The notes under the pieces: generated by a model | What the model was told of the DNA's origin: nothing | Databases searched by the model: none | What the model saw: only the letters and a program-made list of their open reading frames with translations | Assembly: GCA_964016885.1 (NCBI GenBank) | Contig: OZ024741.1 | Location: 382,788,001-382,852,000, forward strand | Direction of reading: 5' to 3' | Length of the DNA: 64,000 bases | Source: Eledone cirrhosa | Lineage: Eukaryota | Made by a program: the position numbers and the translations under genes | In this document: positions 1-64,000 of the stretch, one piece after another | Position numbering within the stretch: position 1 is the stretch's first letter | Layout: the number at the start of each line of letters is the position of its first letter

Positions 1-101
1 CAGAAGGTGAGGGGACAGACGGAATAGTATAGAGAGAGAGGAAGGGGGAAGAGGTAGGAAGTAGTGTTTTCTCTTTTATACTATATATATATATATATAT
101 A

Positions 102-2275
102 ATCTCTATTACACTTGCATTTCTGATTTGCCTACCTGTTGAGTCATTTCTATGTTTAGATTTTTACGTTTTCTATATTACCATTATGTCAAAATATACA
201 CGGCAAACATATTAAAACAGGTAAATAATTTTCTACTAAACAAAACACAACCAGAACGTCTAAAATGCACATTAACAGTCAATATGAAAAAAATAACATA
301 TAAGAAAATTAACGAACTTTACAACCAGAAACGCGTTAATATTAAGGAATTTCAAAATCTCACCACTCCAAACGAGATAAATAGAAACATGAACATCATT
401 CGACATGATACAAAATATGCTTAAAACGAATGCAATAAACATTTCAATGAGAAATTAAGATGGTTGAAGGAGAAAAAACAACAAGAAAAGAGAAAAGAAA
501 GCTCAGAAAAATACCCTGACAAGATCGACAATATCTATATGACAGATGTCGTATAACCTATAGAATTTACCAAAGACCAGACACTAAATATATATGGTAA
601 CACTACAACCAGTGAACGTGAACAACATATTCTACATCCCCCACCAACATTTACAATATACAAGAATATAAACTCAGTAGAATGCATGTCAGTGGTAGAA
701 AAATGTTTCACGAAAATACGTTAGAATGAAAAAATAAATAACAACAATACGGACAACAACAATAATAACGAAAGTAGTTATATAAAAAATAACTTTGACT
801 ATAGAAATAACAGCTATAATAATAATTGTTTCTACTTTTAGGCACATGGCCAGCAATTACCCAGTGCCTTACTGGTACTTTATTTTATCGACCTCGTAAG
901 GATGAAAGGCAAAGTCAACCTCGGCGGGATTTGAACTCAGATCGTAAAGGGAGGTAACTATGCTGGAAAGCATGGCGTCCGACCCTCTACCGATACTGCC
1001 AATCCACCTCCATCAGCTATAATAATAATAGTCATAACAATAACAATAGCAGGAGAGATGAAAATAATAATAGTTATAGAGATAGCATGAACAACAACAA
1101 CGATAATATTAGAAATAGCAGCAGCTGAAATGTTAACGATAGACAGGATAACAACAACAACAACAATAATAATAATGGAAATAGCAGGAGCAGCAACGTA
1201 AACGATAGACGAAACAACAACAAAAATAACAATAGAGAAAACAACAATACATTTAACAATAATAATAATGGCAACGGTAGGAGCAACAACAACCATAATG
1301 ACAATAATTGTAGCACACACAACAATGACAAAAGATTTAATGAAAACGCCTTAGAGAACCTATTCTTCAACCCCTTTGACAAAACATACAGAATGAACCA
1401 AATTTATCCCACTAAATTACCTTTTAATAAAAGAGTTTGTGTACCACAACAAATAGATGACGAAACAGAGGCGCAGTTTCCCATAGCTAGACATAAACTT
1501 AGACAGGTAGTAGACCAATATACTAAGAGACAAAGCAGACCAGAAATCCAACAACTTGGAAGGAAACCTGTAGTAGGCCTACTTAGCCTCAAGCAGCGCA
1601 CAAGGGATGGTGAGGTAATGTGTCTACCCACAGATAAATCTGGTAGGATGTCAATAGACAACATGCTAGACTATATCAAGGCTACGCAACCCCACATCAT
1701 CAACATGATCGAAATAACACAACAAAAACATGAGGAGAGAGAGAGGATTCTCACCGCTCAGATGATGAGGTGAACCGACATCCTAAAACCAGGCAGACGC
1801 ACTGCCAACAAATTCCAAGCGTCTAACAATGACATATCACTCTTGTATGGGCTCCGCAAAGACCATAAGACAGTCGACGCCCCGACGACAGGACCACCAA
1901 CAAGACCTGTATGCGGAGCCAATATTTCTAGCAAATACAGGATCTCCTACTTTCTCTAGATGGTTGTACGCCCCATAATTAAGATGTCCCCAGATATATG
2001 CGACATACAGAGGACTTCCTCAGCAGAATCAATAAGTACAACAAAAACAAAAACTTAACTAACTGCATAATAGGCAGTAGGGATGTCGTATCACTGTATC
2101 CATCCATTAACATTGATTTTGCTGTGGAAAAATCTGCGAAAAAAATGTGTGGACACAGATGAACTGGGCCTCCTACTTAGACGTTCTTAAGACACCGAGC
2201 ATCTAGATGACCATGACTTTAGCTCTTTCTAGCCCAATAGACCCATAAGAGGTAGACCGCCACCATAACCCCAAT
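102..2275 (+). mobile_element. Degraded Penelope-like element (N-terminus plus RT 5' half), preceded by a short inverted GIY-YIG-end fragment (102-190)
   Basis: Peptides LPTDKSGR (ORF 1393-1773), LYGLRKDHK..GPPTRPVCGA (~1843-1920) and IIGSRDVVSLYPSI (~2066-2108) match PLE RT motifs. Many stops and frameshifts. 102-190 resembles the minus-strand EN end at 50450-50550. Confidence 0.8.
821..1011 (-). mobile_element. tRNA-derived SINE (octopod-type) inserted in the PLE
   Basis: On the minus strand: box A TGGCAGTATCGG, box B GAGTTCAAATCC, body AAAATAAAGTACCAGT and an ATT tail. Many copies in the window. Confidence 0.9.
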
Positions 2276-2394
2276 GGTTGGTTTTCGGTTCTGCATCTTT
2301 TATATCTCGATAGTTAATTTATTTGACAATAAATGTTTATCATTGACTGACCATCGGTTAAAAATACAGATATAAATACGTATATATATATATA

Positions 2395-2730
2395 GTCTAA
2401 CAAAGTTCTTTAGTTGCACATCTGCAACATCATTAGTGGTACTATTATTTTGTCTCATCCCATAGCGTTGTATTGTATTGTTGACGCCTTTTTCATTTTA
2501 TTTATTTAATTATTTATTTATTTATTTATTTTTAGCTCCGTCTCTGCGCATGCGTTTGCGTGTGTGTATAATGTTTGGTGTGGGTGTTCGCGTTTTGGTG
2601 TATGTGTTTTGGTTTTTGTATTCAATCCTTTTTTATTGTGTTATATGTGTTTGTTGTTATTGTACATGTGTATACATTTATTTATTTATATTTATTCATT
2701 TATTTATTTATTTATATTTCTCTTAAGTCA
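2395..2730 (-). mobile_element. PLE 3' UTR fragment with a degenerate HHR (2401-2440)
   Basis: Similar to 50175-50385 and 58260-58460. Minus strand reads CTAATGA-tgttgca gatg tgcaac-TAAA-gaac-TT, a mutated version of the 58211 HHR. Confidence 0.55.
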
Positions 2731-3719
<989 letters not shown>

Positions 3720-4155
3720 TATAAGAGTGTGTGTTTGTGCAAGTGTGTGGAAGTGAGAGCTTTATATGTGAACGTGTGTGAAAGTGTTTGTAGACACATG
3801 ACAAAAGGCATTGTTAGCTAAAGTGAACCTTAAAAGTCAGGAGTGGCTCCCACGTCTATAGGATTCTTTCTGCCTTTGTTATTCTAAATATAGTTTTTAA
3901 AGAATTCTCATTTCTTTAAACCCATCAACTAATTACCTCCACCCATCCCAATCAACACACTCTCCTACCACCAGAAAAGATATAAATACCACCATATTAC
4001 TTGTATAGTTGGCTTCCTGATGATTTTTTCCGAATTAAACAGTTCTAGTCCTGTAGATGCCTTCTCTATATTAAATATTTATATTCTGCATTGTATTGAG
4101 AACCTTACTTACTGTGGTTACCCCCGATTGAACCCGACAAAAACTTATATATATA

Positions 4156-4337
4156 TAGGAAAATGTTGAACCTCGACGGCAGAGCTCGAGCCGTTTCGGC
4201 GGCTATTTCTGTCCAAAAATAGCCGTCGAAACGGCTTGAGCTCTGACGTCAGGGTTAAACATTTTCCTATTACCCTCTCTACTACTCTAAGTATTGAGTA
4301 TCTGGTGCGTTATGTTACTTCTGGTTCCTTACCACAC
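4156..4337 (+). repeat. Family A fold-back element: 3' half of an HHR plus tail, mirrored at stem II
   Basis: ~110-bp palindrome centred on gtcc (4211-4214). The right arm reads GAAA-cggc ttgagctct gacg-TC. Other copies at 8245-8420, 33468-33534, 35858-36189 and 40170-40298. Confidence 0.8.
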
Positions 4338-4461
4338 CTCCTTCGTTATATATATATATATACGAAGTCTGCTAATATGCAAATCAAGCCGATCTGTCAC
4401 TGTGTATTTTTGAAAATAGCATATATTTTCACAAACTCTGACAGTTTGGCAGGTGAACAGT

Positions 4462-4511
4462 GAGCTGTACTGATGAAGGGTGATACCCAGAAAGATTAGT
4501 GTCTGCAGTTC
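4462..4511 (+). ncRNA. Type I HHR (family G copy 1)
   Basis: gagctgta-CTGATGA-agggt gat accca-GAAA-g attagt g-TC-tgcagttc. 8-bp stem I with wobbles; stem III base mismatched. Confidence 0.8.
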
Positions 4512-4900
4512 TGTTCGCATGTCAACATAGGAGCAACAAGGATGTGTTAATTCTACTGACATAGCTATAAAATTGAGACTTGTTTGCACAATTGTAAATG
4601 AATCGAATATTATTACTAATATAAACATAACTCTTATTACATTTATTGTATTCGGCCATGTAGAGCGAAATTTTCTTTTTTTATTTGAATTTGGCAAAGT
4701 CGGCCATTTATCGCTCATATACAGGAAACTGACTGGCCAGTCTGCTGATATGCATATCTGGCTGATCAGTGGATCTACTAATATGCAGATCTGACTGATC
4801 AGCCAGTCTGCTAATATGCAAATCAGGCCGATCAGTCACTGTGTATTTTTGAAAATAGCATATATTTTCACAAACTCTGACAGTTTGGCAGGTGAACAGT

Positions 4901-4950
4901 GAGCTGTACTGATGAAGGGTGATACCCAGAAACATTAGTGTCTTCAGTTC
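4901..4950 (+). ncRNA. Type I HHR (family G copy 2)
   Basis: gagctgta-CTGATGA-agggt gat accca-GAAA-c attagt g-TC-ttcagttc. Confidence 0.85.
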
Positions 4951-5113
4951 TGTTCGCATGCCAACATAGAGCAAGAATGAAGTATTCATTCTACTGACAT
5001 GGCTATTAAATTGAGGCTTGTTTGCATAATTGCAAACGAATCGAATGTTATTATTAACATTCGAAAAGGTCAGATTACATTTATTGTATTCAGCCATGTA
5101 GAACGAAATTTTC

Positions 5114-5150
<37 letters not shown>

Positions 5151-5262
5151 TAGTAATAATAATAAATTTGAAGACTAAAATCCAAAGAGGGCTCGATAAG
5201 GATAAATATATATCAAATATATAAGAACCGTAGAGCAAATATTTAATAAAATAACAGATTAA

Positions 5263-5313
5263 AGTTTAAGCAAAGAATCGCTGCTTTCACCCTTAACGGG
5301 ATCTTCTGAAACT
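5263..5313 (-). ncRNA. HHR with U4A core (family B), in the inverted segment 5153-5450 upstream of a PLE
   Basis: agttt-CAGAAGA-tccc gttaa gggt-GAAA-gcag cgattct ttgc-TT-aaact. All three stems pair. Confidence 0.7.
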
Positions 5314-5449
5314 AACAAAGTCAATCTGTAAACGCAGAAGTGGATATTTCAAAAAACGTTGCAACCAGAGGAAGACAGGAAGACGATACTTTGGTTCGTG
5401 GAAACGTTCCCTGACAAAGAACGGGAAAAAACGAATATAATACGTCATT

Positions 5450-6900
5450 AATAGGAGCGTTACTGATCTTATCGGCCTTTTCCTTCTTTTCTCTATCAAG
5501 GACGAATTCCCCAACGCGGGCGGCGGTTTGTACCGTGATGATGGTCTTTTGACCATGACTAATTGCGGACCTCGTGCTTGCGACAGGTTCAGAAAAGAAC
5601 TCACAGCCTTCTTTAAAAGCTTCAACTTCTCTATACAGGTTGAGGCCAATCTCTCGGTCGTTAATTACCTCGACGTTACCCTCAATTTATCGAATGGGTT
5701 GTATTACCCGTATAGAAAGCCGAATGATACGCTTAATTACATAAGTAAGCATTCCAACCATCCTGCCAGCATAACCAAGAACCTGGTAAAAAACGTTTCG
5801 TTGAGGCTTTCCCGTCTATCTACTAACGAGCATATTTTCAACGACCATTCCACCTATTACAATGAAGCTCTTGCTCGGAGTGGATTTGTCGATAAGGTAG
5901 CATATACAGAGTACAAAAATAGACCTAGAAGTAATAGATCCCGTCGCATTTGTTGGTATAACCCACCATATAATATGGAGGTGGCCACACCATTAACTAA
6001 GATCTTTCTTTCCCTTATTACGAAGCATTTTCCCCCTACACATAAATATAGTAACATTTTTAATAGAAATACTATTAAAATTTCTTACTCTACGACTCCT
6101 AACCTTGCACATAACATCACAGCTTCAAATTTAGCTAAACTACCTAACCGTAGGAACACGTGCAACCCTGTACTTAGTGCTAACTGTAATTGTAGGAATC
6201 GGCTTGATTTCCCCCTATCCGGGAAATGCCTCTCTAGTAACATTGTCTACAAATGTAAGGTTGAAACACCCACGTCCCGTAGGGCCTACATAGGGTTAAC
6301 CACCAATAGATTCAAGCAGCGTCTTTACATGCATACCCATTCTTTTCGTTAACCTCTTAGAAGGAATATGACGTCACTTTCAGCTTATATCTGGAGTCTA
6401 AAAGACAACCACACCCAATTTAAGTTACACTGGGAGATCCTAGATAGGGCTAGGTCGTATAACGGAAATAAAAGACCATGTGACCTCTGCGCTCCTGAGG
6501 CCCTGGAAATACTCTACGCCACAGACCACATCTGAAACAAAAAATCTGAGGCAATTTCCGCTTGTAAACATAAATTGCACAAACATTTCCTGTTTTACAG
6601 CCCCACATTATACCCTAACAGATAGTACGATCTATACGTGGATTTTTTAGGTCTTGATGTGGTAGGTAAGTATATATTTTGTTTATACCATTACTTATTT
6701 GCATAGGTAAGTATATATTACCTGTATGTTTTGTGAAGGTACGTATACTTTCTCATACGTATATTTGATTGTTTATGTTGTGGCGTATACATTTTTTTGT
6801 CGGGGATTAGTTAGTAGAGGCGCAAACTTGTGCAATCCCATTAAGGTGCATACACGACAACCTATAGTTTATGTGATAACCTGTCTTCGGTGAGGCTCTA
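5450..6900 (+). mobile_element. 5'-truncated PLE (RT C-half plus GIY-YIG), CxCx5C/Hydra-like
   Basis: YRDDGL, NYLDVTLNL, WYNPPY, CNCRNRLD(F)PLSGKCL, IVYKC..AYIGLTTNRFKQR in ORF 5528-6352. Premature stop. Confidence 0.92.
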
Positions 6901-6904
6901 ATAT

Positions 6905-7700
6905 ATTTAGATCAATTGAAAGACTTCTATAAGATCGACTATCGATACCTGGAGGCTGTCCTCAAGGAAGCAGGATTCGGTCCCTTCTTCAGAGACTGGA
7001 TCGCTGCAATGCACAGCGGCATATGCATGGTGGTTAAATTTAATGGCCACCTTTCGGAACCATTTCAAATATTCAGTTCGCTCCCACTTTCCGGAATTTG
7101 GAGCTGTTGCAGGATATCCCACTCTATCTGGGACCTAGAAAGGCCATGTCAGTATACCGTGATGGCGTCTAACACCTTGGAACTGGAGATGGTCTGCACA
7201 TTCTTGGAGGAATATGAAAGGTAAACCCAGAAATTTCGCTGGGATTACAGTTCGGCACCTGGAGCGGCAAGTCGATGCCGTCCAACATCGTCCGTCGTTG
7301 GGTGCTGGAGGGAGGGACCGGTGAGGTTGCTCGTGATTTGATTCGGACCAGACCTCCAGGTGGATATGAATTGAGACAAGATTATGAAGAGGGTAGCCAA
7401 TCTCAAACAGGAATAGACCGAGATGAAGAAGTCTCTTAAGGGCCTGGCGGAGATACCGAACGCGTATCTCTCATCATCTAACACTAGATCGCGCCTCGCC
7501 AAATAGAAGTAGCTCCACTTTAGTGGAGGAGACAGGTTCCATTTGTAAGGTGGTCCATCTGTTTCCAGCTCCTTCTACACGGAGAACTGGACATGCTTCG
7601 GCTAATGAAGTGCAAATATGCGGTGAGGCTGCTGCATCTGCAGATATTCCGTCTAAACAGGAATCCGCTAGATAGTGATACGTCATTATTTTCCCGATTC
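6905..7700 (+). mobile_element. Degraded Tx1/L1-type LINE RT fragment
   Basis: LDQLKDFYKIDYRYLEAVLKEAGFGPFFRDWIAAMHSG..VKFNGHLSEPF resembles the L1/Tx1 RT domain 3-4 region. Confidence 0.7.
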
Positions 7701-8436
7701 ACAGCTGAATGCTTTTAAAATATTTATTCTTAAACATATCATATATTACAAGGTACACAACATATACATTCCCTTATGCACACAGTTATGTTTGAGCTAA
7801 CACCTTAATTCTATTTATCGGCAGAGCCAGCTAGTAGCTCTATATACAGATGAAGCTAATCAGCCATATACATGGGTATCTAAACTATAGGTGTTGGCCT
7901 ATATAGAGTTCCAGTAGAGAGCAGGGTACGGGGAGTTTTGACTTGATAAAGCTTGGTTGCATTGGATGCCAGTATTATTCAAAGCTATGGCTTTCTAAAT
8001 GTTTATTTATAAACTACCGTTTCTCGTTAGAGAAAATACAAACACACACACACACACACACACACAACGTGGCCAGTTGCAAAACACATATATATCTATG
8101 ACTTTATGTTTATGTATATGTAAATCTTTATATTTAATAATCTCCCGTTAGGTTGAGATACAATTGAGCGAGATTGGGCTGCGCTTTCTAGCAACAAGCC
8201 TACCCGCCGCAAGCGGGTAGGCTTGTTGCTATAAATATATATAAATAACGAAGGAAATGCGGTAAGGAACCAAGTGGACCATAACGCACCAGTGTACTCA
8301 ATACTTATTGTAGTAGAGTGGTTAATAGGAAAAAGTTCAAGACCCCGACGGTAGAGCTCAAGCTGTTCCGACGGTTATTTCTGCGTCCAGAAATTGCCGT
8401 CAAAACGGCTCGAGCTCTGAAAAATGAAGTATATAT

Positions 8437-8499
<63 letters not shown>

Positions 8500-8596
8500 T
8501 ATAGATAGATCTATCTATCTATATATATATATATATACTTCATTTTTTAATATGTTTTTCAAGGTCACTTATGTGAAAACGTATGTTTAAACATAT

Positions 8597-8913
8597 ATTG
8601 TTATACTTTGGGAGCGCCATGCTACCAATTAATACACACGTACCTGATGCTTTTCACTTTAATTTATTATAGATTTCCGATTGGTTGGTTGGTTCGGTAA
8701 CCGAATAGTTGTTTATATATTGTCAAAGTTCTTTAGGACAGAAAAAAGAAGAAACATAAAATAAAAACACAATGTGTGACGAAAGAATTTTGTGAATATA
8801 CAAATAACCATCCCGTTATCAAACCAACCAGTCAATCGGAAATTTATAATAAATTGAAGTGAAAACTAGCAGGTGCGTATGTTTTTATTGGCAACATGAC
8901 CCTCCCAAAGTCT

Positions 8914-8918
<5 letters not shown>
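8597..8918. repeat. Fold-back of the family C PLE 3' end
   Basis: Inverted arms (tgttatactttgggag... / ...ctcccaaagtctaaca). Both arms break inside the family C HHR. TA flanks. Confidence 0.75.
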
Positions 8919-8966
<48 letters not shown>

Positions 8967-10729
8967 AATGTGTGTGTGTGTGTGTATATGTATGTATATA
9001 TATATATATATAAAGCTTGAAAGAACAAATGATTTTGTAGAGTTTATAGACAGGTTAACAGCTTGAGATCAACAGGCCACTATAAAATATTAAAAATAAA
9101 TCCACCGCTTTACGTCTAAAGACTGCAACAGTTCTCAAGAAGATCCGATGATGGAAAATGTATTGTGTATGGAATACACACTATAATAAATTATATAAAA
9201 AGCTATTAAAATTTCAGAGAAACATTAGTAAATTTTAATGAGAATAAATACCACTTTCAAGATAATTTCTTTAGCTTCGTGTGTAACGAATTAAGTTTGA
9301 TATTTGCATAAATAATATATTTTATTTTAACAATTACTTGTTACCATTATATATTTTCATTACAAATTTTCTTTTTTTTTTTAATGATTATCATATCTCT
9401 TTTAAATGCACACTGATTTATTGATTGAATGTTTCTTGGTTAATATCTTCAGTTGTGTCATCGAGATAAGTCTCAGCATAACTATAAAACCATTTTCTTT
9501 CATAAAATACAAATGCTATTTAATAGAAGATGAGCTAATTTTTCTCGTATATATAATCTAGCAAATTGTCATATATTCTATATACAGCAAGAGACTCTAA
9601 CATACTTGCTGAATGAGAAGACCAACACGGAGAATCACGAGAAACCAAGGCTTAGCAATTTCTGTTGTCCTTCTTTAGCTTTCTCATTTAAAATTCCGCT
9701 AGGTTAATGGGAATCAATAAAAGATTTGCCATTGATAAACTAAGGTCATTAAGATCGATCCTAACCATTTTCTATGAATTTGTAACCTGGGACCTTGTTA
9801 GAAATCGTTATCATTATTGCATTGAGGAAAGCGACAGGAACTGAAGCATTTGTAGCATATATTTATGTTTCTTTATATTATGTTCCAAATAATTTGAAGA
9901 TTGAATAATAGTTAAGAGATTCAATTAACTGTAAACGATCTCCTACAGAGGGAAGGGAGAATTGTATTAGGTATGATATAAAGTAGATTATGCGTTTAAT
10001 TTCCAACTGGATGCGTATTTTAATATTCTTCGTAATTGCTACATATTTTTATAGATTTGGGTCGATGCACTTAGTTTGTTTATGCCGTTGTTCAATGTTC
10101 TCAGGACTGCAAGCTTTTCGTTTAATATTGTTGATGAAATAGCCTAACATCATACGAATTTGAATAGAGAAATTTTAATTGGCTACATTTGTAAATAGAG
10201 GTTTTACTCTCTTTAACATTTAATCGGCATATGAAAATTGGTGCTTGCGGCTTTAATTGATAGTAAAATTAATTGTACTATTTTCTATAGCTTGCTTTAT
10301 TAATTTGAAATAAAACATCTAAGCTTTAAATGTGTTTATCCGCATTCAACGTAAATGTAATATAATTTAATTAGTTTCTCCATAATTGCTATGTCATAGA
10401 ATAAGTCCGGCAGTAGAATTTTCGATTTTCAGTACCGATCTTTGTTTTAAAATGTTCTTTAAAGTAAAATCAGACTACTTACCTAATGTTTTCAAGACTG
10501 CAGAAAGTACGTAGTTAAATATGTTATGTTACTACGAAGAATAGAAAGGAAACCAGATTACAATCAACTATTCGTACTAATACCGACGTGTATGTTTATG
10601 AATCGTATCCATATAATGAACTAGCTATAATATTACGGTATTTTTATTGATACAAAAGAAAACTATTCTACATAATCGACCCCCGTGATACGCAGGATAT
10701 AGCTGCCTATATAAATGTATATATATATG

Positions 10730-10780
10730 AGTTTCAGAAGATCCCGTTAACGGTGAAAGCAGCGATTCTTTGCTTAAACT
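10730..10780 (+). ncRNA. HHR family B copy (U4A core) as a tiny insertion between TA tracts
   Basis: agttt-CAGAAGA-tcccgttaacggt-GAAA-gcagcgattctttgc-TT-aaact. Confidence 0.65.
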
Positions 10781-10806
10781 TTAATCGGTTATTTTAATAA
10801 ATATAT

Positions 10807-10925
<119 letters not shown>

Positions 10926-10929
10926 CATA

Positions 10930-11222
10930 TATCACTCATTTCTTTTTTCAGCAAAGGAAGGGAGATAAGCTGACAGATATGTTGCACCCTGTTGGTGTTC
11001 CTCAGAGCAACGTACTCGCCGACCTCTGCTGAAAAGTATAATGGCTGGATTCTTATAGAATTCCAGTAATAATCAGAAACTGATTATACAGAGCGATTGC
11101 CGATCCAGCAAACATTAAAAATTAGGATTGGTGTTCTGAAATAGCGATGTATACATGAATGTATGTATAATACATTTGGTAATATACTGTATGTTTAATT
11201 AAAAACATTTTGAAGACCTTTA
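10930..11222 (-). mobile_element. Family F monomer with a mutated HHR (GAAA changed to GCAA, 10969-11008)
   Basis: Homologous to 24450-24750. Confidence 0.75.
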
Positions 11223-11224
11223 AC

Positions 11225-12253
<1,029 letters not shown>

Positions 12254-12256
12254 GTG

Positions 12257-12891
<635 letters not shown>

Positions 12892-12933
12892 GATATATAC
12901 ATATATACATACACACACACACATATATATATA

Positions 12934-13296
12934 TATTGAAAGGATAACAAGGACGATTGTTTACTCCTTCATTACATTTATTAGTAAGTGACGCGCGTTT
13001 CGCCACTGATCAACTCAAGGTTAGATCTGTATCGATCTTACCCGACTCAATAATCGGCAGTTCGACGGCCCCTTTAAAATGGTATCAGAAAATGAATACA
13101 TGCTATGTGATAAAGTCAGCAGCTCATAAGTTGTACAATATGAGTTGTTTTGATTGGTGGCAAAGATCATAGGGATTATTGAGTCGGGTAAGATCGACAC
13201 AGATCGAACCTTGAGCTGATCAGAGGTGAAATGCGCGTCTCCTACCAATAAATGTAATGAAGGAGAAACCATCGTCCTTGTTATCCTTTCAATATA
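12934..13296. repeat. Family D fold-back element with an HHR-like 3' half
   Basis: ~120-bp inverted arms carrying GAAAC-GCGC-GTC followed by AATAAA. Related copy at 38845-39050. No clear CUGAUGA core. Confidence 0.6.
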
Positions 13297-13318
13297 TTAC
13301 ACTCTCTATATATATATG

Positions 13319-13980
13319 TGGCGGTAGAGGGTCGGACACCATGCTTTGACGCATAGAGTTACGGCCCTTGCCATTCTGAGTTCAAATCCCGCCAAAGTTA
13401 ACTTTGCCTTTCATCCTTACGGGGTCGATAAAATAAAGTACCAGTAATGCACTGGTAATTTTGTGGCCTTGTGCCAAAAGTAGAAACAATTATATTAAAA
13501 TCTACCCATTACTGAATAAAATATAAGTAAGCTATAGTGGTTATATTAAATGGGGGTAACTTTATGTTTAATCTTAATGGCTATTGTTGAGATAAATAGA
13601 AGATAAGTAGAGGAATGAGCTGATCATAGAGTGCGATGCTGTGGGGGTAATTATATGCTGATAAAACCTAGAGGTGAAGTGTTAAGGATGAAAGGCAAAG
13701 TTAACCTCGGGGGATTTGAACTCAGAATGGCAAGGGCCGTAACTCTATGCGTCAAAGCATGGTGTCCGACCCTCTACCGACACTGCCTAATATAATTGTT
13801 TCTACTTTAGGCACAAGGCCAGCAATTATCCAGTGTATTACTGGTACTTTATTTTATCGCCCCGTAAGGATGAAAGGCAAAGTCAACCTCGGCGGGATTT
13901 GAACTCAGATCGTAAAGGGACGTAACTATGCTGGAAAGCATGGCGTCCGACCCTCTACCGATACTGCCAATCCACCGCCC
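13319..13980. mobile_element. SINE cluster: + copy 13319-13493, - partial 13683-13790, - full 13791-13980
   Basis: Same box B and body as 821-1011. Confidence 0.88.
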
Positions 13981-14499
13981 TAATATAATGATACCTTTAA
14001 TGTATTATAGGAAAATGGATTGTATTTAAAATTAAATATATAAGTAAATAGCATTATATAAAAGGGATTCATTTATGACATAATATATTATATATTAGCA
14101 CAAGGACTTTAACTAATTGGAGCTGTAAACAACTATACATTTTTTCTATTATATACAAATTAATCGCTAATTACCTCCCCTTTCACATTAGCTCCTCTTA
14201 ATATTGATCTCTAATTCACTTCCTGAAATTAAACCGTTAGACAGATCACTCTTGAACAACTAGAACCCTGAATAAGATTGTAATGGCACCAATATACAAT
14301 CCATAGTTGTAACTACTTATAAACATTCACTAAAATATAACCAATCTAATGGAAAATAAAACCTTAATATTAATACCCACAACACATGCACATTTGAAGA
14401 TTACAGAAACAATGATCACACTACATCCACCATAAACTTCATAGAAACTACTTTTAATAGACAAACATCTTTCTCTGCTTATAAGGAGCGAAAAAGATC

Positions 14500-15311
14500 T
14501 CTTTGGATTTGTACGCGTCTGTTATTTAGTTATAGAGGTGCGTATATATATTTTAATTTATATTTTTAAATATTGTGTGTCTGCCCTGCCTTTCATAGGT
14601 TATAGATTCCATACACTGCTGGTTTTTCTTTGTCTTATTTATTGGCGCACTATCTCTCTCTAGTGTATTACTTTTTCTACATAATTTATTTTAAAGAGCT
14701 AAGGATTCCTTTTCCTTTGAGCACATTATTGACATGGAATAACGAGAGACTATGGCTCCGTGAATTTATCATGATATTTCGCGCCTTATAACAGTCTTTC
14801 CTCTCTTTCTGTTTGGTTGAGCACACTTCACTGAGGGGTTTTGGGCTGTCATTTCTAGCAGCTCGTCCCTCAGATACCACTGGTTCACTGCCCTAAAAAT
14901 GCTGTGACATCTCTCTCCCGCGTGTGGCTGGACGGTCGCTTTGGATTCTTTTAGAGTTTTATTAAATGTATGGCCTTGCACGCGCTGATGAACCATAGGC
15001 TGTTCCATTTCAGTCAACAACTTCGTTGGTGAAACAGATGTCTTTGGATTTGTACGGGTGTGTTATATAGTTATAGAGGTGCGTATATACATTTTAATTT
15101 ATATTTTTAATTATTGTGTGTCTGCCCTTCATTTCATAGGTTATAGATTCCATACACTGGTAGTTTTTCCCTGTTTTATTAATGGCGCACTATCTCTCTC
15201 TACTGTGTTGCCTTTTCAACATATTGTATTTTAAAGAGCTCCGGATTCCTTTTCCTTTGAGCACATTATTGAGAGGGAATAACGAGAGTCTATGGCTCCA
15301 TTAATTTATCG
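14500..15311 (+). repeat. Family I tandem repeat (541-bp period) with an HHR-like core at 14985-15042
   Basis: 14500-14770 recurs at 15041-15310. CTGATGA-acca[31 nt]tggt-GAAA-cagatg-TC. Stem I does not pair well. Confidence 0.6.
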
Positions 15312-15315
15312 TATA

Positions 15316-15397
<82 letters not shown>

Positions 15398-15455
15398 GAT
15401 AAAGAATATTAATATATGTTCAGATAAAGAATCTTGCTAAACAAATTCAGAAACG

Positions 15456-15486
<31 letters not shown>

Positions 15487-15492
15487 GTTAGG

Positions 15493-15566
<74 letters not shown>

Positions 15567-17879
15567 CTATATTTATATTTATACATTTGCTAACTTCAGT
15601 CTGAGAACTGATAAACATTTCTCTATGTTTTGATATATAATAATTACATTCATATACATCCCGACCCATGCTTATCTGTATTCTAATATGTATGATGTCC
15701 AGCGTTTTAACCGCCTCAAACAGGTCTCTACGATATGCAGGCCCCTCGCAATCGAAAGTGGATCTAATTAGAATCACATCTTTTACGCCCAAAACGCCTT
15801 TTTGTTTAGCGGTCATCCCATATACCATTTTACTACATATTCATTGTAAGTGTGCCTCTGCCAAAACACCACTAACTAAATCGGAAATTACAAAGTTAAA
15901 AGACCTGAATAGGCATCTAAATAGTTAACAGAATTGAAAATAACGTTAATTGCGAAATATTAATTATTAATATGGACGTAATATGGCCGAGTGGTTAAGA
16001 TCCATTCGCTATCTTTAATTAGAGTGTTCGATCCTATTTCTGTGGCATGATGACATTCAATAAACCTCAGATCGACTCAAGCCTTTTGAGTGAAGCTGAG
16101 TAAATGGAAGTTGTTAGGGGATTTACCGGAGTGAATGTATTTGCAACTCAAAAGACCAGCCTTTTCAAACACTCTAAATCAGAACAACTCAATGAATTGC
16201 GGTATAGTATCACTTTTCTGTGGTAACTCACCTACAGGATCTTCCGTTCATCAAACAAATCCAACGTCCATCATTGAAACAAAACAAAATGTTTATAATG
16301 CTTTTATTACAAACTGTAAAACGCTCAAGGACCATCGAAAGTACACATTACACTGTTTTGCAATAATATTGTCTTACCAACGATATTCCCAAAAGACATT
16401 CTCTTCATATATAGGTCTATTCCGTCGTTCGTTTAAACAGAATTATCTGAATCTTTGGTGACATTAGTGGAATATAATCTATTGTAAGTAATTGTATCAT
16501 GCCACCAATCCGTAAAGCCATCAAAATAGTTATTAGCATTGATCATTCCCCGTGACAGCCAATAAAAATATACAGTAATATCTGATCAGATAAGAGCAAA
16601 GGCTATTGGAAGAGTATGCATATTTACAGGCGGCAAAACCCGGGGCAGTCGATCTATACCATTTAGTATTGGCTTACAAAGTTAAGCGGGTGCTATCATT
16701 ATTGTAAGAGTCTTTTATTCTGAGTGTTTATAATCCCCAATGTCCGAAGAAGTAATCTGTAGAACACAATGAATCTGGAATATTTGACACGTCCCCTGGA
16801 ATTTGGTAACTTACTAGTATGACATAAAGATGGGGTTTTACAAAAGTTTCACAATAGCAGCTGCCGGAGACTGTGAACATGGTGGTTACGCATGAACCGG
16901 GATAAACATTACGTAGATTTTCCATCTGCTTTTAGAAAGGTTATGTCAACACAATAATGTGATGCAAACTGTTTATAGCGCTCTACTGAATCTTTGAAGC
17001 AAGAATGGTTAGTATCATGTTGCAGCGCGTATATCGTATGTCTTCAACGCTGCTATTAAATTTCATTTCTGAGAGAACCTAATAGAGAATTGAAGACGTG
17101 GCAACACGATGGCAGTAATTGCTTATGTGATCCTGAGCTACTTCCGTTGATCATTCACCAAGGGAGAATTACGATATATGAGGCCTCATTTGTGTCTGTA
17201 GAACATGTGAATTCTTGAATGTGAATGGATGATGTATATCAGAGTTTCACTACATACTTTTCAAAGTATTCTGCTTTCCCTGCATGCACTAGTTATTTTT
17301 CAGCTATTATAATTATAATCATTCTGTTGTGGGCCTTTTTAATGAAGCAGTATTAGTTTGATAATACCATTTTCAGCATAGCCAATTAAGATTCAAAATC
17401 GCATAATGCATCTAGTAATGTTCTTCTTTCCCAATATTTTTATATTCTTTTTTTTTTTTTTAGTAAGATGCATCTGGCACCTCAGGTATTGTGTTTAAGT
17501 TATGAGATAATTGCCTTACCACGGATTTTAATTCTTAAAAATTACAGACCCCATTTGTCTCACGTTTTGTTTTATGTCAAATGCACCAAAATACTGTTTG
17601 CAATTTCAAATATTGAGCAACAAATTGCCAACATATCTGCTGGCAAATGATTCGACGAGATAATGGATATTGTTCGAAGTAAGGAAGACAGAAAACACTA
17701 TTTCTTGTTCTAAAGTCATACTGAATATTTATTGAAAGTTAGTAATTGCGCATTTACGGTTAAACACCTCTGCATTTCTAACTGAAATCCTTCATAGGCC
17801 AATACATACATTCATATATAGATACATACGTAAATACATACATATATAGATACATACGTAAAAACATACATACATACAT

Positions 17880-18432
17880 GGTGGCTGCCAACTCGTTTTC
17901 GAGTAGAGCCACTACTTTATATCCATGTAGGAGAATCCCTACCGATGCGCTGAACGAGTGTGACTTTTTAGTCCAGCCAGCAACTTGAAAACTCTGGTAC
18001 AAACACTACACTTGTGACAATTATTGACACATAGTGATGGGCCCATGGTACCATGTGATGACAAGTGCAGCGAGATCTCCAGATATAAAGCAATGCCTGT
18101 GCCCTGAAGCTTTTATAGTGAGCAAAGGCACTGCACAAAGCCAATCCCACTCTCTTAACCAAGATGATATTTACCAAAAAGAAGAACAAGTCAACATCAT
18201 TGGATACCATCAGAGTTGCAGGTGTTATATCAGAGTTTTCTTTCTCCTCGAATTCTGCCTTGACAAAGGCTAAGTGGGTCATCTCTCCCGATGATTTTGG
18301 ATGGCCATTGACTCTTAAGAGCTCCTTTGTCCTTTGACAGGTTTTGTTTTTAGTCCTGCAGGATGTCCCTCCTCACCCTCCTCACCAAGAAACCTTGGTG
18401 GGGTTGCCAGTTTAGTAGCCAACGACCCGACC
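17880..18432 (-). mobile_element. Family E copy 2
   Basis: Collinear with 12356-12891; flanked by (TACA)n. Confidence 0.7.
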
Positions 18433-18689
18433 ATGGGACATACATACATACATACATATATCCAATTTTGTTGTCATATGGCGAAGGTTGTGGTCAATCT
18501 GATAATCAGTCGTGTGATAATCCTTGTGTGTTATTACATATATGAAGGCAAAATATCATATATTGGAAACGTTTGTAAGATTATACTATTTACTTTGACC
18601 ACTGAGAAAATGACGCTGTGCATCGCAGAGATCCATCTTCTGAAGACGGTGCCGAAGCTAACTACTCTGAGAACACCAATTACATATAT

Positions 18690-20820
18690 GCTGACGGCAA
18701 TTAGATATATTTCTACAGACCTGAGGTCATTGAGCAGGTGACCGTGCTTCCAGGGTGACACCAGGCCTCGAATAAAGTTCCTACTCTTAATATGGCCATC
18801 TTGGCAGGTTAAAAGTGAGGGGAAAGGATTTATTACTTTCCGGGCTATTGAGAAGGTGGGTTGGTTCGACGTTCATAGTAGGTGGAGTTTCCTCTGGGAA
18901 CCTACTTAAAAGTTTCGATGTAGGTTTAACGTTCGGGGTTCCGACGGCCTGAAGAAAACTCTCCCGAATTCCTTTGTAGAACTCGAGTGACATTCGCACC
19001 TGAAATAAATCGTGTGGCACGCGAAATGTGCTCTATTCAAAAATATCCCCCTCTGTTTGAATGTCTACTTCGTGGTTTGAATACCATCAATTCCTTATTA
19101 TCCCTTCTGACAAGCACGAAGTATCGTATGTTTTGTTGGTGCGGTTTTATTTGTTTGCGTGACTGTGGTGGTTTTGGGTTTGATTGTGTTGTTCGGTTGT
19201 GTCTGTGTTTGTTGTGAGTGCGGTGTTTGTGGTTCCAGATCTCTGTGTGTGTTTAGGTTGTTTAAGTTTGGGGGATTCTGGTGATGATGATGGTGATGGT
19301 GTTGGTGGTGTTTGTATTGGTGTTGTTGGGGAGAAATGTGCATGGGTGGTGTCTGCATTTTTTCCTTTACTGTGGGTGTTTTTGTGCTTTGTTGAATTTC
19401 TTTCTTTGTGTGTTTTCATACTTGTTTTGGGGAAGATTTTCGTTTTGCTTCATCTTCACTACTGGAAGATGTGAGGTCTGTGGCTGTACGTGTGTCTGTG
19501 TCAGTGTGTGTTTATGTTTTCGTTCATATGTGTATCTTTGCAGAGAGAGGGAGGAGGGCAGCCCCCCCCCCATTGTTGGGTGTAGCGCTTCCATTGGGGT
19601 TATTGCTGGTGTGTTTGCCAGTGCTAGTGTTGGATGTGGTCCTCGCCCTGGCAACGGCAGTAGTGGTGACCTTCACCCCCTTTCAGCAATAGAAGGCAGA
19701 ATTCGCGCAAATGGGTTGTTTCTCCGCAAACGAAATAATGCGGTCTTCTGCCATCAGTAATTATATGTACCACCGTCCCGTTCTGGAGACGGATGTGGTC
19801 CGGGATTGTTTTTACATTCTCGGGCCTGATCTAGAGAAGTATCTCAAGGTGTACCACGGGCAAGTCCTCAATCGGGACGGTATCCGTGCCCTCTACAGTC
19901 ACGCATCCCAGGAGCCACCACATGTCAAGTCCTGGTTGAATCCTGGGAATGCAGACACAAGCCGTTTCTATATGGGAGGAGTACATTACTTGTTTTGCAA
20001 GGGGTCATTGCATGTTTCATAGCGAGGGCTTCTGACTTAAACAACACCGAAATGGTGCCGTATTTTCTGCCCGTCAATATGTACTCAGTGTCATACCTGA
20101 TGCACCTCAGAGCGGCTTCGATATCTACCTGGGCAATTAAAGCCACCCTCTTTGTTTCTGCTGAGATGCATTTGAAATGGGCCAATTTTTTATCTTTATT
20201 CGTGAGTTGCATGCTGAGGCATGGCCTCTTTTTGGCTACTGCCGTAGCGAAAGTGTTCTTGTTTTTGGTAATGATCTTGTTGTTGGTGGTGTTATTGGTG
20301 TTGTCATTATTGTTGGTGTTGTCGTTGTTCTTGTTGGTGCTGTTGCTGTTGTTGTTGTCGTTGTTCTTGTTGGTGTTGTTGCTGTTGTCGCTATTGCAGT
20401 TGGTTTTATCTTTGGTGCCGCTGGTGTTGTTTTCGGTGCAGTTGGCTTTGTTGATGTTGGTGCTGTCGCTGTTTATGTTCTTGTTGGTGGTGTTAATTTC
20501 GTTGTTTTTGTTGTCATTTTTTTTAGGTTAGTGTTCTCACACTTGCTGTTTTTGCTGTTGTTGTTCATGTTGTTTGTGTTGGTGTTTGTTGTATAAATTA
20601 TTGTCTGCACCGTATCACTCTTCTCAACGTTTCAGTCGCTGTCACACGACAGCAGACCTACCGTTGGAGAGGCGTAATTCAGCTATGTTCTTTCTTCGAT
20701 AATTTCGTGTTTTTTTTAAATACACAAAGTTCAAATATTTGGGCCCAAAACCCAAATATTATAGCGTCTCCCCTTCACAGAGCAAAGGCGGAAGACTTAT
20801 GACCCTTTTCACAAAATGCA
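18690..20820 (-). mobile_element. 5' portion of a Tx1/L1-like LINE (low-complexity ORF1 plus start of APE endonuclease), degraded
   Basis: MAILRVGTL-/RGLVSPWKHGHLLNDLRSVEIYLIAV near 18800-18695 resembles an APE N-terminus. ORF1-like peptide at 19925-20212. (AAC)n-rich leader. Confidence 0.5.
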
Positions 20821-20914
20821 ACAATTATTACAAATGGAAATAAATTGAGAATTTACCAATTTTGTGGATCTCTGAAAAGACGTCTACACTGCCTGACAGC
20901 CAATAATGATAATA

Positions 20915-21340
20915 ATAATTGTTTCTACTTTTGGCACAAGGCCAGCAATTATCCCAGTGCATTACTTGGTACTTTATTTTATCGACCCCGTAAGGATGAA
21001 AGGCAAAGTTAACCTCGGCGGGATTTAAACTAAGATCATAAAGGGAGGTAACTCTATGCTTCAAAGCATGGCGTCCGACGCTCTACCGATACTGCCAATC
21101 CACCGCAATTAATAATAATAATAATAATAATAATGGTTTCTTATATAGGCACAAGGCCAGCTATTTTGGGGAAGGGGAAAGTCGATTAAATCGACCTAGT
21201 GGGTGACTGGTACTTTATTTTATCGAACGCCGTAAGGATGTAAGGCAAAGTTAACCTCGGGGGATTTGAACTCAGATCATAAAGAGCTGTGACTCTATGC
21301 TGCAAAGCATGACATCCGACCCTCTACCGACACTGCCAAA
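20915..21340 (-). mobile_element. Two tandem SINE copies (20915-21106; longer variant 21130-21340)
   Basis: Box A/B and body shared with the other copies. Confidence 0.88.
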
Positions 21341-24284
21341 CTTCTTATTGGACTGAAGGGCCTACTATAGACTATACTATATACAGTGTCAGTGGGATTT
21401 ACATATAAAACGTGTAAAAAATATAACAATCACAATATAACTATAAATATGAAAATTTCCCAATAGGGAGGATATCCACCAAGGGTCGACTAGGTACCCC
21501 ACCAATACTGAACCACTCGACTCTTCGAGGGAACCCGAGAAGGGCACCCCTCTCCTTTTAAAATTAACCAGGCGCATGCTCAGAGTTGGCCAACTCACAT
21601 GGTCCATTTTCGCCACATTCACCCATCTTTTGGAAAATGTGCTGCAGGGGAAGCACTTCTCACTCAATCCTCACCTTCCTTTATGAATTCGTCCTCATTT
21701 TATTCATTGATTCATTCGTTCTATTTGCTCCACATAAATCTCCCGCTGTTCACCCAATCATGTATGTCATCGCTGCACTATCCGTAAAAAGCCTGGTTCC
21801 TGCGTAACAACAAAAAATATTATTTTTATTCTTATGATTTAAGAGGAGGAATAAAAATCATATTAACATGAGATGTATCAAAATGGTGTAATATCGGTGG
21901 TAAAAGATGGTAAATATTATAATGATTGTACGATGATTGCGATGTGAAAACAATTTACCTTAGATTCCACAGACATAGTTATATTTTTGATATTTAATCT
22001 AATGAATATACACGTTCTTGTGCAATATCTTTAAACCTCTAAATATGCTAACCCGACACCAGCGACTACAAAAGACTGAAATATTTAGCTCTAGTGTATT
22101 ATTACAAAACAGAAGTTGTTAATATATGACAATTATATTACAACGTCAATGATGTGAATCTTGTGGTTTAGAATATATAACGTCTCACATTAAAACGCAA
22201 AGGCATATTAATTGGGTGCATAATTTAAATGACGTTATTCTGTAGAATCTCATTATATATCCACCAGTAGTATCCCAGATAATTCCTTTACAGAAACTAA
22301 AGGAAAATACAAGTGACAATAATTCAATTCATTAATCAGATCTATAGTTGTTGCGTTTTTTAACGGCGTTACATCTGCTTCATTTAGCCATACTCTGATG
22401 AGGTAACATTTTATTTGATGTTTCTCCTGTGCTTTCATGATAGGGAGACTGGTTATCTCATATCACCATGGAATTCTAAACGTGGAAAACCAGGAGTGAT
22501 GTTGCATAATCTCCCCACCGACGTGGGAAGATTATGCAATATCAATTCGCCGATTACCAACTCTAGAGAGGTATCGATCACGAAAGGATAAAATGCAAAC
22601 GTAATGATGGCGCGACTCGAGTCAATAGCACAGAGATCCGGTACAAATCCGCAAGTTATTTATTACGCCACTATAATGACCTTGCTGGTTTGATTTATGA
22701 AAATCAACCAAATGTAATAGCTCGTTAGTCAATTTCTGACTTGACAAAAACCAATCAAATAAGCTCAGAAGAATATTTGTTTGCATTTAGGAAGGATTTC
22801 TTGAGAGGTAATTACCTTGATGAATGATGTAAGTGAAGATAAGCGATTAATGCCTACTTCCATTATCGAAAAGTCATAAAAATTCTTTCATATGTTGTTA
22901 TCTAAGAATACCGAGACCCTTCTCCTCCGAGCCATTAGGAAGATAGGAAATTGCATATTCATATCAACTAATGAAAATTATAAAGATAGATGATCGTTGA
23001 AATCTGGTTATTTAATATATTGTGATCCACGAAGACAGTTATACAATATGCCTGTTAGAGATACAGTACATGGCCGAATAATAAGGGATACACCATATGG
23101 CTAATAATTTGTATTAAAATAAAACACTCTAGATGCCATAATCGATCACTTTCAATTTACGTCTATGTTTAGGTTAACACGAGTCTTGTAGGTGGAAGGG
23201 TGGTTTATCACCTGCCAAGTGAATGTGACCAAATCAATGTATATTAATATTTCGGACTATTTTTGAGAGACTAAATAACGGTTTAATATCATGGTTCAAT
23301 ATACTAACTGAATGGAAGCATAATGTTGGAGGATATTTGAAAAGCCTAGCCATTGACAAATTAGACGTTAACTCATATTGTTCGAAAGTAAGTTCAATTT
23401 GTTTACATATCGCAGCCTGTTTTTCAGAATGTTTAGGAATGCATGCTGGTAGATAATATTGAGAATACATATGATGCTGTACAGTCTTCATGAGCCGATT
23501 AACTTTGGTCCATGGGAAGCATTGGATGCCAGTGTCTATAATAAAGTGAAATGGAAGAATTATGTATTAAAGAATGCAACATCTGCATGCTGGGCAGAGG
23601 AAAGGATAGTTCAAGTTTTGATCATTTAGATCACATGTGGTTCCCGGAAATGCAAAAAGAAACGAAAGATGTCACAAGATACGTTCTATTCATGTGTGAG
23701 TAGCACCATCCTTGTTTCGAACAAGTTTCTTCTTTTATATTAGAAGATACCTATTATTTTCGTGTTGTCCTCATAGACGGTGAGGACAGCTGCAAATAGA
23801 CAAGGAATGGCTATTGCGTGCGGCATGACGTAAGCCGAATAATCTCGTCGTTCCTGAATGGTGATAGGGAGTGGGATATTTTTCTCATGTGCGATAGCAT
23901 ACGTCACATCCAATGTTCCAAATATGCCTCGGGTGGCCAGCTTATACGTCCCCATATGTACGCATCGGAAGGATTCCGAGATTTGAGGAACGGTAGCCTG
24001 CTCCACCCGGCACGACTTAACTCCAATTGTATGGCATGTCAGCATACATCTAAGAATGTTATCTATTACGTAGGATAGCTTACATTGTGACCTTTCTTTG
24101 GTACTAACGTCTTTGTCTCTTTTACTTCTTTCTCTCTGAGAATTAGTTTCCTTAAATTGTTTGTTGCCTCCACAAAGGAACTGGAACTTCTCTCGTGTTG
24201 CTATAAGGTTGTGGTGCAACTCGCTTATTGACTCATCGGCTGGCGTGCTGGTAACAGTCTAACCTATTTCACAGTTCTACACTG

Positions 24285-24336
<52 letters not shown>

Positions 24337-24494
24337 TAGGATAGGTGCTCCGAAATAGCGATGTATACATGAATGTATGTATAGTATATTTGGTAATATA
24401 CTGTATGTTTAATTCAAAACATTTTGAAGACCTTGCGCTATTATTTTAAAGTAGTGACTATGTCACTTACTTCTTTTTCCAGGGAGGGAGAGAA

Positions 24495-24535
24495 GCTGAC
24501 ATATTCTGTTTCACACTGTTGGTGTTCCTCAGAGC
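24495..24535 (-). ncRNA. Type I HHR (family F)
   Basis: gct-CTGAGGA-acac caaca gtgt-GAAA-ca gaata tg-TC-agc. Confidence 0.85.
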
Positions 24536-24838
24536 AACGTACTCGTCGACCTCTGCTGAAATGTATAGAGGATGGATTCTTATAAAATTCCAGTAATACT
24601 CAGGAACTGATTATACAGAGCGATTGCCGGTCCAGCAAAAATTAAAAATTATGATTGGTGCTCTGAAATAGCGATGTATACATGAATGTATGTATAGTAT
24701 ATTTGGTAATATACTGTATGTTTAATTCAAAACACTTTGAAGACTTTACGCTATTATTTTAAAGTAGTGACTATGTCACTTACTTCGTTTTTCAGAATCA
24801 AGCATCTATAATTTTCAGCAGAGGTCGGCGAGTACGTT

Positions 24839-24879
24839 GCTCTGAGGAACACCAACAGTGTGAAACAGAATCTGTCAGC
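24839..24879 (+). ncRNA. Type I HHR (family F), canonical core
   Basis: gct-CTGAGGA-acac caaca gtgt-GAAA-cag aat ctg-TC-agc. Confidence 0.88.
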
Positions 24880-25033
24880 TTCTGTCCCTTCCTTTGCTGA
24901 ACAAAGAAGTGACATAATCACTACTTTAAAATAATAGCGCAATGTCTTTAAAATGTTTTAATTAAACATACAGTATATTACTAAACATACTATACGTACA
25001 TTCATATATATATATATATACAAGTATATATAT

Positions 25034-26217
25034 ATTGTTATGCTTTGGGAGGGTCTTGTTGCCAATAAAAAACACACGCACCAGTTGCTTTCACTTCAAT
25101 TTATTATAAATTAAATTTATACATTTAGGAATTTATACATTTCCGGTTGGCTGGTTGGTTCCACAACCAGACGATTGTTTATATATTGTCAAAGTTCTTT
25201 TGTCACACATTCTGTGACCTCTTCAGTCACTGGGGATTATTTTCTTTGTTTTTGTGCCTCTCCTTTGTTCTATCCTACGCCATCTTGTTTTTGTGTGTGT
25301 TGTGTGCTTAGTTTGCGCATGTGTTACATCCGGGTGTCCGTGTGTGTTTATATTTATTTATTTATTTGTTTATTTACATCTTACTGCTTGGTTGTTTGTT
25401 CTATGTGTGTGTGTTTTCATTTTGTCCTTAATTGTAAGTTGTGATGTTGCTGTTCCATTTATGTTTTCTATTTAATTTTGGTTGGAGTTCATTTATGTTT
25501 ATTGCCTCTGTGATTTGTCTAAACATTGCGTCTTTTCTGTATGTAGATTCTATTTTTATTTCTATGTTCTCTAATTTACCCTTATGTTCTATTTTAGCAT
25601 GTTGGTGGCGTACGGATGATTATTTAGTATCTTGAACGTCTCGCCAGTGTTCATTTATCCGTTCCCCTACACTACGAGCTGTCTCACCTATGTACACTAT
25701 ATTCTTATCTCTACATTGTCCTTCAGTACATCTTATGCTATATACTACATTTCTAGTTTTACAGTTAATATGGGGGCTTAGTTTACAGATTATACATTAC
25801 TTATCTATACAGGGAGGTCTTTGAAAAGGGTATGTATTGCTAATGAGTGTTTTTATAGAGGTACCTGGTCTTTCTACTATCTGAATATTGAGTTTATGTT
25901 TATCTAGGACACTTCTAAATTTGTAAGCTAATTTACCTCTAGGGGTTGTATCGATGAACATTACACTCTGGTATTTATTACTATCATACCATGAGTTTAT
26001 TCTATTAACCTTATTCCTAGTTCTTTCTATTCTATTGCAAAAATTTGCTCCTATACAAGGGGCAGGTTCCATTTCTAACATTATGTACCATTTTTTCCCA
26101 TTTGGTTCTGGCTCCTCTATATACTTTGATTTTTATTGTCATCATGACCCTCCCAAAGCATATCAGTTTCAACACACGTATTCAGATAAAGAATCTTGCT
26201 AAACAAATTCAGAAACG

Positions 26218-26220
<3 letters not shown>
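25034..26220 (-). mobile_element. 5'-truncated PLE family C (RT end plus GIY-YIG plus 3' UTR) with an inverted 3' stub
   Basis: SWYDSNKYQSVMFIDTTPRG..IVERPG, CKTRNVVYSIRC. Degenerate HHR at 25188-25230. Confidence 0.85.
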
Positions 26221-26295
<75 letters not shown>

Positions 26296-26309
26296 GTATA
26301 TATTTATAT

Positions 26310-26622
26310 AAAAAAGACATGTTTCGCTCTACATGGGTGAATACAATAAATGTAATCTGAGTTTTTCGAATATTAAAAATAACGTTTGCAATTATGCAAA
26401 GAAGCCTCAATTTTATAGCCATGTCAGTAGAATGAACCCTTCATTCTTGCTCTTGTGTTGGCATGTGACCAGAACTGCAGTTCTGTTCACATGCCAAACA
26501 AAAGAGCAAGAATGAATGGTTCATTATTCTGACATGGCTATAAAGTTGAGGTTTGTTTGCATAATTGCAACCAAATCGAATGTTATTATTAATATTCGAA
26601 AATCTCAGATTACATTTATTAT
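26310..26622. repeat. Family G fold-back centred on the HHR cleavage site
   Basis: Palindrome centre agaactgcagttct (26471-26484). The right arm starts with tgcagttc, the first bases after GUC in the 4462 HHR. Confidence 0.8.
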
Positions 26623-26683
26623 ATATATATATATATATAAGTATGTATGTATGTATATATATATTTATATGTAAATATATACC

Positions 26684-26729
<46 letters not shown>

Positions 26730-27065
26730 CACACACATACATAAATCTATGACTAAATGTGTGCTTGCATAAATGCAGGAAGTGGGGAAAGTAGGTCAAC
26801 ATGATAATTAAAAGTGATGCTTTTGAACATTGCATTTGATATGAAGACATCTTATGAATAAAAACATCTAATGTAGTGATGTCATGAAAGGACATCAATA
26901 TATTTCATCAAGACTGTAATTAAAATTATGAACGATAAACAAAACATTGTGTTCCAAATATATTTTTCTAACATTCATAAAACTTACAAATGATTATGAT
27001 ATGGAAATTATACTAATGTACCAATCAAACATATATGAAGCTTAACATTATCAGTAATGTACATT

Positions 27066-27443
27066 AGATTGGCAGTGTTGGTAGAGGCTCGGACGCTATG
27101 ATTGCAGCATAGTTACGCCCCTTTACGGACTGAGTTCAAATCCCGCCGAGGTTAACTTTGCCTTTCATCCTTACGGGGTCGATAATATAAAGTACCAGTA
27201 ATGGCCTTGTGCCAAATGTAGAAACAATTATTTTACATAGACACTTAATTTGTGTATTTATATCTATATATGTTTACATCAATGTGGTTATAAGCTGACT
27301 TACGTTTAATATTACAAGGCGGTGGATTGGCAGTATTCGTAGAGAGTAGGGCGCCAAGCCTTACAGCATAGAGTTACGTCCCTTTTCGGTGAAGTTCAAA
27401 TCCCACCGGGGTTAACTTTGCCTTCCATTCTTACGGGGTCGAT
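27066..27443 (+). mobile_element. Two SINE copies (27066-27232; partial 27317-27443)
   Basis: Box A/B motifs and body. Confidence 0.85.
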
Positions 27444-27491
27444 TTATGTGAGTATTTATGGATCAATCTCTCTCCCTCCCTCCTCTATCTA

Positions 27492-27539
<48 letters not shown>

Positions 27540-27541
<2 letters not shown>

Positions 27542-30500
27542 TGTTCTACTAACCATGCTCTTAATAAAAACACACGCAGCAGTTGGATCTCACTTCAATC
27601 TATTATAAATTACCGGTAGGTTGCAGGTGAAATAGTTAACCTATTTATGGTATGGTGGGATAGAAGACTTAAGGAACAATTAGACGACAATTTTATAATC
27701 CTGACATAAACATCGTAGTGAAAACAACCCCGATGAAGAGCACCATTAAAAGCATCGAGCAAATAGTTAATTCCATCTACCAGAATATTAAACTTACTAT
27801 AGACTACCCAACTAAACATCCCAACCATAGATTACCCGTACAAGACAGAACTTTGGCTGGAAACTATTAGTAATAGGACGCAAATCCTCCATTCGCATTA
27901 TGCCAAACTATGACCACCAAATACCTGATCCACCGAAACGTAGCTGTTTCTGATCACATACAAATCAACTGATTGCGGACTTAGTAAGAGAGATGAGGAA
28001 CATACAACACTTCATCCACGGCATGCAGCTTTCTGGTTTCAATCAGAGAGATAAAATCAGGGTATATAAAGGAGCCAGAACCAAATGGGCAAATATTGTA
28101 GAAAATGATTCAAATTGAACTTGCGCATGTATAGGAACACATTTTAGAACAGAATAGAAAGGATTCGGAATAAGACAAATAAAATCAACTCATGGTATGA
28201 TAGCAATACATACCAGATAGTAATGTTCATCAATACAACCCTTAGTGTCGAACTAGCTTACAGATTTAGATGGGCCCTAGACAAGCTGTAATTAAATATG
28301 CAGACATCATGTCTGCCATCAAGTCCTTCCCAGCTAGCAGCAGCGGGCGTGCTGATGGTATCGGACCAGGCCACCTCAAGGAGTTGCTATGCCTCCTCTC
28401 CGCTGAGGCCGGGCACCGCTTCCTGAGTGCAATTGTGGCGCTCACCAATAGGCTCATCCATGGCACCCTGGATTCTCACGCCTCTTTTTTTCGGCTAGCC
28501 TCACCGCTCCCATGAAGAATGAGGGTGGCATACGCCCCATTGCTGTGGGCAATCTTTTCTGGAGGCTGGCTGCCAGGGTGGTCTGCAGGTCCATAACACC
28601 TGAACTGAGTGAGGAGTTCAGTACGGTGCAACTGGGTGTCGGCGTATCTGGTGGCTGTGAGAGGACCGCACATGCAACTAGGCAGTTATTCAACAGAAGA
28701 CCACCGGAACCAACATCCAGGGACTCCAGGTACCTCATTACCAAGCTTGACATGAGGAATGCCTTCAACTGCTTGCGCCGGGACTCTCTGTTCGATGCCT
28801 GCCTCAGCCGAGCCCCCTCTGCCTACACGCTGGCCTACCTATCGTATAGAGCCCCGAGCATGCTCCTTGCTGCTGATACGGTCATACCTTCGGCTACTGG
28901 GGTTCAACAGGACGGCCCTTTGGGACCTCTCCTGTTTGTCCTTGGTATAGACCACATCGCCCGGAGTATCATGGCCCTTCTCAACGTTTGGTATCTGGAT
29001 GATGCTATGTTGGGCGGGCCCGTACAGACTGTCTGCCATGACCTACAATCGGTGATTCCTGTACTGGCGGGAATCGGCCTCCAGGTCAACTCGGCCAAGT
29101 CGGAGAGGGTGAATGTCAGCCACGATACTGAGAGCTTTGCAGCCCCGTCTAGGACATGCGGTCCAATCTCCACTAGGTACATGTGGCCCCCAAATAGGAT
29201 GTCGTCATCCTCGGGTCACTGAACCACCTGCCGGCCATTCCGCTCCACCATCAGGTCCAGGCTTCAACAACTCCAGACTCTCACGAGCCGACTGGGCTTG
29301 ATCGACGGCCACCCAGCTCTCTTTCTGTTGAGGTACTACTTCGCCATGCCGAAGCTCCTCTATACCCTTCGCAGCTCTCCGGTCTACACACACATATCTC
29401 TCCTCGCTGACCTCGATACTTGTATCCGAGCAGAAGCCGAGTAGATATGCAACGTCAAGTTTGACGAGATTGGATGGCCACAGGCCACTTTACCTGTCAG
29501 GTATGGCGGTTTTGGCCTCCGGTCCCCAATCTCACTGGCTTTGCCGGCGTATCTTTCGTCGGTAACCTCGTGTCGCGTCCTCGTCAGCAGGGTTCTTCAA
29601 AACACAATAGAACCCTCTGTGTTCAGAGAACGTGAGGCCGCCTGTGAGACGTGGGATCGGCTGGAACATAGCCCAGTAGACGTCCCTCATCCTCCTCCCC
29701 CTGTTGACGTCAAGTAATCCCAAAGAATTTGGGATGCCATCCTGTGCAGCCTGGCCTCAGACAACTCAAGCGCCAGCTCGACCAGCACCGCCTTGCCGGC
29801 TTTCGTGCGGCCTCCAAACCCCATAGTGTTGCCTGACTCCATGCCCTGACCTCCTTCTCGACTGACACGCAGCTAGACAACAATAACCTGCGCATCGGCG
29901 CTTCCTTGAGTCTCGGCCTCCGGATTTGCGATCCACACCAATGTCGCTGTGGATCCACCGTGAAATCTTCCGGACTCCACCTTCTTTCTTGTCACCACAA
30001 TGTCGACCGCCTTCCACGCCATGCTGCCCTCAATGAGGTCATAGCATGGCTTGGATGCTGCGGGCTTCCCTTCCCAACCTGAGCCGGTGGGGATGGGCCG
30101 AGGGGACCTCAAAAGGCCAGATGGCATTACCATCTTCCCGTTCCGCGGTGGCAAACCCCTCGTCTGGGATGCTACTTGCACTGACACTTTCTGCAACCGC
30201 AACCTGCTGCAGTCTGCGACTAACCCAGGTTCTGCTGCACGTCGAGCTGAGGAGCTCAAGCTCCTCAAATACCAGTTGCTCTCCGACAGGTTTGCGGTTG
30301 TACCCCTGCCAGTTGAGACTTCTAGTGTCCTCGGGTCTAGGGCTACCTCCCTACTCACCGCTATAGGCGCTGAGCTGGCCAGCCGCAGGTGTGAACCCTG
30401 CGAGTTGGAGTGGCTTTTCCAGCGTGTCTCCCTTTGCCGTACCTCCTGGAGAACGCCTTCTCCATCCTGTCCGTCCGGGCTGGTGCACGCGTAACATTCC

Positions 30501-31120
30501 ACATTTAGGTATCTGTGTCCTCACATGTAGACGCACGTCATTTACCTTTAATAGTTACAATGTAATTTCTCTGCAGTATATATATAACTATATATAATGT
30601 TGATTAAATAATAATATAGTTTAAAAACCAGGTATTCCTATAAAAAGCCTAATTAATAAAACATACCCATTTCAAAGAACCTCCTGAACTGATAGGAAAT
30701 GGATAGTCTGCAAACGAAGCCCGCAAACTAACTGCAAAACTAGGAACATAGTATATAGCATAAGATGTACTGAGGGACAGTGTAAAAATAAGAACATAAC
30801 CTACATAGGTGAAACAGCCCGTATCATAGGAGAAGGGACACGTGAAAACAGGCGAGAACTCCAAGATGGGAAACCTCATCTTTACTCCACTAACATGCCA
30901 AAATAGAACATAGGGGTTCATTAGAGAACATACAAATAAAAATATCCGGTTATTGAACCAAACAACTAGCCAACCGACCGGAACTTTATAATAAAAATTG
31001 AAATGAAAACTATCAGGTGCGTTTGTTTTTATTAGAACATGACCCTCCCAAAATAACAATATCTGTCTCAACACGCGTTTTCAGATAAGACATTTTGCAA
31101 AACAAATCCCAAAACGAAGT
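27540..31120 (+). mobile_element. Degraded family C PLE interrupted by a CRE LINE
   Basis: RDKIRVYKGARTKW..NSWYDSN before ~28303 resumes after ~30615 with CKTRNIVYSIRC..YIGETAR. Family C 3' end at 30950-31120. Inverted stub at 27540-27610. Confidence 0.75.
28303..30614 (+). mobile_element. 5'-truncated CRE-clade non-LTR retrotransposon (RT plus restriction-like endonuclease), frameshifted
   Basis: GGIRPIAVG, QLGVGVSGGCE, KLDMRNAFN, GVQQ(D)GPLGPLLF, WYLDD; C-terminal KRPDGIT..GKPLVWDATCTDT. GC-rich. Confidence 0.9.
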
Positions 31121-31421
31121 ATATATATATATATATAGTAATAATAATAGATTGGAGACTAAATCCAAACAGGGCTCGATATGGATAAATATATATCAAA
31201 TATATAAGTACCGTAGAGCAATTTAATAAATATATATATATATAAACATACCCCCCCACACACACACACACTCATATATATATATGAAAAAACAACCTGC
31301 CATATTCACTGAACCAGAACAATTCTCCCCATCCCATTTATACTTTCACTCGTGTAGGACACCTCGGTATTTTTCATTTTGTAAAAAAACCTCACTTTCT
31401 AATATATATATACATATATAT

Positions 31422-31499
<78 letters not shown>

Positions 31500-31502
<3 letters not shown>

Positions 31503-31900
31503 TTTATAAATTATCGAGTTCTCTCCAGCGGTCTCTGACCCTCATTATCGCTGTCATGTCCTTCGTCTCTAAGAGACCAGTATCTTTGCTTAGGTCATCA
31601 ACATATGTCAATTGTGGTCTTCCTCTTCCAGTGTGTCCATGCAGGGGCACCCACAGAAGCACTGAGTGTAGTGTCAACTCTGGATGTTGGTGAGCATGTC
31701 CAGCTAACCTTAGTCTCCTCTGGTACTTTTGAGCTGACTTTTGGGAGGCTCCCGTACAGCTCTGAGTTCTTCATCCTGATTAATGTTCAGAACCACCCTC
31801 GTCCTTCTCGTGTAGCACCTATCCACCGTCTGAGTAAGTTTCTCGGTCAGTGTCCACGTCTCAGACCCGTACAGCAGCATAGTTTCCACTACAGCAATGA
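31500..31900 (-). mobile_element. RTE-clade LINE 3' fragment
   Basis: AVVETMLLYGSETWTLTEKLTQTVDRCYTRRTRVVLNI. Confidence 0.8.
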
Positions 31901-32327
31901 AGAGACATATATACATAAATAAATAAAAACAAACATATATACATACATACATACACGAATAAATGCAAAGACAGATCTGTGTAATTATATAGTTAAATCT
32001 ATTTTTATGAGCATACTGCAACAACACATTATAATTACGTAACGACAAAATCAACTGACATGATTGCATCTGGCAGCATTTTCAAGCAGCGGTTACACAA
32101 TGAAATGATAATGCCATTGATATGGTTCAGCGAGTGAAACACCCCAGTGTGGTGTGTGTTCTCTTACCATATATACATTATATGTTGATGTCAAATATTT
32201 CATTTATTAATAATTTTAACACGTGTTCCGAGACTCCAGTCTGTGTCTATGAAGTCGAAATTGGGGTTATACAGTAGATTACTTCATAGTTCCTCGCATG
32301 GTTTTATTGCTGCATCTCATCAGATAA

Positions 32328-32506
32328 ATAATAACTGTTTCTACTCTTGGCACAAGGGCAGCATATCCAGTGCATTACTGGTACTTTATTCTGTCGACCC
32401 TGTAAGGATGAAAGGCAAAGATAACCTCGGCGGGATTTGAATTCAGAATGGCAAGGGGCGTAACTCTATGCGTCAAAGCATGGTGTCCGACCCTCTACCG
32501 ATACTG
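32328..32506 (-). mobile_element. SINE copy
   Basis: Shared body and box B. Confidence 0.85.
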
Positions 32507-33078
32507 ATCGGTTTAGGTGATAATCCAGAGTCATTGATGTGAGCATAGTAGTATAAATCAGCGGTTGAAGATTAGAAGGGTGTTCTTGCTAGTGCCTGTA
32601 ATCAAATCTGTGATGTACGTTTAGTTTAGTTTATTCTTAGGGAGTAGATTTGAACATATATTTATTATGATAATAATAGTGATAGTATTGGATTCATAGA
32701 TAATATATTAATAAGCTTAACTTAAGAAAGAGAAAATTATTCGACAACTAATGATGTGGTTTTGAGTCTATTCCATTTGGTTAGCAAAGCATTGTATTTG
32801 TGAAACCTTGTATGTTAGTCCAGCTTATCTTGTGTTTATAGCTGCAATTAGGAGAGGATACTTTAACTTACGTCAAGCTGTTTTCTTAAAGAGAGATGTG
32901 GGAATTTATTGTTATGGCTCTTGTAGGAGCAATATATTCTGAGATATATCTGTGATATATTATATGTTGCTTTGATGTGGATTTATCTATATTGATTTTA
33001 CACACATACACATACTTATATATGTACACATATATCTCTTTTCCTCTTTACCTCACTTTCTTTTATCTCTCACTCTCA

Positions 33079-33470
<392 letters not shown>

Positions 33471-33534
33471 AAAGTGTAGGACCCCGACGGCAGATCTCAA
33501 CCCACTTCGACGGCTATTTCTGGACAGAAATAGC

Positions 33535-35060
33535 TCAAGGAAATCGTTTGCACTGTGGCCAACGAAAGATTTCCCAATCAATTTCAGGATGATTGAAGTC
33601 ACCTGCAATAAACTCATAAGTGGCTGTGTTCCTGGCTGCAGCTCTGAGGATATCGCAAAGTTGTGTGTCCTGATGATAGTTTGCTGGGCGATAAACAACA
33701 CGAAGCAGAAGTGTTGACATGGTTATACGTATGTCACAGAACAAAACTTCTTGTGATTCATTCAAATCAACGCAAGGAATTACCGAAAAATATGAACGAA
33801 CGTAGACATCACACCACCACCACGGCGACTAATGCGCTCCTTGCGGAACAGGTTGTACCCAGTAATGCAGAAAACTCCATAATAGAGTAAGGAATGTGCC
33901 CATGTTTCCGTGACTGTGATGGAATCAGGGTCGATCCTTCTGACGTAGGAGTTAAACAGATATATCTTGTTACATAAACTGCGAGCATTTATGGACAACA
34001 ATTTGTACCCTGCTTGCAATTTATGATGGTGTGTAGAGGATGGCAGGTTGTTCTGGTTTAGTTTCCCAGAGTTGTTGCAGTTTTTTCATTGCCAGTTATT
34101 GTGGGTAGAGCCCACTCAGACCAGCTGGCATCTCTCTTCCACGTTTCACCAGCCTTAACAAACCTCCAGATCTGCCCATCATCACGCAGACTAAAAATTT
34201 CATGTTGTGCTGAGTTCCGATTCAAGGAAGCTGCAGTACGTAGCTTTGGACGTACATCAGGTGGTAGGCTTGGGCGTGATCGGAAGGTAATCCGATTTTC
34301 AAGCCCAGCTTTAACAGAGGCCAGATAATATGAAATTGCCTCAGCGGGGTCCGAAAAAGACAGCCTGGTGAGTCTGTGTTTTGGACCAGGTCGAAAGAGC
34401 CGGAGAGCTCCCTTTGGGTGAACACAGCCTAGGTCTTTTGGCTGAGCTGGCAGCAAATGCCTGAAGATCAGCTTTGTTTTCTGGTAACCCATTGGCAATT
34501 ACTTCATGGGTAGCAGATTCCACGGTCTTCTCAGTGTGCCCAGATACGGCAAAAGGTACAGGGAGATGCTTTAGCAAGGCATTCCGATAAGACTCCTCAT
34601 TGTGGGGTCCTACTCGAATGCTTGCTTTTATTCCTGTTACTTCCCTACTTAAAGCAGAAATCTGTACTGGTCGATTGTTGTTGTTGCTGTTGTTGTTGTT
34701 ATTGTTGCTGTTGCCGTTGCTGCTGATGCCGCTGTTGTTGTTGTTGTTGTTGTTGTTGTTGCTGCTGCTGTTGTTGTTGATGATGATGATGATGATGTTC
34801 CGCCACGGGAATGGTAGGGGAAGACACAGTCGTCGGTTATTGGTTTCGAGAAGACATGGGTTGTTGTTGTTTCTGATGATCTTCCACAGGAATAGCAGCA
34901 GAAGCCAGTGTCATAGGTTTTTGCCGTTGTTCAGTAACAATGGTAGAGGAAGATACAGTCATCGTTTTTAGTCGTTGTTGTTGTTGTTTTTCAATAACAT
35001 TGGTAGAGGCAGGCACACAGGCCAGACACTGAAAGGATCAAGATTTTAGCTAGACCATCT
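33535..35060 (-). mobile_element. CR1/L2-group LINE 5' part (ORF1 plus APE endonuclease), degraded
   Basis: [52 protein letters not shown]. Confidence 0.85.
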
Positions 35061-36294
35061 CCCAGAGTCCATCCAACATAGCAATATTATGTGTATTTTT
35101 TTGTCCTGGGATCCCCCGGAAGCCTGTGGCGCATTCAAGGCAGACAGAGATGCGACATCATCATGGCAATTTTGTTATTTCTGCCCATCCGTAGAAAAAC
35201 ACAGAATGTAAACAATATAGGTTTAGCACACTTGATTACGATAGAGATTAAATGTTGTTTTTTTTTGTTGTTTTTTTTGTGTATTTTTGTTTCCGTTTTC
35301 CTAAATATTGTGTGTGTACAAAAGGATCTGCGCTTCTATGTATAATTTAAAAAAAAAAGTATGTATATAGGTATATATATAACCCAAATAAGCACGGGGA
35401 ATAGATTTTAAACAGAAATGAAGTCAGTGGTTTTACTGGAGTTTACGATACTTTCATTACAGTCTTTCACACTAAATAGTGTGATTTATTTTCACTTTGT
35501 GTGTATATATATGTGTATGCTACATATAGATATGTGTGTATGTTGCTGTTTTATAGAGTTTGGATGTACTTACTGTCGTCCAACGTCGATTTGTTAGTTT
35601 TCTTTTTTTCATCATGTCCACACCTGGCGAAAAATATAGTTTACTTCGTCAACAAAAAAAAAATATTTAAAAAATGGTGAAGAAAGTTGTGATATTTTTC
35701 ATACTGGTCTTACAAGTAAGGGACAAGTTAAACTATTCTTAATAGTGGAGTTTGCAATCCATCTGACGTGTGATATTAGCAATTTTCGCTGACAGTATTA
35801 TATTGAGATGGGACCACAATTGCTTGCGTCCATCCGCATCGCCATCTTGATTTGTTCACATATAACGAAGTAAGTATGGTAAGGAACCAGGTGAACCATA
35901 ATGCACCAGAGTACTCGATACTTTGGGCAGTAGAGTGGGTAATAGGAAAGGGTTCAGGCTTTTCCTATATATATATATATATATATATAATGGAGGAAAT
36001 GTGGTAAGGAACCAGGTGGACCATAACGCACCAAAGTACTCAATACTTAGGGTAGTAGAGTGGGTAATAGGAACGAGTAGGACCCTGACGGCTGAGCTCA
36101 AGCCGTTTCGACTGCTAATTTTTTTTTTTAGTCCAGAATTAGCCGTCGAAACGGCTTGAGCTCAGCCGTCAGGGTCCTACTCGTTCCTATATATATATAT
36201 ATATATATATTCCTGATTTCTCAAGAATGAAACAGTTCTAGTCCTGTAGAATCTCATCTATATTAAAACTGTTATACTCTGCTATAATTAAAAA

Positions 36295-36732
36295 TTACTA
36301 CTCTAAAACAATAGCATACGGTCTTCAAAATGCTTTTAATTAAGCATAAAGTGTATTGCAAAATATATTATATATACATCCATATATATATTGCTATTTC
36401 AGAGCTCCAATTCTAATTTTTAATTTCTGCCTGACCAACAATCGCTCTGTATAATTAGCTCCTGATTATTTACTAGAATTCTATAAGAATATAACATCAG
36501 TAATCTCAGTAGACAGGAGGGTAGTTAGCCTTGATAAGCTTCAACAAAAGCGAAACAAGGCCCATGTCGGCTTATCTCCCCTGTTTGCTGAGATTAAAGT
36601 AAGTGAATTTGTCACTACTCTAAAACAATAGCATACGGTCTTCAAAATGCTTTTAATTAAGCATAAAGTGTATTGCAAAATACATTATATATACATCCAT
36701 ATATATATTGCTATTTCAGAGCTCCAATTCTA

Positions 36733-36736
<4 letters not shown>
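36295..36736 (+). mobile_element. Diverged family F tandem (317-bp period)
   Basis: actactctaaaacaatagc at 36297 and 36614; homologous to 24810-25005. Confidence 0.8.
36527..36572 (+). ncRNA. Type I HHR with a U3-A8 covariant core
   Basis: agcc-TTGATAA-gctt caacaa aagc-GAAA-ca aggccca tg-TC-ggct. Confidence 0.85.
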
Positions 36737-36785
<49 letters not shown>

Positions 36786-38221
36786 CACATATACATAAGG
36801 TCAACAGCAGCAAATCAGTTTCCGGTGTAACAATGAAAATATCTCAAGGTATGTCAGCATACGGCCATAGATCGTTTTCTTTTTCTATTTAGAAGGAGGT
36901 GCATATTCCATCAACCCTTTCTAGAATTCCAAACTGGTAGGAAGAATGGAAGAAGCTATCCTAAGACGCGATGTATATCCCAAAAGGTACTTGCGATAGA
37001 GTAGCAAACACACTTAAAGGTGTAAGCGATGTCAGAATGCGAAAGCTAATGTTAGATTATGTCTTATATAAAGCCAAATATCCGGGAAGCAGAATCTTAC
37101 CTTCTTAAAGACTAAAAGAATTACATTTATACGGTTTATAGTAATAGCCCCAGTGAGAATATTTCCATAAAACGCATTGAAATATTTATAGCAGATTCTA
37201 CAATAGATAGATAAATATTTGAGACGAGCGAATAGTCGATTATATCGGCCTTGGCACTTAAATATTACTTATTTTATCGACCCCAGAAGAGTGATCTATG
37301 AAGGTGAACTTGTTGTTTGAATTCTAACCATATAGCATTTTATCTATATACCACATGGCATGTTACTCACTGTCCTACTGATTATATTTAATAATAGTTA
37401 AACAATAGTCATTATACATTGAATTATATGGAAATTTATTTCATTTACCTGTTACAGTCTTTTTCGTCTCAGCTTCAGATTGAGAGTCACCTGGGTTTCT
37501 TATATTCAAAAGATGTGTAAAATAAAATGTTTCCGTTGGATTTAATGCGATTGTGTCCAAACGATGGAGAAATAGCATGTTTATTCAAGTATGTGAGGAT
37601 AGCAATACAGTAGTAACAGAAAGATCAGAAGCGACTACAGTGAATATATGATTGGCCAAGCATAATTCTTAAGCAAATTCCGAAAATATATGTAATGAAA
37701 TAGAATAGATATTTAATAGAACGATCACATTTAAACAATCTTGTTTTCGCTTGCAACTGACATGTTTTCCTCTATGAAGCCTGAAACGTAATTTACGCAT
37801 TAGAAATGTATTTGTTTCTTTCTATTTTTGTTCTTGGTGTATTGAACTGTTTTATAATAGAGTTCTAAAAGTTCTGTAAGAAATACCGGAAACCTTACAT
37901 GATAGATGTTAGAATATTTGTGTCTTAATGTGTAAGTATTGTACACAGTATGTACTCATTATGAAAATGGATGCATGTTTGTATATGTGTGTGAAAACGT
38001 GAGACAGTAAATTTGAGAGCGTGTATCTTTTTATATAAACCTTATGTATCTTGACTACATACGAAGTATATATATGTATGTATAATACATTTTTGCATCA
38101 TGAATATCAGGAACATTTAAAAACCGGCCTTTTGTTTTCATTGAAGTGTATATTTATACGAAACACACACATACACACACACTTATATATATATATATAT
38201 ACATTTATATATACCTATATA

Positions 38222-38345
<124 letters not shown>

Positions 38346-38731
38346 CTTTCGAATTGTTGAGAGAATGTGAAATTCATCGAAACTGAAGAAACTAAGACGC
38401 AGAAGAAAATTATATAGACAATTGTTTGCTATCAATTGCTTAGACAATCGAGTAAAGACAACACGTGGCCTGTATAAGTGCGGTCAGCGATTTCAACGAG
38501 GAGACAAGCCTCATATCTTTTAAATAATGGCTGATTTCTCTAGGCATTGATCGTATCAGTCATTGATAACACTTACAATTTAAATTCTCACTTATAAGGT
38601 GTCTTTACCTGATTTTCTAAGATAGTCATAGCAATCAATTGTATTTATCTATCTATCTATCTATTTCTCTCTCTCTCTCACTCTCGCTCTCTCTCTCTCG
38701 CACTGTCTCTCTCTCTTTCCGTGTATATATA

Positions 38732-38817
<86 letters not shown>

Positions 38818-39063
38818 TATTTATATAGCCTAAAAATTATAGATTGGACGTGTTAGATTTTCATTACATTTAATGAGGTGTGACGCGCGTTTCCCGATCG
38901 ATCAGCTCAAGGCTCTATATCCATTAATGTGACCCGACTCTCGAATCTAAACAACTAGGCCAGTTTGATACAAATTGAGCCTTGATTGATCAATCGCGAT
39001 ACCTGCGTCGCCTTTCAATAAATTTAATGAAGATCCAACACCTCGTTCTTTCATTATTAGTAA

Positions 39064-39252
39064 GGGCGGTAGATTGGCAGTATCGGTAGAGGGTCGTACG
39101 TCATTCTTTGACGCATTGACTTACGTCCATACTGAGTTCAAATCCCACCGAGGTTAACTTTGCCTTTCATCCTTACGGGGTCGATAAAATAAAGTACCAG
39201 TAATACACTGGGGTACTAGCTGGCCTTGTGGCAAAAGTAGAAACAATTATTA
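39064..39252 (+). mobile_element. SINE copy
   Basis: ggcggtagattggcagtatcgg...gagttcaaatcc...agaaacaattatt. Confidence 0.9.
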
Positions 39253-39357
39253 CTAGTATTACACTCTGCTTAGTAGAACCCAAATACACGTAGTGGAAAC
39301 TACACATAGAGTGGTCACTTTGGTGAACCTACAGTAACTGACGTTACCATCCCTAAA

Positions 39358-39414
<57 letters not shown>

Positions 39415-39712
39415 AATGAAGTAATTCTGTCGGAAAAGTCCAGGAAAAAAGAGTGCTCTATGCAGGTAACAGAGTTTAATAGTTATGTAATAAACAACAT
39501 AAGGCAATTATTTCATTTGCCAGTGGTATCTTAAAAGCAAAAAAAAATTGATTTCAATCATAAGAATGAAAAAATCCTGGCGTATTTATTGACTTTGGAT
39601 TTTAAAAACAAAAATGCAATCTATATGAAAGTGAGGCTGGAAAAGGAAGAAGGAAAGGAAAAATAAAATAAAACCCACATGCAAACACACACACACACAC
39701 AAGTATATACAT

Positions 39713-39749
<37 letters not shown>

Positions 39750-39947
39750 CACACATACATACACACACACATATATACACACACACACATATATATGTGT
39801 ATATATATACATACACATACATATACACATACATACACACACTCTCACACATAAATATACATATACAAATACATAAACACATACATACGCATACACAAAT
39901 ACATACACACACACATATACATATATACACACACATACATATATATA

Positions 39948-39987
<40 letters not shown>

Positions 39988-40296
39988 CACACATACATAC
40001 ATAGCCATACAATTATACACATACATATACATACATATCACAAACACGTAATTACAAATACAAACACACACATATATATATGTGTGTAAAACTCATTCTT
40101 ACATAATTCATATGAACCATTTCTAACTCTAAAATATATATATATATATATATATATATCACAAATCAATTGTGGTAAGAAACCAGACGGACCATGACGC
40201 ACCAGAGTACTCAATACTTAGGCTATTAGAGTGGGAAATAGGAAAAAGTATGACCCCGATGGCAGAGCTCAAGCCGTTTCGACGGCTATTTCTGGA

Positions 40297-40334
<38 letters not shown>

Positions 40335-40792
40335 AAATAGTAGAAAGGAAAAATAATATTCAAGTAGAAAATGCTGAAGCGATTCTTTCAGTGTGATATC
40401 AAAACATTCATTTATTTACAAAGTGGATATTTCCGCATTTAATATACCGGTTTCAGCATTGTCAATTGCGGATATGCATAATATTGTTAAGTTGCATATT
40501 TATACAAATAATAGTAACAATAATAATAAAAATTGAAAGAAAAATAGATTTTCACATATTCAGAGAGGAGAATTCATTTCTCTGTCGTGTCTGTTCTACT
40601 TTCTCTGTTAATAGTTTCTTTTTCGTCAAACTATTAACATGTATGAGAACAAATATTTTCCCTTTCTACTATTTGTTTTTATATATATCAACTCGTGTGT
40701 TACTATATTCGATATATATATATATATAGTGCTAGAACATTGGAAGGTAATATCTGTAGTGGTAGAATGCTCAGTCCATGGGACGAGTTTGC

Positions 40793-40933
40793 TAGAAGTG
40801 GTTACACAAAAGTTAGCTCACCATACCGAGAACAATTGTTTCACTTTAGCGGATCCTATTACGAGCTGAGGATCCGGTAAGGTGGAACAATTGTTCTCGG
40901 TATGGTGAACTAACTGTTGTGTAACCACTTCTA
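40793..40933. repeat. Fold-back of the 3535-type HHR plus tail
   Basis: Right arm: cgag-CTGAGGA-tccggtaaggt-GGAA-caattg-TT-ctcg plus the same tail as 3575-3605. The left arm is its inverse. Confidence 0.8.
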
Positions 40934-41168
40934 TATATAGATATATAGATATAATTGGTGTGGGATGCTTACCACTGATTCTCCGTTTCTTATGTGATAT
41001 ATATATACAATATATTAACAAATGGAAACTATATTTATAAAACCATATTTATTTCATTATACATATTTCAAGGACACCAAAGCAAAGGACTCCAACAATT
41101 TGTTGAGTGCTTTATATCAGTTATAAAAATATTTGCTTGTTGTATCCCAACAAATTTAATATAACTTC

Positions 41169-41206
<38 letters not shown>

Positions 41207-42014
41207 TTTCCGTTGTGTTGTAATATAAATATTACACACAGTAGATTGACAGCTCACGTAGAGTTTGATCGACGGTTCCAGCTGTAGTTCCAAAAGTAAT
41301 CCGGAGAAAAATAGAAATATTTGAATGGATACAGTTTAGTTGAAAGGAATTTATTGACACGTGTTTCTATAACCTGAAAACAGCTGCTATCTACAAAGTA
41401 TTAGTTATGCAGACATTCAATATTTCAATGTTATTATTTACTGTCATTTCATCAGAATAATATTACTGAGGACCTATTTGGTTTTTATAGACAATATTAG
41501 GAGGGAGGGGTGAAGTTGTTAGAAGAATAGTTGAGGGAGTGGTTTTTTGATAGCAGTGAGAATTTTTGGTGGCAGTGAGTAATTAGATTCCCATCTGTTG
41601 TTTTGACATTTTTTATAGAATATATTATTAGTTATTTTTCTAAATCTATAGAAGGATTAGAGATAGTGAAGATATGCGTGGTTGGTTTTGTGTTTGCACT
41701 TAATTAACATTCAGACTTAAATTTTTCTTTCAAGTGTACGTATCCTTTCACCCACGCATTCACACACAAACATATTTGCACACCTCTACAAAATACATAT
41801 ACTCACATTCACATAGTAACATGTTCATACTTACATACATATACACATGTATACATATATATATACACACATGTATTCATGTACATACATACGCGTTCAT
41901 GTGTATACATTTTCATACTCAACTTATCTTTATATACACTCGTATAGACACACACATATATACATACATACTCTAGTCTATGTGTACATATATACATATA
42001 CATACATATCTATC

Positions 42015-46358
<4,344 letters not shown>

Positions 46359-46400
46359 GTAAGTATGCATGTATACGTACATACATATATGTATACAGAC

Positions 46401-46439
<39 letters not shown>

Positions 46440-46653
46440 TACATACATATGCATACAGGTACACATATATATATATATATATACATATATACATACATAT
46501 GCATACAGGTACACATACATATATGCACGTATCAGTTTAGCGGCGCTTATTATAACGTCGCTTTGTTCGTTTGTAAACAAACTGAACAGCCTGAATTTAT
46601 GCCATACGGTGTTAAGGCAACCACGTCACCTTTTTGTTCAACACTGACACAGG

Positions 46654-46698
46654 AACGATGTACTAGTTTCAAGCTTGTTAGCTATCATCAGCACCGTT
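46654..46698 (-). ncRNA. Minimal type I HHR with palindromic stem III
   Basis: aacggtg-CTGATGA-tagc taacaa gctt-GAAA-ctag-TA-catcgtt (ACTAGT palindrome). Confidence 0.88.
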
Positions 46699-47230
46699 TA
46701 CCCATCTGCCAGATAGTTGAACGTTCGAAAGTATATACTTTCCTTATGAAAATTAACGGTTTATTAAGTTGAGTTTGAAAATGTATACACATGAACGCGT
46801 ATGTATGTACATGAATACATGTGTGTATATATATATGTATACATGTGTATATGTATGTAAGTATGAACATGTTACTATGTGAATGTGAGTATATGTATTT
46901 TGTAGAGGTGTGCAAATATGTTTGTGTGTGAATGCGTGGGTGAAAGGATACGTACACTTGAAAGAAAAATTTAAGTCTGAATGTTAATTAAGTGCAAACA
47001 CAAAACCAACCACGCATATCTTCACTATCTCTAATCCTTCTATAGATTTAGAAAAATAACCAATAATATATTCTATAAAAAATGTCAAAACAACAGATGG
47101 GAATCTAATTACTCACTGCCACCAAAAATTCTCACTGCTATCAAAAAACCACTCCCTCAACTATTCTTCTAACAACTTCACCCCTCCCTCCTAATATTGT
47201 CTATAAAAACCAAATAGGTCCTCAGTAATA

Positions 47231-47351
47231 TTATTCTGATGAAATGACAGTAAATAATAACATTGAAATATTGAATGTCTGCATAACTAATACTTTGTAG
47301 ATAGCAGCTGTTTTCAGGTTATGTAACTGTTATAGAAACATGTGTCAATAA
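47231..47351 (+). ncRNA. HHR with a 74-nt loop in stem II
   Basis: ttatt-CTGATGA-a atgacagt[74 nt]actgttat a-GAAA-c atgt g-TC-aataa. The mirror copy at 41351-41460 has a deletion in stem II. Confidence 0.75.
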
Positions 47352-47385
47352 ATTCCTTTCAAATAAACTGTATCCATTCAAATCT

Positions 47386-47449
<64 letters not shown>

Positions 47450-47453
<4 letters not shown>

Positions 47454-48110
47454 TAACTGAACAAAAAAGAAAAATGAACACAGACATATACATATATGTG
47501 TTCAAATCGTAATGGATCAGTTATACTATACGGCTCGGAAAGACTCTTTCCTATAGCTAATTTACTGTAATGAGACTACTTTGAGTTTCTAACATGCCTT
47601 TGATATATTCGGCTCTGGTAATTCGTCGAACTAATTCAAATGTCGTGTAAACTCGGCTGCTATTTTTAGTGGCGCTAAATTCGGGAACCATGTGCGTTAC
47701 ATATACACACGCTATCCATTTTTTTTTATATATTTAGAAGTGATTAGGATACTAATTTATTCACCCGCAGATGATCTAGGACTTTGGTACACCTTTTCAC
47801 AAATAACATTGTGAAACTCTTCTATCAAAACTGTCCGGGTGTTCGGTCGTTACCACAATAATGGTTTTGTATTTATTTTTCTTGATTTATTCTTAAATTG
47901 AGTATGGCAAACCCTATTGTCTGTAGTTAGTATTTTTTTCACCTTAGCGATTCTGGTCCATTACGATTTGAACACATATATGTATATGTCTGTGTTCGTT
48001 TTTCTTTTTTGTTCAGTTATTCTATATATTTCGGAAAAACCTCTTTCCTGGAGCTAATTTATTGAAATGAGACTATTTTGAGTTTATAACTCAATACATG
48101 CCTTTGATAT
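47450..48110 (+). mobile_element. Family H non-coding element with an inverted 5' stub and direct terminal repeat; HHR-like motif at 47762-47841
   Basis: 47451-47520 is the inverse of 47953-48020; 47517-47607 recurs at 48013-48110. cacccg-CAGATGA..GAAAC..GTC-cgggtg. Confidence 0.6.
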
Positions 48111-48115
48111 ATATA

Positions 48116-48269
<154 letters not shown>

Positions 48270-48315
48270 TGTGTGTGTGAGTGTGTGTATGTTTGTGTGT
48301 GTGTGTATATATATA

Positions 48316-48358
<43 letters not shown>

Positions 48359-48552
48359 GTAGGTTTGTTGGTTCACCACTGGATAGAATTGGTTATTCCG
48401 TATGGTCAATCTTGATGTAATATTATGGAGAGTACTCAACGTAGTGTAGTTCACTGTCTTCGTTTGTGTAGTCGGTGGTGCTAATACGGAGATAATTATT
48501 ATAAATAAAATAGCAGGAGGCTGGACTGATGTAAATCCTTGAAAAGTTTATT

Positions 48553-48610
48553 ATACTATGATCATTTCAATGACCGGGATCCGTATGAATCCGGTGATAT
48601 CATCAGGTAT
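48553..48610 (-). ncRNA. Type I HHR with palindromic stem III, followed by AATAAA
   Basis: atac-CTGATGA-tatc accgg attcatacggatc ccggt catt-GAAA-tgatca-TA-gtat. Confidence 0.82.
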
Positions 48611-49589
48611 TCGAAATATAACAAAGGAATATATAAAATCCATGGGTCCAAAAATCAGAGACAGAGAGGACGACTGACCAACTAGGTGCTTTCATCTCGG
48701 TCAGTCGCCCTCAAGTGATGGCAACTCGGTCTACTAATGACCATCTGGTGAGGGGGCGAAGGCTTATAATGTACTACCACCTCTCCGTCAGGGAATAAAA
48801 AAGAACGAAAGAAGAAAAGTCAGTGTAAGGGTCACACTACAGTCATGCTAAAAGACGCCGTGAAAAATGTTATTCCAAAGAACCCATATTTTAACAAAGG
48901 CATATATATGGGTGTCTGTATGGTCTAATGTGTTAACAGAAAATTGCAACGTTAACTTATGTTAAGAGTTATAGGATGAAATTAAATTATTAGAAAAGTA
49001 ATAGAAAATTAAAGGTTTGTTTTGCGAGATTTATTTAATGAAATTACAGAGAGAGTCTTATATGAAAAGGTTTAAGTGTACTATAGGGAATCTCGATAAG
49101 TTATCAAGGTGGGATTTAGATATAAAAGCATTCGATTTTAAACCCCAGCCAGCACCTCCTAACCACGTGTCAGCCAGTTTCGAATGGTAGCGTCTAGAGA
49201 AATAAATGGAAATTAATTTTTCCCATTTCTCTAGGAACGTAACTGCGATAGGCTTCAGGTGTGCTAGGGGGAAGTCAACCAGCTGCTACAGGTCATCGTC
49301 TATACGAAAAGAATACTATTAATTCACACAGGAGGGGTTTATTTACGTGCCAGCAGAGGAAGGCATGATACAGCTAACAGTTATGCCTAAGCCTAGAGTT
49401 TATAGGTATGAGTATAATGTGGCGGTCAAAACAGGCGGTGCGGCCGGCTCCGGGGCAAATCGTCTGCTCCGAGTAGATTCGTTTACCGAAAGTTGGGAAA
49501 TTTATTTTGCCAAGCACTCAAGGAAGGCTGAACTTTCCGAGCCCCCGGCGCACAGCCGGGAAATCGACTATATCGGGTTGAAGTATGAC

Positions 49590-50170
49590 GTTCACTAAAA
49601 TGATAAGGCATGTTGTGTTTTACATTATGCTCCAACACAATCAAACAGGAGCGCGCAGCTTGCATTTTCGAGAAATTTCAATAGAATTACCGGAAAGCAG
49701 ATATGGACATATAATAAATCATTCAAAGAGGAAGGCTGTCTGTGTAGCGCAAAGGGAACTGGATGTCCACCAGTATCGGAAGATATCTTCAATCAGACTC
49801 GGGAAACATGTGTGCGAAGACCCAACAAGTCTGTAAGAAGGGTATCTAGGGACATTCAGTTTGCTCGTACGACTGACACCGTACAATCTGCAGCTCTTTA
49901 GGCATTAACAAAAGATGACAGGGCAAGCAATTCTGTGTCGTTATGGAAGAGAAATTTGAAGTTTCCTCGTGCGACTGACATCCTATAATCTGCAGATTCT
50001 GTAGAACTTAAAAAAGATGACGGCGGGATGTAAACAATTCTGTGTCGTTATGAAAGACAGATTTGAAAATAAAGAGTTCGCAAACCGTCTTGATTTCAGA
50101 CGAATAGTAAAGTCAAAAACCATTATTTCGCAATTGAAGGAAAGTAAATTCCTATGCCACAGTTGAGCGC
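49590..50170 (+). pseudogene. Possible Tc1/mariner transposase remnant with a ~100-bp internal duplication
   Basis: PYNLQ(L/I)..KDD..FC-like peptide occurs twice (49870-49960 and 49972-50068). Heavily degraded. Confidence 0.35.
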
Positions 50171-50174
50171 AATT

Positions 50175-50579
50175 TTATTTATTTATTTATTTTTGTCTCC
50201 TTCTCTGCGCATGCGTTTACGTGTGTGTATAATGTTTGGTGTGTGTGTTCGCGTTTGAGTGTATGTGTTTTGGTTTTTGTATTGTATCTTTGTTTACTAG
50301 TGTGTGTTTATATGTGTTTGTTGTTATTGTACGTGTGTATATATTTATTTATTTATTTATTAATAATTCCCTTAAGTCAGTATTATCTGTTGGGTGTGGT
50401 TGTTGTTGTTATATCATTCGTATTTTTCTATTTAAGTTTGGGTTTCTAAGCTCTATTTCAGTTGCTTCGCTGATTTGCCTACCTGTTCGACCATTTCTAT
50501 GCTTGGATATTATTTTAATTTCTATATTGTCTATATTACCGTCATGTCTTTGTCTGGCGTGTTCGTATGGTACTGAACC

Positions 50580-50582
<3 letters not shown>
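50175..50582 (-). mobile_element. PLE GIY-YIG C-end plus 3' UTR fragment
   Basis: EHARQRHDG..EIKIISKH..RQISEATEIELRNPNLNRK. Confidence 0.75.
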
Positions 50583-50616
<34 letters not shown>

Positions 50617-50619
<3 letters not shown>

Positions 50620-50812
50620 ATAATAATAATAAATTTGAAGACTAAAATACAAAGAGGGCTCGATAAGGATAAGTATATATCAAATATATGAGAACAGTAG
50701 AGCAAATATTTATTAAAATAACAGATTAAAGTTTAAGCAAAGAATCGCTGCTTTCACCCTTAAGGGTGAAAGCAACGATTCTTTGCTTAAACTTTAATCT
50801 GTTATTTTAATA

Positions 50813-50815
<3 letters not shown>
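50617..50815. repeat. Family B fold-back centred on the HHR stem II loop
   Basis: Centre tttcaccct|taagggtgaaa at 50760/50761. Confidence 0.8.
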
Positions 50816-50884
<69 letters not shown>

Positions 50885-50890
<6 letters not shown>

Positions 50891-53454
50891 TATTGAAGTT
50901 TGCTAGAAGCATTGGGGAATAATAAGGTACATTTCTTTAAGTCGTTTGGAAGCCTCGACAATGCAAATGGGTAAATCTCCGGGTAACAAAATCCGGTGGT
51001 GGAGAGAGAGATGTAAGTGAGTGTACCTTGAGATGTGTGGCGTGAAGACTGTAGCGTGTAGAAGAATGTAGGAAAGAGCGTAAAGGATAAAAATAAAAAT
51101 AATAACACGAGATAGAGTTACCTTGGGAGAGATTTAATTGTCCCTATATATTTCGGATTCACATCCATCAACTGGGGGGTTTTCCGTGGGGGGGAAGGTT
51201 GTCTGTCGGAAAGGTGCGAAACGTGTCCTCCGCTGTTCGTTGTTTTGAATATCTGAGGTATTCAGCAGAGCGCGCGTGCGCGTAAAATGGGGTCGGTCAA
51301 GCAGAGGTCGGCGGCAGAAATAGTTCTTTCAATTGTGGGAGTGCGGTGGCGCTAGCTGTCAGCCCATAGTATTCTCTGCCTGTTTCGTGAATGTTACTGT
51401 GTGTGTGTGTGTGTGCGTGTGTGTGTTGTCTCGCTTGAGTGTGTGTGTGTGCGTGTGTTGTTGCCTTGTTCGTCTGTATTGGCAGTGTACTATGTTCGTA
51501 TGGTGGAATGCTACTGTGTGTGTGTGTTGCTGTCTCGCTAGTGTGTGTGTGTGTGTGCGTGTGTTGCTGCATCGTTTGTTTATTTAAACCAACCACCTGA
51601 TTTCGCTTCCCTCGGATCGGTTGTTTATTTGTGGCCTTAGGCGTTTGATCCAAAGTGCTTCCTTGATTCGTAATGTGCCGACGTTTCTTCCTGTCGCTAG
51701 AATTGTGTCAATGGGCCTTCCGTCTTTGTTTCCACATTTGGCTATCTGTTTCCGGAAAGACGAGGCCCTGGTGTTAGTGTGCTTCTTGATCCGGATGTGC
51801 AGCGGCCGGATTGTGCTACCTATATAGTATTGGTTGCACTTGTTACATTCTATCTCATACACGACATATGTGCGTAGGTAACAGTTCGCATGGCGCATCG
51901 GGCAGTCTCTGAGGGAGCACGCATCAATTTATTTCTCTGGTTTCCAGGAGAGGCATCTTCGCAGGGAGGGGCCCGAGTGGGCCAGGTGGATGTGGAGGCC
52001 CTCCCTCCGTATAGCCTTGCGGATAGCGTTGGTGGTATTCTCGCCCAGGTGTGGCATTTTAAGGAAGCACTTGCCTTGGGTGCCTCTCTGTCTCTTGTGT
52101 CTTGTGTCTCCTACTTCTGTCTGTGAGCGAGGTAGGGTACCCGTTTGTCTCCAACTCCTCGAGGAATCATTTGGTATGAGTGACACCATTCTCGGGATCG
52201 CTGCATCTGTTTTCAATTCGCGTGATCTCGTTCGTGATGTATCCTCTTTTGGCACTGTTAGGGAGGGCGGACTTGTAGTGGACGAACAGGTCCCTGCAGG
52301 CTGCCTTTCGTAGAAGTTGTAGTGGATCCCTCCCCTCCCTGTTCTGTGATGTTGTTTCGGAAGTCGAGGAGCGCAAGTGACCCGTCGTCGCTGGAGTGTT
52401 CAACACTGAAATCAATGTTCTCGTCCGTGTTGTTGAACGTCTCATAGACTCTGTTCGCCATGCTTTGGGAAGATGTGAGGATGAGGATATCCTCCACGTA
52501 CCTTGAGAAAAGGGCGACGGCTTTGGGGTGGCAGGCGTTGAGTGCCTTGCGCTCGAGGCTGTCCATTTATGAGATCGCTAGCACACCCGACAGGCTTGAG
52601 CCCATGGTCAGTCCGAGGTTTGCTGGTATGTTTGGTCAAGGAATCCGAAGTATGTGTTGTCGACGACGATGGATAGGAGTTGGTGGATGTCAGTGGTGGT
52701 GAGCCTGAAGCAGTGTAGGTCGATGTATTGGACGCGTTCCATCAGTATATTAAAGGCCTGGAGTGCCGGGACCGAGGTGTAGAGAGCGACTACATCAATG
52801 CTGAAGGCATATCTGTTATCCTTTCTGGTGTCGGGATCCATTTGATGCAGGCGCCCCAACACCTCCTCGGAGCTGTTAACGTGTTGCGGCAAGGTGTCTA
52901 AGATGGGTTCGAATATTCTGGTTAGGAGCCATGAAATTTTGTAGAACGGTCCTTCCACGCTCGATACAATGGGCCTGATCTTCAGGTCGGGTCCCTGTTT
53001 GTGTGTTTACACGAGGTGGTAGAAGGCGGATAGTCTGCTGTTCCTGGTGAGGAGGTTGTATCTCAGCTTCTTCGGGAGCATCGGCCGGTCGCAGATGTTG
53101 GTCTAGGCGGCGTTGATGTGCTCCTCTATCTGCGCGGGAGTGATTCCCGTGACGTTGGAGTAGAGGTTGTCATCGTCAAGGGTGTTGGAGGGCCAGGGTG
53201 TTGTAGGCCTCTCTGCTGATGACGCAGAATGATTTTCCCTTGTCGGAGGGGAGGTAGATGAGGTTCTTCGATTTTAGGTTGGAAAGAGTGGTGAGTTGAG
53301 ATTTGGTGAGGTTGTGTGTTGTGGGTTGTCGGGGTGGTAAGTAGGGAACTTGGGGTGGGTTGCGTGGGCGCTTTATTTTCTGTGGCGCTGTTGATGGCGA
53401 TCACCCATTTAAGTTGGTAAGCGTCTCGACAAAAGTTGGTCTCGATGTCGAGTT

Positions 53455-53455
<1 letters not shown>
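50885..53455 (-). mobile_element. Degraded PLE (Penelope/Poseidon-like) with RT, GIY-YIG and a degenerate HHR at 51141-51179
   Basis: SIDVVALYTSVP, RYVEDILI, LLDF, VVYEIECNKCNQYYIGST..RIKKH, IKEALWIKRLRPQIN. cccc-CAGTTGA-tggat gtga atcc-GAAA-tata-TA-ggga. Confidence 0.88.
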
Positions 53456-53493
<38 letters not shown>

Positions 53494-55096
53494 CTGTGTG
53501 TGTGTGTGTGTGTGGGTGTGTGGGTGTGTGTGGGTGTGTGTGTGTGTGTGCGTGTGTGTGTGCGTGTGTGTGTGCGTGTGTGTGTACGTGTGAGTGTCGG
53601 GTATGATTTAATTGCCTTTCCCCTCTCCTCAAATTGTTGGCCTTGTGCCTATAATAAAATCCATTCTTATTCTTATTAATTTTTTTCCGCACTTTTTCTT
53701 CTCTTTCTTTTCTTCAGGAACCCAGTTCCTTCAACAACCACCCCAGGACGTTTTTCTTTTCTATTTATATCTATATTTCTATTCATATTTATATTTATAT
53801 TTTTTGATACAAGAGGTACACACATACCACAAGACAAAATACTAATTCTATATCCACCTTTAATTTTCTTCAGTTTCAAATACTGACTACACACATTAAA
53901 AATGCCAACTACTCCGTTAGTATGAATGGTAAGAACTTTTTCTATATATAACCAAGTGAAGTCAATTGTATCCTGACCTGACAAACCCCACCGCCACGTT
54001 CCCCACAACACCTTCATAGGGAACATATATATAAGAAGAAAGTTTGACAGAAAACTTACATATATTCATTGTAACTGCTCACAGAATACAGTACAAAACA
54101 TTTTTTAAATGTTTAATATATAATATCTACTCTTTTATAAGATTGTTATACCAATAGAAAGCAGTTATATTCAATGTTACATTTACAAAATTATCCATTC
54201 CGTCGGATTAAAGAAAAAAATAATTTAAAAGATACTTCTGAGCGTTTTCAATTTCACTTTTTAATTATATATACGAAATATACGTATATATACGTGTGTA
54301 TGTATATCGCCATATGTTAAATGGCAAAAGAAAAAAAAGTTTTTATGTCTATACTGACATATACATATATAGAAAATGGAATGCGGTTATCAAAAATGAT
54401 TGGAAGAAAGAAAATATCGGACGGCGTATTCGAGCGAAAATTAATGAATAATTGAAGTAAGTTTACAGAGAAAACAGGAACGACTATCATTGCTTTCTAC
54501 AGTCTAAATATTTACGAATTATCATTCCTATTATCCTGTAGACAAAGGTTTTATTCTGTCACTCTTGTTTTTCTTAATTAATGGAAAACAAACATTAGAA
54601 ATATAATCTTACACAACGTTTGCTTCGAAAGTAAAGAAAGAGCAGCAGAGGTCAGATAAGTCTGTTTTTAAAAGACCAGTAACTTCACAATATATTGTTG
54701 AATACAATCATTTAACAAAGTTCTCATATCCCCACACAATGCCAGAACTGGAATGTATCATACATAACTTTTTTTACCGCCATATTTCTGGATATTCATA
54801 AAAGCAACATGTTAATTTAGATAATCATATTATACTGAGAAACTTGCTCATTTGCAGATTTTCGATTATATTTCATGATTGTACATGTTCAATTATTTAC
54901 GAAATTTTATTTTTTAAATCGTTCGAATTTTTAATTGTTTAATCGATGTCCCTTTACACAGGACGGTTGGAGTTTAAAAATAGATTGCTTGTTTCGTGCC
55001 TTAGAAGCTAAAACCTAGTTGCAGCCGTTACATCATATCATTAAACAAGACAATTTAGAGGACATATAGATAGAAAAATCTCTTATTAAATATTAT

Positions 55097-55318
55097 TTGG
55101 ATTGGCAGTATTGGTAGATAGTCGGACGCCATGCTTTGCAGCATAGAATTACGGCCCTCTATCATCTGAGTACCAATCTCGCCGAGGTTAACTTTTCCTT
55201 TTATACTTATGCGGTCGATAAAATAAAGTACCCAGTCACATACTGGGGTCGATTTAATCGACTTTCCCCTCCCCCCCAAAACATTGCTGGTCTTGAGCCT
55301 ATACAAGAAACCATTATA
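55097..55318 (+). mobile_element. SINE copy (long variant)
   Basis: Box A and body with the ggggtcgatttaatcgact segment. Confidence 0.85.
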
Positions 55319-55461
55319 ATGTTCAGTTCTCGACAAATATATTTTCATTGTTTTACATTCAAAAGTTCGAGTAATTATTTTATTCGACTAATTATATTAT
55401 TCATATAAAGTTTACCCAACATATCACTAATTAATTGCAAATTGCACTTACCTGAAGCGTA

Positions 55462-55676
55462 TACGAGGGTAGGCGGAAAAGATCATAGGCTGATATAAAG
55501 GATTGACAACAACTGGGAAGTCTTGCATGCATTAATTTCAACTCTTCTTACTAATAACTGTCTTGTTTATATCCAAGGAATATGTTGAAAAATAAACCTC
55601 ATTTAATCATTCCACAAGAGTGTCTTGGTTAGCCTATGATTTTTTCAGTCTATGAAGCTTTCAACCGAACCTCGTA
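55462..55676. mobile_element. Mariner-type MITE
   Basis: Imperfect ~31-bp TIRs tacgagggtaggcggaaaagatcataggctga / tcagtctatgaagctttcaaccgaacctcgta with TA ends. Confidence 0.75.
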
Positions 55677-56728
55677 TGTATATACATGGGGATACACGCG
55701 TTATGTGTACACATTTCTGTGTGCATGTGTCTATGTGCGTATTTTGCGTGTGTGTGAGTATGTGTGTATGTGTCTATCAGAATTACAGTTGTATCAACTG
55801 TCTCACAAGTTAAAATTAACCATACTGAAAGTAATAGCAACAAAGAAACCATTTAGGGTTTTATGTCTCATCCCTCATGGGACGATGATCGCTGTACCAG
55901 TCATAAGAGTGAGGCGATTAAATTGACTATAAATCCCCTTTCAAATGAGTGCTACTTTCACAATTATGTAAATCATTAATACGCAAATATTACTAAATAA
56001 ACCATGAAATGTGTGTTAGTCGGAGTGCCCTGTTCATAGTTCAAGTCACTTGGTAGTAGGCTTATTCATAGTATGCAGAGTATATACATCCTAAGAACGT
56101 TGATTTTGGGGGGAATGGATTGTCAGAGGACACGCTTAATATGAAAAAAATTGCACGGCCTGGTTATGTATGTCATGAAATTTCCTGTTTGAAATGTTAT
56201 GTGTTAGTTTCCAAAAGTTGAATCCGATTGATTTCATAGTCAATTGGAAGGAAAAGGAAACTTATTCAAATTATACAGCTACAAAGAATATATTATTAGA
56301 AACGAAACCTCTATTGTAGATTTTGCAATCAAAAGAAGTAACTGTTTTATTGATTGTAATATTTAGTTTTTTCAAATAACGAATCCGTGGAAGAAATTTT
56401 GTATTCCTGGCTATCTCTGCGCTACACAGGCACTAATGTACAGAAATGTCGCTCTCAGTCAAGCATTTATTTAGCACACCTTTATGAAATGTCTGTAATA
56501 ATTTTGGCTTTGCTAATGGAATGATGTCGACTTTTTCATACAAGATTGAACATATCACTTGACTTATCAATTAAATGTCTATATAGAATCTATGTTTACA
56601 TTTTGAAATAAATCACGATACTGAAATAAATTACTTCTGATTGTAATGTAAGACAAAGTATCAAGACGATTATATATGTCTGAGTGTGTGTGCGTGTACA
56701 CACACACACACAGACACATACACACACG

Positions 56729-56768
<40 letters not shown>

Positions 56769-57279
56769 CTATACATACATAATATATATATATATATATA
56801 TTTATACAATGACTTTGTTGATATGTAACCAACAGAGTTCATAACAGATACGAAGCACTCGACAGTAACATTTATCTGGAGTATTATGATAATAATAGTA
56901 TTAAACGAATATATATTACTATAGCATCATTATTTATTTCGTTATGTATATTTCAGGGATTCTAAATCATAGCATGGCTTTTCAGACCAAATGGAATATT
57001 AGATGTATAAAATGCATGCGATATACTCTACACGGGTATATGATTCAAAATCTCAAAATGTTATAGGATGTAAAGGCTATTGGAAAATATAAGAAATAAA
57101 CAATAAGATAAATAATAAGGACAGTTAATTTAGACGCTTCATATGCTATTTAAAAATAGCGTAATTAGATTGGTCAGAAAAAACCGCTAAATGCTTATAT
57201 CTTCTTAGTAAAGGGATATATATTATATACTATACTATATAATATTATATAATTATAGTATATATAGTATAGAGAAGAG

Positions 57280-57313
<34 letters not shown>

Positions 57314-58059
57314 CTACACACACATATACATACGATTATATATATGTATATACTTCGATACTATATATATCTTATATTCTAATGTTTTGAAAAAATAAAG
57401 GTATATATTAATATATAGTGAGGATTGCATATACATAAGTAAATAAACAAAGGGGAAACACTTAGATTAATTATAATACAAATCATATTATAAGATTTTA
57501 GGCAATGGGTGGCAGGATAAGAATGTATTATTGGGGGCCTATAATGTAAGCATAATATATATAATATATTTTGCGAAGGAATGATGCCACTTATGTTGTT
57601 ATGATATATATATGTATATATCTAAGAAACCTACAATTATATTAATATATCTACATACAGATAACTATTAAATCAATCATACAAATATATACATTTAGCT
57701 ATATATTCTCTTAAATGATTAAGAGATTTTTGAGAAAACATCCGCTGGATATCTCTGTTCTTTTATTAATAATAGATTTTGTATTACTAATGATATGAAG
57801 TATTTCAATATTACGGAGATTACAATTTTTATAAATAGAAGAATTTACATATGGTGAGGCATTAACTAGCTTATGTCAAGATAATGAGCAATCTATGTTT
57901 TTTTTGTTTTTAGGGACCATATTATTTAAGATAGAGAAGTTCAGAACTTCTTATCCATTCTTTTAAAAATACGCGTTGTACCACCGTTCCTTAAATTTAG
58001 ATGAAGTGGCACCTATATAGTTACACGACTTATCATATATATATATATATATATATATA

Positions 58060-59290
58060 TTGTTATACTTTGGGAGGGTCATGTTGCCAATAAGCAACAC
58101 ACGCACCAGTTGCTTTTACTTCAATTTATTATAACAAATTTATAAATTTAGGAATTTATAAATTTCTGGTTGGTTGGTTGGTTCAACAACCAGATAGTTG
58201 TTTATATATTGTCAAAGATCTTTCGTCACACATTATGTGACCTCTTCAGTGACTGGAGATTCTTTTCTTTGTTTTTGTGCCTCTCCTTTGTTCTGTCCTA
58301 CGCCATTTTTTTTCTGTGTGTGTGTTGTGCGCTCAGTCTGCGCATGCGCCACATCCGGATGTCTGTGTGTGTTTATATTCATTTATTTATTTGTTTATTT
58401 ACATGTTACCGGTTGGTTGTTTGTTCTATGTGCGTGTGTGTTTTCATTTTGTTCTTAATTGTAAGTTGTGATGTTGCTGTTCCACTCATATGTTCTATTT
58501 AATTTTGGTTGGAGTTCATTTATGTTTATTGCCTTTGTGATTTGTCTAAACATTGCGTCTTTTCTGTGTGTAGATTCTATTTTTATTTCTATGTTCTATT
58601 TTAGCATGTTGGTAGAGTACAGATGATTATTTACTATCTTGAAGGTCTCGCCAGTGTTCATTTATCCGTTCCCCTACACTACGAGCTGTCTCACATATGT
58701 ACACTATATTTTTGTCTCTACATTGTCCTTCAGTACATCTTATGCTATATACTACATTTCTAGTTTTACAGTTAATATGGAGGCTTATTTTACAGGTTAT
58801 ACATTTCTTATCTATACAGGGGGTCTTTGAAAAGGGTATGTCTTGCTAATAAGTGTTTTACGGAGGTACCTGGTCTTTCTACTATCTGAATATTGAGTTT
58901 ATGTTTATCTAGGGCACTTCTAAATTTGTAAGCTAATTCACCTCTAGGGGTTGTATCGATGAACATTACACTCTGGTATTTATTGCTATCATACCATGAG
59001 TTTATTCTATTAGCCTTACTCCTAGTTCTTTCTATTCTGTTCCAAAATTTGCTCCTATACAAGGACAGGTCCCATTTGTGTCATTATTTACCATTTTTCC
59101 CCATTTGGGTGATGAGAAACGTGTCCCGCATGCGCAACCTCGAAGAACTAGAGAGACACATACAACACTTCATCCACCGTAAGCAGTTCTCTGGTTACAA
59201 TCAGAGAGATAAAATCAGAGTGTATAGAGGAGCCAGAACCAAATGGGAAAAAATGGTAAATAATGACACAAATAATTTATTAACCTGCCA
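58060..59290 (-). mobile_element. Family C PLE 3' part (minus) with an inverted internal segment (59110-59290, plus)
   Basis: Collinear with 25034-26110; ORF 58808-59062. Confidence 0.85.
58211..58253 (-). ncRNA. Minimal type I HHR (family C)
   Basis: gtca-CTGAAGA-g gtcaca taatg tgtgac-GAAA-gatc-TT-tgac (AAGATCTT palindrome). Confidence 0.85.
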
Positions 59291-59467
59291 TTGAACCATA
59301 TTGGCATATGGTTGGATAATACATATGTTCCTATTCGGTATATATACCTTATTATCATTAATCTGCCCCTGGTCGAGATGAAATCTGGTCATTTTGACTA
59401 CTGCTATTTATAGTGGTAGTAGACTGACCTGCCTGCCTCTGCTTCTATATATATATATATATATATA

Positions 59468-62400
59468 TTAGAAAGTGAGGTTTTTTTACAAATTGAAAAA
59501 TAACCGAGGTGTCCTACACGAGTGAAAGTATAAAGAAAAAAGATGAAATCGAAAATGCAACTGGAGGAGTCTTATTTTAAAAATATATATATATATTTAT
59601 TTGGTTCCTTTACCGTTTTCGCAGTTCTTCTGCTTTTCAAAAGTAGAGTTGAGATGGAGGGTCTGTGGTTTTTCTCACATCTGAATGTTACTTGTTTTAT
59701 ATGGAAAAAGTAGCTCGAAATGCCAGGTTTTTCGAGAAGTAATTTGATTGGTTGGTCAATAATTATAATAAATTTCGCGCCAGTTCGCGTTACAAAGTTC
59801 TTCAAACAAGAGGGGGGTGTCACAGGTTGTTTTTTCATATATGAGTGTTTGAATTACTTTTTACTTAAAAAAAGGGGGGCTCACGAAGGCTTTTTTTTAA
59901 TAAACGTAATTTGTTATAAATGAAATTATGGCTGTCATGTGAACAAGTTTTCATTAAATTTTCGCGCCTTTATTTGGAAATCCAATCTATAGCATTTTTA
60001 GAGAATTTTATGACAAGTAAAAAATAATGGTCAAGAGAGATTGGATGGGAGAATAGTTCTGGTTCAGTGAATATGGTTAGTTCGCTGGGGTGTCAGAATT
60101 CAGATTTTCTATTGAAGTAAAGAAATTAAAGATGTGTATGTTTATTTGTGTGCTTGTGTGTTTGTGTGTGTGTGTGTGTGTTTGAATTTCTCTTTACTTA
60201 AAAAAAAGGGAGCTCACGAAGGCTTTTTTTTAATAAACGTAATTTGATTGGTTATAAATGAAATTATGGCTGTCACGTGAACAAGTTTTCATCAAATTTT
60301 CGCGCCCTTATTTGGAAATCTATTCTGTAGCCTTTTTAGAGAATTTTTTGACAAGCAAAAGATAATGGTCAAGAGAAATGGGATGGGTGAATTGTTCTGG
60401 TTCAGTGAATATGGTTAGTTCGCTGGGGTGTCAGAATTCATATTTTCTATTGAATAAAGAAAGTAAAGATGTGTATGTTTATTTGTGTGCTTGTGTGTGT
60501 GTGTATTTATTGGAAGATGATTCTATTAGTAGAAATAGGGGAGGGAGTTGTGTGTGTGTATATATGGGTGTTATGTGTTTGTGTGTGGGAGTATGTTAAT
60601 ATGGAGAGAATATATATTTTGTGTGTGTGTATATATATGTGTGTAGGAAAGTGATTCTATTAGTAGAAATGGGGTAGGGAGTTGTGCGTGAGGGGGTGGG
60701 GGTTGTTATGTGTGGGTATGGGTGTAATGTATGTGGCAGTATGGTTAGCATGTTACGATGAAGAGAATGTATATATATTGTTTGTGTGTGTATGTGTGTG
60801 TGTAGGAAAATTATTCCTGTAGTAGGAATATTTTTGAATGAACATATTTTCCTTACTTATTCGTATTTGTTCTGTTGTATTGTCAGTGCAAACCTATGTT
60901 AAGGTTTATTTAGTTCGGGTTTTTATTTTCTAAAGTAGAAGGTGTTATGTGTGTGTGTCTGTGTCTGTTTGGATGTTAAGCATGGTATGGTGTTGACATA
61001 ATGTATATTAAACCATATTTAATGCTGGCCTATATTTTTGAATAAACATATGTTCCTTATTTATTCGTATTTGTTCTGTTGTATTGTCAGCGCAAAGGTA
61101 AAATGGGAAGACTTGGAATTTGGGTGTCTTATTACTTGCGCATATATCTAGATGTGTGCTTAGTGGTATCTGTCTCGTGGTTGGATCTCGTAATTGTTGG
61201 CGATAAACTGTCATTCTGTTTCTGAGTGTGAGTTTAGTTTGTCCTATATAATCTTCATTGCATCCTTTACATTTAATGGCATAAAGTAAATTTTTTGATG
61301 AGCAAGTTAAATGATTTTTTACAGTAAAATTTTGTCCTGATTTAAATGTACACGTCTTGCCTTCAATGAGGTCAGTGCAGGTTCCACAATTAGAGCGACC
61401 ATATTTTTTGACACATGGTTGTGGGTTTGTCGTAGTTAATTTGGCATTGGTTGGTAATGTTTTCAGTGATTTCGGTTGTCTTTTGCTTTTGATTATTTTG
61501 TGTGTTTCAAGGGCTTTTTTCATTGTTGGGTTTTGTTTTAGTAGTGGGATGTTCTTGTGAATAGTGTTGTCAGCTTCCGCATTTCTTGGGTTGTGTGTTG
61601 AGATATATGATAGAATATTAGATGTACCTTGAATTTGTTTCTGTTTTCGTAATTCATCAATGCCTATTGCTTTAGCCCTTTCTATTCCATTATTTATTAG
61701 TAATAGTGGATACTCTCTTTCGAGTAGAATTTCCTTTAATTCTTGAAGTCTTTTATTTCGCGTTACATAATTGGAGACAATTGTGCAAATTCTTCTTGCT
61801 AGATTAAAAGGAATGTTCGTCTTCGTGTGCTTTGGATGGTTGGAGGTGAATAGCAGGTATTGTTTGGAATCTGTTGGTTTGTAGTGTATGTCAGTTTCAA
61901 TATTTGTGTCTTTTTTTAAGAAACGGGAGTTGATCTTGGCTGTATTCCATTGTGAATTGGATGTGGTTATTGATGCTGTTTATTAAGTTTTTGAAATCCT
62001 TAAGTTGGTCGAGTGTGTGGGACCAAAGAATGAGACAATCATCCAAGTAGAGTTTCCAATTCTCTGATAAATATTTGTGGAAGTTCAATCCGTATTTTGA
62101 TTTGGACTGTTCATATATCTGGACTTTAAGTATGCCATGACTAAGTTGGCATAAGTTGGAGCGGCTTTTGTACCCATCGCAGTCCCCGATATTTGCTTGT
62201 AAGTACTGACATTGAAATCAAAAAAGTTATTCTGTAAGATAAATTTGAATCCCTCGGTGATGAAGCTTTTTTCTATTCTGTCAGATATCTTATTGGGATA
62301 TTTTTCTAGCCAGAATCCTATTGCTTCTAGTCCGTATTGGTGTGGGATCGTTGTGTAGAAATTCACTACATCGAAAGACACAATAATAGTGTCGTTGTTG

Positions 62401-64000
62401 ACATGTTTGGGAAGGTGGTTTAAGAGGTCCAGATCGTCTCTTAGAAGGCTTGGTATGTGTTTGAGAATTGGTTTTAGTAGTATGTCTATAAAGTTGCTCA
62501 GTCTGTGTGTTTCACATTGTGGGCCCGCTACAATTGGTCTTAATTTAAGGTCTGTGGGGTATTGTGTGTTCACCCAGGCTGAGGTGGATTGTTTACAGGC
62601 ATCGTTAATTATTTTACACTTGTGGATCTTCGGAAGTCCGTAAAGGTTGCTGGTTTTGTATTCAAAATGTGTTAAATAATCGCGTTCCTTTTTAGTCAGG
62701 TCTTCCTGGTATCGATAGATCAGTGTGTTTAATCTGGTCATTGTTTTTGATTGTGGTATTTTTTACTCTTTCATAGTAATTAGTATTTTGTAAGAGAGAG
62801 AACATAGAATTTTTATATTTTTCAGCCTCCATAATGACAACAATACTTCCCTTGTCCGCTTCCTTAATTATAATGTCCGTATTGTTTTTTAGTTCATGGA
62901 TAATCTCCCATTCCCTTCGACTCGTGTTGGGTTTGGGTTTAGGTTGCGGTAGTTCAGGTTATGGGAAAGTAGCTATGTGGTCACAACATTTGTCCAGAAC
63001 TCTGTTTCTACCTTTTGTTAGGGTTGTAGCTGCTTTTATTCCGTACAATTGATTCATCGTTATTCTCCTTGTAAAAGAATTCCTCTGTGAGACGTAATTT
63101 TCTACAGAAGTGAGCTATCGTCATATATCTCATTGGGGTTAGAGTATGGTGGTGTTGGTGTGAATTTCAGTCCTTTGGAGAGAATTTTTACTTGTTGGGC
63201 TGAGAGGTTTGTATTTGAAAGGTTGATTATTTTCGGTTTTTCAAAATCGGTTTGTGCCACCGGGTGTCGTGGGTCCTGTAGCCTTGGTCTAAAAAAAAAT
63301 TTTTCTGGAATGTTTTTTCAATGGTATTATTATATCTAATCGTATTTCCCCTGTTGTTGTGTGGTCTTTTATTAAGTTTCAGACGGGTTGTAGAAGTTTC
63401 AGACGGGTTGTAGATTTTGTTCCTTTGTGTGGGTTGGGATCTTTGGTTTTGGAACAGGCTCTATGTGGGCATGGGTCTACGGTTTTGGAATAGGTTTTGT
63501 GTGGGTTGTGATCTGCGGATCGGGTCCTGCCTTGTGTTCAGGGATCTTCGGGTTTTGTTAGTAGGGTTATAGTTTTGTCTATGGTTTACGGGATTATCAT
63601 TATAGTTTTGCTGGGGGTATGTTGGACGTTTTGTTACTTTTTTAGTTGTTGAGCCAGGAGGCGTTTATTCCCCATCGCTGGAGGGATGTTAGTTCTTCAA
63701 ACTCACAGTTTTCTTTCCAAAGTTTTAAGGTTTTTTCGTAGAGTAGGCCTTCAGAGTGCTTTGAGATTAATGTGTCCATCTGTTGGTCGAATGACTTGAA
63801 TTTTTCTTCGTTGGAGTTGGCTCTTAATCGCAACAGTTCTATTTCTATTTAAATTTTTCTAACGCCATCTTTTCCCTGAGTCTTTATTGGTTTTCTGGTT
63901 CATTTGGGATGGGTTTTATTTTAAGTTTTTTTGGGAGGATGATTGGGGTAGAGTTTAGCCACTTTTCATATATGTCTGCCTTGCCATTATTTTTATGGAG
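59468..64000 (-). mobile_element. Neptune-like PLE (frameshifted; runs off the window) with a tandem ~333-bp repeat in its 3' region
   Basis: LYGLPKIHK, LRPIVAGP, SFDVVNFYTTIP, GTAMGT..APTYANL, YLDD, CGTC..TCSSKNLLYAIKCKGCNEDYIGQT. Confidence 0.9.

What the first reader, a model, noticed from the sequence alone, without database searches (positions are those of the whole stretch)
4156..4337. The 'MITE-like' family A palindrome is a half-hammerhead folded back at stem II
Seen: across copies (4156, 8245, 33468, 35990, 40170) the arm consensus is aatagccgtc-GAAA-CGGC-ttgagctct-GCCG-TC-gggg/aggg, i.e. HHR stem II 3' strand, GAAA, stem III and GUC. The palindrome centre (gacggctatttct-gtcc-agaaatagccgtc) is where stem II would be. 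No copy keeps CUGAUGA: each ends at the loop or continues as a mirror image. Inference: the nascent cDNA snaps back on the stem II hairpin and copies itself, repeatedly making ribozyme-dead palindromes.
Basis: partly seen in the sequence, partly recalled or inferred. Interest (0 to 1): 0.8.

Follow-up and report, generated by a model that had tools for sequence, protein, structure and literature searches.

The report
Cap-marked palindromic stumps of Penelope retrotransposon
The short palindrome is one of tens of thousands of stump-sized insertions of a Penelope-like jumping gene that carry only half of its hammerhead ribozyme, likely because two DNA copies each ran off the capped start of the RNA inside the ribozyme and were joined head to head, which would explain how these elements make their mirror-image ends.

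Summary
The palindromes are real, and the arm is the 3' half of a hammerhead. They are the 3' ends of a Hydra-clade Penelope-like element (3.5-kb unit, RT + GIY-YIG), with 54,294 exact arm matches in the genome. The parent has a whole hammerhead, but its core is UUGAGAA (U3-A8 covariant), not CUGAUGA, with a 32-nt loop II. Fold-back on stem II is not supported: 1 of 97 arms ends in the stem-II/loop-II zone, mirror arms start at a second fixed end (E1) and lack the tail, and 22 of 69 contain sequence their partner lacks. Instead both arms stop at an Initiator-like (T/C)AGT in loop II. Where both reach that A with a non-native purine before it, 97 of 100 ends carry an extra G, the known trace of reverse transcribing a cap. 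Best reading (0.7): two target-primed cDNAs run off the capped RNA 5' end and are end-joined. No RNA data were available. The scan noted similar stumps in two other genomes; the cap-G wall was not in those notes or in the papers searched. New variant of a known kind.

The parts
4158..4210 (-). Inverted (E1) arm: element positions about +65 back to +10, starting at the fixed end TTCC|(TA)n; no tail
   Evidence: 48 of 69 inverted arms align out to exactly +65
4211..4346 (+). Tail (E2) arm: element +6 to about +141, ending at the second fixed end TTCGT|(TA)n
   Evidence: same ends in long copies
4216..4255 (+). 3' half of a type I hammerhead: stem II 3' strand 4216-4227, GAAA 4228-4231, stem III with palindromic GAGCTC loop 4231-4249, GUC 4248-4250, stem I 3' strand 4251-4255; no core
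   Evidence: parent folds to a three-way junction; pair counts
4268..4346 (+). Penelope-type 'tail' (~79 nt) between E1 and E2; in full copies it runs on into the ORF region
4146..4157 (.). (TA)n target, left flank; right flank (TA)n 4347-4362
8245..8419 (-). Second copy: tail arm on the - strand with a clipped mirror arm
33466..33534 (-). Third copy: E1 arm plus a stub of the partner arm
35862..35961 (-).
35986..36190 (-). Fourth copy: tail arm (-) and full E1 arm (+), poly-T at the junction
40158..40299 (-). Fifth copy: single tail arm ending at +4

Best explanation
These palindromes are abortive insertions of a Hydra-clade Penelope-like retrotransposon, likely made when its enzyme primes two cDNAs, one on each cut strand of a (TA)n target, and both run off the likely capped 5' end of the RNA inside the hammerhead's loop II. 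Shown: they match the parent's 3' end; there are two fixed outer ends (E1, E2); the 5' ends pile up against a wall at +1 to +12; a non-native G precedes A+5 on both arms; the junctions vary. Inferred: transcription starts at the A of the Initiator-like (T/C)AGT (A+5, with a minor start at A+1), so the RNA's 5' end carries only half a hammerhead. RT starts internally at E2 on one strand and at E1 on the other, probably on the same RNA or RNA class, and copies only 60-140 nt. It then adds a C opposite the m7G cap, and the two cDNA ends are trimmed and end-joined head to head with microhomology or short templated fills. Long copies are made the same way from the 3' pLTR copy and keep the whole U3-A8 hammerhead.
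For: Parent: 30 of 30 best hits to the upstream UTR continue into the arm; 14 end at E1, 13 at E2, and 3 run on into the body. L107/L108 show inverted pLTR + pLTR + ORF + pLTR with a 3,533-bp unit. Wall: of 97 tail-selected arms, 49 end in -2..+12, 1 in -40..-3, 0 in -59..-41, 10 are long, and 37 end at +13..+99; 50 of 69 mirror arms end in -2..+12. Summed contig depth jumps about 12-fold at the same base in two public runs of one sample. Extra G: 97 of 100 ends in the first 50 of 455 loci where both arms reach A+5 with a purine before it (counted by eye); 43 G versus 8 A in the first 100 of 12,679 single arms (by eye). G is not native: 4 true G among the 50 long arms with a non-T there, against 2,164 core matches genome-wide. 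Untemplated 5' G is attributed to cap copying for L1 and SVA (PMC3287187, passages). Independence: the mirror arm reaches further 5' than the tail arm in 31 of 69 (by >=10 nt in 22); E1 arms are thousands of bases longer than the tail arm in L201, L269, L270, L276 and L277; 30 of 50 double-G junctions have spacers of 0-2 nt, too short for a hairpin loop. Control family E in the same genome has TATAAATA at about -36 from its core, and none of its 43 short arms starts upstream of -15, so it keeps its whole hammerhead. Consistent with in vitro Poseidon data: both strands cut and extended, two internal RT start sites defining the tail, a predicted dimer (PMC11167929, parts 1-2), and with Penelope's promoter lying in the pLTR (PMC2377424, Discussion).
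Against: There is no RNA evidence: no RNA run was listed, so the start site and cap are inferred from DNA scars. The C after GACT can in many junctions be read as the first base of a templated fill (CAGA, CCAGA) or of a partner arm starting at +8/+9; only junctions such as GACTC|GAGTC...ATT|GAGTC and ...TTT|GAGTC exclude this. Asymmetry could partly come from later deletion at palindrome centres. Arm classes are strongly coupled: 0 long inverted partners among 87 short tail arms, and 4 of 4 visible partners of long arms are long, which two fully independent RNAs would not give. All 4 copies that reach +1 from the far end (L107, L201, L274, L282) continue into an upstream pLTR instead of stopping there (a biased pick). 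The TATA-like word 29-31 nt upstream in subfamilies A1-A3 is absent in the B subfamily. The conserved TTAGT could be an RNA tertiary element rather than an Initiator.
Confidence: 0.7

Rival explanations
1. One cDNA, primed at E2, runs off the RNA 5' end, self-primes at its own tip (not on stem II) and copies itself back to E1, where TTCC-TAT anneals to the (TA)n target; later deletions at the centre make the arms unequal.
For: It explains the coupling of arm classes. Junction fills copied from the arm's own end occur. Self-priming was proposed for head-to-head Penelope palindromes (PMC3846280, passages).
Against: 30 of 50 double-G junctions have 0-2 nt spacers. E1 arms exceed tail arms by up to ~4.6 kb in long copies (L201). 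The mirror arm is the longer one more often than the tail arm (31 versus 18 of 69). E1 and E2 parallel the two RT start sites seen in vitro for Poseidon (PMC11167929).
Confidence: 0.12
2. The two arms are independently primed, but the wall at +1..+5 is an RT stall or an RNA processing site at the edge of loop II, and the G comes from RT terminal transferase activity or from repair fills rather than from a cap.
For: Many junction Cs can be templated. No RNA data exist. The wall lies next to a 9-11 bp stem II helix.
Against: RT would already have passed the helix's 3' strand before stopping. The wall coincides with a conserved unpaired (T/C)AGT in otherwise divergent loops. In family E the wall follows a TATA box and lies upstream of the whole hammerhead.
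Confidence: 0.1
3. The short element is a non-autonomous SINE- or MITE-like family copied as a unit from short master palindromes that already carry G before AGTCC.
For: Very high copy number: about 48,554 tail and 54,294 arm matches against 2,164 core matches.
Against: Junctions differ between nearly all copies. The G occurs in both A1-type and A2-type arms. The outer ends are unequal and not TIRs. Each subfamily has its own long parent.
Confidence: 0.05
4. One reading: the nascent cDNA snaps back on the stem II hairpin and copies itself.
For: The centre lies beside the stem II 3' strand, and the mirror resembles the real 5' strand.
Against: A cDNA that stops at +5 contains no stem II hairpin. 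Only 1 of 97 tail arms and 1 of 69 mirror arms end in -40..-3. Family E palindromes keep stem II on both arms.
Confidence: 0.03

Closest known systems
Hydra clade of C-terminal EN+ Penelope-like elements (Craig et al. 2021, PMC8557442; e.g. Hydra-1_Obim)
   Same: RW(R/K), DKT, CxCX5C linker, CxxC and CxH motifs, C-terminal GIY-YIG, (TA)n targets, hammerhead in the pLTR, adjacent inverted 5'-truncated copy and a tail
   Different: The unit is 3.5 kb (most Hydra are <3 kb), the tail is ~79 nt (30-40 typical), and the hammerhead is non-canonical (U3-A8, 32-nt loop II). Three family motifs were not found in that paper's supplement. About nine in ten insertions are 60-200 nt stumps.
Poseidon of Anolis (PAc) in vitro TPRT (Frangieh et al. 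2024, PMC11167929)
   Same: Two internal RT start sites bounding the tail, AT-rich target, both strands cut and extended, hammerhead cleavage not needed for insertion
   Different: A different clade. In the parts read, the paper does not describe run-off at a capped start, cap-derived G, or the head-to-head junction.
U3-A8 hammerheads (Schistosoma Cercyon PLE, PMC4209133; PMC3088659)
   Same: The same compensatory core pair in a PLE pLTR; opposite-strand hammerhead pairs from truncated PLEs
   Different: Here there is a full 5-6 bp stem III with a palindromic loop and a long loop II holding the inferred start site, and U3.G8, C3-G8 and unpaired C3.A8 lineages coexist.
Cap-derived untemplated G of full-length L1/SVA insertions (PMC3287187); retroviral minus-strand strong-stop DNA (recalled)
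   Same: An extra G at the template's 5' end; a short cDNA primed near the RNA 5' end
   Different: It occurs on both arms of one insertion and is target-primed rather than tRNA-primed; strand transfer is not shown here.
MITEs / non-LTR retrozymes
   Same: Small, high-copy, palindromic (MITE) or hammerhead-related (retrozyme)
   Different: No equal TIRs and no shared junction; not tandem arrays; no complete ribozyme in the short copies.

Membership tests
EN+ Penelope-like element | Single ORF with RT and GIY-YIG endonuclease linked to the repeat | tested here: met
   703-aa stop-to-stop frame in L108 with YRDD and (Y/D)IGLT. Pfam and PDB gave no hit. Atlas look-alikes carry GIY-YIG and RVT_1 in some clusters. 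No start codon was located.
EN+ Penelope-like element | Partial-tandem pLTRs, adjacent inverted truncated copy, optional tail | tested here: met
   L107 layout; 30 of 30 UTR hits end at E1, end at E2 or run into the body
Hydra clade | RWK-type motif, DKT, CxCX5C linker, CxxC and CxH around the EN end | tested here: met
   RWR at 16, DKT at 96, CNCPDGSIC at 551, CNLC at 649, CKH at 677 against the definition in PMC8557442 section 11
Hydra clade | Placement in an RT phylogeny with reference Hydra proteins | not tested
   Only compared by eye with the Hydra-1_Obim text in the supplement
Hydra clade | (TA)n insertion bias | tested here: met
Hydra clade | Canonical hammerhead in the pLTR | tested here: not met
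   The core is a variant: 64 U3-A8, 36 C3.A8 and 0 G8 in the first 100 of 2,164; C3-G8 in only 5 of 29 G8 copies of the B type
Type I hammerhead ribozyme (parent) | Three stems around UGA-N-(G/A)A, GAAA and GUC with G10.1-C11.1 and a 3:8 pair | tested here: met
   85.6% of cells paired in 43 distinct copies, versus 24-41% when slid; 3 stem II pairs change on both sides; the 3:8 pair is UA 19, UG 18, CG 3, other 3 (rows chosen by pattern and related, so not independent). Rfam gave no hammerhead hit at the short copies.
Type I hammerhead ribozyme (parent) | Self-cleavage after GUC | not testable with these tools
   No clear pile-up of 5' ends at +46
Type I hammerhead ribozyme (short copies) | Catalytic core present | tested here: not met
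   0 of 32 arms in 464 kb around the window reach the core
MITE (class II) | Equal terminal inverted repeats and uniform internal sequence | tested here: not met
   Outer ends E1 and E2 differ by the tail; centres vary
MITE (class II) | Fixed target-site duplication | tested here: inconclusive
   Cannot be read inside (TA)n
Non-LTR retrozyme | Tandem monomers each with a complete type I hammerhead | tested here: not met
   Short copies are dispersed, head-to-head and coreless

The most novel reading that the evidence does not exclude
The stumps are Penelope 'strong-stop' DNAs. Transcription starts inside the hammerhead, so the RNA's 5' end has only the coreless half, while the whole hammerhead at the 3' end trims it at +45. 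This leaves a retrovirus-like terminal redundancy (+5..+45) and removes the RT start sites from the 3' end. RT must then start near the 5' end, reach the cap, and jump to the 3' copy to make long, pLTR-regenerating insertions; the failed jumps are the tens of thousands of cap-marked palindromes. This would supply the missing mechanism for pseudo-LTR regeneration.
Probability: 0.2. Interest if true: 0.85.

Novelty: new variant of a known kind. Interest (0 to 1): 0.55.

Why it matters
How Penelope-like elements make head-to-head inverted ends and regenerate pseudo-LTRs is stated as open (PMC2377424 Discussion; PMC3846280 proposes self-priming; PMC8557442 calls for mechanism). This family supplies tens of thousands of natural reaction products whose scars point to twin priming and run-off at a capped RNA end, and it predicts the start site to the base. 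It also shows why hammerhead surveys miss such families: a U3-A8 core, a long loop II, and most copies cut inside the ribozyme. A lineage with an unpaired C3.A8 core has still multiplied, in line with cleavage being dispensable. The element class and palindromic stumps themselves are known, so the advance is mechanistic.

Tried and rejected
CTGANGA directly before the arm: 16 hits, all junction coincidences or neighbouring repeats. CTGANGA-GACRGCTA: 59 hits, 30 examined, none in the family; 29 not examined. Rfam scan of the window: no hammerhead at family copies, and only one sub-threshold HH9 match at 36517 from another family. Pfam and PDB searches of the parent ORF were blank; one listed homologues carry no informative name. 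RNA runs: no RNA holder listed, which is no evidence either way; X1 and X2 are contigs of unknown kind from one sample, possibly the assembly's own source. A C19A variant seen only in tail arms (9 of 30 loci) first looked like proof against copying; it was dropped because the query carried that allele. A second cluster of ends at +41..+50 (11 of 97) might mark hammerhead cleavage at +45/46, but it is confounded by an 8-nt direct repeat and by microhomology, with only 1 end exactly at +46: inconclusive. A splice-acceptor reading of TTTAG was rejected because arms retain +1..+6. Cap-G retention in long arms as a sign of strand transfer was not seen (A 13, G 4 true). Folding z-scores of four parent hammerheads were mixed (-0.4 to -3.0). 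The first family E mapping had a coordinate error and was redone. No paper reporting cap-G or strong-stop products in PLEs came up; the library lacks most subscription papers. One sequencing-run overlay and three genome fetches were left unused.

Full report
Coordinates. Element positions are counted from +1 = the first A of CATTTAGTCC in the parent (L107:3404). The core starts at -40, GAAA is +23..+26, GUC is +43..+45, E1 is about +64/65, and E2 is about +141. Counts marked 'by eye' were tallied from printed lists.

1. Observation. The five copies and a sixth stub are in the window. The copy at 4156 is (TA)6, an inverted arm 4158-4210, a direct arm 4211-4346, then (TA)8. The arms are unequal: the mirror arm starts at TTCC|(TA)n and lacks the last ~79 nt. 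The genome (3.0 Gb, microsatellite-rich animal) holds 54,294 exact matches to a 21-nt arm pattern and 48,554 to a 17-nt tail pattern, with 0 for the reversed controls. In 464 kb around the window there are 16 clusters with 32 arms, none long.

2. The parent. One of 30 close copies (L019) lacked a mirror and followed a GIY-YIG-type frame and a long UTR. All 30 fetched best hits to that UTR continue into the arm: 14 stop at E1, 13 at E2, and 3 run on into the body. L107 shows inverted pLTR, direct pLTR, ORF, pLTR and tail, with a 3,533-bp unit. The 703-aa frame has RWR, DKT, YRDD, CxCX5C, CNLC and CKH, the diagnostic motifs of the Hydra clade (PMC8557442 section 11). Pfam and PDB gave nothing; Atlas neighbours carry GIY-YIG and RVT_1 in part.

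3. The hammerhead. Upstream of the arm the parent reads ACCCC-UUGAGAA-G-CUCGGCUAUUC, then ~32 nt, then the arm. It folds as a three-way junction. In 43 distinct natural copies 85.6% of cells pair, against 24-41% when partners are slid. Stem II has three pairs changed on both sides, and the 3:8 pair is UA 19, UG 18, CG 3 (rows are related and pattern-chosen). Genome-wide there are 2,164 core matches of the A type; the first 100 are 64 U3-A8, 36 C3.A8 and 0 G8 (by eye). The B type has 378 A8 (99 of the first 100 with U3) and 29 G8 (24 U3, 5 C3). U3-A8 is a known natural covariant, described as active in vitro (PMC3088659, passages) and seen in a Schistosoma PLE (PMC4209133, parts 1-2 of 4). Activity was not tested here.

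4. Where arms stop. I took 97 arms from the first 100 tail matches on contig 1, chosen without regard to their 5' side (90 loci). Ten are long, none ends in -59..-41, one in -40..-3, 49 in -2..+12, and 37 further in. Of 69 adjacent mirror arms, 50 end in -2..+12. Summed contig depth in two public runs of one sample rises about 12-fold at +1 and collapses after E2 (not independent of the assembly). Fold-back on stem II needs a cDNA that has copied the 5' strand and would leave loop II in the centre; this is almost never seen.

5. The arms are separate copies. The mirror arm reaches further 5' than the tail arm in 31 of 69 cases (>=10 nt in 22), and the reverse holds in 18. Long insertions have the same design, one E2 arm and one E1 arm with unrelated breakpoints, and the E1 arm is far the longer in L201, L269, L270, L276 and L277 (24 loci, mostly picked for two cores). 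This matches two internal RT start sites and extension on both strands in vitro (PMC11167929, parts 1-2 of 4). Against full independence: none of 87 short tail arms has a long inverted partner (69 short inverted, 17 unassigned, 1 direct join), and 4 of 4 visible partners of long arms are long. I infer that both primers use the same RNA or RNA class. Later centre deletions may add asymmetry.

6. The extra G. The wall coincides with (T/C)AGT, conserved and unpaired in otherwise divergent loops; its likeness to the Initiator consensus is recalled, not tested. Before A+5, non-native G outnumbers A 43 to 8 in the first 100 of 12,679 matches; the other 49 have C, which is native in one subfamily or comes from the partner arm (by eye). 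Where both arms reach A+5 with a purine before it (455 loci), the first 50 give 47 G/G, 3 G/A and 0 A/A (by eye). Long arms rarely have G there: 4 true cases among 50 non-T arms, in a search that excludes the short-loop subfamily. An untemplated 5' G is attributed to cap copying in L1 and SVA (PMC3287187, two passages). Caveat: many junctions allow the C to be read as the start of a templated fill (CAGA, CCAGAATT); blunt GACTC|GAGTC joins and ...ATT|GAGTC joins do not. Spacers of 0-2 nt in 30 of 50 argue for joining two ends rather than a hairpin.

7. Control. Family E, beside the 4156 copy, has TATAAATA about 36 nt before a canonical core. Of 53 arms, 10 were flagged as carrying the TATA (one wrongly), and none of the other 43 starts upstream of -15 (about four are spurious matches). 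Its wall follows its promoter-like motif, and its palindromes keep stem II whole. Penelope's promoter lies in the pLTR (PMC2377424, passages and Discussion).

8. Mechanism. Shown: origin from the PLE 3' end, two fixed starts, the wall, the extra G, variable junctions. Inferred: a capped start at A+5, twin target priming, run-off, end joining. Confidence 0.7. Rivals: tip self-priming of one cDNA 0.12 (akin to PMC3846280, passages), a non-cap stall 0.1, a short master family 0.05, stem II snap-back 0.03. Whether the short RNAs come from the 5' end of full transcripts or from solo 3' pLTRs is not resolved. The four copies that reach +1 from the far end all run on into another pLTR, which fits a jump from the cap, a circular RNA (PMC4209133's proposal) or read-through RNA; the jump is the novel case.

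9. Novelty. Inverted pLTR plus tail, (TA)n targeting, PLE hammerheads and U3-A8 are in print, and earlier scan notes describe similar stumps in two other genomes (unchecked AI notes, one of which led me to PMC3846280; sequence and same-genome look-ups were empty). I found no report of cap-marked run-off products or of a start site inside the hammerhead, within a library lacking most subscription journals. I also read part 1 of 5 of bioRxiv 10.64898/2026.07.22.740005 (retrozymes as PLE derivatives; its supplements were not seen) and two passages of PMC6962438 (not used). Three family motifs were absent from the PMC8557442 supplement. Verdict: new variant of a known kind, interest 0.55.

Noticed in passing
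window 4017-4060 (+), 3975-4010: Family E: a canonical CUGAUGA hammerhead with TATAAATA about 36 nt upstream. The family-A copy sits in the (TA)n at this element's end. Its short copies begin just upstream of the core and keep whole hammerheads on both strands.
   Followed up: yes
window 3540, 4470, 4909, 11768, 14985, 24842, 40866 (+); 11005, 24532, 25226, 58249 (-); 36517-36589: Further hammerhead-like motifs from at least six other repeat families, two with long stem II; only 36517 gave an Rfam match, below threshold.
   Followed up: partly
window 41369-47322: PLE with a 670-aa RT/GIY-YIG frame (44022-46034), 37% identical to the family-A parent, inside 558-nt perfect inverted repeats; ~499-bp direct repeats at 42058-43354 each carry CTGATGA on the - strand.
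   Followed up: partly
G000, one search list; L124, L146: 36 of the first 100 long arms have an unpaired C3.A8 core, nested in the A2 subfamily. U3.G8 lineages branch basal to A1/A2 in a midpoint-rooted tree of 65 copies, suggesting a wobble route between core pairs.
   Followed up: partly
L107:3489-5228, L108:2755-3039: The parent frame extends up into the tail without an in-frame ATG; a 5' intron or an alternative start is possible.
   Followed up: no
L115 around 1400-1500: A short arm starting at +5 is joined in direct orientation to pLTR sequence from about 700 nt upstream: an internal deletion or a non-homologous template jump.
   Followed up: partly
window 61008-62762 (-), 5441-6352, 2862-3338: More fragmentary PLE-like RT/GIY-YIG frames.
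   Followed up: no

Follow-up and report, generated by a model that had tools for sequence, protein, structure and literature searches.

The window analyzed here, a stretch of 64,000 nucleotides from the genome of Eledone cirrhosa, is AT-rich and contains many (TA)n tracts and several pieces of Penelope-like open reading frames (ORFs). At 24333-25005 it carries two arms, in opposite orientation, of a non-coding repeat unit of 313-318 nt, hereafter family F, whose positions are numbered on a circle starting at the first base after the predicted GUC cut. The long arm (24333-24795) contains about 1.5 units with a period of 313 and lies on the minus strand, which is the ribozyme strand of the long arm at this locus (24332 in the first-pass annotation). 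It runs from circle position 21 to ~168, and its 3' end falls at the fixed long site described below, beside a (TA)n tract (24288-24333) inferred to be the insertion target. The inverted short arm (24794-25005, plus strand) runs from circle position 236 to ~134-142 and has its 3' end at the fixed short site, beside a second (TA)n tract (25006-25019); an unrelated Penelope-like element shares this tract, its 3' end meeting that of the short arm tail-to-tail. The 5' ends of both arms overlap by 2 nt, and the 3' ends of both arms face (TA)n.

The first-pass annotation had reported this unit at three loci as monomers of 313-317 bp, and both points agree with our analysis, in which it was found at 10928-11220, 24333-25005 and 36297-36739. 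The arm at 10928-11220 (minus strand) comprises 0.92 unit, from circle position 69 to 44, with a non-standard 3' end beside a microsatellite and a damaged hammerhead core (GCAAC instead of GAAAC). The arm at 36297-36739 (plus strand) comprises 1.4 units with a period of 317, from circle position 46 to ~166-171, and terminates at the fixed long site, with (TA)n adjoining at 36736-36797. Two subfamilies are thus represented in the 64-kb window, F1 at 10928 and 24333 and F2, with a U3-A8 ribozyme core, at 36297, where the copy is 99% identical to the F2 consensus and 78% to that of F1. The different starting points of the copies, also noted in the first pass, were confirmed for the 5' ends only; three of the four arms in the window have their 3' end at one of the two fixed sites.

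The consensus sequences of F1 and F2, each 318 nt long, are identical in 244 of 323 alignment columns (76%), with compensatory changes present, and neither encodes an ORF, the longest stop-free stretch in a trimer being 62 aa for F1 and 50 aa for F2. The median identity of the genome copies to their own consensus is 95% for F1 and 98.5% for F2. Older relatives are present as well (loci L045 and L227), together with a very young 310-nt sister family that is 66% identical to F1, the unit length being kept at 310-318 nt over subfamilies that are 66-76% alike. A 16-base core motif common to the whole series occurs 27,446 times in the genome, compared to once for the reversed control, a figure that counts units rather than insertions and includes the 310-nt sister family. 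Positions ~70-200 are conserved through the subfamily series, whereas the ribozyme hairpin diverges, as judged from insertions sampled in genome order.

A type I hammerhead motif can be read on the minus strand of 24334-24646; its F1 version consists of the core CTGAGGA, a four-pair stem II with a CAACA loop, GAAAC, a short stem III and the GTC cut, with a stem I of three pairs extended as a long interrupted hairpin. In the long arm this motif is located at 24495-24535 (minus strand), with the predicted cut between 24498 and 24497 and one mismatch that weakens stem III; in the short arm it is found at 24839-24879 (plus strand), with an intact core, the same long interrupted stem I and a predicted cut after 24876. 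The F2 motif, at 36527-36572 (plus strand; predicted cut after 36568), has exchanged pairs in stems I, II and III and carries the U3-A8 core. Among 149 ribozyme motifs identified in the arms, 79 have U3-A8 and 64 C3-G8, so that positions 3 and 8 are paired in 143 and mismatched in 6. In a covariation analysis of 37 distinct sequences, 96.8% of the cells pair, compared to 24-38% for slid controls, and 6 of the 12 ribozyme pairs change on both sides between subfamilies, including the change from C3-G8 to U3-A8. This covariation is good evidence of selection, yet it derives mainly from one subfamily split and thus from few independent events. Searches with the Rfam models gave no hammerhead either at the gathering score or at E values up to 10, and the predicted type I assignment, which agrees with the hammerhead monomer of the first pass, rests on the motif, its paired stems and their covariation.

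The U3-A8 pair was already reported in a Penelope hammerhead, that of the Schistosoma Cercyon elements (PMC4209133), whose minimal hammerhead resembles F2 in the core swap and, in many copies, in a palindromic loop III, according to the text covered. Family F differs from Cercyon in that the swap marks one non-coding subfamily while its sister keeps C3-G8, and in a stem III of 3-4 pairs. Family F is also similar to the animal non-LTR retrozymes described in the accessible text of PMC7229834 and bioRxiv 10.64898/2026.07.22.740005, which share with F tandem, non-coding, low-GC units of ~300 bp with a type I hammerhead, arranged as dimers to multimers and lacking LTRs. Short tandem units within ~150-400 bp, dimers to multimers and low GC are all present in F, which by its sequence is an animal non-LTR retrozyme as defined in the text covered of PMC7229834. 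The plant LTR retrozymes were discarded as a model: they harbor a type III hammerhead within LTRs and a 4-bp target duplication, whereas F has a type I motif, tandem units and (TA)n flanks.

To survey the ends, 150 loci were fetched with five different queries, each genome search returning the best 40 candidates. Duplicate loci, arms shorter than 40 nt and all but one of three identical C440 copies were left out, and after merging of duplicates the survey comprised 205 arms in 129 insertions. Loci L069, L122 and L126 are not independent, since they share their flanks; they hold an identical F1 arm within identical flanks, indicating a copy of F that lies inside another repeat and has spread together with that repeat. 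Most arms (178/205) end at one of two 3' sites 26 nt apart, a long site at circle positions ~166-173 and a short site at ~132-142, and among the arms matched by none of the queries 63 of 77 end at the same two sites. The 5' ends, on the other hand, are scattered over 144 different positions. Of the 178 standard ends, 127 run directly into at least three TA repeats, whereas (TA)n follows only 2 of the 27 other ends. The circularly permuted ends proposed in the first pass were therefore not borne out, as the alignment of genome copies revealed two fixed 3' sites that rule out random permutation, also among the arms matched by no query. Fixed 3' ends combined with variable 5' truncation strengthen instead the proposed involvement of a Penelope-like enzyme.

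Head-to-head arm pairs were found 76 times among the 129 insertions, the arms being joined with overlaps of 0-5 nt, most of them of 1-5 nt. When both ends of a pair were standard, 51 of 59 pairs combined one long and one short end (p-value 4.5e-9 compared to 50:50), and in a genome-order sample of 21 insertions all 13 such pairs, across all subfamilies, did so. The ends do not change in arms of 2-26 units, which often have an inverted partner. This tandem, inverted and tailed anatomy matches that of Penelope-like elements, implying mobilization of the Penelope type. Poseidon of Anolis (PMC11167929) and the Neptune, Naiad and Hydra elements (PMC8557442) have, in the text covered, partial tandems, an inverted 5'-truncated copy, a tail at one end, two internal start sites for the reverse transcriptase (RT), extension of both DNA strands and (TA)n or AT-rich targets, features that F shares or, for the RT starts and the two-strand extension, would share. 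The two internal starts and the two-strand extension were demonstrated in vitro (PMC11167929). Family F departs from these elements in having no ORF and in a tail of 26 nt instead of 30-40.

A repeat spread at the DNA level, either a satellite or a fold-back element propagated by recombination or by rolling-circle DNA replication, with the ribozyme being incidental, could account for the higher-order repeats of the longest array and for a unit that folds well on either strand (z-scores of -5.4 and -4.5). Strand-polar fixed 3' ends, 5' truncation, the asymmetry of the tail, targeting of (TA)n and compensated ribozyme pairs would all be unexpected from such a repeat, and we regard this origin as barely credible.

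No in-sense fusion of an F arm to a Penelope ORF was found in the 150 loci (129 insertions) or in the 21 genome-order insertions, in line with the first-pass observation that the unit never occurs with an ORF. The units join directly head to tail, with no RT/GIY-YIG ORF between them, and the ORF pieces near F arms are separate insertions into shared TA tracts; an ORF upstream of the F arm in locus L374 was rejected as a fused partner, as it has a TA end of its own. The first-pass annotation had named fixed ends linked to an RT ORF as the pattern that would speak against its reading of the family; fixed ends were indeed found, the ORF link was not. The lack of an ORF and the Penelope-type insertion anatomy support its description of F as a non-autonomous retrozyme copied by a Penelope-like RT. 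We are confident that family F is a real, abundant, non-autonomous retrozyme mobilized by a Penelope-like element, a class of element that is already known.

It is very unlikely that the copies are just 5'-truncated terminal repeats of an autonomous Penelope-like element and not an independent family. Xenopus retrozymes do resemble Penelope terminal repeats, according to the accessible text of bioRxiv 10.64898/2026.07.22.740005, and searches that return the best 40 candidates could hide rare ORF-linked copies. Against this, the insertions consist of head-to-tail units without an intervening ORF, no fusion appears in either sample, and the unit length is maintained across subfamilies as divergent as those above. 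Among 110 Penelope loci (30 of a young 713-aa family, 30 with GIY-YIG and 50 with the cysteine motif), which represent a small part of the tens of thousands of candidates, no helper with an F-like terminal repeat was found. The young family, with intact 713-aa frames that are 99% alike and end at (TA)n, is represented by loci L196-L225 and by 5441-6352 in the window; the scanned copies gave no standard hammerhead downstream of the cysteine motif. A Neptune-type family (loci L226-L253) has its own U3-A8 hammerhead-like motif in the 3' region, with no similarity to F above that of shuffled sequences outside the motif.

Non-autonomous Penelope derivatives with multicopy head-to-tail insertions are also known among the Chlamys elements, such as MRC1 (PMC8557442). 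According to the text covered, these usually resemble an autonomous family at their 3' end and most of them have no hammerhead; F differs in having the motif and in that no such parent was found among the 110 loci. For animal retrozymes, Penelope elements were proposed as helpers and circles as templates (PMC7229834; bioRxiv 10.64898/2026.07.22.740005), and the accessible part of the preprint further proposes that retrozymes are non-autonomous Penelope derivatives, a proposal that F fits. The link to Penelope comes there from co-occurrence and terminal-repeat similarity, and in F from the anatomy of the insertions; neither fixed 3' ends, nor two-armed insertions, nor the long and short asymmetry are described in the covered text of those papers. 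Conversely, circles were shown experimentally for animal retrozymes, whereas for F a circle is proposed from genome sequence.

With respect to the template, 149 of the 178 standard-ended arms pass the ribozyme cut site, 28 of them twice or more; this count partly reflects the choice of queries, the corresponding figure for unqueried arms being 44 of 63. The sequence across the junction is exact, and of 184 encounters of an arm with the cut 2 ended within 2 nt of it, compared to 2.7 expected. These data support a template longer than one linear monomer, as the first pass had supposed. As so many genomic arms span the GUC junction, a junction read would not distinguish a circle from a read-through transcript.

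The haplotypes of the arms, from which those below 88% identity were left out, bear on the number of templates per insertion. Within an insertion, the two arms differ at 2.3% (F2) and 12% (F1) of the shared-variant sites, compared to 22.5% and 17.1%, respectively, for shuffled partners, which reached the observed level in 0 of 2000 trials in each case. The 56 units of 5 insertions of the 310-nt sister family form 4 insertion-specific haplotypes, with differences of 0.03% within arms and 0.02% between opposite arms, the haplotype being common to both arms where both are multi-unit. A new variant that recurs in all units of the two arms indicates that a single unit was copied over and over. The simple account of such copying is a circle, although repeated jumps on a cut monomer could also produce it. 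On the other hand, successive passes in one F1 arm are no more alike than separate insertions (18.1% versus 17.1% difference at shared sites), and the two arms at 24333-25005 differ at 14 of 173 sites, making the one-template signal weak at this locus.

The same element and enzyme could have used a linear template, by uncut read-through of tandem loci or by end-to-end jumps on a cut monomer, the ribozyme being accessory. Several observations point this way: in the text covered of PMC11167929 the main in vitro substrate was uncut RNA and the anole element worked in vitro without need for its ribozyme, and 8 of 9 Xenopus retrozyme dimers failed to cleave (accessible text of bioRxiv 10.64898/2026.07.22.740005). 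In the genome, arrays of 26 and 9 units could supply multimers, the 5' ends of F2 show a mild enrichment close to the ribozyme hairpin (15/41; p-value 0.026), and the similarity of F1 tandem passes does not exceed random; repeated jumps also predict the same one-unit bottleneck. Nevertheless, read-through alone cannot lengthen the arms or spread a new mutation to all units of the two arms, the pattern found in the sister family, and jumping should leave stops or scars at the cut, in contrast to the rare stops and exact junctions detected. The 9 of 91 F2 indels located near the cut, which might be taken for such scars, match 10 junctions with a common extra T four bases downstream. We thus consider a linear template unlikely, and the sequence comparisons favor a circular RNA as the likely template. 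Circle-templated copying of animal retrozymes has itself been proposed, and not demonstrated, in the text covered of PMC7229834 and PMC4209133.

Part of the array length arose at the DNA level, as revealed by the 4-unit higher-order repeat in the 26-unit F2 array and by an arm that alternates two unit types. The latter, a five-unit F2 arm (L187; G000:C4:165396424-165398032), may reflect a dimer template or a later two-unit duplication. Two other signals were discarded. An excess of F1 arms halting after one full turn (10 versus 3.2) does not recur in F2 and cannot be separated from the effect of the first query, and an A-to-G excess on the RNA strand (100 versus 75; 83 versus 48) is too weak, as inherited variants are counted many times.

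Taken together, the genomic copies suggest that a Penelope-like RT-endonuclease acting in trans probably cuts (TA)n and copies one RNA unit, presumably a circle made by the ribozyme, from both DNA ends. Loci with two predicted ribozymes would release a monomer that is then ligated. One DNA end would prime at the long site, which shares only about 2 nt with the target, its position being set by the protein. The other end would be guided by base pairing, its (TA)n primer annealing to the short site, where the unit most resembles a TA repeat. In both subfamilies (TA)n finds its best match there (8.5 and 10 of 10), while the corresponding in vitro start in the text covered of PMC11167929 is not homologous to the cut DNA. 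Both cDNAs would travel round the template, stop at variable points and be joined. That both ends of the cut (TA)n are primed on a single circular RNA by two distinct rules, one protein-positioned and the other dependent on TA-primer pairing 26 nt upstream, is a tentative proposal. To the same tentative degree, and jointly with it, F (310-318 nt, 66-76% alike) would represent a long-lived lineage of RNA-circle parasites, one that has kept the RT-loading segment and exchanged its ribozyme.

The origin of tandem, inverted and tailed Penelope-like insertions is stated as open in the text covered of PMC8557442. Two-rule priming on one circle, if true, would bring the tail, the inverted arm and the tandem into one model. 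A 318-nt unit with thousands of copies allows exact predictions, namely two positions at which copying starts, each used by one DNA end, and several rounds of copying over a single unit, and the subfamily series shows the segment that the enzyme likely needs (~70-200), with the ribozyme hairpin turning over. The literature covered contains no account of long and short pairing or of a one-unit bottleneck for retrozymes; subscription journals and preprint supplements were outside its scope, so the asymmetry may already be in print.

Other elements of the window have related features. A tandem unit at 4366-5115 (plus strand), with a period of 439, hammerhead-like cores at 4470 and 4909 and (TA)n flanks, is likely another non-coding family of the type of F, and pieces related to it lie near 26277-26680. 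Another tandem unit, at 14490-15310 (plus strand; period 541), has a hammerhead-like core at 14985 and ends at (TA)n. At 42058-43291, a 498-bp unit in 2.5 copies that are 98% alike adjoins (TA)n. Within 41311-47391, nested inverted pairs (41311-41926 with 46765-47391, and 43297-43932 with 45761-46395) enclose a 670-aa Penelope-like RT-endonuclease frame at 44022-46034 (plus strand). The 3' part of a broken Neptune-type element is present in two copies that are 90% alike, at 25006-26105 and 58035-59108 (both on the minus strand); both carry a hammerhead-like motif, and the former adjoins the short end of F. Finally, a GC-rich remnant of a non-LTR-type reverse transcriptase (RVT_1 match) at 28452-30494 includes a hammerhead-like string at 29587 on the minus strand.
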